Assembly: GCA_040437565.1 (NCBI GenBank)
Contig: JBDOQK010000001.1
Location: forward strand, 868,001-932,000
DNA length: 64,000 nucleotides
DNA from: Albugo candida
Taxonomy: Eukaryota
Direction: 5' to 3'
Shown here: positions 1 to 64,000 of the stretch, piece by piece
How positions within the stretch are numbered: the stretch's first letter is position 1
How the letters are laid out: each line of letters starts with the position of its first letter
The notes under the pieces: model-generated
What the model was told of the DNA's origin: nothing
Databases searched by the model: none
Seen by the model: only the letters and a program-made list of their open reading frames with translations
Program-made: the position numbers and the translations under genes

Positions 1-341
1 CAGCTGGCTTACTGTTGCATCGTACCCGAGTACCCTCCTAGCACGTGCACATATGGTGCATTCTATGTCATTTGCGTTGGAAAAAATCGGCTGCTTTCTG
101 TCGTCAGGCATGATTCTTTAAGCAAAAACTGTGTCTCCGGAGGATGTAAATAGCATAAATGCTCTCCATGAACACGCCTATAATAGTAGCACCTCGACTT
201 TCTCATCTGTCGTAACAGAATCAGAAGTCTTATTACGCCTTTGAATAAATAGATTCACGCAGTCAGTTATACGTGTATTTATATATTTCTTCGATTTTTG
301 GACGAATCTAGGTTGATAAAGGCTCGGGCGAGCACGGCACA

Positions 342-1608
342 ATGGAAGGGTATTTGATTCGATTACCCTCTCAGCTGAATGTGAATAAGTTCTGGAGATA
401 CGCGTCGCTTGATGTTGACGATATTATGAAATTTACAGGTGAATCCAAGAAGGATTTTTCAAAACCGCAGCTTCTTTATTACGTACTCGAGGAAGGGTAC
501 TTACAAGCTTATACATCCCATCAAACAGCTCATCGTCGTGACAAAGAGTATCTTGTCGAAAATATCGTATTAACGGCTCACGATATCGAAGTCGAGAGAA
601 TGGAGGATTGGAATGTTATTTATTTGCNNNNNNNNNNNNNNNNNNNNNNNNNNNNNNNNNNNNNNNNNNNNNNNNNNNNNNNNNNNNNNNNNNNNNNNNN
701 NNNNNNNNNNNNNNNNNNNNNNNNNNNTACCCTCTCAGCTGAATGTGAATAAGTTCTGGAGATACGCGTCGCTTGATGTTGACGATATTATGAAATTTAC
801 AGGTGAATCCAAGAAGGATTTTTCAAAACCGCAGCTTCTTTATTACGTACTCGAGGAAGGGTACTTACAAGCTTATACATCCCATCAAACAGCTCATCGT
901 CGTGACAAAGAGTATCTTGTCGAAAATATCGTATTAACGGCTCACGATATCGAAGTCGAGAGAATGGAGGATTGGAATGTTATTTATTTGCGTACTTTAG
1001 CTACAACGTCGGGACTTGACACTAAAACCAACAAGACTGAAACAAAACCTGCTGTGATCGATGATGAAGAGATGGTGAGATGCTCAGGGCGGCTACAGCG
1101 TAACACACAGTGTAGCGTAGAAGACGATGCAAGCGATGTCGACGAAAATGATCATGGAAGTGATCCCATGTACTGCTTCTGTTTCCATTTGCCGTTTTCT
1201 CGAAAATCGTTGAATTCCTATCGTGTAAGTATACCTACTTCTCAGCCAGATGATTCGAAGCAGCTCTGGCTATACGCTGCCCAGCAGGATCTCATGAATA
1301 AGTGGGTTTTAAGAATACTCAATTGGAATCGTTACGTGTTCGATTTCCTGACAGTCGATCGTAAGGAAAGCACAAGCTTGGATGGATATCATGACGCTCA
1401 GATCCATTTACTGCATTCTCTTGTACAACAGGCGACCAAATATAACACTCGCCGCAAGTATAACCGGAGGTGGCCACGGAAAAGTGGGTTCATGGCAAGC
1501 GCAACCAGTTTTCTATCCTGTCGTGAACACCCTACAACAACGTTTTGCAATGTGACAGGGTCTACGGATTCCGAGTCAAATTTGAACGAGGATTCCAGCT
1601 CGTTATAA
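342..1608 (+). CDS. PH-like domain protein; 5' end uncertain; contains a gap-duplicated segment; degenerate PX-like sequence follows
   Basis: ORFs 342-752 and 613-1608 merge once the duplicated 364-627 / 728-991 segment is collapsed. The start MEGYLIR...KFWRY and the end 'LWLYAAQQDLMNKWVLRI' fit the PH-domain beta1 strand and C-terminal helix with its conserved Trp. Confidence 0.55.
628..727. other. 100-N scaffold gap; 364-627 duplicated at 728-991
   Basis: Direct sequence identity across the gap. Confidence 0.95.
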
Positions 1609-2134
1609 TTTCTCCGACAGACCCAATTTACAGTCATAAATACTCGGATGTGTACTTCCTGCATGCAATCTTAGAAAAGTATGTATTCCAACAGATTACA
1701 AAAATGCCAAGGCACTCGGCTCCTGTATCAGCTTCTTCATTATGATATGATGAGAGAAAGCGCGGTGAGGACATGTCAAAATCGAACACGCGGTGCTCTT
1801 CAAGAATACTTGATTTTTTGGTAAATTTGGCTGAGCGTTCTCTACTATGGAAACGACAAGAAATTAGCCTTTATTTATGCTCTACTAGTAGCACATTTCA
1901 GCCTAAAAATCAGCGATAGCAATTTAGCGATTTTCGTTCACGATGTTTTGCCGGAATGTACCAAGCTGAAATTGCACCGTTGGTCAAGATATTGCAGAGC
2001 GTGTTTTGTCGCAGAGAAGTATCACCGTCCCCTCATTCTTTCTCAAATTTAATGTTTGTCTCAAATGACTGCTTCCCACCAAGATCTTCGCGACAGTTGA
2101 TACGTCTATAAGAAAATGTAATGAATGACTTGTG

Positions 2135-2234
2135 NNNNNNNNNNNNNNNNNNNNNNNNNNNNNNNNNNNNNNNNNNNNNNNNNNNNNNNNNNNNNNNNNN
2201 NNNNNNNNNNNNNNNNNNNNNNNNNNNNNNNNNN
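2135..2234. other. 100-N gap; 1986-2134 duplicated at 2235-2383
   Basis: Direct identity. Confidence 0.95.
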
Positions 2235-2429
2235 AAGATATTGCAGAGCGTGTTTTGTCGCAGAGAAGTATCACCGTCCCCTCATTCTTTCTCAAATTTA
2301 ATGTTTGTCTCAAATGACTGCTTCCCACCAAGATCTTCGCGACAGTTGATACGTCTATAAGAAAATGTAATGAATGACTTGTGTCCAGTTATACTTTTGA
2401 GCGTTGAGGAACACAATCGAAATAACACG

Positions 2430-4118
2430 ATGGCCGCAACACGTAAAGCTCAAATTAACAACCTGCAAGAAAAGCTCGACAAGGGAGTCGAGTCCACAAA
2501 ATCGTATTTGGGTCACTTGAAAAAAAATGTATCCGATTACGACGCTCGTAATATGTTCACTGAAAAGGCTCAATCCGTCATTGAAAAGGGACTCGACGAG
2601 GCCGCAAAGTCGGTGGATCGTCTGAGAGATTCAGCAGAAGAGCTTCGAAAGCAGTCGGGAGATGCGTCAGATGAAACGATCAAGTCAGCACAAAAGTCAT
2701 TGGAGCATTTGAAACGCGCAATGGAGACTCTACGTGGAGGAGCGGAAGAGTATGATAAGAAAATAGGAGGTCAAAATCAACAAGCGATGGGTGAAGCCGC
2801 ACAGAACTCTTTAGCGAGTGTCGTCAACACGACAAGACAAGGTGCAATGGATGCTATCGATATGGCCAGCGAACAATTTTCACGCTTGTCCGAAATGCTG
2901 AAGAGCAGTACTGATTCTGTTCGCTACACCGCTGCGGTTGCTACTGGTGAGGCAGTGAAAGCTGCCGAAGTGGTAGATGACACGATTGGAGTTACTTCGA
3001 CAGCATCGGCTGTAGCAGGAAGAGTAACTGGTTTAGCACATCAAGTGGATGAGAAGCTGGGGGTAACAAGTAAGGCGTCGACAATTGATCAGAAGGTCAC
3101 AGGAGGAATGGCTTCCGGGTTGATCCAGAAGGGTGCTCAAATGGTGCAGGAAACGGTAGATTATGTGACTGAAACTCTTCAGCATGCGAAAATGGTAGCA
3201 GACTCTAGTGATACGGTGCAGATGGTGGAGGGTACAGTGAAAGACACCGCTGGGTCAGCCAAAGAAAAAGTACAAGGTACTATTGATTCAGCAAAAGATA
3301 CGGCTCAGCAAACGAAAGATAAAGCTGGCGAATTCGTTGCTCCTGCGGGTGAGATGGCCAGTTCTGCCAAAGACACCGTTCATGAAGCGGCTGGTAGTGC
3401 AAAAGATACGGCACAAAGCGCATCGAGTTCTGTCATGGAAAAGGGCAAAGATGCAGCAGGTATGGGTAAAGACATGGGCAACAATGCTAAAGACAAGGCT
3501 CAAAGTGCTGCTGGAGCAGCTAAAGACCAAGCTGAAGGCACTGCTCAGGCTGTAAAAGGCAAGGCGGAGGATATGGCTGGATCGGCTAAAGACAAGGCCC
3601 AAGATACTGCTGGTACTGCTAAGGGGCATACTCAGGGTACCGCCAGTGCTGCAAAAGACAAAGTGGAAGGTACAGCCGTAGCTGCGAAGGACAAGGCTCA
3701 AAGTACAGCTGGAGCTGCCAAAGAACAGGCCCTTGGTACTGCGAACTCTGCAAAGAGTAAAGTGCAAGAAACTGCTGGAGTCGCCAAAGAAAAAGCACAG
3801 GATGTTGCTGAGGCTGGCAAGAACGCTGCTCAGGGAACAGGGTCCGAAGAGGGTACAGGTATGGGAGAGAGCGTATCAAATTTAGTATCACAATTCGAAG
3901 AAAGAGTCAGTGAGGCGTCAATGAGTGCAAAAGAAGCTGTAATGGGCGCTGCGCCTGCAATGTCGGCAACTCAAAAGGTGGAGCAAAAAAATCAACTTGG
4001 CAAAGATGAAGGCGGAATGCTGGGCAAGGCAAGCGCTGCCGCGGAGAAGGTCAAAGACACCGCGGCTGATATGATGTCTACGCAAAAGAGTACGATGAAA
4101 CAAGCTACCAGGATGTAG
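2430..4118 (+). CDS. Group-3 LEA-like (late embryogenesis abundant) hydrophilic repeat protein
   Basis: Long intronless ORF rich in A/K/E/T/G and lacking W/C after Met2430. It has tandem 11-mer repeats such as TAGAAKDKAQS, TAQAVKGKAED and TAGVAKEKAQD. Confidence 0.8.
   Translation: MAATRKAQINNLQEKLDKGVESTKSYLGHLKKNVSDYDARNMFTEKAQSVIEKGLDEAAKSVDRLRDSAEELRKQSGDASDETIKSAQKSLEHLKRAMETLRGGAEEYDKKIGGQNQQAMGEAAQNSLASVVNTTRQGAMDAIDMASEQFSRLSEMLKSSTDSVRYTAAVATGEAVKAAEVVDDTIGVTSTASAVAGRVTGLAHQVDEKLGVTSKASTIDQKVTGGMASGLIQKGAQMVQETVDYVTETLQHAKMVADSSDTVQMVEGTVKDTAGSAKEKVQGTIDSAKDTAQQTKDKAGEFVAPAGEMASSAKDTVHEAAGSAKDTAQSASSSVMEKGKDAAGMGKDMGNNAKDKAQSAAGAAKDQAEGTAQAVKGKAEDMAGSAKDKAQDTAGTAKGHTQGTASAAKDKVEGTAVAAKDKAQSTAGAAKEQALGTANSAKSKVQETAGVAKEKAQDVAEAGKNAAQGTGSEEGTGMGESVSNLVSQFEERVSEASMSAKEAVMGAAPAMSATQKVEQKNQLGKDEGGMLGKASAAAEKVKDTAADMMSTQKSTMKQATRM
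3235..3835 (+). repeat. Degenerate 33-nt (11-aa) tandem coding repeat within the LEA-like gene
   Basis: Recurrent gctaaagacaaggc / gccaaagaa units with ~33-nt periodicity. Confidence 0.75.
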
Positions 4119-4315
4119 TGTTGATAGTTTTTTGCATTGTCTAAATGGACGTGTTAAGTTGTTTTTCTTTGAAGTAAAAGTTTAACATTTTGTGCACAAT
4201 TATTATCTCACACAAATTTTCTCATTGAAAGGATGGAACTGCGTTGTTAGTAATACTGTAACAAATTATATACTGCTCAAATCTTCAAACTTTAAACCAA
4301 GTAAGCAGGGAGAGA

Positions 4316-5015
4316 ATGGCGTCAATTGCCGCTTCGCCAGGTGCGTTCAATAAAGCTCTACTGAAGTATCGATTCTAAAATGTACATTTTAGTCTACTTA
4401 GAAGGACTGAAGAAACGTTGCTTCCCATCCGTCTCTGAAAGCTATGAAATGTCGTGCAAGAAACGATGTCGATCGATCGACTTTCGATCTGAAGCCGACG
4501 ACGATGGAAAAGGATGCGTAAAGTACACGCAGAGACAAGTCGATTATCTAGAACAAGTCAAACAGGCAGAGATATCCCGCTTACGGTCTTGTTGTACAAA
4601 TGTTAGGGTTTACATGCTGATATTTTGCATGAATTAGAACGGAATGTGAACAATTCATACTGAGAAAGGAAGCTGAATTACAGAAATTAAAACCAGAGGT
4701 ACTTCGTCCATGTCCAACCAACAGTTCATGTACTGATTTCTTGCGAAGATATCCAAATGGCGAGAGCATGCGCTGCAAATCGAAAAACGCTCGGAGCGAT
4801 ACCAACAAGAAAACAAGTTATTGAAGCGCGCAATCACGATACAGGCTCAGCAAAAAGAAGACTCTCAACGTGAGAATCAAGTGCTAAAGCAGTTGACAGC
4901 ACAAGCAGCAGAACATATCAAGCGACTAGAGCAATCGAATTATGCTCTACGTATCCATTTGGAAAAAAGTACTAGCGTCCAAATAACTCATAGGCGATTT
5001 CCTGATGTCTTTTGA
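4316..5015 (+). CDS. Coiled-coil protein resembling the C-terminus of the plant CUE-domain (ubiquitin system component Cue) family; about 3 introns
   Basis: Spliced product MASIAASP|EGLKKRC...|TECEQF...|ISKWRE...ENKLLKRAITIQ...LEQSNYALRIHL...RFPDVF*. The motifs 'EN..LKRA..IQ', 'LE..NYAL..HL' and terminal 'PDVF' match that family from memory. The exons join at GT-AG boundaries. Confidence 0.65.
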
Positions 5016-5069
5016 TTCGTGGCTGGCATTTCTTACGATTAATTGTATTCTTCCCGCTTTGCATTTCGA

Positions 5070-5539
5070 TTAAACTTGCGTGGTTGGTCTCTTCTCATTT
5101 TGTATTTCTTTGTTCTTTCCTTCGTCTGGACGAGGAATCGGTTTGATCTCGAAATCATTCATTGTCAGCTTCTTCGTTATTTTCTGAAACTAATTGCGTG
5201 AGCCAAACTAATTATATCTGTCGGTAGACTTACGCGGTATTCTTCTTCAAGGTCGAAAGCTCGAGTAGACTGACTCTTGATGTGTATATCTCTGGCTTCA
5301 AATTTCCCGCTTGCAAACTATCGGCAAAACTAGAATGAGATGGAGGACAGGAAGTAGCGATGATAGCTATTTGAGCTTTCCTGTGTCAAGCTTATATAAC
5401 CTCCCACGATAAATAGCAATAGTGGGAGTCCAACTTTTAAGAATGGGTTTTTTGATTTTTTGCGACGGAATCCGGAATAATGTGCGGTGCAAAAGCGCGC
5501 ATGACACGTGCTGATCGTTTTCCATGAGAATTGCCGCAT
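5070..5539 (-). CDS. COX16: Cytochrome c oxidase assembly protein COX16 (3 exons)
   Basis: The product reads KNPFLKVGLPLLLFIVGGYISLTQ|FASGKFEARD...FDLEEEYR|KITKKLTMNDFEIKPIPRP, which matches the COX16 pattern (PFL..GLP.....V.GS..L..F ... LEEEY ... PRP). Introns at 5318-5380 and 5184-5233. Confidence 0.85.
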
Positions 5540-5569
5540 TGTGACCTATTATGCGCACCTTAGGAGCTG

Positions 5570-5660
5570 ACCAATCATCATGCATCAGCGATGAAAACGA
5601 AGCCAATCAAGCCATAATAGCTCTTAATTCAGCCAATCGGCAAGATGATGCAGCCAACCA
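5570..5660. promoter_or_regulatory. CCAAT-box cluster in the divergent COX16/UTP10 intergenic region
   Basis: RRCCAATC at 5571, 5603 and 5633, plus GCCAAC near 5653. Confidence 0.5.
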
Positions 5661-6100
5661 ACATGCGGATCAGCTCCAGGCAGTACATTATTCTATTCAC
5701 CAGCGCATTGGGATCGTTGTTTGCGGGTTCTAGTTTTATGCATTTCTTTCTAAAACCTGACCTGGTATTCAAGACTTGTCGCTATTGTCATAATCATAAC
5801 TAATTTCTGTTTGTTTGCGACAGACAATCCCAAATCTTTCCAAAGAAAAACATGCTGATGAAAAACAGACTATAAGCTGATTATAATGTCAATAGAGGCG
5901 GCACAATTGTTTGCTTGTTTGTCCATTTCTCTCAATTTGATTACAAACCTAAGGTTAAGTTCGCACCGAAAAAACATGTATTTCTTTACTTCTTATCAAT
6001 CAACTGGTGGATGCGAGCGCAGCATACGAAGCGCTGCAGGCTTGAAAATCAACAAACCTTCAAATTAATCTCAAATTGACACATTCAAATTAAAAATCTC

Positions 6101-9100
6101 ATGACTTCTTCGCTCGCTCTTCAGCTGCAGAGCTTACGTGAAAAGGGTGCCGGCAGTAAACGGCGCATTGTTTCGTTTTTGTACGAGCACCGAGAAGCAG
6201 CTCAGCTGGATGATGAAATGATCTACAACATGGCATGTAATGGCCTAATTGAGCTACAAAAACTCGACGCTCGATTCGATACTTTCTTGGAAGACCCTTC
6301 GAAAACTCAGAAGAACACAAAATATAACGTCGCAGAATTATTTTCTAGACAAAGAGTCCACTTTCGTCGAGCACACCTTACTCGCGTGGAAGATAGTCAG
6401 TTAAGCGCGCAGCTTCGATTCGTCATTGACGCATTGAGCGGTTACTTTTTACTCAATGCGACACACAAAGTCCTCGAGTTCTTGATTCGACGATATGAGA
6501 TACATCGCTATAATGTAGATGACGTCATGACGATGATAATCTGCTACCACGAGTCTCCTTTTTTCGCTCGTATGTTTCGATTATTACACATTCGAGATAC
6601 GAGATGGGAATTCCTTCTTTCGGTGAAAACTCAGAAGCATTCATCTAATGGTGATCACGAAATTATGGTAGTGCGCGATGTTTTGGTCCAACGAGCTTTG
6701 GATGACACCTCTTTTATTGAGTTCATCTTTGATGCCATCTATCCCTGCGCGAAAGATTCTGTGAAGCATGACGATAACAACCTGAACTCTTATTTCGGCA
6801 CGTCACTTCCTAGCAATCACTCGAAATTGATCAGCTTGTACACTGCTATGGTGCTAGGAGTTGTTCAACGATCGCAAATAATTAGCGAAACACTCCTTCG
6901 AAAAATTCTACCGCAACTTTTACGAACATGCGCTGCAGTACAATGCCCGGATCTACAAATTTCAGGATACATGATCTTGACAAAACTGTCTTCTCGAGCG
7001 ACTTTCGCAGCTTCGACATTATCGGCTTTGGTTAAACAAATTGTGAAGCATATTCCAAGAACCGCCTCGAATCACCATACTGTTCTATTCAGTGGATCTG
7101 GTTCGAGTTCATATCATGCAATACTATGCTTGACGCATCTATCTCAAACTCAGCCATTACTAGTACTAGACAGAAGGGTAGCAAAGTATTTTGCTCAGAT
7201 ACCTGATCTTGGTTCGATTCTGCGTAGTGCTGCCGATAATTACGACATTTCAAACCTGGCTCGGAGCATACTGTATGAGTTTTTAACTAATGTCACTGGT
7301 TGCTCGATCGAGGAGAAGGGTGGAAAACGAGACTTATATTTTGATAGCGCACAGTGTTTGATCGAAGTGCTGCCAAAATCGACCATGTCACCGATTATAG
7401 ACGATTTGGTTCAGAAGCTTTTCAGTGAAGCCGAACTAGCCAATTATGATTTGTCTGATGGCAAAGTTGCATCGATATCGCGACTCTGTCAAGTTTTGAG
7501 CCGGAAGTATATGGAAGAGGCTGAAAAGGGCGTACAAATCTTGCTTCACAATAACGTCAAACTTGAGGAATCTCAGACGTCACATTCGAAAGGAAATAGT
7601 AGATTGTACGGTCAACGGGATAAGTTCCTGTCAGCGACATTCACTAAAGTTCCCAACTCAGCTCGATTCCTCCCTTTTTCAATCGATACTCATGAAACAG
7701 CAGAAGTACAAATCACTTCATTAGCACTTGCATTGGATCATCCGTCTGGAAATACTCGTCTGCAAGCGATCAAAACTCTGGAGAGCGCAGTTGTCGAAAA
7801 GGATCAAGTAGAGTTCTCAGCTATTCTCGACAATGGAGACATTCTCTTGCGTCGGTTGCAGGACGATTCTCTGGATATTGTACACTCACTAATATCTTCA
7901 AAGATTCTTTCAGGCCTTCTACTTCGTACATGCGCACCAAAATCTGTTTGTCAAGCACTTTCACCAACACTCAAGCGCTTTTTGAGCTCTGAGTTCGCAA
8001 TGAAGTCTTGTCAACATCATCATGAGGAACGTTCAACTAACAAGAACCCTGTTGATTACCTGAACGTGGCAAATGCATTATTGGGATTTCTTGTTCAAGA
8101 ATTTGCACCTCACACTGGACACCGTTTTGATGATCACATTCTCCAATATTTGCTTTGCTTAATTGCGAACACTCACTACAAGAACCTTTGCTTAATGGCC
8201 GATGGTGAAAGCCAAAACTTTCGTGACAATTCATCGCAAAGCTTTGTGAACAAAATAATAGACTTTACAAGCCAACTTGAGCACCCATTCAGCTCTGCAC
8301 TGAAAGTATGGCTAAATGAAGGCGGTTCTCGTTCGCAGAACTGGAGTCAATTCATTCAAGTATTGAGTAAAGCTTTAGCCGAAAACGTAGATCAACTTCT
8401 ACCTTGCTGTCTTTCCTGGGCACACTCAGAAGCCAGTCAAGACGATTTAGGACTTGGTTCTCATGAGGCATTGTCTCCAATGCTTCTCATTGAAACATTG
8501 GAATGTTCACGCCGTCAAGACATATTAAGTGGAGCTGACAAGGTGGTACTAGATCGAGCATTCCAAGACGTGCTTTACAAGGAATATATTCATATTTGCA
8601 CCACAAAACAAGATAAGAAAGACAATGGATCTCTGTTGTCGATTGTGAAGTTTATCTGCAATTTCGCGATCGATCATTCCGGTGTGTATTCAAAAATGGC
8701 TAAGAATCGTTTCGAAAGCTGCTTGATGATTTTATTATCGGCCCCAGCGACTATCTTTTCCGTGATAGAAACCCAACTTTACAGCTTTCTCAAGCAGTAC
8801 AAGGCATCAGAAGCAGCTCCAATATCTTCCATACCACGCATCAGCTTCAAGTCAAGCATTCTTATGTCTTCAATTCGTGAAATAGGTATCGAGCTAGACG
8901 AAGAAGATGAGCGTATTCTTGTATCCGTTGTTACGAAGCGCTGTATCGATATCGTTCGAAATGCTTTTGAACACGCAGATACTGTGAAGAGTTTCTCGTT
9001 ATTGGAGAGCACAAATGCGCTACCGGTTGCATTGGTCGCGCTAGTGGACGAACAAGGTGGCGTTCGGCAATCCGCAATTTCTTGCCTGGAGCAGTGGATG

Positions 9101-12100
9101 GATTATTGCAACAATCAATCTTCTAAAAAACGAAGTGGAGGTGATAAAGCTGCCACCATTGAAACTTATCAAAGTGCCATTACGTATTTGCTGGATGCCA
9201 AACAAGATATTTTGTATGACTCGACCTCAGCTAGGCGATTAATTTGGTCATTTTACACAGCCGACAAGATCACAGCACGTAGATTTTACGCTCTACTTGT
9301 GCAGTTTGTGTGTTCTAATCCTCCCGAGGATTTCAAGGCTAGTGTCAAGATGCTTGAATTATTGAAGGAAGTCGAGGTGGAAACTCTATGGTCAGAGACG
9401 AGTGATTTTTTTCAGCAAACTCTCGCAGGCTTATTACATGTCACCAATCAAAATTCGACAGATGTAGTGGCAGTTTTAGCAGAACTACTGACTCATTACA
9501 TGAGAGTGCCAAAGAAGCGACAACTTACCAAACATTCGAGCAATGCAGTCTTAGCTGTTCTGAAAGCCGACAGCAAACATCGACCATTTGCAGAACTGCA
9601 AGCCGCAGCTCTCAACTTGCTTGTACCAACTCTATTCCAGATGCTTTCGAGCAGTACTCAACTTTCCCTCGTTAAAGCGCTTTTGGAATTGCTGTATCAA
9701 TCAGAACTTGGGTCGTTGACGATCAAAGCTTTAGGAGTTCTACAGCAATGGCCTCTGAGCTCGTCGATTTACAGGGATTTACTTCGGGAATTCTCCACTG
9801 CTGGTGGTGGCCATCTTGCTCACACTGAGTGCCTGCTTGAGATTTTGTCACATCAGCTTATAAATCGCCCAGAAGACAGTAATATGGAGATGAGTAGAAG
9901 CATGTTTGCGATTCTCAGAGATTTGTTTGCCTCAATTCTTTCATCCGCAGACATGCACACCAACGTCTCACAATATCTATTTCAGATCCTTTTCGTTTGT
10001 CTACGGCATTTGTGCGAGAAAAGCGGGTCAATATCAGCAGTGGAGCCTGTGAACAAAATTGTGGAGAAGAAGACATTGAAAAGAAAACCAGGTAAAAAAT
10101 CAAAATCTCTCATACTGGATGTAAATCGAGAAGCACAAGATCTCGTTGGGTTCACGCTGCAATGTCTCAGAAGAGAAGGCATCTCGGTTCAAACTCGAAA
10201 TGATGCACTTCTCTTCGTCGGCGCCCTGGTGAGCGTAGATCCGGGTAGCGTCCTTAGATCTTTACCGAGCATACTGCATCCAGAAACAGATGTCAAAGGC
10301 AACAAGTCGAATCAAAATACTGATGACTACTCCTTCCACGTGCTAGAAACCATTATCACTTATGTCACTCCTCATGTGGTGATGAATGCTGCTGATGTGG
10401 TGCCCAGAAATGGAAGCAGGGCGATCACAATTGCGGACTATATTCGTTTATTTGTGGATAATTATGAGGATCTCCAGGTATTTCGACGAAGGCAATTATT
10501 CAAGACGTTGACGGGGTGTCTTGGAAAGGACTGTATTTCTGAAGTTGTGGTTATCCTGATTGAGCACGCTGTCCACGCGGACGCTGCGATGAACTTTGCG
10601 GACCTCTTACATGATGCTCATGCGGTCCTAAGTGATTGGGATGTGGAAAATCAAATTGAGTCCTTACGAGCAATTCTTGGATTTTGCAACCAATTGCTAC
10701 CGCAGCTCGCAGAATGCAGCGATGAGAATGGAAGGGATCAAGACTCGAAAGAAAACGATATGGAAGATGGTGAGTCAAAGCCAGCGAAACTCATGACTTT
10801 TTTGCCAGCTAGTCCTAACCAAACTCGCGTCTTGGAGCAGTCATTGATTGATTATGTGCTGGTGCATTTGTCAGATGAGAAACTCCAGACTTTAACAGAT
10901 CAAGCCGGGGCAACCTCTGAGGGAGATGAAGGGGATTTCGAGAGTGGTCATAGATTACAACGTCAGTACCTGCAGCTTGCTCAAGCGACATTGCTCTTTT
11001 ACAGACGCGTCACACGACAACGAATATGTACTCGAGATGCGACGATAGCAATTTTTTGGGTCAATTTGGGAAATCGTGTCATGGAAATTGTCTCCGCGTT
11101 ACAAAATTTATTATCCACACCAAGTTTTCTGGCGCTTGTTGGGGAACTACTACATCATGATAATAGTATGGTTCGCAAAAAGGCTATGCAGTTGTTCAAT
11201 GCACGTTTGGAAGAAAAGCGAAACGACCTGACTCCTATCGAAGAACTTTTGTACATGGAGATGATACCGGAGCTTGATGAGATTCTGCAGACGCAAGTAA
11301 ATGAAGAGTGCAGCGGTGAACACCATTCGATACCATTGAATGTGGAGGCGTGGACAACCATTCAAGTTGCTTTGCTCAGTTTGGATATATTGGCTCGAAA
11401 TTTTGCGTCAAATCCACAATATCAGAAAAACTTTAATTGCGTCTTGAAAAGTATCGTGAAATTTCTCGATGTCGATCTCGAAAGTCTGATCAACCAAGCG
11501 AAAAAGACCGGTCAACATGTTCAGGTCATTGGGTGTGCTTTTGTATGCCTTGCGTCGATTTGCGACGCAACAGGACCTCTAGTCATTCCATTTTTACCTA
11601 AATTTTTTCCTCAGCTTTTGCTTGGAATTGAGGTCAGCGAGCTCAAATTACGAGAAGGGAATTCGAACAGCGGCTTACAACTATTTCTCGAGTGCTTATT
11701 ACGAGCTTTGCAGACGTTCACTAGCAAAGTAGCAAAATTTGTGACCCCGTACTTGGCAAGAACGATCCAGTGTCTATTGCTTCCATCGTTACTCGCTACC
11801 GATTCCACTTGCTCAAACAGCACAAAAATTATACTGGACTCGGCATTCAGAAACGTTATCAACAATGTGGATTTTCGGCATGTGATTCCGGCTCTTACCG
11901 GCCCGGTTCTCCAGGCTACCATTGCCACGTCAAGTGATGCTTCGATGCTCAAGCTACTTTCAATGATGTCGACCATAGTGACAGAACTACCAACGTCTAA
12001 TGTACGGCAGCACTTGCCATTACTTGCACGATTTTATGTCACCGTCATGGATTTGCGACGACTACATGATTTGCATAGAATCGTGTTGCATGATCTGGAT

Positions 12101-13021
12101 GTACTAGAACACGAAACGTTAGAGTGTCTCGTGCAGTTTGTGCTCAAGCTGAACGAGAAGCAGTTGAAACCATTTTTTATCAAGCTCATCGAGTGGACGC
12201 AAAGTGATTCCGGTCTGTCTCGCCGACTTACCTTTTTTCGGTTGCTGTCGAAGCTTACTGAGCACCTTCGAGGAATTATCGTCCCATACTTTGGACACAC
12301 GTGGCACATGCTAAATTCAACACTGCAAGAAGTATTATCAGTGTTGAGACTTAAGCATTCACTGGACGAAAGTAACAGCGAAAGCGAGGATGAATTTTTT
12401 GCAAACGGACAAGCGTCAAAACCGAAAGCTACAAAAAAGGCCAAATTATCAAATGGAGTGATCACTACCGCAAGTACTTGTGCAAGCGATAATTCTGGTA
12501 CAGGTGGAATTCTTCGAGAGCAATATCTGCTATTATTACAACGAACAACTGAAGCTTTTGATGGTTGCTTTGTGCATGATCAGGAGCAAGCATTTGTGAC
12601 TCCTGATCGTTTCCATGCAATTATGACGTCTCTTGTGGACACTTTTGATATTTTGACTGTGAGCGACTTGACCACGTCTATCCAGAAGCGTAAAGATGTC
12701 ATTTACGGATCAGTCGTACCCTGCATAGTGCACTTGGCTTGGGCAGTTAAGGACGATTTACTTTGGAAACCCTTACACTATGCTGTCCTGTTAAAGTCAC
12801 GAAGCCGATGTGGATCAGTACGCCTTGCAAGCTTGAAAACGATAGAAAAATGTTATCAAATCATTGGCGATGAATTCTTGGTGATGCTTCCAGAGAGTTT
12901 GCCGTTTTTGTCAGAGTTGCTTGAAGACAACGACAGCGAAGTAGCAAAAACCTGTCAATATGTCATCAAGCAGATAGAAGAAATTTCCGGAGAAAGTTTG
13001 GATCAGTACCTGGTAACCTAG
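6101..13021 (+). CDS. UTP10: U3 snoRNA-associated protein 10 / HEAT repeat-containing protein 1 (BAP28)
   Basis: 2306-aa intronless ORF. The N-terminus MTSSLALQLQ...SFLY...AA..D and 'HKVLEFLIRRYEIH' is typical, as are the BP28CT region 'KLNEKQLKPFFIKLIEW' and the C-terminus 'LPESLPFLSELLED...IEEISGESLDQYL'. Confidence 0.97.
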   Translation: MTSSLALQLQSLREKGAGSKRRIVSFLYEHREAAQLDDEMIYNMACNGLIELQKLDARFDTFLEDPSKTQKNTKYNVAELFSRQRVHFRRAHLTRVEDSQLSAQLRFVIDALSGYFLLNATHKVLEFLIRRYEIHRYNVDDVMTMIICYHESPFFARMFRLLHIRDTRWEFLLSVKTQKHSSNGDHEIMVVRDVLVQRALDDTSFIEFIFDAIYPCAKDSVKHDDNNLNSYFGTSLPSNHSKLISLYTAMVLGVVQRSQIISETLLRKILPQLLRTCAAVQCPDLQISGYMILTKLSSRATFAASTLSALVKQIVKHIPRTASNHHTVLFSGSGSSSYHAILCLTHLSQTQPLLVLDRRVAKYFAQIPDLGSILRSAADNYDISNLARSILYEFLTNVTGCSIEEKGGKRDLYFDSAQCLIEVLPKSTMSPIIDDLVQKLFSEAELANYDLSDGKVASISRLCQVLSRKYMEEAEKGVQILLHNNVKLEESQTSHSKGNSRLYGQRDKFLSATFTKVPNSARFLPFSIDTHETAEVQITSLALALDHPSGNTRLQAIKTLESAVVEKDQVEFSAILDNGDILLRRLQDDSLDIVHSLISSKILSGLLLRTCAPKSVCQALSPTLKRFLSSEFAMKSCQHHHEERSTNKNPVDYLNVANALLGFLVQEFAPHTGHRFDDHILQYLLCLIANTHYKNLCLMADGESQNFRDNSSQSFVNKIIDFTSQLEHPFSSALKVWLNEGGSRSQNWSQFIQVLSKALAENVDQLLPCCLSWAHSEASQDDLGLGSHEALSPMLLIETLECSRRQDILSGADKVVLDRAFQDVLYKEYIHICTTKQDKKDNGSLLSIVKFICNFAIDHSGVYSKMAKNRFESCLMILLSAPATIFSVIETQLYSFLKQYKASEAAPISSIPRISFKSSILMSSIREIGIELDEEDERILVSVVTKRCIDIVRNAFEHADTVKSFSLLESTNALPVALVALVDEQGGVRQSAISCLEQWMDYCNNQSSKKRSGGDKAATIETYQSAITYLLDAKQDILYDSTSARRLIWSFYTADKITARRFYALLVQFVCSNPPEDFKASVKMLELLKEVEVETLWSETSDFFQQTLAGLLHVTNQNSTDVVAVLAELLTHYMRVPKKRQLTKHSSNAVLAVLKADSKHRPFAELQAAALNLLVPTLFQMLSSSTQLSLVKALLELLYQSELGSLTIKALGVLQQWPLSSSIYRDLLREFSTAGGGHLAHTECLLEILSHQLINRPEDSNMEMSRSMFAILRDLFASILSSADMHTNVSQYLFQILFVCLRHLCEKSGSISAVEPVNKIVEKKTLKRKPGKKSKSLILDVNREAQDLVGFTLQCLRREGISVQTRNDALLFVGALVSVDPGSVLRSLPSILHPETDVKGNKSNQNTDDYSFHVLETIITYVTPHVVMNAADVVPRNGSRAITIADYIRLFVDNYEDLQVFRRRQLFKTLTGCLGKDCISEVVVILIEHAVHADAAMNFADLLHDAHAVLSDWDVENQIESLRAILGFCNQLLPQLAECSDENGRDQDSKENDMEDGESKPAKLMTFLPASPNQTRVLEQSLIDYVLVHLSDEKLQTLTDQAGATSEGDEGDFESGHRLQRQYLQLAQATLLFYRRVTRQRICTRDATIAIFWVNLGNRVMEIVSALQNLLSTPSFLALVGELLHHDNSMVRKKAMQLFNARLEEKRNDLTPIEELLYMEMIPELDEILQTQVNEECSGEHHSIPLNVEAWTTIQVALLSLDILARNFASNPQYQKNFNCVLKSIVKFLDVDLESLINQAKKTGQHVQVIGCAFVCLASICDATGPLVIPFLPKFFPQLLLGIEVSELKLREGNSNSGLQLFLECLLRALQTFTSKVAKFVTPYLARTIQCLLLPSLLATDSTCSNSTKIILDSAFRNVINNVDFRHVIPALTGPVLQATIATSSDASMLKLLSMMSTIVTELPTSNVRQHLPLLARFYVTVMDLRRLHDLHRIVLHDLDVLEHETLECLVQFVLKLNEKQLKPFFIKLIEWTQSDSGLSRRLTFFRLLSKLTEHLRGIIVPYFGHTWHMLNSTLQEVLSVLRLKHSLDESNSESEDEFFANGQASKPKATKKAKLSNGVITTASTCASDNSGTGGILREQYLLLLQRTTEAFDGCFVHDQEQAFVTPDRFHAIMTSLVDTFDILTVSDLTTSIQKRKDVIYGSVVPCIVHLAWAVKDDLLWKPLHYAVLLKSRSRCGSVRLASLKTIEKCYQIIGDEFLVMLPESLPFLSELLEDNDSEVAKTCQYVIKQIEEISGESLDQYLVT

Positions 13022-13706
13022 ATGGGAGGTAGCAATTCTCCGTTTACACCGTTGCACAAACTAGATATTCGTTTTGATTTATCTTGCATATAAAACAATA
13101 TCATATTGGCATCCGCACTCGACCTTGTGAATACTCTAGTATTGTCTGATACGTATGTCATGCTATCCGGAAATCATCTCGGTGAAAATTGGGTCTTATT
13201 TGCACACTATCTAGGTCCATGCGATCTAGACGGAGCGGTAGACAAGCCACCACGGGCATCCATTACAAGCTACCTAGTACCCGATTGACACAACATCATG
13301 CAAACTAGAGCATGAGGAAGAAGTCATCATGGGGAATTGTTACATCCAGCCACATAGTTCAATTGTATGGTAAAGTGGATACTTTACATGGCACCTGTGC
13401 GTAAGCAACGGTCAATGCATGTCGCCGGTGAATGCGAAGTGAGATATATCCATTCTATTGCTATTACGCATTCTATCACCCGTCATCGATAGATCTGTGC
13501 TACTTTTGACGAAAAAACAGTACATTGCTGAGTATCGTTTGATTTTTTTACATGTGCTGCTTTTGCTTTGCTATGATCCAAGTCTGTTGCTATTGCTTCA
13601 AATTGCCCCATCACGCTTTTGCATATTCGAGAGTGCTACGAATACGATGCATGAACTTACCGTCGTTCTTGTCATAGTGTAAGCAACATTACATTAGCCG
13701 AGCACG

Positions 13707-14066
13707 ATGCGAGCAAGCCACAATGGTTTAGACTTTCGACGACGAAAGAATTACGGGAAGAGACCGAAATTTTCCAAGTACTCGAGAAACTACGAGAAGC
13801 AAAAAGATCAGCTTCCTGATGCTGGTCACTCTCATTTCAAGCATTCATTTCTTGAGAATCCGTGGGGAGAAATGGAAGCCTCAATTCATGCTACGCATTC
13901 GCTTGGAAACAGCGGACAAGGAAATGCTGTCGCTAGTTTTCCTAGGAAAGAAGCATGGTTTAAACCATCGTTTTTGCTAGATCCGTGGGAACCCCTTATA
14001 ACTCAATGGCAAATGTACTCGCAAGTCGTAGGGATAGATGCCTACCCACCTCGATATACAATGTAG
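13707..14066 (+). CDS. Small protein with two MPLKIP/TTDN1-like motifs
   Basis: 119-aa ORF with ATG start. It contains FKHSFLENPW and FKPSFLLDPW, resembling the conserved MPLKIP C-terminal Y/FKPSMLEDPW motif. Confidence 0.55.
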   Translation: MRASHNGLDFRRRKNYGKRPKFSKYSRNYEKQKDQLPDAGHSHFKHSFLENPWGEMEASIHATHSLGNSGQGNAVASFPRKEAWFKPSFLLDPWEPLITQWQMYSQVVGIDAYPPRYTM

Positions 14067-15056
14067 CTGAGAAATAACTTGGTAGTATAAATGCAAATAT
14101 CCTGATCGAGGTCATTAACACTCATTGTCCTACGATCAACGGTTGTCACATAATAATTCCATGCGATTGTCACCTCGGAGATATTCGACTTCATACGGTC
14201 CAGCAAAGTGAGCAAGAGCTTGATCTATTCAGTCACGTGCAAGATGAATCGGTGCCACATCCGACTTTACCATCTCGCGTGTATTCGACACAAAATCACA
14301 ATATGTGAGCCATTATGTCTCTAAGTCAAAGTCACACACTACCCATCGTGTGAGACCCTACCATATTTCAAATTTGTCTTGTGCAAGTTTTGCAACAGAA
14401 CGACAAGAACCAGTAATTGTGCGATGACCGGACGCCACAGAGAGTACAAAGTCAAAGTGGTCCATTCATGCGGGAAGCAAAATCAGCGGTCATGCAACTA
14501 ACTTCCGTCAATCAATATCTATGATAATTAGACGTGACGATGGACCTTATGCAGCTGAGGTCTACTCCTTCCGCGAAGCGCTCAGCTGTTTCGCTTACGA
14601 GACAACGGAAAACATTACTGGTAATACATAAATTAGCGCGGAAAATACTTCAGTAGCCTAGTAACGCATGCTGACCATTGAATCTTGATGATTTTGTGCA
14701 ATGTTTCCTCTATAGACCGGTACATCCACGAATTTATGCATCAAGCTTCGATTACTGTGTGCTTGAGAATGAATCAAGCATCTGCGGCATTTGCATCGGA
14801 AAAAGATTACTTCGTTGCAGGAATGGAAGATCTGGACTCAACATCGCTGGTATAACACGTATGCTAGTACAATATCGACTTATTACTGATACAGCGAATA
14901 CGTATAGGTCAAAGAGAAACCCCACAATGTGCCCCGAGATGCAGCTAAATACGTCATGAAAATGTGCACACAAAAGGTGCAAAAATAGGTTCCAGGACAT
15001 TATTAGTGTGCTTACACCATCCCACACCCGCGCACTGAGTCGATTAGTGGAGAAAT

Positions 15057-16448
15057 ATGGCGTCCTCAGGATTGTATCGATACGAACATGCACGTTATAG
15101 TATGGAATACTTCTCACCTGGACCCAACAGTCAAAGTCGTACCGCCGGAGTGAGCTCTGCCGTTTTTAATTTAATTAGTACAATGATCGGTGGTGGAATT
15201 CTTTCCTTACCCTTTGCTTTTGAAAAATGCGGGCTAATTCCGGCAATTATTCTATTGTTTACCAGCGCGATTGCATCAACTTTTAGTTATTATGTAATTG
15301 TCAGCTGCAGTAGACGCGGAAAAGCCAACAGCTATGAGGATATTGTCAGGAAAGCGCTAGGGCCTTGGGCAGCGTTCATCACTGTGCTTCTATTGGTTTG
15401 CCTTACGTTTCTTACAATGGTAGGATATGTGATCCTCATGCGAGATCTTGTCGTATCATTGGCATCACACTACATATTCGGTCGAGAAATGATCCAAGGA
15501 GAGATCATGATCTCGTTGGTACTCTGTGCTATATGCATCTTGCCGCTATTATTATTTATTTCTATGGACTCGCTACACTTCACATCGCTGTGCAGCGTAC
15601 TATCAATGTCGGTATTGCTTGTAACAATCGGCATTCGTGCGATTTGTCTACCAAACACTGAAGATTCGAAACCCGATGCTGAGATGGATTTGTCAGGAGA
15701 GAAAGCGAACATTCTGCTTTTTCCATCACATTGGACAAATTTATTCTTCGCATTCCCGATAATTTGCGTTGCGTTTTTGGGACAATTCAATGTACTTCCG
15801 ATCTATCGAGAATTGCGGAAACCAACTCGACAAAGACTAAAAAAGATCCTTGGATTAACAATCTTCTCGACATCGATCGTTTACATGATCGTAGGAACAC
15901 TGGGATTTATAATAGGTTATCGTACATCGCGACCAGTGCCTGCAAACATTCTGAATATGTTTGCTGTCACCGATACACTCGTGAATGTCGGAAGATTCGG
16001 TTTACTTATAACACTTTTTCTAAATTTCCCATTATTGATGCAACCGTGTCGCCGTAATCTGTCTCGACTAATCAAGTACTCGCGCTTTGGAGTCTTATAT
16101 GAGCGAGATGAAGATTTGGCTTTGCTTCGACCGGACTTTCAGCGCCTCAATGGACCCAGCACGTCGAAGCCTTGGCCGGCCTATCATGTTGTATCAACTG
16201 TCGCTTTGTTGACTTGTGCGGTTGTTATGGCTCTGATTGTTTCAAATGTGGCTATTGTGTGGAATGTGATGGGTTCTTTTATCGGATTGTTGATTTCGTA
16301 CATCTTGCCGTGCGCATCATACATTCGGATTCGAGACAAGCCTAATTCGGATATAAGGAAATTGTCGGCGTGGATTCTACTCATACTCAGCGCCATAGCT
16401 TCTCTCATTTGCTCGATCAATTCGGTGACTTCCATATTACAAAAGTAA
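15057..16448 (+). CDS. Amino acid transporter, AAAP/Aa_trans (SLC38-like) family
   Basis: Contains 'SAVFNLISTMIGGGILSLPFAF..CG', 'SYEDIV..ALG' and 'FPIICVAFLGQFNVLPIYREL', with about 11 hydrophobic segments. Confidence 0.93.
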   Translation: MASSGLYRYEHARYSMEYFSPGPNSQSRTAGVSSAVFNLISTMIGGGILSLPFAFEKCGLIPAIILLFTSAIASTFSYYVIVSCSRRGKANSYEDIVRKALGPWAAFITVLLLVCLTFLTMVGYVILMRDLVVSLASHYIFGREMIQGEIMISLVLCAICILPLLLFISMDSLHFTSLCSVLSMSVLLVTIGIRAICLPNTEDSKPDAEMDLSGEKANILLFPSHWTNLFFAFPIICVAFLGQFNVLPIYRELRKPTRQRLKKILGLTIFSTSIVYMIVGTLGFIIGYRTSRPVPANILNMFAVTDTLVNVGRFGLLITLFLNFPLLMQPCRRNLSRLIKYSRFGVLYERDEDLALLRPDFQRLNGPSTSKPWPAYHVVSTVALLTCAVVMALIVSNVAIVWNVMGSFIGLLISYILPCASYIRIRDKPNSDIRKLSAWILLILSAIASLICSINSVTSILQK

Positions 16449-16528
16449 CGTGGGTCAGCTTGTTATGACCCGAATAATATACCGGCCTGAGAACCCTTTT
16501 AGCATCTCCATCCAATAATTGATTTGTG

Positions 16529-18781
16529 ATGCCAACTGTTTCGGTGCAACGCGATCTGCTGTTCCAAGCACTTGGTAGAGAGTTTACGGACGAAGAGTTT
16601 GATCACCTTTGCTTTGAATTTGGTATTGAGCTGGATGACATAACCAATGAAAAGCAATTGAAACAACGTGAAGCGCAAAACACTAAAGATACTACCGTTC
16701 AATATTCAGAATCCGTATTGTACAAAATCGACGTTCCTGCAAATCGCATTGACCTTCTCTGCTTGGAAGGCATATCGAGAGCCTTGAGGATTTTCATGAA
16801 TCTCGAGAACCCGCCTTCTTATTCGCTCCAAAATTCCTTCGGTCGAGAACCTCTTCAATTTCGTGTCAAAGCGACCACAAAGGTACTCTACTTTCTTGAT
16901 ACCAGCATTCGATCTGCCAATGTTCATGTTGTAGCTCGTTCGGCCTTTTATGGTGGCTGCTGTCCTTAACAATGTTCAGCTCACGCAGGAACGTTATGAT
17001 AGCTTTATCGATTTGCAGGATAAGCTGCATCAAAATATCTGCCGCCGGAGAACACTGGTAGCCATCGGTACTCACGATTTGGACACAGTGGAAGGACCAT
17101 TTACCTACACAGTAAGTCGCTTGCGTAGTCAGCCGAAAAATATGAATCAAATATATATCGATAGGCGCTCCCACCAGGAGAAATACAGTTTATTCCATTA
17201 AGTCAGTCGCATTCCTATGATGCGAAAACGTTGCTGGATGTGTATCGAACCAATCCAGAATACAAGCATCTCAAGCCATATACAGACATTATCTATGATA
17301 AAGAAGTGTACCCCGTGGTTTTGGACAACAAGAATGTTGTCCTGTCACTTCCTCCTATTATCAACGGCGAGCATTCGAAAATCTCTGTAAAGACTCGGAA
17401 TATTTTGATCGAATGCACTGCAACGGATCTGAGAAAGGCTAAGATTGTATTGAATACTATGGTTACAATGTTTTCGCAATACTGCGATTCACCATACTGC
17501 ATCGAACCTGTTCAAATCGTGTATGAAGACGNNNNNNNNNNNNNNNNNNNNNNNNNNNNNNNNNNNNNNNNNNNNNNNNNNNNNNNNNNNNNNNNNNNNN
17601 NNNNNNNNNNNNNNNNNNNNNNNNNNNNNNNTGTTGTCCTGTCACTTCCTCCTATTATCAACGGCGAGCATTCGAAAATCTCTGTAAAGACTCGGAATAT
17701 TTTGATCGAATGCACTGCAACGGATCTGAGAAAGGCTAAGATTGTATTGAATACTATGGTTACAATGTTTTCGCAATACTGCGATTCACCATATTGCATC
17801 GAACCTGTTCAAATCGTGTATGAAGACGATAGCATTTGCGATGAAGTTGTACCAGATTTGGAGACTCGGCAAGTGTATGTTGCAATCGCAGATGTATATT
17901 CAATGCTTTTTGGTCAACGAGAGCCTTTGGAGCTAGATGAAGCGCGAATGTGCGCACTCTGTGACAAGATGCAGCTATGTGCTCAGGTGGATGACTGCGG
18001 AAAGAAGCTTGTAGTACAAATTCCACCAACTCGGTCAGATATTCTACACCCTATCGATGTGATCGAAGACATCGGTATCGCGTACGGCTTTAATAACATT
18101 CCCCATACAATTCCAAAAACAAAGACCTTCGGAGCTCCTCAGCCATTAAATAAATTAACAGATCAACTGCGTGAAGAGATCAGTAGAGGAGGGTTCATGG
18201 AGCTGCTCACGCACGGCTTATGCTCCCATAATGAGAACTTTGAATTTCTGAACACAAAAGACGATGGCACAAAAGCAGTCGTACTTCGGAATCCAGCAAC
18301 GATCGAGTTTGAAGTGGTTCGAACGTCACTGATCCCTGGAGTTTTGAAAACGATTCAGAACAACAAGTCGCTGTCGTTCAAAGACGGGTTGAAACTGTTC
18401 GAGATTTCGGATGTGGTGCTATTGGACCCAAATTCAGATGTTGGCGCATCGAACGTTCGTCGAATTTGTGCAGCATACACCGGTCTCACAGACGGCTTTG
18501 AGATTATCCATGGTTTGGTTGACCGCATCATGCTACTACTTGGCTTTCGTAACGTTGTCGAAGCTCCAGATATCGTGAGCAAGCTCGACGAATACTACTC
18601 GATCGACCCTTCCTCTCATCAAACCTACTTTGAAGGACGTTGTGCGGACGTGAATCTGCATTCCTTTGGAAAAACAAAGCAACTGGGAACCTTTGGTGTC
18701 TTACATCCTCACGTGCTCGAAAGCTTTGATTTAGCGCATCCGACTTCGACATTGGAAATGGATTTAGAACCGTTAGTATGA
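16529..18781 (+). CDS. FARSB: Cytosolic phenylalanyl-tRNA synthetase beta subunit (2 introns; gap-duplicated segment)
   Basis: Motifs MPTVSVQRD...[13 protein letters not shown], '[15 protein letters not shown]', '[28 protein letters not shown]', '[13 protein letters not shown]', '[16 protein letters not shown]' and 'FGVLHP'. Confidence 0.97.
17532..17631. other. 100-N gap; 17335-17531 duplicated at 17632-17828 (one synonymous SNP)
   Basis: ccatactgc versus ccatattgc. Confidence 0.95.
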
Positions 18782-18913
18782 ATACATTCCGAGTGTCCGC
18801 CAAAATAATAAACGCGACTTTACCATTCGTTCACTCTATAAAAAGCTTGTGCTTTCGATCTCGACCTCTATGCGGTTACATTGTAATTCGAATTCTGCGG
18901 ATGAAATCACTCA

Positions 18914-20361
18914 ATGAGTGTTTTGGATCGCATTAACCATCAGCTCGAGTGTCATGCTGAGGCATCAAGCACATTATTGTCAGATATATTCGAAAGACTG
19001 AAAGCACTGGAGGCTCAATTTGCTGATTTTAGAGCACATAACTCAGCTATCTCGCGTCAAGAAGCTCAGACTGGAAACAATGTTGTCTTGGAGAAACAAG
19101 TAGAAATAGAGGTTTTAGCTGATGATCAGGAGAAATCGTGCGATGGCGTAAGTTGCCAACCGGATAGACCTCCTCCCCACATAGAATGCAGATACCATAT
19201 TGACGCTATCACAACAAGTGAGCAATCGGAAGCTCTGCAAGGCCTTGTTCATAAGCTTCAGGAAGAACTACAGCAAACAGCAATGGTGATATTTATCTGT
19301 TTCATCTGTCAGGTTACTTACTATTTTTATTTTTCTACCAGAATGTTGAGAAACAACTCCGAGAAGCGGACGAACGTTTTTCCAGAATTAATGCAACGTG
19401 CGATGCAATCACGTGCAAGCTGATGGATATTCAAGTCAAACCACCCTCTTCAGAGTGGCCACAATTAGCAACAAAAGTCGCTCTTGGTCAGCATCTGCAT
19501 CATATCAAAGCAATGATGCTTGCGAAGACAGTATCCGGTGCAGCTCAACGGGCAATTTCTGTCGAAGCTTTTAAAAATCCTGCCGAATCGCAGGTGCCTA
19601 CAAACCCGACAGCTGGGACGCCCCTCGACAACACATTGGTGGATCCAAGCGGTGAGGCTTCTCAACAAGATGCTGTAGACTTGGAGGAAGAACAAGTACT
19701 CGACTCTACATGGGCCCAAAAGCACGACCCAGGAATAAATGAAGGATTTAGTATGCGACAAAATGTGGATGCAGAATCGGAAGGCGGTACATTGTCCAAC
19801 TTTGTGGGGTCAATCGATGACACCGGCCTGGTCATGGGGACTCGGGCTGAAGTCGAAGAAATTTTGCTATTCCAAGTGGCTCAACTCGAGAAGCAGCAGG
19901 TGGACATGGAGCTTTCACTCGCTGATATCAGACGACAATTGAATGAATTCCATGGCGAAACAAATTCAGCATTGAATCCCAAAAAAGAATCTACAATTGT
20001 GAACAATTTCATAATGGATTGGCAAAGTAATGTGAATGATTTGAGAGATGAATTGATAGAAATAACCAAGCAATTTATGACCAAAAGCGATTTCCATGCA
20101 TTCATTGAGACACTTCCTTCACGAAACATGCAAAGACGAGATGATGTGACAATCACGAGGTCAAGCAAGAATATAAGAATGACCACTGCCGCAAGTCGAA
20201 CATTCTTAGCTACTCCAACAAGGACAAAGCTGGAAGTTTTGGATCCGCTTTTCGTGTTAACAACATCCGCACCGACCACAAAACCGAGATTACATCCAAG
20301 GCTGGGTGCTTTGCATGGCCGTGGACCTACGATCGAGCTAACTGGGAAAAGACTTGGATAG
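18914..20361 (+). CDS. Hypothetical coiled-coil protein (2 exons)
   Basis: A GT-AG intron at 19286-19341 joins ORF 18914 in frame with ORF 19423. The product has heptad-rich segments and no recognised domain. Confidence 0.6.
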
Positions 20362-20407
20362 ATAATTGCTCTTAATTTATATGATCTCGCTTCACACTTC
20401 CAGCGAT

Positions 20408-20660
20408 AAAAGTCAGTTAGGGAATCCTTAATACGGCACAGTCCAGCGAGGAGCGACCTAGGCTTCGGCCAGTAGACGATCCGCCTGGTGTGGGGCCCGT
20501 ATTCAGGCTCTTTGCGTAGAAGCTTCGTCGATGGGGTCAAGTGCGTCAGTCATAGGATCATGCTCTCAACGCCTTCAGTGACGGCAGCTCCCTGAGCACC
20601 GCGCTGTCGTAAAACACCCTTTTAGACCGAGTGCAGGTAAGAGAGTGCGTCGTCACGCAA
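20408..20660 (+). ncRNA. Candidate structured non-coding RNA, family unassigned
   Basis: GC-rich island between convergent genes. It has a long imperfect hairpin at 20430-20503 capped by C(UUCG)G and a second stem, ACGGCAGC/GCTGTCGT, at 20581-20610. The G-U pairs favour the + strand. Confidence 0.4.
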
Positions 20661-20811
20661 ACGTAATAAGAGTAAGAAGCTCACAACGCAAAGGAATGAG
20701 CATATAATGACAGTTGGACCAGAAAGCACGTGTATTTCCAGTTACGCATCGGACTCCATCCTTCCGTGTGCGAGCGGTAATAGGAACGAAATAAAGGCTC
20801 CTACTATCACT

Positions 20812-23800
20812 CTACCTCTCAGAATGGGTGTTCCTTGTGCGTGTCTGGCCTCTCCGCCCTACATTCGTCCCGGTACCTCGATGATTCCTAGAGCCTTGTT
20901 TCCAATTTCTTCCGTTCTGCTGAGAGGAGCGTTGGCCACGATCACCAACAGAGCGAGACCAATTGGATTCTCGCGCATTTTTCCAATCATCTTTGCCCGA
21001 AACAGTACCCACACTTCGAAGCTCCATAAGACGCTCATTGTTCTCCACAAGTGATGCCAATTTGTCTGAAAACTGCAAAGCAAACATGTGCAAATTCGAT
21101 CGCTCATCCCGTTCGAATACAATGGATTGCGAAGATTGATCCCAGGCACCTTGAATTTCTTCGTTGACCATCATTTGGGACACAATACTATGCACCATCT
21201 TTTCGTCAAGCTCAAACATTTCCATCAGACGAGTCAAACTAACTGTTTCGTATTCTTCGCTGAATGCTAACAAATATGTGCGCAAAGCTTCCACTTGGAT
21301 CTTTTGCTGCACTATTTCGCGTACTTTGGTAGAAACACCAGCACCAGGGAAAAGATCCCACACGGTAAGACCCACTAAAAGCTCGGCGCATTTTTTCCAG
21401 GAACCTTGCGCTAACAACTTTGCAGCAGCTACCACGTGTTCTCGAGGATTCTCTGGTGGGCCTTGAAAGACCAGGCGTTCGTGGAATGCAAGTAATTTTC
21501 GAAAGGCTTTTGACACGGGACGTTTACGATCGGATAGGCGAGGGTTTACCATACTCGGGACATCCAACAGCATGGCGCTGATCAAGTGACAAGTCTCCAA
21601 CAAATCCAAGTTGATATGCATGTGGTGTGGAACTTGACGCCGTCGTTCGAGTCTTTCTTGCTCGGGATCCCGTTCTTGATAGCGAAAGGATTGCATTCCT
21701 TGGGCCAGGAGTTCTTTTGTACGTGTTCCAGTACAAATCTCTGTCAGACAAGCATGCGCTTCTTTCACAAGACCGAGTCGGAAAGCACAAAGACCAACTT
21801 GTGCCATCATACGATTAAAGAAAATCTGCGTCGGTATATCAGCTTGGTTGATATTGTCTTGAATGTACGACATGAGGAGTAAGTCGCGGGCTTCATGAAA
21901 TCGATCGTGTAATGCGTGGTGATAAATCCGGCAGAGCATCGCACGCGTCTTGGCTCGAATATCGCCATGTTTAAATACATACCGACACAGTTCACGAAGT
22001 TTCTTTTCTGTATCGATCATCTCATCGTTGACAGAAAGAGGGCCAGACAGCGACGCTGGATGCCGAGTCTCTGGGTCGTAGGTCTCGATTGAAATCGCCG
22101 CAGAGTTAGAGCCATTGCATCCTGGATGAATATGGACTGGGTCTCCATACTTTTCGCTTTTCAGTTGAGATAGATGCAACGCTTTCGCGATGGAATCATG
22201 TTTGTAACAAACATATTCTGTCCGCACAAGTGCCATTACTGCTGCTCGTGCAGGATCAGATTTACGATCGTAGTACTGTTGAACACGAGCAGCAAGCTTT
22301 GTCAGCAAATTCTCATCGAAAAGACGACATATGTATTCACTCGTATGTGGGTCTGTTTGTTGCAAGCTCTTGGTGTACTCTTCCGATAGTCGTTCGATAA
22401 AGGCCACTAGATCACCAGAAACCTTGATTTTTCCATGCTCATTCGCCTTTGGGTATGGATCCACATAGTCATTCACATCTTCCTCTTTGACTTCAGTTTC
22501 ACCACGACCGGCTTTGGTGATGTCTGCCTGATCTTCCATACTGAGAGGAGCGAGCTCAAAGCCAGGATTTTGCTCAAGAATCAACAATGTATCGGAGAGA
22601 TGTGTATACGCTGATCGCCATGCACGTGCTGACATAAAACTATCGATTTTGTTGTAAGCGTCAAACAATTGCGCTCCGAGAAGGCACATCGATGCTACAA
22701 TTTGACGAGCAGGACCGAGACGATGAGAATAATTGGCTAATGTGCGTAGTAGAGCAATCTGTTCAGCGATTTCAGTGCCTTTTTTCCCTCTCATTGACAC
22801 TGCTTCCTTCATTCGGGCATCGAACTGACTGATTGTGAGCTTCAATTCTTCGTCAATTAGCTTTTTGGGCTCGTCAAGACTCGCTCGTCGGACTTTATCT
22901 CGCGCGGTTTTGGGAACCTTGGCCTTTTGTACTTTTGTGCTTGCAGTTGTAGGCGTTTTCTTCAGCCATTTCGCTCGTCCCTTGAGTTGTCCGACTTCTT
23001 CGTCCGAGGATGAAGAGGATTCTGATGAGCTAGGCCACGATTCATCATCCGAGCCACCAAGTTCCGACTACAATAATGTAACGAACGTCAGGAGCAATTC
23101 AATAGAGGATAGATTTTGTGTGACAGTTCTATAATTACTCGTTCATAGGCAAAAGCAGAACGAGAACCTCAAACTCTGTCATTTTACTATCGCAATAGGA
23201 TAGTTTTGTAACCATCCGGCGATGAGATGGAGCGTGCATTCGTACAACCTCGATCCCATCGCTATATATTGCGATACGTTGAAGACTAAACGCACCTCAT
23301 CATCAACGTCAGAGCCTTCTTCATCTACGGCAGAGACTTCTTCTTCCTCACTGCTTTGTACATCAGATGCTTCATCTTCTGATTCTTCTTCACTTTCATC
23401 TTCTTCCTCGCTTTCATCTTCATCGCTACTTTCGCTCTTCTCTTCCTCACTTATTGGAGGATGCTCGCGGTACTGCTGCATCTCCTTTTGGACGACTTCA
23501 CTGCTTTTTTTTAATTTCCCCTTCATCCGAATGAGCGCTTTACTGTTTTCTTTACTCATTTTCTTCTGCTCGGCTTTGTTCTTTGCCTTTTCAGCCATGA
23601 GATCCTCAAGCTGGACCATTGTTTGGATATAACTCTGAGGATACCCTTGGCTGCTGATCAGATTTCTGCCCCTGTCGAGATGCTTTGCAAGCGCGTCGAA
23701 TTCGGAGAGAATTTTGATCCAATCGTCGATTTTAATGGAGCTTTTGATGACGCTGCAGCTTTTATTGATAGCTTCCAATGCTTTATCCTTGACACTTTTG

Positions 23801-23955
23801 ACAACACGTGTTTCTTCGTCACTATCAGAATCCGACTGAATTACCCAGCGCGGACCATTTCTTTGCTGCTGATTGCTAGTCTCCTCATCGGAAACATCAG
23901 AGTACTCGCTTTCCTCCTCTGAAGAGGAGCCGCCGGCCCAGAATCGACTTGCCAT
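20812..23955 (-). CDS. EIF3C: Eukaryotic translation initiation factor 3 subunit C (NIP1); intron at about 23068-23295
   Basis: N-terminus MASRFWAGGSSSEEES...SDSDEETRVVKSVKDK with an acidic tract. Also 'EERLSEEYTKSLQQTDPH'-like segment, 'PHHMHINLDLLE', 'GPPENPREHV' and a PCI domain. Confidence 0.96.
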
Positions 23956-24043
23956 AAATGAATGGGAGAAATTGCTTGGCGTCAACCGCGATCTCCTTAA
24001 TACAAGTCCGACCTCAAATAAGGTTAATTAAATTTTCATTCGC

Positions 24044-24788
24044 TTAACTTTCAATCTCCGATTCTCTAGCCTTTCGCATGACGCGATCCAATCTCTGAAG
24101 CCATTCAGACTTTGGCCCACTCCTGAATCGCGAATCAAAATTATCCAGCGTCCTCCGGGTCATTTTAGATAGACATTCAGCTTGCAAACGCGCGTGTCTT
24201 AATTCCGATGTTGCATCCTTAACTTGCTTTTGCGCCACCTGGATGTCATCTCTTGCACGACGATTGCGTTGTGGCAGTGTGTCGTTATTTGACGACGCTG
24301 ATTCATCATATGAAAGAATGACGGGTTCATACGCTTCTTCTGGATTCTTCTCTACAGTTAGAACTATGTCTTTGTTTGTTCGACGCGCATGTAAGCGAGT
24401 CAGAATATATTGTACGATTTGCTCGTCGCCGTCCTGTGGAAGAATTAGCGTCAAGCACACACAAATACCACACAATTTTTACCTTCTCATCCATGCAATT
24501 GTCTTTCCATTGTATTTGGCCAGGAGTTCGTAGCGCAAGTAGCAAACTCTTACGCTGTATCATGCATGACACATGTGATTGATTTCGTAAAGCTCGGATT
24601 ATGATCGTGTCTTCCACAACATTCTCGCATATACACAATTCCAACGTGTCGCCAATCCGCCAGAACAACTTGCTTCCATCATAAAGCAATTTTTCTTGCG
24701 TTCGCCGCGATGACTTGGATAGATTGCTGTATCGATCCGATCCTTGCATAGTAGCTTTATGTAACGGTGAATACTTGACATGATCCAT
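24044..24788 (-). CDS. Hypothetical protein (2 exons)
   Basis: ORFs 24327-24788 and 24044-24475 join through a GT-AG intron at 24434-24482 (...MDEK|DGDEQIVQYILTRL...). No family recognised. Confidence 0.55.
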
Positions 24789-25015
24789 CAGCTTTTGTGC
24801 AGATCGAACAGAGATCTTGCATACTTCACTACAATCAATTGATAAGCTATGTTCCGCAGATATTCACCGTTAAATGATAGCTTACCATGTGAAGCTTGAT
24901 CCATCCAAGCTATCCGTTGATGATCCACGTTCGAGGCAACTCATACTATACAAAGGTCCGTGGCACCTTGGTTCTATCTCAAAGATAGAATAGGCCACAA
25001 TCTATCTATATCATC

Positions 25016-26240
25016 ATGAAAAATAGATCGAGTCAAAAGCCAAAATTAGAGTCGCACAGTCGTGACTCCGGTACGTCACGCTGTCCAAAGCATACAATTA
25101 ACTTTAACCCAATTAAGTCAAGGAAGCAGCATGCATATGACATTACGGCCTTCCGCGAAGCGAAACGCACTACGAAGCACTTTGACTGCATATGCGTACA
25201 CTGGAAGCTCTGAAAATACGAATAAAAGCAAGAAACGAAAAATTCACAAGGTAAATGCGCCGATTTTACAGGTGCAAAATGATAATGAAGAAAGCTTGGT
25301 AACTCCAAACGCCAATTGGAATGAAATGCTGCTCAAAATCCGTGAGATGCGTGTGACATTAAGAGCGGAGGTGGACGAAGATGGAGCAGAGGTCGTTCAT
25401 CTTCACTTTTTTTTCTCATCTTATTGGGCTCTTTGAATATAGACTTTTTATGACACAAAGCACCCCGCGCATGTGGCTCGCTTTCACGTGTTAATTTCCG
25501 CGATGCTTAGCAGTCAAACTAAAGACCCGATCAATGCAGCTGCTATGAGACGTCTCTTAGATAATGGTTCGATCCGATTGAAAGATAAAGCGATAACAGC
25601 TTCTTCTCACGCATATCGTAGGATTGACAGTTGAAAGTATGATCAAGATCAAAGCGGAGAAACTTGCTGAAGTTATATATCCAGTAAGCTTTTATCGAAC
25701 CAAGTCCAAGGCAATCAAGAAAGCTGCCTTAATTCTCAAACAACGAGAAAATGAAGCCGGAATTTGCGATATCCCTGATACTGTCGAAGATCTCATTGCA
25801 TTACCTGGTGTAGGGCCGAAAATGGCTTATTTGGTTATGAATGTAGCTTGGAACAAGTACGTTACTCTCACATTTTGTAGTAGAGCCAGAATCATGATGA
25901 CAACAATGGTGTAGACCTGTAGGGATATGTGTCGACACACATGTTCATCGAATATGCAATCGGCTCGGCTGGGTTTCCACGTGGAACAAGAAGAATCCAA
26001 AAGCTCAGGATCCTGAAAAAACGCGCAAGGTTCGTACAATTAAGTTGGAGACTTGCGTGCGATGAGATTGGCGTTTTGACGTAGGAACTGGAAGCGTGGC
26101 TACCGCTCGAACATTGGGATTCGATCAATCAACTGCTTGTCGGTTTTGGACAAACTATATGCCACGCTCGTCAACCAAAGTGCGAGCAGTGTGCAATCCA
26201 TACAATATGTCCATCCGCGTTCAAAAATGATCGCTTATGA
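25016..26240 (+). CDS. NTH1: Endonuclease III / NTH1 DNA glycosylase-AP lyase (multi-exon)
   Basis: Motifs '[12 protein letters not shown]', HhH '[14 protein letters not shown]', '[17 protein letters not shown]' and '[13 protein letters not shown]', plus the 4Fe-4S motif C-x6-C-x2-C-x5-C ([17 protein letters not shown]). About 5 short introns. Confidence 0.95.
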
Positions 26241-26367
26241 AATTCATTTGCAGGACAAGCCGCAGTATCAATGTTTATTTCGAGAGCGGCAAGGATGCAG
26301 CACTTTCAGATATCGTTGCTATTAAGATACCGCGCAAAGGATGCGAAATAGAGCCTTGTGTATATGT

Positions 26368-28501
26368 CTATTGTTTGTTCTCATTCATTTGCATGGAAAT
26401 TTCTTGGACGGCTTTCACGAACGTGTCAAGATGCGACGGTGCCATATCTGGAAAACATCCATGACCCAGGTTGGCTACGTAACGCTGAGTGCCAAATGCT
26501 TCCAACATCTCTCGAACCTAAAAAGAATGCGTCGATCAGTATCCCAGCTAAAAGCGAATAGCGGATCAACTCACGTTGCTTTGAATCGTTTCAGGTGATG
26601 CATATATGGCACAGGGATCCAAGTTGCCTTGTAGGGATACTTTTCCATCCACAATGTCGCGCACCTGACATATGTCCGATTGCCAGTCCACTTGCAAGCA
26701 GTCGTACTTGGTCGTAGCTAATGCCTTATAGGCGTACGGGGTTCCTTTGGAGAAACAAACAACAGGGACGTTTTCACCGCACGCATCCTTCACTCTTGCA
26801 GCAATTTGTTCCAAGTATGGAAATGCAAACTCGAAATAATGTTCTTGGGTCACACTTTCCGCAGCGACACTTTCAAAAACTTGTAATACTTGTGCTCCTG
26901 CTCTCTGCTGTGCAACCAGGAAACGAACGCATATGTCTGTGATCGCGTACAAAATGGTGTGTGCTTCTGTAGGATGCTACAAGTGACTCTCAGTTGAGTG
27001 TGTAGAATAGAGAATGAATCCAAACCTCGTACAAAAATGTCTTAAAAAGACTTTTTGTGCGGCTTCCTCGTCCCTCGATCATATAGCACAAGAGAGTCAA
27101 TGGACCACCGCAAAAGCCGATTAGAGGAACTCTGCCATTGATTTCTTTTCTTGCCAGATTTATAGCGTCCAAAACGTATCCGAGTGTCTGTTCAACGTCG
27201 GGTGTCAAATTTATTTCTTCAACATCTTTAAGCTCGCGGATAGGCTTGGAAAAGACAGGTCCTACGGACGGAACCATTGAAATCTGCATTCCCATCGCCA
27301 TTGGAATCACCAAAATATCCGAAAATATGATTACTGCGTCGACACCATATCTTCTGAAGGGTTGTAAACTCACTTCGACTGCTAGNNNNNNNNNNNNNNN
27401 NNNNNNNNNNNNNNNNNNNNNNNNNNNNNNNNNNNNNNNNNNNNNNNNNNNNNNNNNNNNNNNNNNNNNNNNNNNNNNNNNNNNNGTGTAGAATAGAGAA
27501 TGAATCCAAACCTCGTACAAAAATGTCTTAAAAAGACTTTTTGTGCGGCTTCCTCGTCCCTCGATCATATAGCACAAGAGAGTCAATGGACCACCGCAAA
27601 AGCCGATTAGAGGAACTCTGCCATTGATTTCTTTTCTTGCCAGATTTATAGCGTCCAAAACGTATCCGAGTGTCTGTTCAACGTCGGGTGTCAAATTTAT
27701 TTCTTCAACATCTTTAAGCTCGCGGATAGGCTTGGAAAAGACAGGTCCTACGGACGGAACCATTGAAATCTGCATTCCCATCGCCATTGGAATCACCAAA
27801 ATATCCGAAAATATGATTACTGCGTCGACACCATATCTTCTGAAGGGTTGTAAACTCACTTCGACTGCTAGTTCGGGGACACTGCACATCTAGATAAAAC
27901 AGATTTAAAGTGATACAATTTCTTATGCTTTGCATGTTACCGTGAAGAAATCGTAACCAGCCTCACGCAATNNNNNNNNNNNNNNNNNNNNNNNNNNNNN
28001 NNNNNNNNNNNNNNNNNNNNNNNNNNNNNNNNNNNNNNNNNNNNNNNNNNNNNNNNNNNNNNNNNNNNNNNCGAAAATATGATTACTGCGTCGACACCAT
28101 ATCTTCTGAAGGGTTGTAAACTCACTTCGACTGCTAGTTCGGGGACACTGCACATCTAGATACAAACAGATTTAAAGTGATACAATTTCTTATGCTTTGC
28201 ATGTTACCGTGAAGAAATCGTAACCAGCCTCACGCAATGACCGAAACTCGGGCAAATGGCGCCCAGCTTGCCGCATGCACCAGACAGGAACGCGCTCTGT
28301 TGGTTTCCCAAGTAGGGCTCGGACAACTAGATCGTTTTTCAGTGGTGGAAGCTCATGCACACGTCGGCGTTGAACTCGTCTGAATGGGAAGGGATGTGAT
28401 TTTTTTCTTTTTTCACGACGAGATAGAAGCACCGCGACAGCAGATGCGATCGCAACAGCAATAGTCACTGTGGATGCAAGGGATGACGATGGTGCAGGCA
28501 T
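26368..28501 (-). CDS. UROD: Uroporphyrinogen decarboxylase (multi-exon; two gap-duplicated segments)
   Basis: Motifs '[15 protein letters not shown]', '[10 protein letters not shown]', '[17 protein letters not shown]', 'QVFES', 'LQGNLDP' and 'ANLGHG'. Confidence 0.96.
27386..27485. other. 100-N gap; 27000-27385 duplicated at 27486-27871
   Basis: Direct identity. Confidence 0.95.
27972..28071. other. 100-N gap; 27806-27971 duplicated from 28072 (1-nt intronic indel)
   Basis: tagataaaac versus tagatacaaac. Confidence 0.95.
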
Positions 28502-29194
28502 TTTCTATGCGCTGAATCTGCAAAATGGTGTGGAGATTACGAATACACTAATAAGACGATTTTGGATCTGTGTGGTCACAAGAATGAAGACGTATAAGAA
28601 GCTCTATTTGTCTCCTACGTAATTGCTCAAAGTAAGCGTGTTACGTTCAAACGTGTCATTTTCCGATATCAAGCTTGTGCACTGGTGGCATTCTAAAGTC
28701 TTAGCTCGCACAGATGGATTCGTCCTGATGCTTGGCATATCTGAAGTACCTCCTAGTTGGGTTTGAAGATGTGCGTGATGGACGTCTTGGTATAGTGGGA
28801 TACAAGGAAGAAAACAAATAATCTAACGTTTGTCAGAAAGATACAGCGACTTCTACACACAACGTATTGACTAATTATCATTAGACCCTATGATCTCACC
28901 TCGACTGTACCGCAAAGTATCTGCAATCAAGCCAAACTATGCTCATAAAATCAGTCGCACAGCTCGTAATGTTCCTTTAAATGCACCTTTCGTACAACGA
29001 GATTGGTGCGACGAGCTAGACATCACCTATAATTACCTACAAATTGCATTATAGCATGAAGGGTATCTGATTTCCACTGCATTCTTATTGAGATGAGTAG
29101 CTAGAAAAGCATACATTTTTAATTGTGGTGCGCCTACCGAAAATTATGTACTTTAACGTAATAGAGTTAACCGACGAATCGTGTAGTATCCGTG

Positions 29195-32100
29195 ATGACC
29201 AAAGCACGTGTGGCTGTCCCCTCTCCACCAATGACCATCTCATTCCACAGTTTCGAGCAAAGGTGGTATCTCATAGTGCTTGGAGCAATAGCCTGTGGGA
29301 TCGCTTATCATTGGGCAACCTTCCAACCAATTGATTCGAAATATGACAACATCGGGAATGTCTCAGACAAAGGCTACTTGTCATACGGACCCATTGATGC
29401 TGTATACACTTGGGTCAACGGAACTGATTTACGCTGGAAAGCTGAAAAGGATTTCTGGCAACGGCAATGGTTAACAGCTTTGACTGGGCAAGCTGCCTCA
29501 GAAAGTGTCCAAGAAAGTAAGGATAAATCCGCCTCGGATAATCGTTTCCGCGACAACGAAGAGCTCCGATTTTCACTTCGATCACTTGAAAAGTATGCCC
29601 CATGGATCCGTCACATTTACATCGTGACGGATGGACAGATTCCTTCATGGCTGAATCTTGACTCACCGCGTATTTCAATCGTACCACATCGAGACATATT
29701 TCCAAATACCTCATATCTTCCAGTATTCGCATCACCAGCAATCGAGTCAAACTTGGTCAATATTCCGGATTTGAGCGAGCACTTTCTCTACTTTAACGAT
29801 GACGTCTTCCTGGGGTCACATATAACGCCTAGCGATTTCATCAGTGTAGACGGTGTTCAGAAAATTTATTTTGCTTGGGAAATTCCGCATTGCTCTGCTT
29901 TATGCGACAACGAAAATCTTGGGAACGGAATTTGCGATTTTGGGTGCAATACTACCTCCTGTGACTATGATCTTGGAGATTGTGGATGCATAGTAAACTC
30001 TGAGACGGACAATTTACACTGCGATGAGGAAAAAGTTAAGGATGTTCTTCTAGCAAAGATTTTAAAGGAAAACCAGGCGACGCTTTTAAAGAGCGATAGT
30101 TGTCGCGAATTCTGTACTTATGAAGCACTGGGTGATGGAAAGTGCGAATCTACTTGTGATACTCCAGAGTGTGGATTTGACGGAGGCGATTGTAATATGT
30201 CTCACGTTCATAGTAGTTTACCAACGGCCAGCATTTTCACGAAGAATCTCATGTACATTGAGGACGGATCGTCCAGGTTGTTCTGGATTGCTGAAGTATT
30301 TCAGGACGTCCCGGCCATGATTTTTAATCTATCTTCCGTATTTGGCGTAAATGGCTCCATTTATACTGCGGAACATGACAATCCGATGCTCGTTCGGCAG
30401 GCTATCGTTCATGAAGACCAGATGATTCTACTTGTGGTATTTGGTAGAGAAGATTATAGTAATGAAGGTCGTACAGGAAGCTGTACTCTGGAAATCAGAG
30501 GTCGCACTGTCGGAGGTGAAGAACAAATAATTCAGATTTTCTTAATGCGAGGGAACACAACTATCAACTCGATCGGAATACAACAGCATGAACATGACGA
30601 CTCGACTTCTCCCACGAACGAAAATATCGCTGTCGCTGGGCTATATACCTTTCTAAATCAAACTTTGACTTCCGAATATATCACATCACCCATCGACGTT
30701 CATGCCAGCAAAATATATGTGTCTGGATCGATGAGAATAGAAAGAAAGCCAGCACCTATAGACCTCGAGGCCGGCAAGCATTCTTCCGAAATCGAAACTC
30801 AATACGCAGTCGACAACAGCGATCAGAAGAAAGCACTGATATTCAATCTCTATCTACCTCGCGTCCATACCGAAGTGGGTCGAAAACTTGGCCGCGATAC
30901 TCAGTTACAATTCGAAGTCACATTACGCGATCGAGCAATCGAGCATGAACGTGCACAATCCGAAGTTCTGCTTAATTTTAGAAGAGTTTTCACGTGTATG
31001 CTGCACTCCTCCTTTGTCGCCACCGCCACATTGGAGAAGCCCGCGGAGTTTGAAGCAAAAGCATCTGAGCCCTTGGATAAAGCGACCTCTTTCAACGANN
31101 NNNNNNNNNNNNNNNNNNNNNNNNNNNNNNNNNNNNNNNNNNNNNNNNNNNNNNNNNNNNNNNNNNNNNNNNNNNNNNNNNNNNNNNNNNNNNNNNNNTA
31201 GAAACGAGTGTATTTGAGCTCACTTTCGTGCGCATTCTATAGAACTAGACCGAAGTTCTGCTTAATTTTAGAAGAGTTTTCACGTGTATGCTGCACTCCT
31301 CCTTTGTCGCCACCGCCACATCGGAGAAGCCCGCGGAGTTTGAAGCAAAAGCATCTGAGCCCTTGGATAAAGCGACCTCTTTCAACGACGATAGCCCACA
31401 ATGTGTCAACATGCATGATCAGGGTCTGTCAGTACAAATCAAAATTACTTTGCCGCAGCCAGCTGGTCATCTAAGGTACAATGTGGGAAAGAAGGCGGAA
31501 GAGCATGAAATGGGATCTAAGCTTGATTATGAGGCAGAGAGGCATGATCACCAGCAACCCGAGCATGATACTTTCCCTCGTGTGGAACCTCGACTCTTTG
31601 ATGGTCAACTCTGTTTTCTTGACGTTGCACGGCCACAAGAGAAATTCTGCTTCAGTATTGCTCTTACGTATTATGATCGACATAATGTCGCTTTGACTGT
31701 CACGACAGCGAAAGATGATATGGCGAGAAATGATGCTAAAGATACCAATGAAAATGAGCCTTACTACATGGAGAAGGATGCGCAATCCGCATATCAAGAT
31801 GGTACTCTCACGCTCGATGAAGCCCCTGTCGAAGAGCCTGTAGATGACTCGACCGCGCCCAACGACGAAATATCTGATCGAGAGAAGGAAGAGGGTCGCC
31901 TTGTGTGTGCGTTGAAAAGGAATCGACTAGAAAGATACAAAATGGAAATTGAATGGGAAACAAAAATGCGGCAGCAGAGCTCGCACTCAGAAAGCGCTGA
32001 CTTGATGACTGGAATCATTAAGTGGCTACAAGGTTTTCTATCGGATACAACTTTAGTCGAAAAATCTCCAGAGTCAGACCTTGAGCATGAGTATGCACGC

Positions 32101-33267
32101 GAGTGCGCCACAACGGACGACGACTTGAAGGACTTATTCGTTACCCCCTCTCTGCATTCGTTTACGTCCCAGGAGAGAGAAGCCGCCAGGGCGTCCACCG
32201 ACACATTTGGTGATTCATTACGCTTTGTCAATAAATTGTTTACTCGTGCTTTTGGAAAGCCTTCCGAAAGACGTCGAGTAGTTTCGCACATGCCATTTTT
32301 GATCAAAAAGAGCACAATGCTTGAACTCAAGTCACATTGGCCGCAAGAGTTCGAGGCCACGTCCTCTCACCGCTTTCGTCATCCTCATGATATGCAGTTC
32401 AGCTTTTCATACTTTCATTATCTGATCAATCGCCACAAGCTGCACCCACCAACAATTGAGGAAATCTGGGCTGAATATTTCGATGTGAATCGAAATGGAG
32501 TATTGGATTATCTGGAAATGTTAACACTTGCAAGTATGGTTCATGGTGATACTCCTTCCGAGACTTCGATCGAGGAAGTAAATAATTGTATACAACCACC
32601 ACGTGCAGTGACAGAGATCGAAAAGGATACTAAAGAAGGACGATTAAAAGTGTCCGAAACGTTGCATCCTCACATCACACTCGAGTCTTTGAAGAAATGT
32701 AAGGAAGTGGCCGAGAAACTGATCAGCAACGTTCGTCGAAAGATAATGTACGAGCCGATGTCTGAAGCAGAAGTCACTTTCCACATGCTGAGCGATAATC
32801 CCACATATGCTCTCGGTCAAATGCTCAACACTAGAGCAAGGCGGACGAAATTCGTGTGCATCAATGATGACATGAAAAATCCCACACAAAAAGTACATCA
32901 GGTACTTCGTGAGCTCTTTCTCGCATTCTGGCCGAATCAATCGCAGTTTGAGCTGCCGCATCATCTCCAAAATCGGTACTTGCACATCGATGAGTACAAT
33001 CTCGCTCAACAACGATTGCGAAAGCTTTACCTGGGATTGATTCTGACCGTGGTCATATTGGGCCTGTCCGTTTATTGGCACAAGTCCATGTGGATCTTTC
33101 GAAAGAGGCAAGCTTCTCGGCCTCGTACATCCTCAGCGTCCATTCTAAAACGGGAACGGATCAAGGCCGACAGAAACGTGATACTCAAGAGCCCGACTTC
33201 GGCATCAAGTCCTAGGTCCTCGCCAAAGGTGGACTGTGAGGTCGTTGGTAACAAGATGAAACAATAG
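29195..33267 (+). CDS. GNPTAB: UDP-GlcNAc:lysosomal-enzyme N-acetylglucosamine-1-phosphotransferase alpha/beta precursor-like (Stealth family)
   Basis: N-terminal TM; Stealth CR1 'PIDAVYTWVNGTD'; CR2 'ELRFSLRSLEKYAPWIRHIYIVT' and 'FLYFNDD'; two LNR/Notch-like Cys repeats; CR3 'DTFGDSL...SHMP'; EF-hand 'DVNRNGVLD'; CR4 'KFVCINDD'; C-terminal TM. Split by the gap at 31099-31198. Confidence 0.9.
31099..31198. other. 100-N gap; 30960-31098 duplicated from 31250, after ~51 nt of unrelated sequence
   Basis: Identity except ttggag/tcggag. Positions 31199-31249 do not match the first copy. Confidence 0.9.
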
Positions 33268-33471
33268 GTCACCGCATTTTCATTGTTTCTGATGTTGACA
33301 TGGTGTACGCAGGAGTCGAAGCATTACCACGCTTCTCTCCTGGTATGAAAAACATCCTAGCCTCCGTGTCATGCAATATTGAGCCACTCTCTGAGCAGGC
33401 ATTTGACCTTGTGGAAACAGAAAAGAGTAATACAAGACAAATGAAAGCGGTTGGCTTTATATTGAGAATAT

Positions 33472-34602
33472 CTATTGTGCTTTTTTGGTCTCAATTGGTT
33501 CCTCTTCGCTGTCGTCGTCCGACTTTGCATCAGCCTCTTCTTGTTCACCAGAACTGTCGGGTTGCTCTTCTTCTTCTGAGTATGAGAAAAGCTCTTCTAT
33601 CTCACCTCGGACATAGGCAGTGATCAAAGCAGAACCAAGACATGATGGTACTAGATACAACAGTGCAGGTTGAGCTGCATTGAAGTAAAACATCACCACG
33701 ACGGTGGTTGCCAATCCCAGAACGTAAGCGCACAAACCAGCGTGAAAGAAAGGCTTCGTGAAGGATCGGAAACTATTGGTGATTTCGGCACGATGGGCAT
33801 CATAACGCAGTAGTAAGGCGACAAAGATGCCGGGAATAACAATATCACCCAATCCAAGAATCGAGTGCTTCGCTTTCTCAGTTTCGGTAGCAAATTCGCG
33901 TGGAAAGATGAGTTTGATCGGGGCATCAAATGAGGTAGCAACGGTCACCATCACATCCGTTCCAAAGACCCAGAAAATATCGTAAAAAAATAATCCGGTC
34001 AGCAGAATAGCGCCAATTTTAAAGCTACCGAGTGATAAAGACTCAATCCCTTTGATTGACAGTGAGATTCCAAAAATGTTGTTCAGCGTGAAATGTTTGG
34101 TCATAAACCAAGCATAACCAAAGGCTGATGCCAATATGAATGTGAGCACCCAAGCTTGAGATAATATGAACTTATACTTTCCGTGAAATGGGATATTGAT
34201 TTCGCGAGTAAAAACTTTCCCTTTTCCCTGGAATACGATTTGCATAATCAATGGACAAAAGGCCTCGGTCAAACTATATGACCCCACAAGTGCGAAGTAA
34301 GAAGTTAAAAGTAGGTTCACCATATCTTTTTCAAAATACTTGAAAAAGAGATAGAGACCAACAAGGACACCAGATCCCAAAAGAGGAAACATGTATGCGT
34401 CCTTCGCATTCATAACGTCCTCATTTTTCTCTCCGCTAGCTTCTCGATGGCATTTTAAACGTAAGGAGAGAGTTGAGCCAATGTATACGATACTAGTTGC
34501 CGAAAGTATCATTTGTATAGACACAGGTATCAACACAAAGTTGGACAGTACGGTTAACGCAATCAAAACCACATAGCAGGTGTTTTGAATTGAAGTGGTC
34601 AT
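33472..34602 (-). CDS. HM13: Signal peptide peptidase (minor histocompatibility antigen H13-like aspartyl intramembrane protease)
   Basis: Catalytic 'LFFYDIFWVFGT', 'LGLGDIVIPG' and 'QPALLYLVP' motifs. The C-terminal KKAQ is a dilysine-type ER retrieval signal. Confidence 0.95.
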   Translation of the reverse strand: MTTSIQNTCYVVLIALTVLSNFVLIPVSIQMILSATSIVYIGSTLSLRLKCHREASGEKNEDVMNAKDAYMFPLLGSGVLVGLYLFFKYFEKDMVNLLLTSYFALVGSYSLTEAFCPLIMQIVFQGKGKVFTREINIPFHGKYKFILSQAWVLTFILASAFGYAWFMTKHFTLNNIFGISLSIKGIESLSLGSFKIGAILLTGLFFYDIFWVFGTDVMVTVATSFDAPIKLIFPREFATETEKAKHSILGLGDIVIPGIFVALLLRYDAHRAEITNSFRSFTKPFFHAGLCAYVLGLATTVVVMFYFNAAQPALLYLVPSCLGSALITAYVRGEIEELFSYSEEEEQPDSSGEQEEADAKSDDDSEEEPIETKKAQ

Positions 34603-34812
34603 CGGTGGACGCAAATTTATTCGAAATGCGTGCACAAAGTAATTTAATTTTGAGAGGAATTTACGCTGACGAGGGGTCTGGTAACTCCGCTGCACTATAA
34701 GTCGCAGCTCGGGTTTTGTATTGGCTGATTGATGACGTGTCATTCAATGCTATTTTTGAAAGGTACGGTACATCAACACATCAGTGAAGGGAGGATTCTC
34801 GGAATTAAAGCA

Positions 34813-35251
34813 ATGAGCAAAGCATACAGTGTTGAAGAGATTCGCAGTCTCTACGAGAGCAGTCCGGAAAAACTGCAAGCAGAATACAAATCTTCATGCA
34901 AAGCGACTACCGATCTTGCAGCACATGCTCGTGCGAGCATCGCTGCACGTGATTATGTTCCAAAAAACCGCGTGCAAGCTTACATCCATGATTATGCAAA
35001 AAAATACGTCTACACGAATAGGTATGTATCTCCGTATAGACTTGCATATACACCACTTTTGATAGAATCTATACGCACACAGTGTGAAGCCTTTAGTGCA
35101 CATAATGCTTCTGACTGGCGTCACCGGAATCGCTTTGGAATATTTCGGTCACCACGGTAAGCGTTAATCACTGCAATCCGCTGCGTCATATACAATCATC
35201 TACGTAATATTGTGCTTAGGGAGTCACAACGAGCACGACAAAGCTCACTGA
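34813..35251 (+). CDS. Probable mitochondrial ATP synthase subunit f (3 exons)
   Basis: Spliced product ...YIHDYAKKYVYTN|SVKPLVHIMLLTGVTGIALEYFGHH|GSHNEHDKAH*. It resembles subunit f 'Y..KY....S..PL.H' followed by one TM and a His-rich tail. The introns are GT-AG. Confidence 0.65.
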
Positions 35252-35559
35252 GATACTGAACGCAAAGTATCTTGAGGATCCGGAAAATTTGTGTGGATTA
35301 ATTAGGAAAAAGAGAATAAAACCCTCATACTATATTTCGAATTTTTTCATGGTGCATTGAACGGTACGATTGTAGCATGATTCTCGCTGCCAGATGGCCA
35401 AGCGAACGCATTTCACATTCGAAGAGCATGAACGCCTGTATCAATACATTTCGGAACTGTACAGCTTCTCGATGATTGCCATTATTGCTCAATGTCTCAA
35501 CTTCTTTTCATTCATTATTGGAGGCTATCATTCGCACCTTTAAATCTTATTGAATTTTG

Positions 35560-36390
35560 ATGGACTATCGCTCAGATACGGAAGGCTGCGTTTTGTTCCT
35601 GAAAGAATATGACGAGAAGTATTCGAAAGCTCTCTTACAATCGCAAACTAAAGTACCTCTACTAAGAAAACTTAATGCGTGCTTTGCTCAAGTTCTAACC
35701 TTTGAGTATGTGAATCGTCTCCAGCTTCGCGACACTTTACTGCACCTCCAAGGTCGACATGCCGGCATAATAATCACTAGCCCCCGAGCCGGTATCGCGA
35801 TTATAGAGGCAATCAAAGATCTTCCTGAAGGATCCCGTAGCGACATTATTCGACAACTGAGAGAGACAACAATTTTTTCTGTTGGTGCAGCCACGTCCAG
35901 TAATTTGCACCAATTTGGTATTTCCTGCAATGGCGAACATAGTGGATCTGCAGATGGGCTGGCTGACTATATATTTGAGAATGGAATACTTCCCCCTTGT
36001 TCTGCAAAAAAACCAGTGCTATTTCTTTGCGGAGATAAAAGACGGGATTCTATTCCATCGGCATTTCGACAACGAGATTTGCCGCTTGTCGAGCTAAAGG
36101 TCTATGAAAGCTGTCCTCTCAAGGAAATCAAGATGCCTGACGGATTGGAAGTACCAGCATGGATTGCTTTTTTCAGTCCGAGTGGCTTGAAAGCCGTACA
36201 GAATCTTCCTCTCCCATGGCCTCACATCAGAAAGGCTGCTATTGGAAAAACAACTGCAAGCGCATTACAGAAGCTTGCCGATTCTACTGGAATGATGCAT
36301 TGGAATCCACATGTTACTGCCACGTCACCTAATTCAGATGCACTTGCACGAGCGATTGTTGAATATGAACATAATAACTCAGTCTCGTGA
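35560..36390 (+). CDS. UROS: Uroporphyrinogen-III synthase (HemD/HEM4)
   Basis: Motifs 'GIIITSPRA', 'FSVGAAT', 'GEHSGSADGLA', 'VLFLCGDKRRD', 'LKVYE', 'IAFFSPSG' and 'AAIGKTTA'. Confidence 0.93.
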   Translation: MDYRSDTEGCVLFLKEYDEKYSKALLQSQTKVPLLRKLNACFAQVLTFEYVNRLQLRDTLLHLQGRHAGIIITSPRAGIAIIEAIKDLPEGSRSDIIRQLRETTIFSVGAATSSNLHQFGISCNGEHSGSADGLADYIFENGILPPCSAKKPVLFLCGDKRRDSIPSAFRQRDLPLVELKVYESCPLKEIKMPDGLEVPAWIAFFSPSGLKAVQNLPLPWPHIRKAAIGKTTASALQKLADSTGMMHWNPHVTATSPNSDALARAIVEYEHNNSVS

Positions 36391-36929
36391 ATGTCACAGA
36401 TTGTCCACGTTGGCACAGAGCTACTTTTCTGCTCTGAATTGGGAGCAGCTGTTATAGCTGAATAAGTGAAACAAATCGAGGCAAAGTAAGCTGAAGAATA
36501 CGTTACGTCCCATTATAACGTTTGATCCCCGACAAGCCAAATATTTGTTCCGTCCGTCCATTTTCAAGAATTGAACGCATGTTGCGAAGCTTTGTCACAG
36601 CAAACAGCGATGACACTTCCCTTTTGATCAAATATTACAAGTCCATGTACCCGTACCTTCTAGTAACCTTCCACAATAGATGCTCTTATAATTAGAAAAT
36701 AACTCGTACAATATAATAATTCGAAGAACGTCTTTCTCGGATTTCACGCCTCTTCTTTGCTCTATTGCCAGGAGGTCGACCAGAACCACACACCCACCAA
36801 TTACCCGGCAAAAGTCGTCGTGTATCCACCATAAATTATTCGTATACACCGCGTCAATCAATACTTATGACGCCAAATCTTGCGTAAGCTCACTCTACAA
36901 TCTGAAAAGCTTTTATTGTATCTGATTGC

Positions 36930-39167
36930 ATGGTTTTCCGTAACTTGTATCGCAGAGACTCGAATAAGAATTCAATGGGTACAACGCTTTCTGAGTGCAC
37001 ATGGCAAAAAAGCAATCAATTACCCCATCAGATGAAAGGGATCGATGATCAACGGCGGAATCGGAATCAGGATTCAGAGTGGCAGCAATCGGCAAAGCCT
37101 TCCAAAACAGCTGATTCTCCTTCCATGACGAAACTGGTGCGTAAGATGTCGCTACATTTTTGCAATTATAAAAAGAATGAACTGCACGCGAAAATACTGC
37201 GAGTAACAATGGCAGATCGGATGTGTGATCGAGCATGTGGAAGTATTCGAATTAGCTCGCCGGCGCTGGAATCTCGTGCGCGCAAAGAATCACGAGACAT
37301 GTTGCAAGATTCTTTGGCAAGACATAGTGCCAAGGATGACTCTGAAATAATGTCTTGCTCCAAGTCTTTTCATGCGTTCCGTCAAGGCGCTCCTTGGACT
37401 TTTAAAGATACGATCAATATCGGGGAATCTGACGAAATCCACTCTTTCATCATGTTCCGAGTTCTGGATCCAACTTCTTATTTCTATCGATTTCGAATAG
37501 ATGATAAGCAACATCTAAAGCCGCAGAAACTGACTGTGCATCTAGTCGACATTGAGTGGCTAAAACCACATGAGCAAATTGTCAGCTTGGAGCGGGTGAA
37601 TGGACTGAAGCAAGCAATTTTGGCGTGGAACGCCTTCACAGAGCCGCTTCTAATTGATTTGAAAACCGGATCAATACTCGACGGACACCACCGCTACACG
37701 GTGGCAATGCAGCTGAGACTCAAGCAAATACCTGCGGTTCTGATTGATTACTTGGATGACGCAGGTGTAACCGTGGATGTATGGGCAGAATGTGGACGTG
37801 AAAATCTGACGAAATATGAAGTGATTGAAATGGCGTTAAGTACTCAACTGTTTCCCGCAAAAACAAGTCGACATCGATTTGTGAAGGCACTTCCTCCTAT
37901 CTCCGTTCCCCTCTCCGTCTTGAAGACACCACCACGTGTAAATATCAACTTGCTACCCAATCTTGGTGACCACGATGTATTGAACAGTCTCAATTTTGAA
38001 AGAACGGAAGAAAGAATCGATGTTGTCCAGCATATAGGTTCTCAAGAACTGAGGAGGTGTCAAAAAAGTCTACGGGACTTTTCGATGGGTTTTTTTTGTG
38101 GTGCTCAAAGTCTTGCTGCTAAACTGAACCGGACGAATCGTATTCGCAGAATTGAGAATAATGATAGGCGTTATCAAGCACGTGAAACATTCCTTGATAT
38201 AGTCAAGCGTCCTACTTTACATCATTCTGCTTCTACCTCTTTTTTCGACGTGATTCGTGTCAACGACCCATCCTCATCCTTCTGCCGACAAAAGACTCAA
38301 ACATTGGATGACTTTCTATGTAGCGATGCNNNNNNNNNNNNNNNNNNNNNNNNNNNNNNNNNNNNNNNNNNNNNNNNNNNNNNNNNNNNNNNNNNNNNNN
38401 NNNNNNNNNNNNNNNNNNNNNNNNNNNNNACGAATCGTATTCGCAGAATTGAGAATAATGATAGGCGTTATCAAGCACGTGAAACATTCCTTGATATAGT
38501 CAAGCGTCCTACTTTACATCATTCTGCTTCTACCTCTTTTTTCGACGTGATTCGTGTCAACGACCCATCCTCATCCTTCTGCCGACAAAAGACTCAAACA
38601 TTGGATGACTTTCTATGTAGCGATGCTGCCAAAGGTATAACGTTTTATGGGATCCGAGTGTGTGATCCAACCTCATATTTCTACAAATTTCGCTTGAATG
38701 CATGCCCACGACGAAGTCCGCAACGAGCACTCATTGTATTAGCTGATATCAAGTGGTTAAAACCTCACGAACATGTTGTCAGCTGGGATCGTGTTGAGGG
38801 ATTACGGAAAGCTACATTGCGATGGAACGCTTACATGGAACCTCTTCTTGTAGATTCGAAGACGGGAGCAATACTTGACGGTCATCATCGCTATCATGTT
38901 GGTCTTCGAATACATCTCCGTACAGTACCGGTCGTATTAGTCGATTATTTGGAAGATGAATCGATTACGGTGGACGTCTGGCCGAATTGTGGCCGTGATA
39001 GCTTAACGAAAGAAGAAGTCATTCGAATGTCACTATCGGAGGATGTATTCCCACCCAAAACGAGTCGACATAAGTTTTCGGATGATTTACCACCCATTTC
39101 TGTCCTATTGGATCGCTTGCGGCAACCACTGCATGAAAATCAGGTGGTAAGTTGCCTCAATCAATGA
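36930..39167 (+). CDS. Protein with two tandem ParB/sulfiredoxin-fold domains
   Basis: Two copies of 'DI.WLKPHE..V...EPLL.D.KTG.ILDGHHRY...P.VL.DY...TVDVW..CGR..LTK.EVI.M.LS...FP.KTSRH.F'. The ORF is intronless and about 646 aa after removing the gap and duplicated segment. Confidence 0.85.
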   Translation: MVFRNLYRRDSNKNSMGTTLSECTWQKSNQLPHQMKGIDDQRRNRNQDSEWQQSAKPSKTADSPSMTKLVRKMSLHFCNYKKNELHAKILRVTMADRMCDRACGSIRISSPALESRARKESRDMLQDSLARHSAKDDSEIMSCSKSFHAFRQGAPWTFKDTINIGESDEIHSFIMFRVLDPTSYFYRFRIDDKQHLKPQKLTVHLVDIEWLKPHEQIVSLERVNGLKQAILAWNAFTEPLLIDLKTGSILDGHHRYTVAMQLRLKQIPAVLIDYLDDAGVTVDVWAECGRENLTKYEVIEMALSTQLFPAKTSRHRFVKALPPISVPLSVLKTPPRVNINLLPNLGDHDVLNSLNFERTEERIDVVQHIGSQELRRCQKSLRDFSMGFFCGAQSLAAKLNRTNRIRRIENNDRRYQARETFLDIVKRPTLHHSASTSFFDVIRVNDPSSSFCRQKTQTLDDFLCSDXXXXXXXXXXXXXXXXXXXXXXXXXXXXXXXXXXTNRIRRIENNDRRYQARETFLDIVKRPTLHHSASTSFFDVIRVNDPSSSFCRQKTQTLDDFLCSDAAKGITFYGIRVCDPTSYFYKFRLNACPRRSPQRALIVLADIKWLKPHEHVVSWDRVEGLRKATLRWNAYMEPLLVDSKTGAILDGHHRYHVGLRIHLRTVPVVLVDYLEDESITVDVWPNCGRDSLTKEEVIRMSLSEDVFPPKTSRHKFSDDLPPISVLLDRLRQPLHENQVVSCLNQ
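38330..38429. other. 100-N gap; 38133-38329 duplicated at 38430-38626
   Basis: Direct identity. Confidence 0.95.
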
Positions 39168-41018
39168 TAGAGAGTTTTGTTGCGCTTCTCGAGAGAAATA
39201 TACCATTTTTTGTTCGATTATGCCTTCATCGTCCCTTTGATCTATTTCGATGTGATCGGATGATGCAGCTGCCTGTGATTTTGAGAGAGGAAATGCCAAA
39301 TTAAAGAAAGATGGTACAGCGACCAATCTAATCGTAACTGCCCCATGCCCTTACTGAATCGATTTTGGATTATATCTTCAGCGTTTCGACATGAAGATTC
39401 GTTTTCACCTCAACCCTTCTAAAGCTCAATGTCGATATGTAACGTCAAGCCTTCTCGTTGATGCTAGAGTATCGTACTGGATTCTTGACTGCCACATTGT
39501 ATATTTCCACAAATGCTTGGGTCTGTTAGTTCTGAAACCCTGATAAAAATCTGATCGCCGAAGTGTTCAAATATTTCTACTGGAATTGGAACGGCTTACA
39601 ATTTTACTATGACGACTCGTGAAGGCCCATGGTACCATGAATTGCGTACATAGGGCGTCGATACTTCTATGCTACAAGAAGGCGATTATAATCTTATGAC
39701 TTTCTGGTCTATAGAGTGTGATTGTTGAGCATAACATACCACATCTGTTCTCACACAATGCCTCATCGCCAACTTACATATCACTAAATGTCTACAAACA
39801 GGGTCGCCATTACCAAGATCGAAAATCAACTAGTAAAGTTGCGACCCCTTTGAATAGCGTATCTGAACACTCAATACATTGCATTCTGGAGGATAGATCA
39901 TCGCCAGATTGAAAAAAAATCAAGCAAAACGCATTTGAGTGAGCTAACCAGTGCATAAATCGGTGCCTAACTTGATGCACAACAAAGAGCCATTCAAATT
40001 GGAATGGAGTAGCATCTACTTGATACTATTAAAGTATTTCTTGCATGATTGACATCCACTTTATCAACAAATATCGTGTTCGTCTTCTTATTCCACTTCA
40101 CGCCGAATCATCAAATTTTTTACTGGTAATACGACGTCATACACCTGCCTTGCTGTTAGTAATTTATTTAAGCACGGCTTACACATTAGATTCCAGTTTC
40201 AGCGATTTCTTTCTCTCGGTTCAATACTTCGCTCTTTGGAAGATAGAAGCTGCTGTACCAATGACTTACTTCCAAGAAAACTCTAATTTAAATGGTGTTA
40301 ACTTTCTTCCTTTGTGCTGGCGCTACTCTAATCTACATTTTCGCCACCTTTTGCGCATACTCCTGGTAGCCGACCATTCCAGTGAAAATTCTAGCAGCAC
40401 ATTTTTGCCATCTGTTCTCAGTACAAAATCTGGAATACAAACCGTTGCCATGACTTCCCTTTTCTCATCTGAGTTGATTTTCCTAGGCTATTCCACAATA
40501 AAGTATTGACCAAATAGCTTAAAATGGAGAAGCGTGAACATCCGCTTAACAGTTTTATCCCTCATTTTGACAACATGTGACAAACTGTCAATTATTCTAT
40601 GAGCAATTAGATGCTCACATGTGTCTCAGCTTACCCGAATTCAGTGCATCAACTTTCCGTGCTCGCTGCTGCTTCGGGACTGGTAGATCGACTACGATGC
40701 TCAGCAACCTGCTTTCCAGTGGTATCGAGCAATTCCATTGAACGTATATATTCAGAGGTAGATATCAAGTACTTCAAAAGCAAGTGTGGGTATGAAATCC
40801 TTTCACCGAGATGAAGCCGATTCATAACGAAAGGATTATTGATAAAACATGCACTCCACATGATGTATCTTTCCAAACACCGTATCTTGCCGGATATATC
40901 GACTCAAACACCTCCCCATGACAGATGTACAACGCAAAACCATATATAAAATCAGTGTGGGTGTGGATGTGACTTTTGATACTCATCGACGCATTTGCAA
41001 GGCCCGGTCTTAATGGAC

Positions 41019-41822
41019 TCAAGATGCAGCATACTCAATGGCAGAGTCATACGCTTCGCAATTTAATGATGATGCCATGAACAGCGACATCTCGCGCACA
41101 AACGTATCAGCTCTGCCTTGCAGAAATGGCTGTAATTGCTCTATTAACTCATTGTATGCTACCGTTGTTCTGGATGCTGTAACTTTCTCCAGTACCCACT
41201 CAATCAAGGCGATGAATATGGTTAGATCCGTTGAGTATCCTAAACACGCAATTAGTTCACGTTCCACCCAATCGATCCATTGTGAGCGTTGCTTTCTTGG
41301 AAGTGGTAAATTCTTGATACTAATTTCCTCAAGCAGAATTCCATTGATTCGAATGGGTACAAGACCTGGCTGATAGACCAGGCGTCTTAGCCGCGTACTG
41401 AAATCCAAAGTGTCCATTTTGAACTTAACTCGTCGAAAATGCTTCATAGCACGGCCAAATGTCAGATCGTTATCCAACTCGAGCTTGACCAAGTTTATAT
41501 CAGAGGTGATATTTGCGTAAAGTGTATCGAATTCGCACTTGCACATCGGACACTCTGGAAGTCCTCGCTTTTGAGATTTCTTCTTCACGTGATCTACCCA
41601 CAAGCAAATACAATCGCAGCAAAAAATATGCCCGCAGTCTTGAGTCATTACTGCTAAGTCAACTTTTTGCAGACAGATTGGACACAACTCATTTTCTAAA
41701 GTATCATGTTCGTTCGAATGAACCGCTTGCAAAGAAGTGGCTGATACCTCAACGCTTTCGTGTGCGTTATTTTGAGCACATAGTAGTGCCTCGAGTTCCA
41801 CAAAACCAGATTCTTGCATCAT
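41019..41822 (-). CDS. RING-HC E3 ubiquitin ligase, TOPORS-like
   Basis: C3HC4 motif CPIC...CGHIFCCDC...CPMCK. The C-terminal 'W..REL...LQPFL..RADTFVREM..F..S.L...AYD' resembles TOPORS/PSH1-type proteins. Confidence 0.85.
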   Translation of the reverse strand: MMQESGFVELEALLCAQNNAHESVEVSATSLQAVHSNEHDTLENELCPICLQKVDLAVMTQDCGHIFCCDCICLWVDHVKKKSQKRGLPECPMCKCEFDTLYANITSDINLVKLELDNDLTFGRAMKHFRRVKFKMDTLDFSTRLRRLVYQPGLVPIRINGILLEEISIKNLPLPRKQRSQWIDWVERELIACLGYSTDLTIFIALIEWVLEKVTASRTTVAYNELIEQLQPFLQGRADTFVREMSLFMASSLNCEAYDSAIEYAAS

Positions 41823-44529
41823 GCGGTCGACTGGAGAAATTTATCCAATGAATATATTCTAAAACTCAACATTGTTGTATGCACACAGATGTAATGGCAC
41901 GCATCAGAAGAATATCGCAGAGTTGCTCACTTTCAGGCAACAGACAGATAAAGTGATATTCAAGAATTTTGCTACGCTTTGTGTCACCTGTGGTGCATAG
42001 TACCATCTTCAAATTAATCTGAAGATCGCTTCCTTTTGATATTACCAATGCCATTATCTGACAGGCACTTAAACTTCGAAATGTATCCCTCACCTTGCGT
42101 CGAACACTCATCTTCATACCTCTGCGTGCGATAAATTTTGCCGAACGTCGCAAAAAGCATTGATTCTTCATTCCACCAATATTCTTTTCAACAAAGGCCA
42201 GTACTCACCATCGTAAAATAAAATTTCATCTTAACCTTTTTGTGTGTAGTGCAGTTGGCTTCCAAAGACGTGCATGGCACGCACGAGATAGCCGACATTT
42301 CGAATGAAGATCGATATTCGTATCCAAGTGCAAGTAAATCATCGTTCATTCTATCGGCAAGAATACTATTCATCATTTAGCTTGAGCATTTAGCTTAAGC
42401 AACGCGATCATACGAGGTCAGGATCACGTATGGCTAAGTAATTTGAGCGAATTTTATCGAAATGCCTATTGTGAATCTTGACTCATTCGTTACTTTCATA
42501 CGCGAAATGACGATTTTCAAAATGAACGTACGCAGTTCGCGTACAGCAATCGAGTATCGAAAGTACACACAAGCTGAACGACCGCTGATGCACGGAAACT
42601 TATGATATATGTCAGCTCAATCAAATGCATCAAACTTCTAACATTACATTGCTAAGCATAATTAGAAAAGATACATGAGCATAAAATCTTACAACGTAGT
42701 TTAGAGCACACATTTCTAGGCAATGGGTGACTCACTTTCACAATCGCTTGATAGCACTCGTGTAGGAAGAAAACTATTTAGATAAGACAGCTATATCAAA
42801 TTGCGAGTTGATTGTACACTTGAACATCATGGCAGGCGAAGTACTTTCCCTAGGGAATATAGCTTCCGCTTGTTCGCTTCGAAACAAGCCACATCTCAAA
42901 GAAATATGAGCAACAAACTCGACCACGCCAAACAAACGAAAAACTTGAGGAGTATGCAGAGCATACTTTCTATACTAGAGTGCGATGCAGGTTGAAAACA
43001 GCCATAATATAACATCACATTGAGTAGTCTACGGCGCGACGCAGCTTGCAACTAAAGTGATATGTCAGACGATTGAATCAACAGCCACTACTTGAGGGAT
43101 GGCCAATATTTAGTCGCTGTTAATAAATAATTTCTCTTCTATGGTCAATATTCTGCTGTCACTTGTTGGATCTCGAAAATAGTTGATTTCGATCCATTGT
43201 TTTGCAAAGGCGCTGTAGTTAATTCAGTATGGAGCACAGAATTCTAATATATTACACAAGTTGTTGATTAAGGAGCTGTATCCTTGGTTGTCATAGTGGC
43301 CAGGGATAATTGCACCCGATTGAAGACTTGCGACAGTGGAGTATGTGTGCTGCTTCAACTGGAAGGATCCCCTCCACGCTGATGAGCGCGTTGAATGGTA
43401 TAGCCATCATATGTAGGTCAGGAGATATGATTCTCAACCGCCACGAAGATTTTCAGTACAATGCATTCGTAAGGGAATGATCCTCACGTATTTCAATGAT
43501 ATCTGTAGATACGTAGCCTGCTACATTGACGTAGAGTGTTCCTCGGAAAAACTGAAAGCGTCAATTGCCAGATTCCCCTTCCGTACCGAGAAAATGCTTT
43601 TCAAGATCGACACGTTATGCCCCGGGGCGTGGAAGATTCTCTGAACGAAAAAAAAACCGCGGGCAAAGTTCTGTATTCCCTCTTAATGCTCGACTCGTGC
43701 CTTTATAAAAAGTATGCGTTAAAAAATGAACCCATCTCGCGTATTGATCCAATTTGGTCAAGTGATTGTGATTCTGGTAATTCTTTGGATATAAAGCGAC
43801 CAAAGAGCTCGCATTTGGAGCGAGAAATGTGAGCCGACTGCTTCGATTTAGAATTAAATAAGAGCTCAAAAAGATAAGCACACTTTTTATTGTTTTTTGG
43901 AATGACAGCTCCGAATGCTTTAACGACGTTCCATCACCATTTCGCCTCCCGATACCGGCTAAGTCACGAAAGCATCGTAAGAACCGTTATAAACCGTATG
44001 AAAATGGATTTCACTGCATTTTGTTCCGTCTCATCCAATAAATAACTGAGAATGCAATGGTTTTTGTCTCATTGATGAGCTGCGATATAATTACAATTCG
44101 ATTCTATCCCATCTTGAAGTCTGCACACGCCAGCGACAGCTGTGGTCGCTCTATAAAGTCGAGGTTTCATCGTACATCGTCTAGAATACCCATCAAGTGG
44201 TCGCTTGTATGGTCCTTTCCCTCCAAAACGATACGTCAGAACTATCTCGAAGGAGATCGTTTTCTTAAAGCGCAGACGACCTGCATCTTCGATGAGATTC
44301 TACCATATTTTTTGAATCGTAAAACATTGTGAGGTCGAAAAAATAGCCCATAGTGCTAGTACGACTGGAACATTTTACTTGTCGAATCAGCTTTCAATGC
44401 CCTGCGAGAACGTGCACTCAGTTATCAAACTGGTTAACAAGCTGTTACTGACGCGGGCCTTTTATCGATCTCCGAGGCTTCAAGAGAGATGCGATCAAAT
44501 GTATCTTCAGGATCCTCCGGGAACGTCGA

Positions 44530-45900
44530 CAAAGTGGTGCACTTATATTATCTGTTTGTCATTGTAATGAATCTGCAGGCTTTTGTGTGCGTCCTCACGA
44601 TGAAAATGAAAATGCTGTAATAGCCCTAGAGTGTTCAATTGCAAAGTTACGGAATATCGCTCAATTGGCGCTGGAGGAAGTTTAAGTGCTACCGAGCTGA
44701 TCGAGTCACGTCCAGTCGAGGTCCTGATTGCAGCTTCTTTGAATGCGATCACTGAGATATAATGGAGAAGGAATCATCTATGCGGGTGCTTAAATCCGTC
44801 TATATGGAGAAGGGATGTAAACTGAAAACATCATCAACAAGCTGGAAATAGCATGGGTAACTAAAGTGCAGCGATTCTACAACTCGCATAACTTGTTGGG
44901 CGTTTAGAGTCTTCTCGATTAGGTTCATTCGTCAGGGAACTCGAATCACTTTTGGGTATTCTTGGAAGACTAAGACACGATGTAGATCTGCATATTGTGA
45001 AGCATTCTGTTTTGGTCTCGTGCGCGCTTTAAAAAAATGAGGGTATTAGAAACCGTACAGAAGATAACACACAAAGACTTGCTGTTTAAAAGGTGTATTG
45101 GGATCTCCCTTAGCAACTATCTTATGTCTCTCTGTGAACTTTCACTACCTACGACTATTCAGGAGATGGTGACCTTCCACCAGTGGAGGTCTTCAACTTA
45201 CCGTCGCTGCAATCAGTAGATCCGGTTTCCAACAGAGGGTGTGTGTGATCACAATGTGATGCTGGAACCCGTCGTGTCAAAGGCCTTAAACCGATATACC
45301 TCTCAAACCGCATCCAATCTCGTTAAATTAGTGACAATGTTGGCGTTCCAAGACCCAATGATATCAGTCTTTCAGTGTACAGAATCCTTCCGTGTTTTCT
45401 GTTTTACTTGTAAGAGTTGTCTGAATGCTTTAATGATGGATTCCTAGACGAATCGAGTCTGGTAGACCCAGTAGCAAGGCCTTCAAGTTTGCGTTGTTTT
45501 GCTGCTGCTGGATAGAAGCATCGTGGAGCAACAGTTGCGAAGATATCGTTTGTGGAGATGTTTGCCAAATTACTTTGTGATGCAGACGCTCGAGTTCGGG
45601 ACATGCCGCCACCGTCGTAAATCAGTTCGGAATAGGTATCTACTCGCTATTGGAGCACTTCGAGAATGAGGATGTACTGGTTTCCGTCGGGGTAGGACCT
45701 TACCTCCTTGCAAATAAAGTTTTACGTGTACCAAACTGTTTATCACTGAGGCCGGTAGACCATGTGTTTATCCGTAGAAGAAGAGCACGAAAATTGATCT
45801 CTGAAGTAAGCTTGCAACATCTTATTTTTCTTCTAGGGCCCAATGTTTAAAGAATACGAGAAGATTATCCGCTTTTGGTATATGATGAGGTAGATCATGT
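44530..45900 (+). pseudogene. Decayed gene, paralog A of an inverted pair
   Basis: Colinear similarity to the reverse complement of ~50450-51670. Many stops and frameshifts, with an extra segment at about 45030-45240. Confidence 0.6.
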
Positions 45901-46538
45901 CAAAATGGAACATTGGTCGCACAAAGAGGTTAGAGGGACAGACTTTGTCGCCTGGTTTATGGGAAAAGATTTATTACGATCTCGCTTCCCGTTGAAAGTA
46001 TATCAAGTTCGAGGTCGGCGGAAGTACTCGCATGGAATCCTTCTCTGGACAGCATAAATGTTCGAGGGAGCTGCGAGGAAAGTGTGGTGCTTCTAACCAT
46101 TGAAATTGCGACAAAGTTTGATGCAAAAAAGCTATGAGAACGATCAAGTCGTCCTCTTTCGATGAGTACAGCCGCAATGTGTACGCGAGCATGTAGCTCC
46201 CAGCAGAGACAACAGCCGCTTGAACAAGAGCTCGAATATTCATCAAACGTATCAGCTGCTAGAAATAAATCTCCAAATGCTCCCGAGTCTTCACCATTTA
46301 TGGACAATTAAGCGCAGTCACAAAGAAGCGGGTATATAAGGAGGCGATATTCGACCAACAATGATCGATCCAGTCGATCAGACAGATTACATGCAAGAGG
46401 GCGAACTGAAGCCTTCTCTCAACCAAAAGGCCGAATGAACTAACATCACCGATGGTTTGCACTCTAGAAACTGGCATGAATGTCTCTGTCGATTGTAATT
46501 CTTCTTACAGCTGCAAGAATCGCCGTACTTCAAATCCA

Positions 46539-46638
46539 NNNNNNNNNNNNNNNNNNNNNNNNNNNNNNNNNNNNNNNNNNNNNNNNNNNNNNNNNNNNNN
46601 NNNNNNNNNNNNNNNNNNNNNNNNNNNNNNNNNNNNNN
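46539..46638. other. 100-N gap; 46154-46538 duplicated at 46639-47023
   Basis: Direct identity. Confidence 0.95.
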
Positions 46639-49600
46639 CTCTTTCGATGAGTACAGCCGCAATGTGTACGCGAGCATGTAGCTCCCAGCAGAGACAACAG
46701 CCGCTTGAACAAGAGCTCGAATATTCATCAAACGTATCAGCTGCTAGAAATAAATCTCCAAATGCTCCCGAGTCTTCACCATTTATGGACAATTAAGCGC
46801 AGTCACAAAGAAGCGGGTATATAAGGAGGCGATATTCGACCAACAATGATCGATCCAGTCGATCAGACAGATTACATGCAAGAGGGCGAACTGAAGCCTT
46901 CTCTCAACCAAAAGGCCGAATGAACTAACATCACCGATGGTTTGCACTCTAGAAACTGGCATGAATGTCTCTGTCGATTGTAATTCTTCTTACAGCTGCA
47001 AGAATCGCCGTACTTCAAATCCAACCGCCTACAATTCGTCACGGGGACTCCTCCCACTTCCCTATCACGGCACCGCAACCATTTCCTACTTCGTACAGTT
47101 TAGACATAACCAGATCAAAATCTTCCTTACCTCTTTTCGATCGGCTACGAAATCGACTTTGTCAGCTTCTTGGTTGTCTCCAAGCTAGCTCTAAGTACCT
47201 CAAACGGCATCGGATTTACTTTCTTTGTCTTCGTCTTCGATCGTACTGGTCAACTTTTCGTCGACTTGAGATTGCAAACTGTACATGAATCGTTCCCGCA
47301 CGCATCTCTCGTTCCGACCTAACAGTAATTTTCCGCCATTGTACGTTCACCAAAGAACGACAATACCTCAGAGCATTTTTGCTATCGGACAAGGTCGTAT
47401 AAAACATTTGCGCCTATCTACTAGAGATAGCAGTTTAGGTTGGTATTGGTCATGACACCACCAACGGTAAACAATCCAATTGCAGCGAATCGTTTGATGT
47501 CTCGGATCAAATGGATTTAAAGGAATATAGATTGATGTTCGTCTATTCAAAAGTACACGCATTACTTTCAAGAATGTACAGGTTGGTATAGTTCTTTTTG
47601 AGTGCGGAGCTTCTTCCGAAAGTTTGTTTATGCTCTTCCTGCATTGGAGGGTATCGACTTGTTTTGTGCTGAGCGTTATGATCGCATGCACTCTGTGGTT
47701 CTGGCGGCACAAGCTGCTCTGCCTGGTCACAAGTTTTTGTTTCTTGTTTTCCTGTGCTTTCACATTCACGCCTTCTTGTAGGTTATCGGTTTGATTAGCT
47801 TCAAATGAAATCCGCTTACAGAAGAAGCACTCAGGCGATTTGTAAAGCACAAAGAAGCATAAAGAATGCTCGTTCGACAGCAGACACGTATTTATGTCAA
47901 CCCTCACGTCGTCAGTGGTATGCTTGTACCAAGCTTGTGTTTAAATGTGAGGCTGATACTGCTAATAATTGCAGAAGGTGGGGTGGTAGCAGAGAAGACT
48001 ACTCGTTCTCAATGGAAGTCTAGAGGTTTCACATCTCGAATTCATCTCGAATTGATGCAGGTTTTCGGTCGAACTACTTTGTGATAGAATCTTTCAGCTT
48101 GCAGTGCTTCTATTGGAATTTGGTCAACGAATGCATCAATCATCTTCGATCACAAGATCGTACTAATTTTGACAAACAATTTGCGATTCCAGCTCAGCTT
48201 TTTCTCGTGGACTTCTCGACAAGGACAGAGTGTTGGGACTGGTTTTGTGATGTGACATCTAAAATTTGTTGTTAATATCACGATGAAATAGTAGATCCAT
48301 AAAAGCGTCGACAATATAATTGACAGATCCGCTGTCTACCCATGCCTCTGCCGCATCGTTCCGTTATTCGAATAAATATGTCTAAATACTGATATATCTA
48401 TGAGCATTCTCAAATATACGGAATTGAAATTAGCATAATCTTCCAGTCATAGATTAATAGTGAGTGATATGGAATGCCGTATTCACCCAACGCGTCGCGC
48501 AAGAACGACCCTAGGCTTTCAAAAACGCTCTATCTTAAAAGTAGTATTTGAGCCGTCGTGAATAACTACTTAGATGCATTTACCGCCTATAATTCCATCA
48601 TGGAAGTTGATGGTACTTCCTTCCATGTTGTAAATAGGGAAGTTCCGCTGAGGTGCAAATTGTAAGAACGACTGCAACTGCTGGAGATCTATAGCAAGAT
48701 AGTTACTCACAAGGTTACAACGCGATGCGATCATAATGGGATACATCTGGACCACATAAAATAACTACCATTGTCTGATAACGTGTCATACAGAAAGTGA
48801 GCCAAGTAAATGCATTTACCTGTCTCGAGCTAGATTTCGGTTCGCTGCAAAAAAAGGTTAGTAGGATTTTCCGATTTGCCGATAAACAGCAGATCAGCCA
48901 CTCCAAGGACTATTCCATGCACGACATCTAAGTCTTTGGCTTGGATGTTGAGAGAAGAGCATTCAGTGAGGAGAAGAAGATCATTCCCCAATTATGGTTT
49001 TTAGACCTCATATTGTCTACCGCGTTAACATTTGAGCAGTATGATCTTGCACGAAGTGGGCTTCCACGGGTGTCAAAAAGCTCCATGTTCGCCTCTTATG
49101 TTTAGTATATACTGAAAAGGTACTGGGATGGTTTTTTTATTCCTGTAGAAATCGCCTTTTCCGATCATGGTAGTAACACTCACACACAAGTGCAAGCTTT
49201 CAAGATACCACTGACAGCGTTCTAACAGATTCCAGCTTATGGTCAAATGGTTCGGAATCGGCCGTATATATCCTAACATATCTATCCATCAATGTCATAC
49301 TTGCTAGAGACTATGCGGTTACTTCTGCGTGCGACCATTCGATTGTGCTGTTACAAAAGACGAAAAAAATCGGATAGTGTTGCGGCTTTCAGTCTTGGAA
49401 GCAGTGACGACGTCGCGGTTTTAAAAAATCTATGAAATGGCCCTCAAATATTGAGTTGTATGAATACAACGGACACCTCTCCCCATTATTGCTGAAGAGT
49501 GCGTCTCCATTCTGACGTCAACGTGTTCGGTAGGTTTACAAGTCCTTCATGCAGCTGGAACGCTCTGGTATTTGTTTTTGTGGTGATCTTCTTGAATCGA

Positions 49601-50231
49601 GTCTCAGATTGAGAGCGCAACAAGGGAAAGCTGTCTGGAAACGCTTTAGTTGAAGTAAATGAAGCAATGAAGCAATGAGCTTTGTCTGGGTCAGACTCTC
49701 TGAGTAATGGAAGCCCATACAGATGTTCAGCGATAGAAGCGTCGCACTATGTCATTATTTACGATAGGTATTCTGTGACGATCACCACAAGAGCAGCTTT
49801 CATGCATTTAAACACCGGAATGAGCTAGTACACTCCAATTTCAGAGAAACAAGCACAAGGGTGCTAAGAAAACGTTTAAAGTCATAGAAGACAATGATTA
49901 TGAATTATGCGAGGCAAAAATAAAACACGCAAGTTCAAATGACTCGACAAACGACCCGATCTGTTTCCTGCACTTTTCCGGAATTTAAACCAAAGTGTTA
50001 CAGAAAGCTCATCCGTGATTTACGATGCCATCGAGCCTCATTCCTTCATTGCATTTAGACGATCATCATGCACTCTTTTTTGCAGGTTTGAAAGGAAATT
50101 CAGCGCTCCTTCTGCTGTAAATCTTTCGCCAACGTTATGACTCTGCAAATTCATTTGTAATTGCACTAGCGATGGATCGCTGGTATCAGCAATCAGTCGA
50201 CCAAACTGATACATATCATGACAAGACCGAT

Positions 50232-50331
50232 NNNNNNNNNNNNNNNNNNNNNNNNNNNNNNNNNNNNNNNNNNNNNNNNNNNNNNNNNNNNNNNNNNNNN
50301 NNNNNNNNNNNNNNNNNNNNNNNNNNNNNNN
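50232..50331. other. 100-N gap with no visible flanking duplication
   Basis: The flanks are unrelated. Confidence 0.9.
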
Positions 50332-50449
50332 AAAATCAAAAGTGTATTATTTAAGATCCTCTCTGGTGCCGGTTTTTATGGAAAGATATGAAAGATACCC
50401 GTGACCTAACCTTGGGATGGATACCCAACCCATCAACCTCTAACCATTT

Positions 50450-51670
50450 GATGATCTTTTGTGCGGCCAGTTCGCCATTCTGGCACTATTCTACCTCGTC
50501 CTTTACCAAGTGAATTAATCTTATCGTATTCTTGAAAGATTGGGCGATAGAAGGTAAACGAGATGTTGCAGAACTACTTTCGAACTCCGAATCCAGTGAT
50601 CTTCTTCTACCGGAAACAGATGTAAAAAGCTTCATCAGCCTCATGATGCACAGTTTTGGCAGGTTTAGAGCTCCATACGAAAGGAGTTGTGCTCCTTTCC
50701 CACCGGAAACCAGTACTTGCTTCAGTCTTGCGCAATAGATCTCACTCCGTAGAACCTCATCCTCCAAGTGCTTCAATAGGGCGTAGATACTTCTCCGACC
50801 TGAGTCATGACGACGGCGGTATGCAGAGCCATTTCGCGAACTCAAGCGTTTACATCCAAGGAATTTGACAAAGGTATTTACAAACGAAATCTTCGCAATT
50901 GTTTGTTTCCCACAGCAGACAAAGTATCCATACTTTGGAGCCTTGTTCTGAAATATACCAGCACCGAATTTTGTGGAATTTTACCAGTCTAATGTTCAGG
51001 CAAAAACTCGGTCAAGTACACAGACGAAAGGATTCTATACACTAAGAGCGTGATTTCATCCGGGTTTTGTGCTGCCAGCATTGTCATCAATTCAACGAGA
51101 TCGGACGCAAATTGAGACGTATATCGCTCGAAGACTTTTGCCACGTCAGGTCCCAGCATCACGTTGTGATGACACACACACTTTGCTTTAAAAATTGCGT
51201 ATGCTACCCTTATGGAATGCTTCATAAGATGGAGTTCTACATCGTGTAGTAATTTTCCAAAAATACCCAAATATAATACGAGTTCCCCGATGAATGTACC
51301 CAATTGTGAAGGTTCTAAGCGCCCAACAAAGTATTTGTTGAATCGCTTGAAATCGGTTATTGCAGTGCATTCGAGTTGTCCAGGCTACTTTACAGGTCGT
51401 AGATGCTGCTTTCGTGCAGCAATCCCTTCCCAAATAGGAGAATTGATCTAACCTCAAAGACAATTCCTTCTACTCTACACTCGCAGCAATCGCATCCAAA
51501 AAAGCTTCAATTAGATCCTCGTGATCGTTGAACATGACTCGATCTGCTAGGCTCAGTAGCTCTTGATTTTATGTTTTGTAACTTTGCAATCAAACACTAC
51601 GGCTACACAAGTTTTTCATTTTCATCGTCGAATACGCAGATAGATCAAAGAATAGTGCACCACTTTAGGC
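50450..51670 (-). pseudogene. Decayed gene, paralog B of an inverted pair
   Basis: For example, CHHNVMLGPDVAKVFERYTSQFASDLVELMTMLAAQNP aligns with CDHNVMLEPVVSKALNRYTSQTASNLVKLVTMLAFQDP (45241+). Fragmented into several ORFs. Confidence 0.6.
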
Positions 51671-52500
51671 CCATAATAAGTGTCTCCATGCACAAATGTC
51701 AAAAGAGTATAAGATGATGTATCACTTTAAAAAGTGGCCTAGCACCGGCACATTATACCTAAGAAGTCAATGGAAGTATATTACACTGAGAAGGAAAGAG
51801 TCGCACGTATCTTGCTACAAGTTTTCAGTATAGCCTTAGAACTTCCGGAAGGCTTCATCCTTCAGCATTTGTAGAATCACCCTAATATTATGAGCGTCAA
51901 TGATTATCTTCCGAACAAAAAGCAAATCTCTGAAGGTTAACAACGTCTGGCGGAGCACAGAGACGTGCATTTATCCACAATCTTCCGTCCGGACTATCAC
52001 AATGATCATGGCTGTTTGCGAGTACGTCACATACACGAATAGCAATCGATTCCAATCGTTCCGGGCACTCTTATTGTGAATTTGGGCGATTGCTTGCACT
52101 ACTGGACAAATTAGCACTGGAAGTATACTACGCATCGAGTAATCATTCCTTGAAAAAGTGAAGGCCGCTCTTTGAAAAGACGACTCTGGGCTTTTCTGTT
52201 GACTTGTGTTATGACGCTGCAAATATTTCACGCATGCCATCATACCTGTTTAGGCAAATTGGGGACATAGGGAGTCGACATATGTTGAGTGGCGAAAAGA
52301 TCGAATCAAAAACAAGCAATGTCTACTCTTCAAACATAGTAAAGAGGCTCAAAAGCAACCTATACTATTCTGAAAATTGGTTGCGCATTATAGCTAATCA
52401 TCGTTCTTGCAAGGATTGATTCGGCCAGTTGTGCGACTGAGACAAATCTTTTGCGGCTAATAATATACTTACTTCTCATAAGCGATCCCGCTGGTGTTGC

Positions 52501-55500
52501 CTAGTCCATCGTGGTCGTTGCTGCAGCGGCTGTCAAAACTCCTTCCAATTCTCGAAACTCAAAAAGAAAGCGACGAATAACGTCGACATATCTTGTCGTG
52601 ATGTAAAGGTGCTCTGGTTCTTTGGTAATTCCAGCCCGCATGATTGATAGGACAAAGCGATGTGCCGTGCCGTAAGCTGCCACCACATCAGCGATGCTAC
52701 CTGTGGCAAGTATACTACCGTCACGACCAAGAAAATGGATTCCATGTATGTTCAAAGCAAGTGCGAAGTATCCCGGTAAATCAGTCCCGAGCCAATGGCG
52801 CGTACGTAGTCGACTGGAGGAAGCTGAAGCTTTTTGTACTTTTCTGCCTGTGCCTGAAAGTGGCAGCTGGCTAGGCCGAGTCGTAAATNNNNNNNNNNNN
52901 NNNNNNNNNNNNNNNNNNNNNNNNNNNNNNNNNNNNNNNNNNNNNNNNNNNNNNNNNNNNNNNNNNNNNNNNNNNNNNNNNNNNNNNNAAAGCAAGTGCG
53001 AAGTATCCCGGTAAATCAGTCCCGAGCCAATGGCGCGTACGTAGTCGACTGGAGGAAGCTGAAGCTTTTTGTACTTTTCTGCCTGTGCCTGAAAGTGGCA
53101 GCTGGCTAGGCCGAGTCGTAAATCGCTGAGAGATCGATTGTGTTCGCGTCACTCGATTTATCTCCTGGTCATCGTCTTGTGAGGTTTCTCCGTCTTCACC
53201 CGTTTCTTCATCTTCTCCCGCCATCTTGACATTTTGAAAATTGTCTCGACTCACTGATTCGTTTCGAACTCGTGATCGTGATTTTGTCCTCGTTCGATTA
53301 CTTGAACTCCTACTTGAATTCGTAAGCACAATCGCTGGGTCGAAATATTCCAATGCTAATTTGCATGGAAAAGTGACAGCCCCGTACAACCGACTAAGTT
53401 GTATTTCATCGACAAACATGCTTTGCAGGCTCCCAGCCTCCACATCGCCATTCGAGTGATTTAAGATTTCTTGCAGAGCATCAAATATCACACTCAACCA
53501 CTCAGACTCGGTCTTTGTAATCCACCAAGCAAGTGGAACATACTCCGATATTGAGACTTCATGCAAGACATCATCACAATTATGGAAAGCCATGCACACA
53601 AACTCATCATCGGTGTTACTTGAGCATTCACATACTACTAGCCCACCTCGATCAATAGCGATAGCATAGGCGGCAAGTCGTGCAACCACTTCTTCTTCTT
53701 CCACTGGAACGAGACCCGATAGAACGTCATCCACAGCCTGGATGTAAGTCAGTCGATTGAACAGCTCATCTTCAAACAAAAATGTGGCGCCTGTTTGATG
53801 CAGTGCGTATCGTGGTGGAATAAGGATGCGTATTTTCAGCACAAATTTGAATTCCCGACCGCGAAGGGCTTCCCGTTCAAAGATGTCACCCAAAAACTCA
53901 TTCGGCTCTAAAAAACTTGGTAATGCAACAAATCTTTGGAAAGAACTGCTCGACGAAGAAGCATTCTGCTCGGTGAGTTTCGCACTCGCTGATATGGTAA
54001 CGATACCAAGAAACTGTGCCAGTCGATCATCGAGTCCAAGGAAATGAGCACAAATCTCAATCAGATGTTCCACCGTCATCTCTGGTGTTACTGGAAACCC
54101 TTCGGCTAGCACAGTCCCATCGAGGAGCTCTATTGAAGATGCCAAGAAAGGAGGTCGAGAATCATATGCTTGTATCTCATCCATACTTGGAATGAATCCT
54201 GTAGCCCCATTACTAATCAGTGTCTCCAAACGTTTGGAGCAATACGACGCAATCCCATTTAATATGCGCCAGAAGCTATTCGAACTCGGTCTTGAGGCAT
54301 TGAGAAAACGAAAAACGTACTCTTGTAGTGCATCAGATGGAAGAAAAGATGTCGCACACATAGCAAATAGAGCCCATCCACGTAAGCTGCTGTCACGCTT
54401 GGGATTTTTGGTTAATTGCTTCATCAGTTGAATGTAGATTTCATCCACAAGTCCACCAACTTCTTCTACGCCAAGTTGTAGTATAAATTGAGCCAGCATG
54501 TCACGGTATAGCACAACTCTGTCTCGCATGTACCCCAAAATGCATCGATTAATGCCAATGGCAAGTTCACTTAATTTACCCGGAGATTGGGCACCACTAG
54601 AATCATTAGTGCTTACTGCCATGTTGGGTGTGCGTAGTGCCCAGTTAGAATGACTTGAATCTTCATCCAGAATCAGAAGGCTGCGTTGTAATGGAGTAAG
54701 GCTCCAGTATAGCTTCACTACTTGAGGTCTTTCATCGTCGCCGGTCCGGTTGGGTAATTCAAGTCTTTGGAGTCGAAGAAAATGGAAAAATGCAAATGCA
54801 TCCCTTTCCTTTTTCACATAATCTGTCAAGTGATTAGTCGCTTGTTCTTCATTCAAGTTCGTCGCAATCGGTTCACTTGGGTCAGTTGTTTCATCCTCTT
54901 CATCGTTACCACGTGCGATTGTGTCGGAACCTTCGGTTGATGGTCCGCAGCTTCGTGAGAGGTCTTTTTCATCATCCTCATCGATATGAAGACCACAACA
55001 CTCGGCTGAAGAAGTGCCAGGGAAAGAATCGCGACGATGTCCATGACGTTGATCGGCTCGCCGATACATTATGACTGCATCTAATTTAGCGACTGCGAGG
55101 TCGATGAGGCGACTTTGTACTCCAGCGCTGCGTGCCGTTTCCAAAGCTGACGTTAAGGTGCCAACGCTAAGCGTTTCGATAGGGATGTGTAATTGTGTCT
55201 CGAGCCTTGATCTGGCGGTAACAGCCTTTCCTAAAGCCCGTTGTAAGCGAGCGATTCGTCGAAGTAGTTCCTCTCTCTCGGTAGTTCGAAAGCGCTGCCA
55301 GGGCTCATTATCTCCATTCGCTGAAGTGAATTCCTCATACTGTGTAGTCAGAAATTCAATTGCATCTTCTCGAATCTCAGCGCGCCGAGCTAGACGAGAC
55401 TCGAAAAAAAGAACTGTTGTTGCGAACGCATCATCGGGGTCTTGGATCCATTTATCTAAATTGAAAGTCTCTTCCGTCCGATCGCTTTGCTCCGTACTCT

Positions 55501-58500
55501 CGGACATTGTCAGAAGCATCGAGTCATGATAAAATTCAATGATACGTCCGTATGCATCGACATCGCATCCACATGTCAATGCTCGCTGTATCAATTTATC
55601 GATCACTGTGAGATCAGCTTCATTGTTTTCAATTGCATTCAACGCATGTTCGAGGTCTTGAGTCACTTTTTTGACTTCATTTTGATGTTCTACTTTCGCT
55701 GTAATCAGCTCTTCTATCGGATCACCTTGAGCCAAGTCGATTAAGTAAGTCATATCGTCCTCGTTACAAGCGGTCCATAATTGTAGCAACATCTGCAAAG
55801 GACTTGCTGCTTGCTCTTGATCCATCAAAGGTGCTACATCAAGCATCGTATTGTCGGTGTCTTCAGAGTCTTCGACGTTTTGTAACTCATCCCTCTGCTT
55901 TAAGGCATTTTTTAGATTGAAATCCCATGTGGCAATTCCACCTTCGATAGCTGTAGAGATCGCAGAGTTCAATAGCGTGAGATCACCACAAGTTCTTGCT
56001 ATAGCGAGAAATTTGATCGATTGATTTCGTTCAGCATGGAAGCTGAGTGCACTCAGTCCATGAGCAAGATTATCTCGAGCGTTCTGCACAAGTTCAATAC
56101 CAAGCTGTGCGATTACTTGATCTCCCAATGATGCGAGGCGCTCCAAAATTTTTTTTGTAGCGATCCAGTTTCCTTCTTCCATAGAGCGCTCCAGTGCTGC
56201 TCTGAGAAGGGAAAGCTTCTCTGTAGACAGGGTTATTGCGTCAGTGCTCTTGTCATTAATACAAGTAGCCATTGGCTGTGGACTAGGTTGTGTTGATGTA
56301 TCTTCAGCGGCGTCGATAGCTGAACGCAGGAAAGTTTCGATCTCAGGACATTGAGATTCTAGTCCTTTTTGTAGCACATTTTTCAGTGGTGAATGCAGGG
56401 TTCGAATAGCTTCATGGGCGGATTGCTTGGATACGACTGGAATCGCTTTATTTACAGCCTCAAGCGTGTTCATCAAAGCTTCCACAGCACCTTTTTCTTC
56501 TAATGCGCGGATGACAAGTACTGTCGCAAGCTTCTGCTCTTTGATATCCTTTGTGGATTCATCCAACAATGCCAGCGTTCCCATCAATGACTCTACGTCT
56601 TTACTCAATATTCCATCCCACAGTTGCTTCCGAATTTCCTGCTGAGCCTGAAGATTCTTGTGAGAACGCTCTTGTTGAGCGTGTTTTTCATCGAGAAGAC
56701 TTGCACAACGAAGCCTGAGCTTTCTCAAATGTCCCGTATCCATAGAAGGATGATACGTTTCTGCAATTCGAATGACATAATCTACCAGAACAGGGTGAAT
56801 GTGGGACCCTTTGGATGTAATAGTTTCAGCTGATTCGTGCAATTCAGACGTTTGAGTCAAGTCATTCGCTAGTGATTGCACGTATTCTTCTTCCTCTAAA
56901 ACAGTAACTAGTGCACTTGCCTCATTCAAAACTCGAATGTACTGGGGTGGTTCTTGTTGATCTCTGTAGTTGAGGGAACCATGAGCACTGCTGGCATGGT
57001 CTTGTTGCTGGTTAACACGTTTACTACGCGCCGAAAGAGTGCTCAAACTCGGCGCAAGCAATTGCTGACACTTCTGGATACTTATGAATAGCTCATTTCC
57101 GTCACGTTTTTGCATAGCTGTGCGAAGTCGTTGCATGTTTACTCGAATTTCTAGCGCTTTTTTACGAAAAACTCCATGGAGTAGACTCCGCTGTATCATT
57201 GTTGCACAGGCGTTGAGGTAAATATCCCGAGCTTGTTCCAGTTTCTTATATTGATGGCTCGTACAAAATATTTTGTTTGCCTTCATTGATGCGTCTAAGA
57301 CATTGGATGAATCTGACAGGCGTTGTGGAGCTGCTGAAATACGATAGGAGTCATCTTCTAATACACCGATTGCCGAAAGAGATCGCAACAGAGACTCAAT
57401 GGTTCCACGATGTCCACAGATATTTTTGTATCGACGGATAAAATGGCTAAAGGATAATTGTACGCTGAACACAGAACGACTAGCACGCATTAAGTCAACA
57501 ATATGCATCATGCGAAGTTGCTCTGCTACATAGCCCGAGTCGAAATGGCCTTGTTCTAACGTCGAGTTTGGTTTCAAACACACCAGAAAATTCTTCCCAG
57601 TATGATTCAAAGCTTGCAACAATGCATCCGACTGAGTTTGCATTTCCAAAGCAGTGCCTTGTGTACTATTAGTGTTTTGCCGTTTTTTTGATGCTGTTTT
57701 TCCAGATGTAGTCCGTTTTCTGCTATCAGCTTTTTTGTTGTCTTCAGTTGACAACGCCCCTGCCGCTGCCTGATTCGTAGCAATCTGAGCTGCTCCGACG
57801 GCACGTAAAATTCCATTTTTTGACGAATGCATAATTGCCGCACATGTCGCGGAGACTGTGAGCATGTTTTTTGGACAGAAAGATTTCCCGGAGTACAAAA
57901 TTTTGCCATGATAATGTTCAATTGTGAAAAGGAGGTTCCAATCTCGAGGATTATTAATACGACTCTCCAAGTACTCCGTATTTGTCGGTCTTGCAAGAGC
58001 CCGAGACCCATCGTTTACAGCTAGTAAGTTGGAAATCAGCTCTTCTTCATCGGGTAAGCGCATTTTAGAATGATCGCGTAACAACACAAATAATCCAAGT
58101 GTCGGGTGCTCCATGAAATCAAGACACTTATTCTCCACGTGACTCGAAGACATTGTATTCTCACTCAGTCTAGTACTAAAGCTTCCACCTTTCATGCTGC
58201 TGGACCGAGATTTCGTTGTTGCGAAAGCTTCAAGAGGACTCAATGTATTGATAAGATAAAAATGATGCACTTTTTCAGACCAATAGTTTGCACAGAGTTG
58301 CTCGAACCCATTGAATCGTACGCTGGTGCTTTGTGAATGGTAAGGTGCGCCTGATGTCCTAGCGTTTATGTCGGTCGAACTGTTACGGAGTGCCGAGGCC
58401 GTGCCAGAAGGAAGAACTATTTCACTCGTAATGTCCTCATGACCGATCGTATCCAGTATATGTATACCCTGACTTTGTATCACCAGGTTCGAATTTGCGT

Positions 58501-60768
58501 AACGATCAAATACGCCACCAAGGAAGCCATTGAGTGTCTCAACCATGAAATGGAAAAGCGACTCGTACACGGACCGTATAAATGTATCTCTGGCTTTATT
58601 TGCTTGTGCCACTGTCACAACTTTCAAGGAGGAGACTGCTTTATTGTTCTCATCGCGGGAGAAAAATTGTCGAGTTCGGAAATAATTGTCAAGGACAACA
58701 GGTTCCACATCGAGTAAGTGGGCTACCAGTGTGATTTGTGCAGGGTCTTTTAGCACACACGAAGCTGCATTAAGTACAGAGTCTCTTCTTCCAGGATTTC
58801 CAGTTGCGTCGTATGTCTGATCTCTCGTCGACCCTTCCCCAGAAGTCTCAGGTACAAATTCAACGTTTCCCAGATGTAGTAGACCAGCGATAATACGAAT
58901 AATCTCAAGTCTTTGAGACTTACGGATCCTCAATACTGAAAAACTTGACATTAGGTCGCGATAATCTCGAGCATCTATCGTTTCATCTCCCCCCGGTGCA
59001 GTCGTGAATGGAGGGAATGAACCCACTGAATCAGATTGATTCTTGAGCAAAGCAAAGTCATTGGCGCATTTGTTACTCAGTTCAAGCTGTTCTCGTAAGC
59101 CTGGATCGTGCTGTACACCAGCCAACACTTGATAAAATACGTGAAAATTGCGTTCATCATACCGAGTTTCGATGACACGAGACTTCTCGAAATAATGAAT
59201 CGTAAACCCTCCGCCGATCAAGTGACGGTGCTTGTTGAATTCGACCGATATCATTTTCGCAAAACGAGACGAGTTTCGATTCTGTCGCGTCGTCGCATTA
59301 CCAAAGCTTTCCAAAACTGAGAATGCATGCAGAATTTGCTGCCCAACAGAATGCGCCGTTGAATTCGCGTTGAGAGAGTCCGACTGAAGAGAAGCCGACG
59401 ATGTGTTTTGCTGAGCACTTTGTGGCGCTTTAGGAGTGCTTGTCGGAACATCAGCGAGTTCCCTGCCTTCCACTAGCAGATCGGCAGTCTCTGTCTCTTC
59501 ACCATACTCGCACAAATATTGCACAAGTAATTTCGCGGCATCAGACTTCCCGGAACCCATGACGCCGACAAGAATAATGGCCTGGTCTTCGCCTGTGTCT
59601 TGCATGAATCGAAAGGCATTATGAGCCATTGCAAACAGGTGCGGCGGGATGCTGTTGTAATTTATTGTTTTCGGGGCGCCCATGAAATATGTGCCCAAAG
59701 AAGACGAGGCATGGCTAGATGCAAGCGATTGTGTCGAGAAACCCACTGCGCTACTTGCCAGAGACCCTGCAGCAGTCATTGTCAGGTCAAGCTGCTGTTG
59801 TTGCTGCATCATGTCCTGCATAACTAAGGGTGTATAAATCGGTAAAGATACCACTGGATTAATGCTAATCAAAACACGATCCATCCATGTGTATATCTGA
59901 TCGATGCGATATCGTGCTCGTAGTGTATACAGTACGATATTTTCCAATTGTTTCTGTGAGAAGACTTCATTTTTTCCACTGTCTCCCTTAAAAAAACGCT
60001 CGTCAGAATTCAGAGCTTGACTCCATTTAAGAATAATCTTAACCTTACATTTGTTGCCATCAAAGGAATGGAGCTTAAATCTTGAATGTTCCGAGATGGT
60101 GCTGTTTTGGGATGATGACAAAGCGGTATTCTGACGTAATCAGAATTTCTTATTTCCCGTTCTTCTCCATCTTCGGTATGTACAGTAATCACAGGTTTCT
60201 CATGGTCAGTAACGGGATCGTATATATATCCTACTCGGACAACACTAGCTGGAATGACGCCTTCTTTACGTTGTGTACCGCCTACATCGCAATCGACCAA
60301 AAGATGTGTATTCTCTGTATTGCCACTAGATTCCGGAACCCATATATGATCTCCTTCGTCAATCATTCCAGAACGACTATCGGCGTATCCATTTGCTGTT
60401 GTAGAATGATCAACCGATCCCTTGGTCCGTGAATTCTTTCTTGCTTTGTTCGTTAGCGGTGATTGACCCATTGGTGTTTTTCGTTGCGAAATACTAGGAC
60501 TGATAGTACCGAGATCATTATTGTGTCCTGGCAAAGATGAAGAAATATTTAATGATTGGGAGCTTGACCCTGCAAGCAGAGTATTGCCACCGCCTTGTTC
60601 CATCGAATTGGTTCGCGCATGATTCCGATTCTGAAACTCGCTCGTATCTCCACGTGAAGAATGGCGTGGTCGTGTGATTGTATGCAGTCGAGGTACACCA
60701 GGAGATGACGAGCCATAACTTCTGGTAATGTCCAGCAAACTTGCTTGAGAAGGCCGAAAATTGGACAT
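52501..60768 (-). CDS. Unconventional myosin with C-terminal MyTH4-FERM tail (intron 59987-60048; gap-duplicated segment near the 3' end)
   Basis: Motor: 'IYTWMDRVLISINP', 'PPHLFAMA', P-loop GVMGSGKS, 'LESFGNA.T..N.NSSRF', 'ERNFHVFYQ' and 'FTIEHYHG'. IQ-like 'CATMIQRSLL'. MyTH4 'DEIYIQLMKQLTKNP...RGWAL'. FERM-like 'LTYIQAVDDVLSG...ARLAA'. Confidence 0.9.
52889..52988. other. 100-N gap; 52754-52888 duplicated at 52989-53123
   Basis: Direct identity. Confidence 0.95.
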
Positions 60769-63065
60769 ATTCAGTGTTCGATATGCAGGAAAAGCAGTGA
60801 AAGCGATTAGATACTCAAAACGTTACGAAGATCGTGTCGTCTTTATCTTTTCGGTGTAGACTATGTGTTCAGCTCCTTCCTAGTTCCGTATGTTATGTAA
60901 GCCTTCGACTTTCCGTGCAAGGGTTGCAAGACATACGGGTGGGTTCGTGGATATGTTATGGGTTCAGTCGAATACATAAGGCGTAATACAATATCGAACA
61001 TTTGATGAGTTTACATTTGTCGTCTAAGCTATCCCGGAAAAGGTTACAGCCACAATCATCTTATGAATATCAGCGGCTGTACTCAAGATTTGGTCATTGT
61101 GAACTATGAAAATAATGCAGGTACCCAATTTGTGTACTTGTACGAGACGCTCGGGGCAGTCATGCACATCCGTCATGATATCCCCAATCATCTCTTTCTT
61201 TTGTAAACAAGACTTTCAATCGAAAGGGGCTTGCTAGAGACAGGATCATATGATTGTTCATGAGAGTGACATTTCCAGTCCGGATCGCTGCTATTTCATT
61301 ATTGTTGTTCAAGCCAATGAGGTGCGATGACGGTATGGTTCCAAGTGTTGAGAATTGCGGTAGAGCGAAACATTGAGAATGCCAACAATCTTACTACGCA
61401 TTGGCACATGTGAGTTAACTTCGGGCTAGATGGAATATTATGATTTATGGACTTTCATTCGGTTTCCGTGTACTGCATCAAGAATACCAGTGAGACAGTT
61501 TTATATACCCGCGCAATACAAGTGGTGCTGCTGTTCTTTGTGCGGTTGAAGTCAATTGAGTAGTTCTCTCCATACACCCAGCAGCTTTCCGTACATTCGA
61601 TTATAAGACCGGGCATAGTCCTTCTCGCTGATCCATTACTTGTATATGACCCGCTTTCTCGACATCACTAGGCAATATTCTATTCAGCGCATGTAGAACG
61701 ACTAGGCAAGCCAATGCCTCTGAGTCTTCTATGATCTGTACATTTGTTGCATGCTTCACCCTATTTCACGTCATTATTGTGTACTGTTAATTGGTTTTTT
61801 TCCACTTGATATTCAACATCCCGTTTTGCGAAAGATGACAATGCTTGATTCAACCAGCCTTGATCCTGGAGTCTACTTAAGTCGAATATGCACATTTGCT
61901 AGAATCATCTATCTCGCTGTTGAATATTCGTGAAGTACATTTCCTATAACTACAGTCTGATGCTCAGTTTGATCTCCACGTTAAGCACGGCGTCTTGTAA
62001 TTGCATGCAACCGACTTGCATCGAATTTAACATGTTCGACTTGTTCAGCAAGTCAGTATCAGAAGCCCTCCCAGATATGTTCTGGTCTCTCGATCTGCGT
62101 GAAAGCTCTTCAATCAGCTCCTTCCAATGACGCGTATATGATGAAATACTTTTGATATAAAATGAAGAGTGACAAGACAAAGCGGCCGCTTTTCAACTTA
62201 TTCGCTTGATTGTACAGAGCTCACATCTTTCGCCAAATTGGTACAAAATGCTCATATTTTTGCATTGATTTCTACCCGTTCTAACGTTAAGTTTTCTGAT
62301 TGCGCTTTGCAGATAATTCTTGAACGTGAATCTCCAAAGAAAAATTTACGGGCTTGCGACTATCCAGAATTCATCTTTGTAATACATACGAGCACATTTC
62401 AACTCGCCTTCTCGTCAGAATTTCTCCTCTCTGTTTCTTCAATGAAAATTCATAACACATGGTCACGACGTTCGTCAACGTCTCAAGCCCAGATCATTGC
62501 TTTATTTAACTCATGTTCAACATATTGAATGCAGGAACCTCGCATTTCACTTAAACGGTCGATTCGGCTGCGAGAAATTGTTGAGTCTTGATGAGAGCTG
62601 AAGGTAGTTTTAGTCGCATATTATCTTCCATCCTTTTAACACAGGAAAGAAATTTCAAGCTGAATGCTAAGAATATCCGAAGTGTGAAAATGTCCAAGTT
62701 TTGTCATCCCCGTCGGAATATTCGACACGAAGTGGCTACATTCCGCAAATTTGTCAAATTGTGCAATATCCTTCTTAGCCCAAGAAAGTGAGAACCGATA
62801 CTCGTCGGCCATCAAGTCGATCATCTTGCGTTAGCTAAGCGGGGAGGTACCATTTGTCTCTGTTGTGTTGGAGACAAAGATTACACGCTTAACTTTATTC
62901 TCGTACACGTTGTAGACCATTCTATTTATTCACCATGCTGACCTCACTCACCCCATCCGCTAAACTTCTGCAATGTGAGCACGTATTGTGACCTTCGTGT
63001 AACGGGAAGTGGTCCATATAGGTGTGATTCTATTTCGAGCCGCAGAGGCGGTTGAGATGATTGGC

Positions 63066-63572
63066 CTACCTTTCACAAACTAGTTGCGTATCAAGTTTAA
63101 ATTTCTGCCATACCCCACCGCATTTTATCAAGTGATGATCATTCAAGAAAAAGCTTGTATCTGATTCAAGCAACTGAACATCGACCTGAAATTCATCGTT
63201 AAGGATCAAAGCTTCGTCATTTGGCTTGATAAGACCACACTTTATCACGTATACATATGCGTAAATCAGTTTGTCGAAAGAACCATACCATCGGACATCC
63301 CGTAGATACGAAAAAGCAATCTGCGCCTGAAAGCATTTCCACGGGATTAAGAAACGCACGCATGAAAGGATATCGTTTTGTACCATTCCAGCCAAGCTAG
63401 CATAACATGCAGAGTCGATCATCTTGTCAATTTTTTGATTGTATGTGTCAATCGATTTTAATTCTCCAGTTGGTAGCTTCAACATAGATTTCCGATCCTC
63501 GCAATTTGGAGTATATGGCAAATCTTTATCTAGTGCCGCCTCTAGTATTGGTGCTCGATACAGCCATTCCAA
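63066..63572 (-). pseudogene. Fragment of a probably decayed gene, possibly continuing in broken frames from ~61.9 to 63.9 kb
   Basis: 168-aa ORF with protein-like composition. Adjacent minus-strand ORF fragments lie at 62636-62824 and 61950-62180. No family recognised. Confidence 0.3.
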
Positions 63573-64000
63573 TGAAAGATCGACTGCTAAAGAACTAAGA
63601 TCGTTTCATTTTAGAAGTGCCAGCCGAGTATTAGAAGGCGCATGGCATGATCGTAGCAGCCCAAATCCAAACTTTCGATCTCTGACTCTGGATCCTCACA
63701 ACATCACCGTACATATACAAAATCTTCATAGATTATGGAAGCAAAACAGAAAGAAAATGCTTCCGTGTCACATCCCACTATACTCCTTCCAAGCAGGCCT
63801 TCCCACTCTATCATATTTCGAATATACTGGCAAGGCGGCACACGGCATTAGCATTGTTTTCAGTCTTGACAAACGGCACAAGATCAATTGTACTGCTAAG
63901 ATGAATAACCGAAATCAAAAATTTACTTATTCTTGAGCTGAAAAGCTTTCACCTTGCAATTGGGCTTTTTCAGAGTAGTGGGTTTCAAAAGGTGAACCAA

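Follow-up and report, generated by a model that had tools for sequence, protein, structure and literature searches.

Two tandem minimal SerK-like domains in an Albugo candida protein: gene structure, relatives and a predicted kinase function

The window analyzed here (64,000 nucleotides of the Albugo candida genome) carries a gene, the product of which appears to involve two tandem domains of the prokaryote-type ParB/Srx fold and which is located directly downstream of UROS. What might such a protein do in an oomycete, and does the proximity of a haem gene tell anything about its function? A first-pass annotation of this locus had suggested an internally duplicated and probably horizontally acquired small-molecule kinase or NTPase, possibly with a link to haem. 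We followed up these suggestions by computational analysis.

Gene structure and neighborhood

At positions 36930..39167 (+ strand), an ATG-to-stop frame is present and this frame had been described as an intronless ORF. The frame does exist, but its start codon turned out to be intronic and it spans an assembly artefact. It is uninterrupted only because 100 N (38330-38429) are read through, which appear as 34 X in the translation. The flanks of this gap are identical: the 197 bp in front of it (38133-38329) recur behind it (38430-38626), and at the protein level 65/65 residues are the same. In the contigs of three public runs (X1, X2 and X11), position 38132 is directly connected to 38430 with omission of 297 bases, and because of this connection we consider the gap and one copy of the repeat scaffolding artefacts. 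At this joint, the X2 and X11 contigs have nine additional letters.

The X11 contig also omits positions 36884-36955. This 72-bp segment is bordered by GT..AG. X11 is the sole run in which it is left out, and the DNA-type contigs of X1 and X2 read through it without a break. ATG 36930, which is the first ATG of the ORF, lies within this intron. The upstream exon as covered (36718-36883) contains a sole ATG. Splicing brings this ATG (36867) into frame with the remainder, which leads to a product of 643 aa; upstream of it, no in-frame stop codon is present in this piece. After removal of the scaffold artefact and of the 72-bp 5' intron, the corrected product comprises about 643-649 aa. As the spliced, RNA-like X11 contig indicates, the domain gene is real and transcribed; the classification of X11 and X17 as RNA runs is a guess, and X17 is represented over the stretch by six short, low-depth pieces.

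The identity of the upstream neighbor could be confirmed. UROS is encoded on the same strand (Pfam HEM4, E 1.5e-25) and ends 540 bp upstream of the 36930 frame, and UROD is located about 9 kb away. The features of the locus are as follows:

26990..27889, - strand: URO-D ORF (ORF and domain match)
35560..36390, + strand: UROS, upstream neighbor (Pfam HEM4)
36718..36883, + strand: exon 1 as covered, 5' leader and ATG 36867 (X11 spliced contig)
36884..36955, + strand: intron of 72 bp, GTAAGC...TCGCAG, which holds ATG 36930 (X11 skip, GT..AG)
36956..38132, + strand: exon 2, first part, with N-terminal region, domain 1 and linker (frame and contigs)
37443..37931 (about), + strand: domain 1, mini-SerK unit, residues 172-334 (SerK model E 1e-12)
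37560-37574, 37680-37694 and 37860-37874, + strand: LKPHE, DGHHR and KTSRH of domain 1 (read from the sequence)
38133..38429, no strand: assembly artefact outside the gene, duplicate (197 bp) of 38430-38626 with 100 N behind it (297 bases skipped by X1, X2 and X11)
38430..39167, + strand: exon 2, second part, with linker end, domain 2 and stop codon (frame and contigs)
38640..39128 (about), + strand: domain 2, mini-SerK unit (SerK model E 1.4e-10; AF2 pLDDT 86.6; best folds SerK/1VK1)
38757-38771, 38877-38891 and 39057-39071, + strand: LKPHE, DGHHR and KTSRH of domain 2 (read from the sequence)

Motifs, fold and family placement of the two domains

When the two internal units were aligned, 93/163 residues (57%) were identical without any gaps (E 1e-68), and these data confirm the presence of two related domains in tandem. 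Each domain has a size of about 135 aa, and the unit of domain 1 takes in an upstream F..R..DPTSYFY.F segment. All five motifs that had been reported before (LKPHE, EPLL.D, ILDGHHRY, P.VL.DY, FP.KTSRH) were found in both units. The impression that both active sites are intact was also substantiated, with the Glu of KPHE, the DGHHR motif and the K..RH segment being kept in each domain. In an alignment of 58 family sequences, H43, E44, G81 and H83 were invariant and D80, H82, K140 and H144 were at least 90% conserved. These residues were all present in both domains of 12/12 oomycete proteins.

Profile searches and Foldseek comparisons both placed the domains in the ParB/Srx superfamily with SerK and SbnI as nearest characterized relatives, as had been proposed. 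When the profile of the 58 members was compared with solved structures, SerK matched best (5x0b, E 2.4e-26) and SbnI came next (E 5e-12). The alignment with SerK consists of two stretches: profile positions 5-105 cover SerK 14-115 and positions 96-136 cover SerK 201-241 (E 5e-6), and thus SerK residues 116-200 are passed over. The invariant Glu of KPHE aligns with SerK residue 30, which is mutated in the E30A/E30Q structure entries. The AF2 model of domain 2 (pLDDT 86.6) retrieved 1vk1 and the 5x0* entries with E-values of 2-9e-9 and TMq values of 0.66-0.68. The top Foldseek matches were all ParB/Srx-fold proteins, in the order SerK/1VK1, SbnI (about 1e-6), Noc/ParB (about 1e-3) and Srx (about 1e-2). 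For the full-length protein (P0002), a model based on 12 alignment rows reached a pLDDT of 35.7, too low to be of any use. Complex prediction for domain 1 against domain 2 (P0002 168-340 and 470-649, oomycete alignment) gave scores of 0.00 and 0.00, which speak neither for nor against pairing.

Sulfiredoxin could be dismissed, in line with the earlier annotation: no FGGCHR-type motif was present, both domains read LDGHHRY at this site, and the profile matched Srx with an E-value of 0.95. We also rejected membership in the SerK family proper. With the corresponding NCBIfam model (NF053625), the two domains scored 47.7 and 40.8 bits where 380 are required, and only model positions 12-100 of 244 were covered. 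The SerK_C insert (Pfam PF18231) was not matched by either domain in the Pfam search at E-values up to 1, and insert-bearing relatives do match this entry. Similarly, the SbnI family proper was rejected, since the NCBIfam model NF033589 gave 13.4 bits for domain 1 (cut-off 350) and no match for domain 2, and the C-terminal domain is absent. Pfam ParB_N remained below threshold (13.8 and 12.1 bits vs 26.3). Judged by sequence comparison, each domain is a "mini-SerK", which combines the SerK N-domain with the C-terminal PKT(S/T)RH segment and lacks the SerK_C insert of about 85 residues.

Relatives in oomycetes, diatoms and archaea

The two-domain form was found in every sampled oomycete lineage. 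In diatoms the forms have one domain only, and most of these carry a plastid-type presequence. In Poseidoniales (marine group II), proteins of 134-141 aa with 55-66% identity were detected in 292/301 genomes searched. In surface ocean waters, marine group II belong to the archaea with the highest abundance. Genome contigs were scanned for relatives with a 13-row alignment of closer sequences. The metagenome scan yielded 229 relatives, 80 of which were kept; these were all single-domain marine contigs and none of the 80 represented a two-domain oomycete locus. ESM Atlas contributed archaeal ParB_N-type clusters only, and the match lists of our searches did not include named plant or fungal proteins.

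In the phylogenetic tree, domain 1 and domain 2 each formed a clade of their own, and both clades involved Saprolegniales as well as Peronosporales-type species. Thus, the internal duplication that had been postulated is borne out and is old; as far as can be read from the sequence tree, this arrangement shows that it predates the oomycete radiation. In the bootstrapped tree, domains 1 and 2 did not come out as sister groups. Joining them is not rejected by the AU test (p 0.395). Together, the oomycete domains and their counterparts from diatoms and marine group II archaea were shown by sequence analysis to form a tight clade. For the proposed horizontal acquisition, these results are mixed: the relationship to prokaryotic proteins is genuine (marine group II, 55-66%), but oomycetes are not the only eukaryotes with this family. 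Since diatoms also have it, a transfer, if there was one, is older than the oomycetes or took place outside them.

In the literature searched on free serine kinase/ParB, SerK, SbnI and oomycete horizontal gene transfer, no description of the mini-SerK group was found. The oomycete gene transfer papers inspected do not mention "ParB" or "sulfiredoxin", and the words "oomycete", "diatom", "stramenopil" and "tandem" are absent from a 2025 survey of the ParB fold. The family is a little-studied, enzyme-like one that is common to oomycetes, diatoms and marine archaea.

When we inspected the prokaryotic genes, fusions with a GalU-like sugar-1-phosphate nucleotidyltransferase were seen in 3/24 proteins scanned (P0112, P0119, P0179), and fusions with a hexapeptide-repeat domain in 3/19 other Thermoplasmatota loci. 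Several neighbors are related to serine, but these were picked out post hoc and represent few independent gene arrangements: serC is located three genes upstream and co-oriented in 4/42 marine group II loci (434 bits vs a cut-off of 253), gcvH is present in 35/42 and a PSP-like hydrolase, the score of which is under its family cut-off, in 18/42 of these loci. Moreover, gcvT immediately follows one of the fusion genes, and an insert-bearing SerK-like gene adjoins that of seryl-tRNA synthetase. The commonest archaeal neighbor is a CCA-adding-type tRNA nucleotidyltransferase, which forms a conserved divergent pair with the gene in 38/42 loci; Cbf5/TruB lies upstream in two loci, and in 3/19 other Thermoplasmatota loci the gene is near RadA, two of these three also being near ribonucleotide reductase. 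Because of these latter neighbors, the archaeal context must be considered mixed.

Candidate functions and comparison with known systems

Our best explanation, which we put forward tentatively, is that the tandem mini-SerK protein may be a two-site nucleotide-dependent small-molecule kinase with serine as leading candidate substrate. According to this mechanism, each domain would bind a nucleotide at DGHHR, the glutamate of KPHE would serve as base and a phosphoryl group would be transferred to a hydroxyl of a small metabolite, with one protein offering two active sites. L-Serine would be converted to O-phosphoserine; alternatively, the substrate might be a sugar to which a nucleotide is added later on, and ATP, ADP or CTP are candidate phosphate donors. 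A more far-reaching scenario, which we regard as doubtful, is that stramenopiles possess a minimal kinase for free serine or hydroxy-metabolites, which they would have in common with marine group II archaea by ancient inter-domain transfer. This kinase would be plastid-targeted in diatoms and a fused two-site enzyme in oomycetes, and it would provide an O-phosphoserine route undescribed in these organisms.

If the kinase reading is true, the domains would represent a third type of SerK/SbnI kinase, reduced to a minimum, and free-serine kinase chemistry would reach eukaryotes. A function would be available for a gene present in 292/301 marine group II genomes searched, and the family would constitute a clear case of gene sharing between archaea and stramenopiles (about 60% identity). 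For oomycetes, a candidate enzyme is at hand that is conserved throughout the lineage and has no plant homologue in the match lists.

A role as nucleotide-dependent switch or regulator in place of an enzymatic one, in which each domain binds CTP or ATP like ParB and the protein acts on DNA or chromatin in the nucleus, appears unlikely. The fold is in common with ParB and Noc, and in a published screen CTP binding was observed for a SerK-like archaeal protein (PMC12704722). Near the N-terminus, most of the oomycete orthologues have an RRRKR stretch, which could be a nuclear signal, some relatives are named "transcriptional regulator" in the databases, and the loci near RadA and ribonucleotide reductase would also fit. 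However, Pfam detected neither a helix-turn-helix nor a dimerization domain in the Albugo protein, and the ParB partition model (TIGR00180) gave 16.2 bits where 58.45 are required. ParB/Noc profile matches are about twenty orders of magnitude poorer than those to SerK, the conserved KPHE Glu and the K..RH segment are characteristic of SerK, and the diatom forms carry plastid-type presequences.

Phosphorylation or another modification of a macromolecule (protein side chain or RNA end), as sulfiredoxin acts on a protein, is in our view rather improbable. Without the SerK_C insert the minimal domain does resemble Srx, and both the divergent pairing with the CCA-adding-type enzyme (38/42 marine group II loci) and the location downstream of Cbf5/TruB in two loci speak for this reading. 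The identity of 55-66% between archaea and eukaryotes would also suit a conserved macromolecular partner. On the other hand, gene pairs in a single archaeal order are weak evidence, an Srx-type catalytic Cys motif is absent and the fusion partners are metabolic enzymes.

The idea of a function linked to haem, through tetrapyrrole metabolism or through haem regulation as in SbnI, found no support and we consider it highly improbable. Its only basis is the adjacency to UROS in one genome, with the gene following co-oriented after 540 bp and UROD being about 9 kb off. SbnI binds haem, diatom tetrapyrrole synthesis takes place in the plastid, and the diatom forms look plastid-targeted. Nevertheless, the SbnI model scored 13.4 bits vs 350, and no haem gene was found among the annotated neighbors of four marine group II and 19 other Thermoplasmatota loci. 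In X11, UROS and the domain gene are on separate contigs and the UROS contig stops at 36717. In eukaryotes, function is seldom reflected in gene order, and the position beside UROS is most likely incidental. Removal of this speculation, together with the mended gene model (artefact out, 5' intron in), is of practical value. A ParB-like nuclease, as once reported for the Pyrococcus SerK homologue (1vk1, the closest fold match), can hardly be expected since that group was reassigned as serine kinases (PMC5120207) and Pfam detected no DNA-related domain.

Among the known systems, the DUF1015 "SerBK" proteins are SbnI-like as well and have likewise been proposed to be serine kinases (PMC13759103); they form a separate and far larger family, which did not appear in any search results for the Albugo domains. 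The ParB/Noc CTP-dependent DNA clamps have the N-terminal fold in common with the Albugo protein, but the latter is devoid of their HTH and dimerization domains. Sulfiredoxin, the usual eukaryotic ParB/Srx protein, is likewise a minimal, nucleotide-using single domain of the same fold, but its catalytic Cys motif FGGCHR is missing in the Albugo domains. SbnI, the staphylococcal free serine kinase and haem-responsive regulator (5UJD, 5UJE, 6NR6), shares the N-terminal ParB/Srx domain and the same two motifs; here, the alignment covers the first ~80 residues only, and the SbnI C-terminal domain has no counterpart in Albugo. Closest by sequence profile and by fold is SerK, the archaeal ADP-dependent free L-serine kinase (Thermococcus kodakarensis TK0378, PDB 5X0B and related entries; Pyrococcus 1VK1). 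It has the same ParB/Srx N-domain, with KPHE (Glu30-aligned), DGHHR and the C-terminal PKT(S/T)RH strand-helix segment in common. In contrast to SerK, the Albugo domains are devoid of the ~85 residues of the SerK_C insert (SerK 116-200) and occur as two tandem copies in a eukaryote, for which serine kinase activity is only predicted.

Gene model of the tandem gene

Translation of the ATG-to-stop frame at 36930-39167 (+ strand, standard code) yielded 745 codons, 34 of which were X, and these X come from an N block of 100 bases (38330-38429). The 197 bases before the block (38133-38329) are an exact copy of those after it (38430-38626), and at the protein level the two flanks share 65 of 65 residues. 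Logan contigs of four public sequencing runs were mapped onto 35500-39400. Since contigs of X1 and X2 (DNA-type runs) and of X11 (a run labelled 'RNA?') all joined 38132 directly to 38430, the gap and one repeat copy are an assembly artefact; the 297 bases skipped equal the N block (100) and a single copy of the repeat (197) taken together. The ORF of the first-pass annotation (36930..39167) was thus read across an artefact. In X1, the 197 repeat letters fit on either side of the joint, while X2 and X11 carry 9 extra letters there, which correspond to three extra residues of P0002, an Albugo candida version of the gene product. The length of this linker (38133-38626) differs among Albugo candida sources: P0001, the NCBI model from another assembly, has a 47-residue tandem repeat, and run X1 agrees with the window once the artefact is collapsed.

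The X11 contig lacks 72 bases (36884-36955, GT..AG), across which the contigs of X1 and X2 are continuous. Because this segment is spliced in one run and unspliced in the DNA-type runs, it is a 5' intron of the gene, and the spliced form indicates that X11 holds transcripts. The gene is transcribed. It had been described as intronless, which has to be corrected, and the ATG at 36930 then taken as start sits within the intron. The sole ATG of the upstream piece (36718-36883) is at 36867; it is in frame once spliced and gives 643 residues. P0001 starts at the next ATG, 36975.

The proposed neighbourhood, with UROS upstream and UROD nearby, was recovered.

Neighbouring features in the window
26990..27889, - strand: URO-D ORF (UROD)
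29195-31201, + strand: ORF with Stealth CR1, CR2 and LNR
31288-33267, + strand: ORF with Stealth CR3 and CR4
35560..36390, + strand: UROS (HEM4, E 1.5e-25)

UROD and UROS represent consecutive haem-pathway steps and lie on opposite strands with about 7.7 kb between them, a stretch that holds Stealth-family and signal-peptide-peptidase genes. The two Stealth ORFs probably belong to a single gene that an intron or a frame break interrupts. In X11, UROS and the gene are on different contigs, the UROS one ending at 36717, and because of this separation the X11 contigs give no sign of a joint UROS-gene transcript.

Fold and family of the two domains

The two domains had been called closely related, and alignment of residues 172-334 with the C-terminal part of the protein bears this out (93/163 identities, no gaps, E 1e-68); all five motifs ascribed to each domain were found in both units. 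Pfam returned only ParB_N, below threshold (13.8 and 12.1 bits vs. a cut-off of 26.3). The best NCBIfam model for both domains was the archaeal serine kinase SerK (E 1e-12 and 1.4e-10), for which the scores of 47.7 and 40.8 bits compare with a cut-off of 380 and only positions 12-100 of 244 were covered; the SbnI model reached 13.4 bits. A profile built from 58 family members was then compared with solved structures.

Matches of the family profile to solved structures
SerK 5x0b: E 2.4e-26
Pyrococcus 1vk1: E 8.8e-25
SbnI: E 5e-12 to 3e-10
ParB and Noc: E about 2e-3
Sulfiredoxin: E 0.95

Because the SerK match splits into two pieces (profile 5-105 = SerK 14-115; profile 96-136 = SerK 201-241), the family, here called mini-SerK, is, as judged from this alignment, SerK without residues ~116-200. 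Some relatives carry an insert at that same profile position, and two of them match Pfam SerK_C. Six residues are invariant in the 58 sequences (L40, H43, E44, G81, H83, Y103) and four more are conserved in at least 90% (D80, H82, K140, H144). In the profile alignment, SerK residue 30, which is mutated in the E30A and E30Q crystal entries, is matched by the invariant KPHE glutamate. Domain 2, modelled with AlphaFold from the family alignment, gave a confident structure (mean pLDDT 86.6, core blocks mostly at 92-98). When this model was searched with Foldseek, 1vk1 and SerK entries came first (E 2.3e-9 to 8.7e-9, TMq 0.66-0.68), followed by SbnI (about 1e-6), Noc/ParB (about 1e-3) and sulfiredoxin (Srx, about 1e-2). 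The ParB/Srx fold and the kinship with SerK and SbnI, both suggested earlier, are upheld by profile and Foldseek, with SerK first and SbnI second.

Distribution and origin

The best database match was an Albugo candida protein with 100% identity across the region searched. When only proteins of 409-1304 residues were searched, 54 of 381 candidates matched at E <= 1e-3, and the named ones among these 54 were all oomycete (Albugo, Phytophthora, Nothophytophthora, Peronospora, Bremia, Plasmopara, Hyaloperonospora, Peronosclerospora, Pythium, Globisporangium, Lagenidium, Aphanomyces, Achlya, Thraustotheca, Saprolegnia). Alignment of 12 full-length orthologues indicated that KPHE (or KAHE), DGHHR and PKTSRH are kept in both domains of all 12 and that an F..R..DPTSYFY segment lies N-terminal to each domain. 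Most oomycete proteins contain an RRRKR stretch, and they lack the hydrophobic start of the diatom type.

An exhaustive representative search gave 1098 clusters at E <= 1e-3, 58 of them at 1e-30 or better; with length restricted to 96-307 residues, 406 of 480 candidates were within E 1e-5. Two kinds are prominent among them. The archaeal kind comprises 134-141 residues, is 56-66% identical to the Albugo domain and is filed under Thalassarchaeaceae, Poseidoniales (marine group II) or 'Euryarchaeota archaeon'. The named proteins of the 250-320-residue kind come from diatoms (Amphora, Chaetoceros, Eucampia). Scanning of genome contigs yielded 417 relatives among 465 matched stretches, and the 80 loci kept all bear archaeal titles (55-66% identity). 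The gene was matched in 292/301 genomes of a Poseidoniales sample drawn around one of these archaea and in 39/91 of a whole-phylum (Thermoplasmatota) sample, where larger genomes make up a second tier at about 135-150 bits. Among the matches listed in the length-limited searches, we found no named animal, plant or fungal protein except for one bee record. This entry (P0145), an insert-carrying SerK-like protein filed under Hylaeus volcanicus, may reflect contamination or stem from a symbiont or parasite.

At the N-terminus, diatom forms are longer by about 100-200 residues. We collected 89 single-domain proteins that begin with M and in which 100 or more residues precede the domain (P0249, P0320, P0318 and P0206 among them); in 61 of these, a strongly hydrophobic 12-mer lies close to the N-terminus. 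In 50/89, 'AF' occurs no more than 24 residues after this stretch (200 shuffles: mean 11.8, maximum 20). The combination, which we take to be the pattern of diatom plastid-targeting presequences, suggests that the diatom-type homologues are plastid-targeted.

In a quick tree of 144 domain rows, both oomycete domains, the diatom-type and the marine group II rows formed one short-branched group (SH-aLRT 86), with oomycete domains 1 and 2 as sisters (88). A bootstrap tree of 82 rows included other Thermoplasmatota.

Support in the 82-row tree (bootstrap/SH-aLRT)
Marine group II plus eukaryote-type rows: 100/96
Eukaryote-type rows minus one stray (P0107): 86/79
Marine group II: 81/43
Oomycete domain 2: 99/98
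Oomycete domain 1: 74/28

The sister relation of domains 1 and 2 was not recovered in this tree, and a topology holding them together was not rejected by the AU test (p 0.395). Since each domain clade contains Saprolegniales-type as well as Peronosporales/Pythium/Albugo species, the duplication had, on this branching, taken place before the sampled oomycetes diverged. The eukaryote-type group lies beside, or within, archaeal diversity, and together with the frequency of the gene in Poseidoniales this makes us lean, tentatively and from an unrooted tree, towards transfer from archaeon to stramenopile rather than the reverse.

Genomic context and candidate function

In 38 of the 42 marine group II loci with full flanks, mini-SerK and a PolyA_pol-head gene form a divergent pair; the best name for the latter is CCA tRNA nucleotidyltransferase (230 bits vs. 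a cut-off of 290). In locus L003, for example, a bacterial-type, CCA-adding-like gene (4592-5911, -) faces away from mini-SerK (5974-6390, +). The pair is conserved despite at least three kinds of rearrangement in its flanks. Just past the PolyA_pol-head gene lies gcvH (35/42), and a phosphoserine-phosphatase-like hydrolase (130 bits vs. a cut-off of 152) is found within 6 kb in 18/42. In the four loci that lack this CCA-type gene (L017, L045, L047, L048; about 2300-6400), serC (434 bits vs. a cut-off of 253), a second gene, which is deoC in L017, L047 and L048, then an unknown 513-aa gene and mini-SerK succeed one another in the same orientation. A PhoU-like gene lies 3' of these four genes in 4/4, and so does a PHO4 phosphate-transporter gene in L017, the only locus annotated there.

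Elsewhere in Thermoplasmatota, one mini-SerK fusion gene is directly upstream of gcvT, and an insert-carrying SerK-like gene adjoins a seryl-tRNA synthetase gene; in L188, the end of the former (4909-5952, -) is the start of the latter (3536-4909, -). Other loci of the phylum place the gene beside RadA and ribonucleotide reductase or Cbf5/TruB and cytidylate kinase. Fusions involve a GalU-like sugar-1-phosphate nucleotidyltransferase (three representatives, one cluster named from Poseidoniales; galU model 135 bits for P0112 and 123 bits for P0119, both below cut-off), a hexapeptide-repeat domain (3/19 loci of other Thermoplasmatota; best names gamma carbonic anhydrase or PaaY-like, below cut-off) and, on one representative, an NAD_binding_1 domain.

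This prokaryotic context mildly supports small-molecule chemistry, specifically that of serine and phosphoserine; these links were noticed after looking and comprise only a handful of independent arrangements. Our leading, still tentative reading is that each domain may be a nucleotide-dependent SerK-type phosphotransferase for a small hydroxyl substrate, with serine as leading candidate, and that the oomycete protein would have two working sites; catalysis, substrate and phosphate donor of mini-SerK are what we infer here. A CTP- or ATP-dependent switch is rather unlikely, and action on protein or RNA, as exerted by sulfiredoxin, somewhat more so. A haem-linked role is very improbable: no haem gene occurs among the annotated neighbours in 4 loci of marine group II and 19 of other Thermoplasmatota, and the likeness to SbnI, itself haem-responsive, is restricted to the N-domain that the two share. 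Nuclease activity appears just as improbable.

We found no description of the insert-less SerK group or of the oomycete tandem form in full-text searches of the literature, and the main texts of the two oomycete gene-transfer papers examined contain neither 'ParB' nor 'sulfiredoxin' (0 occurrences each). A 2025 survey of the ParB-CTPase fold states that very short single-domain archaeal proteins exist and that Srx is the main eukaryotic representative; 'oomycete', 'diatom', 'stramenopil' and 'tandem' are absent from its text. Compared with the known kinases, mini-SerK has the position of the KPHE glutamate (residue 30) in common with SerK but lacks SerK residues ~116-200, whereas with SbnI it shares the N-domain only.
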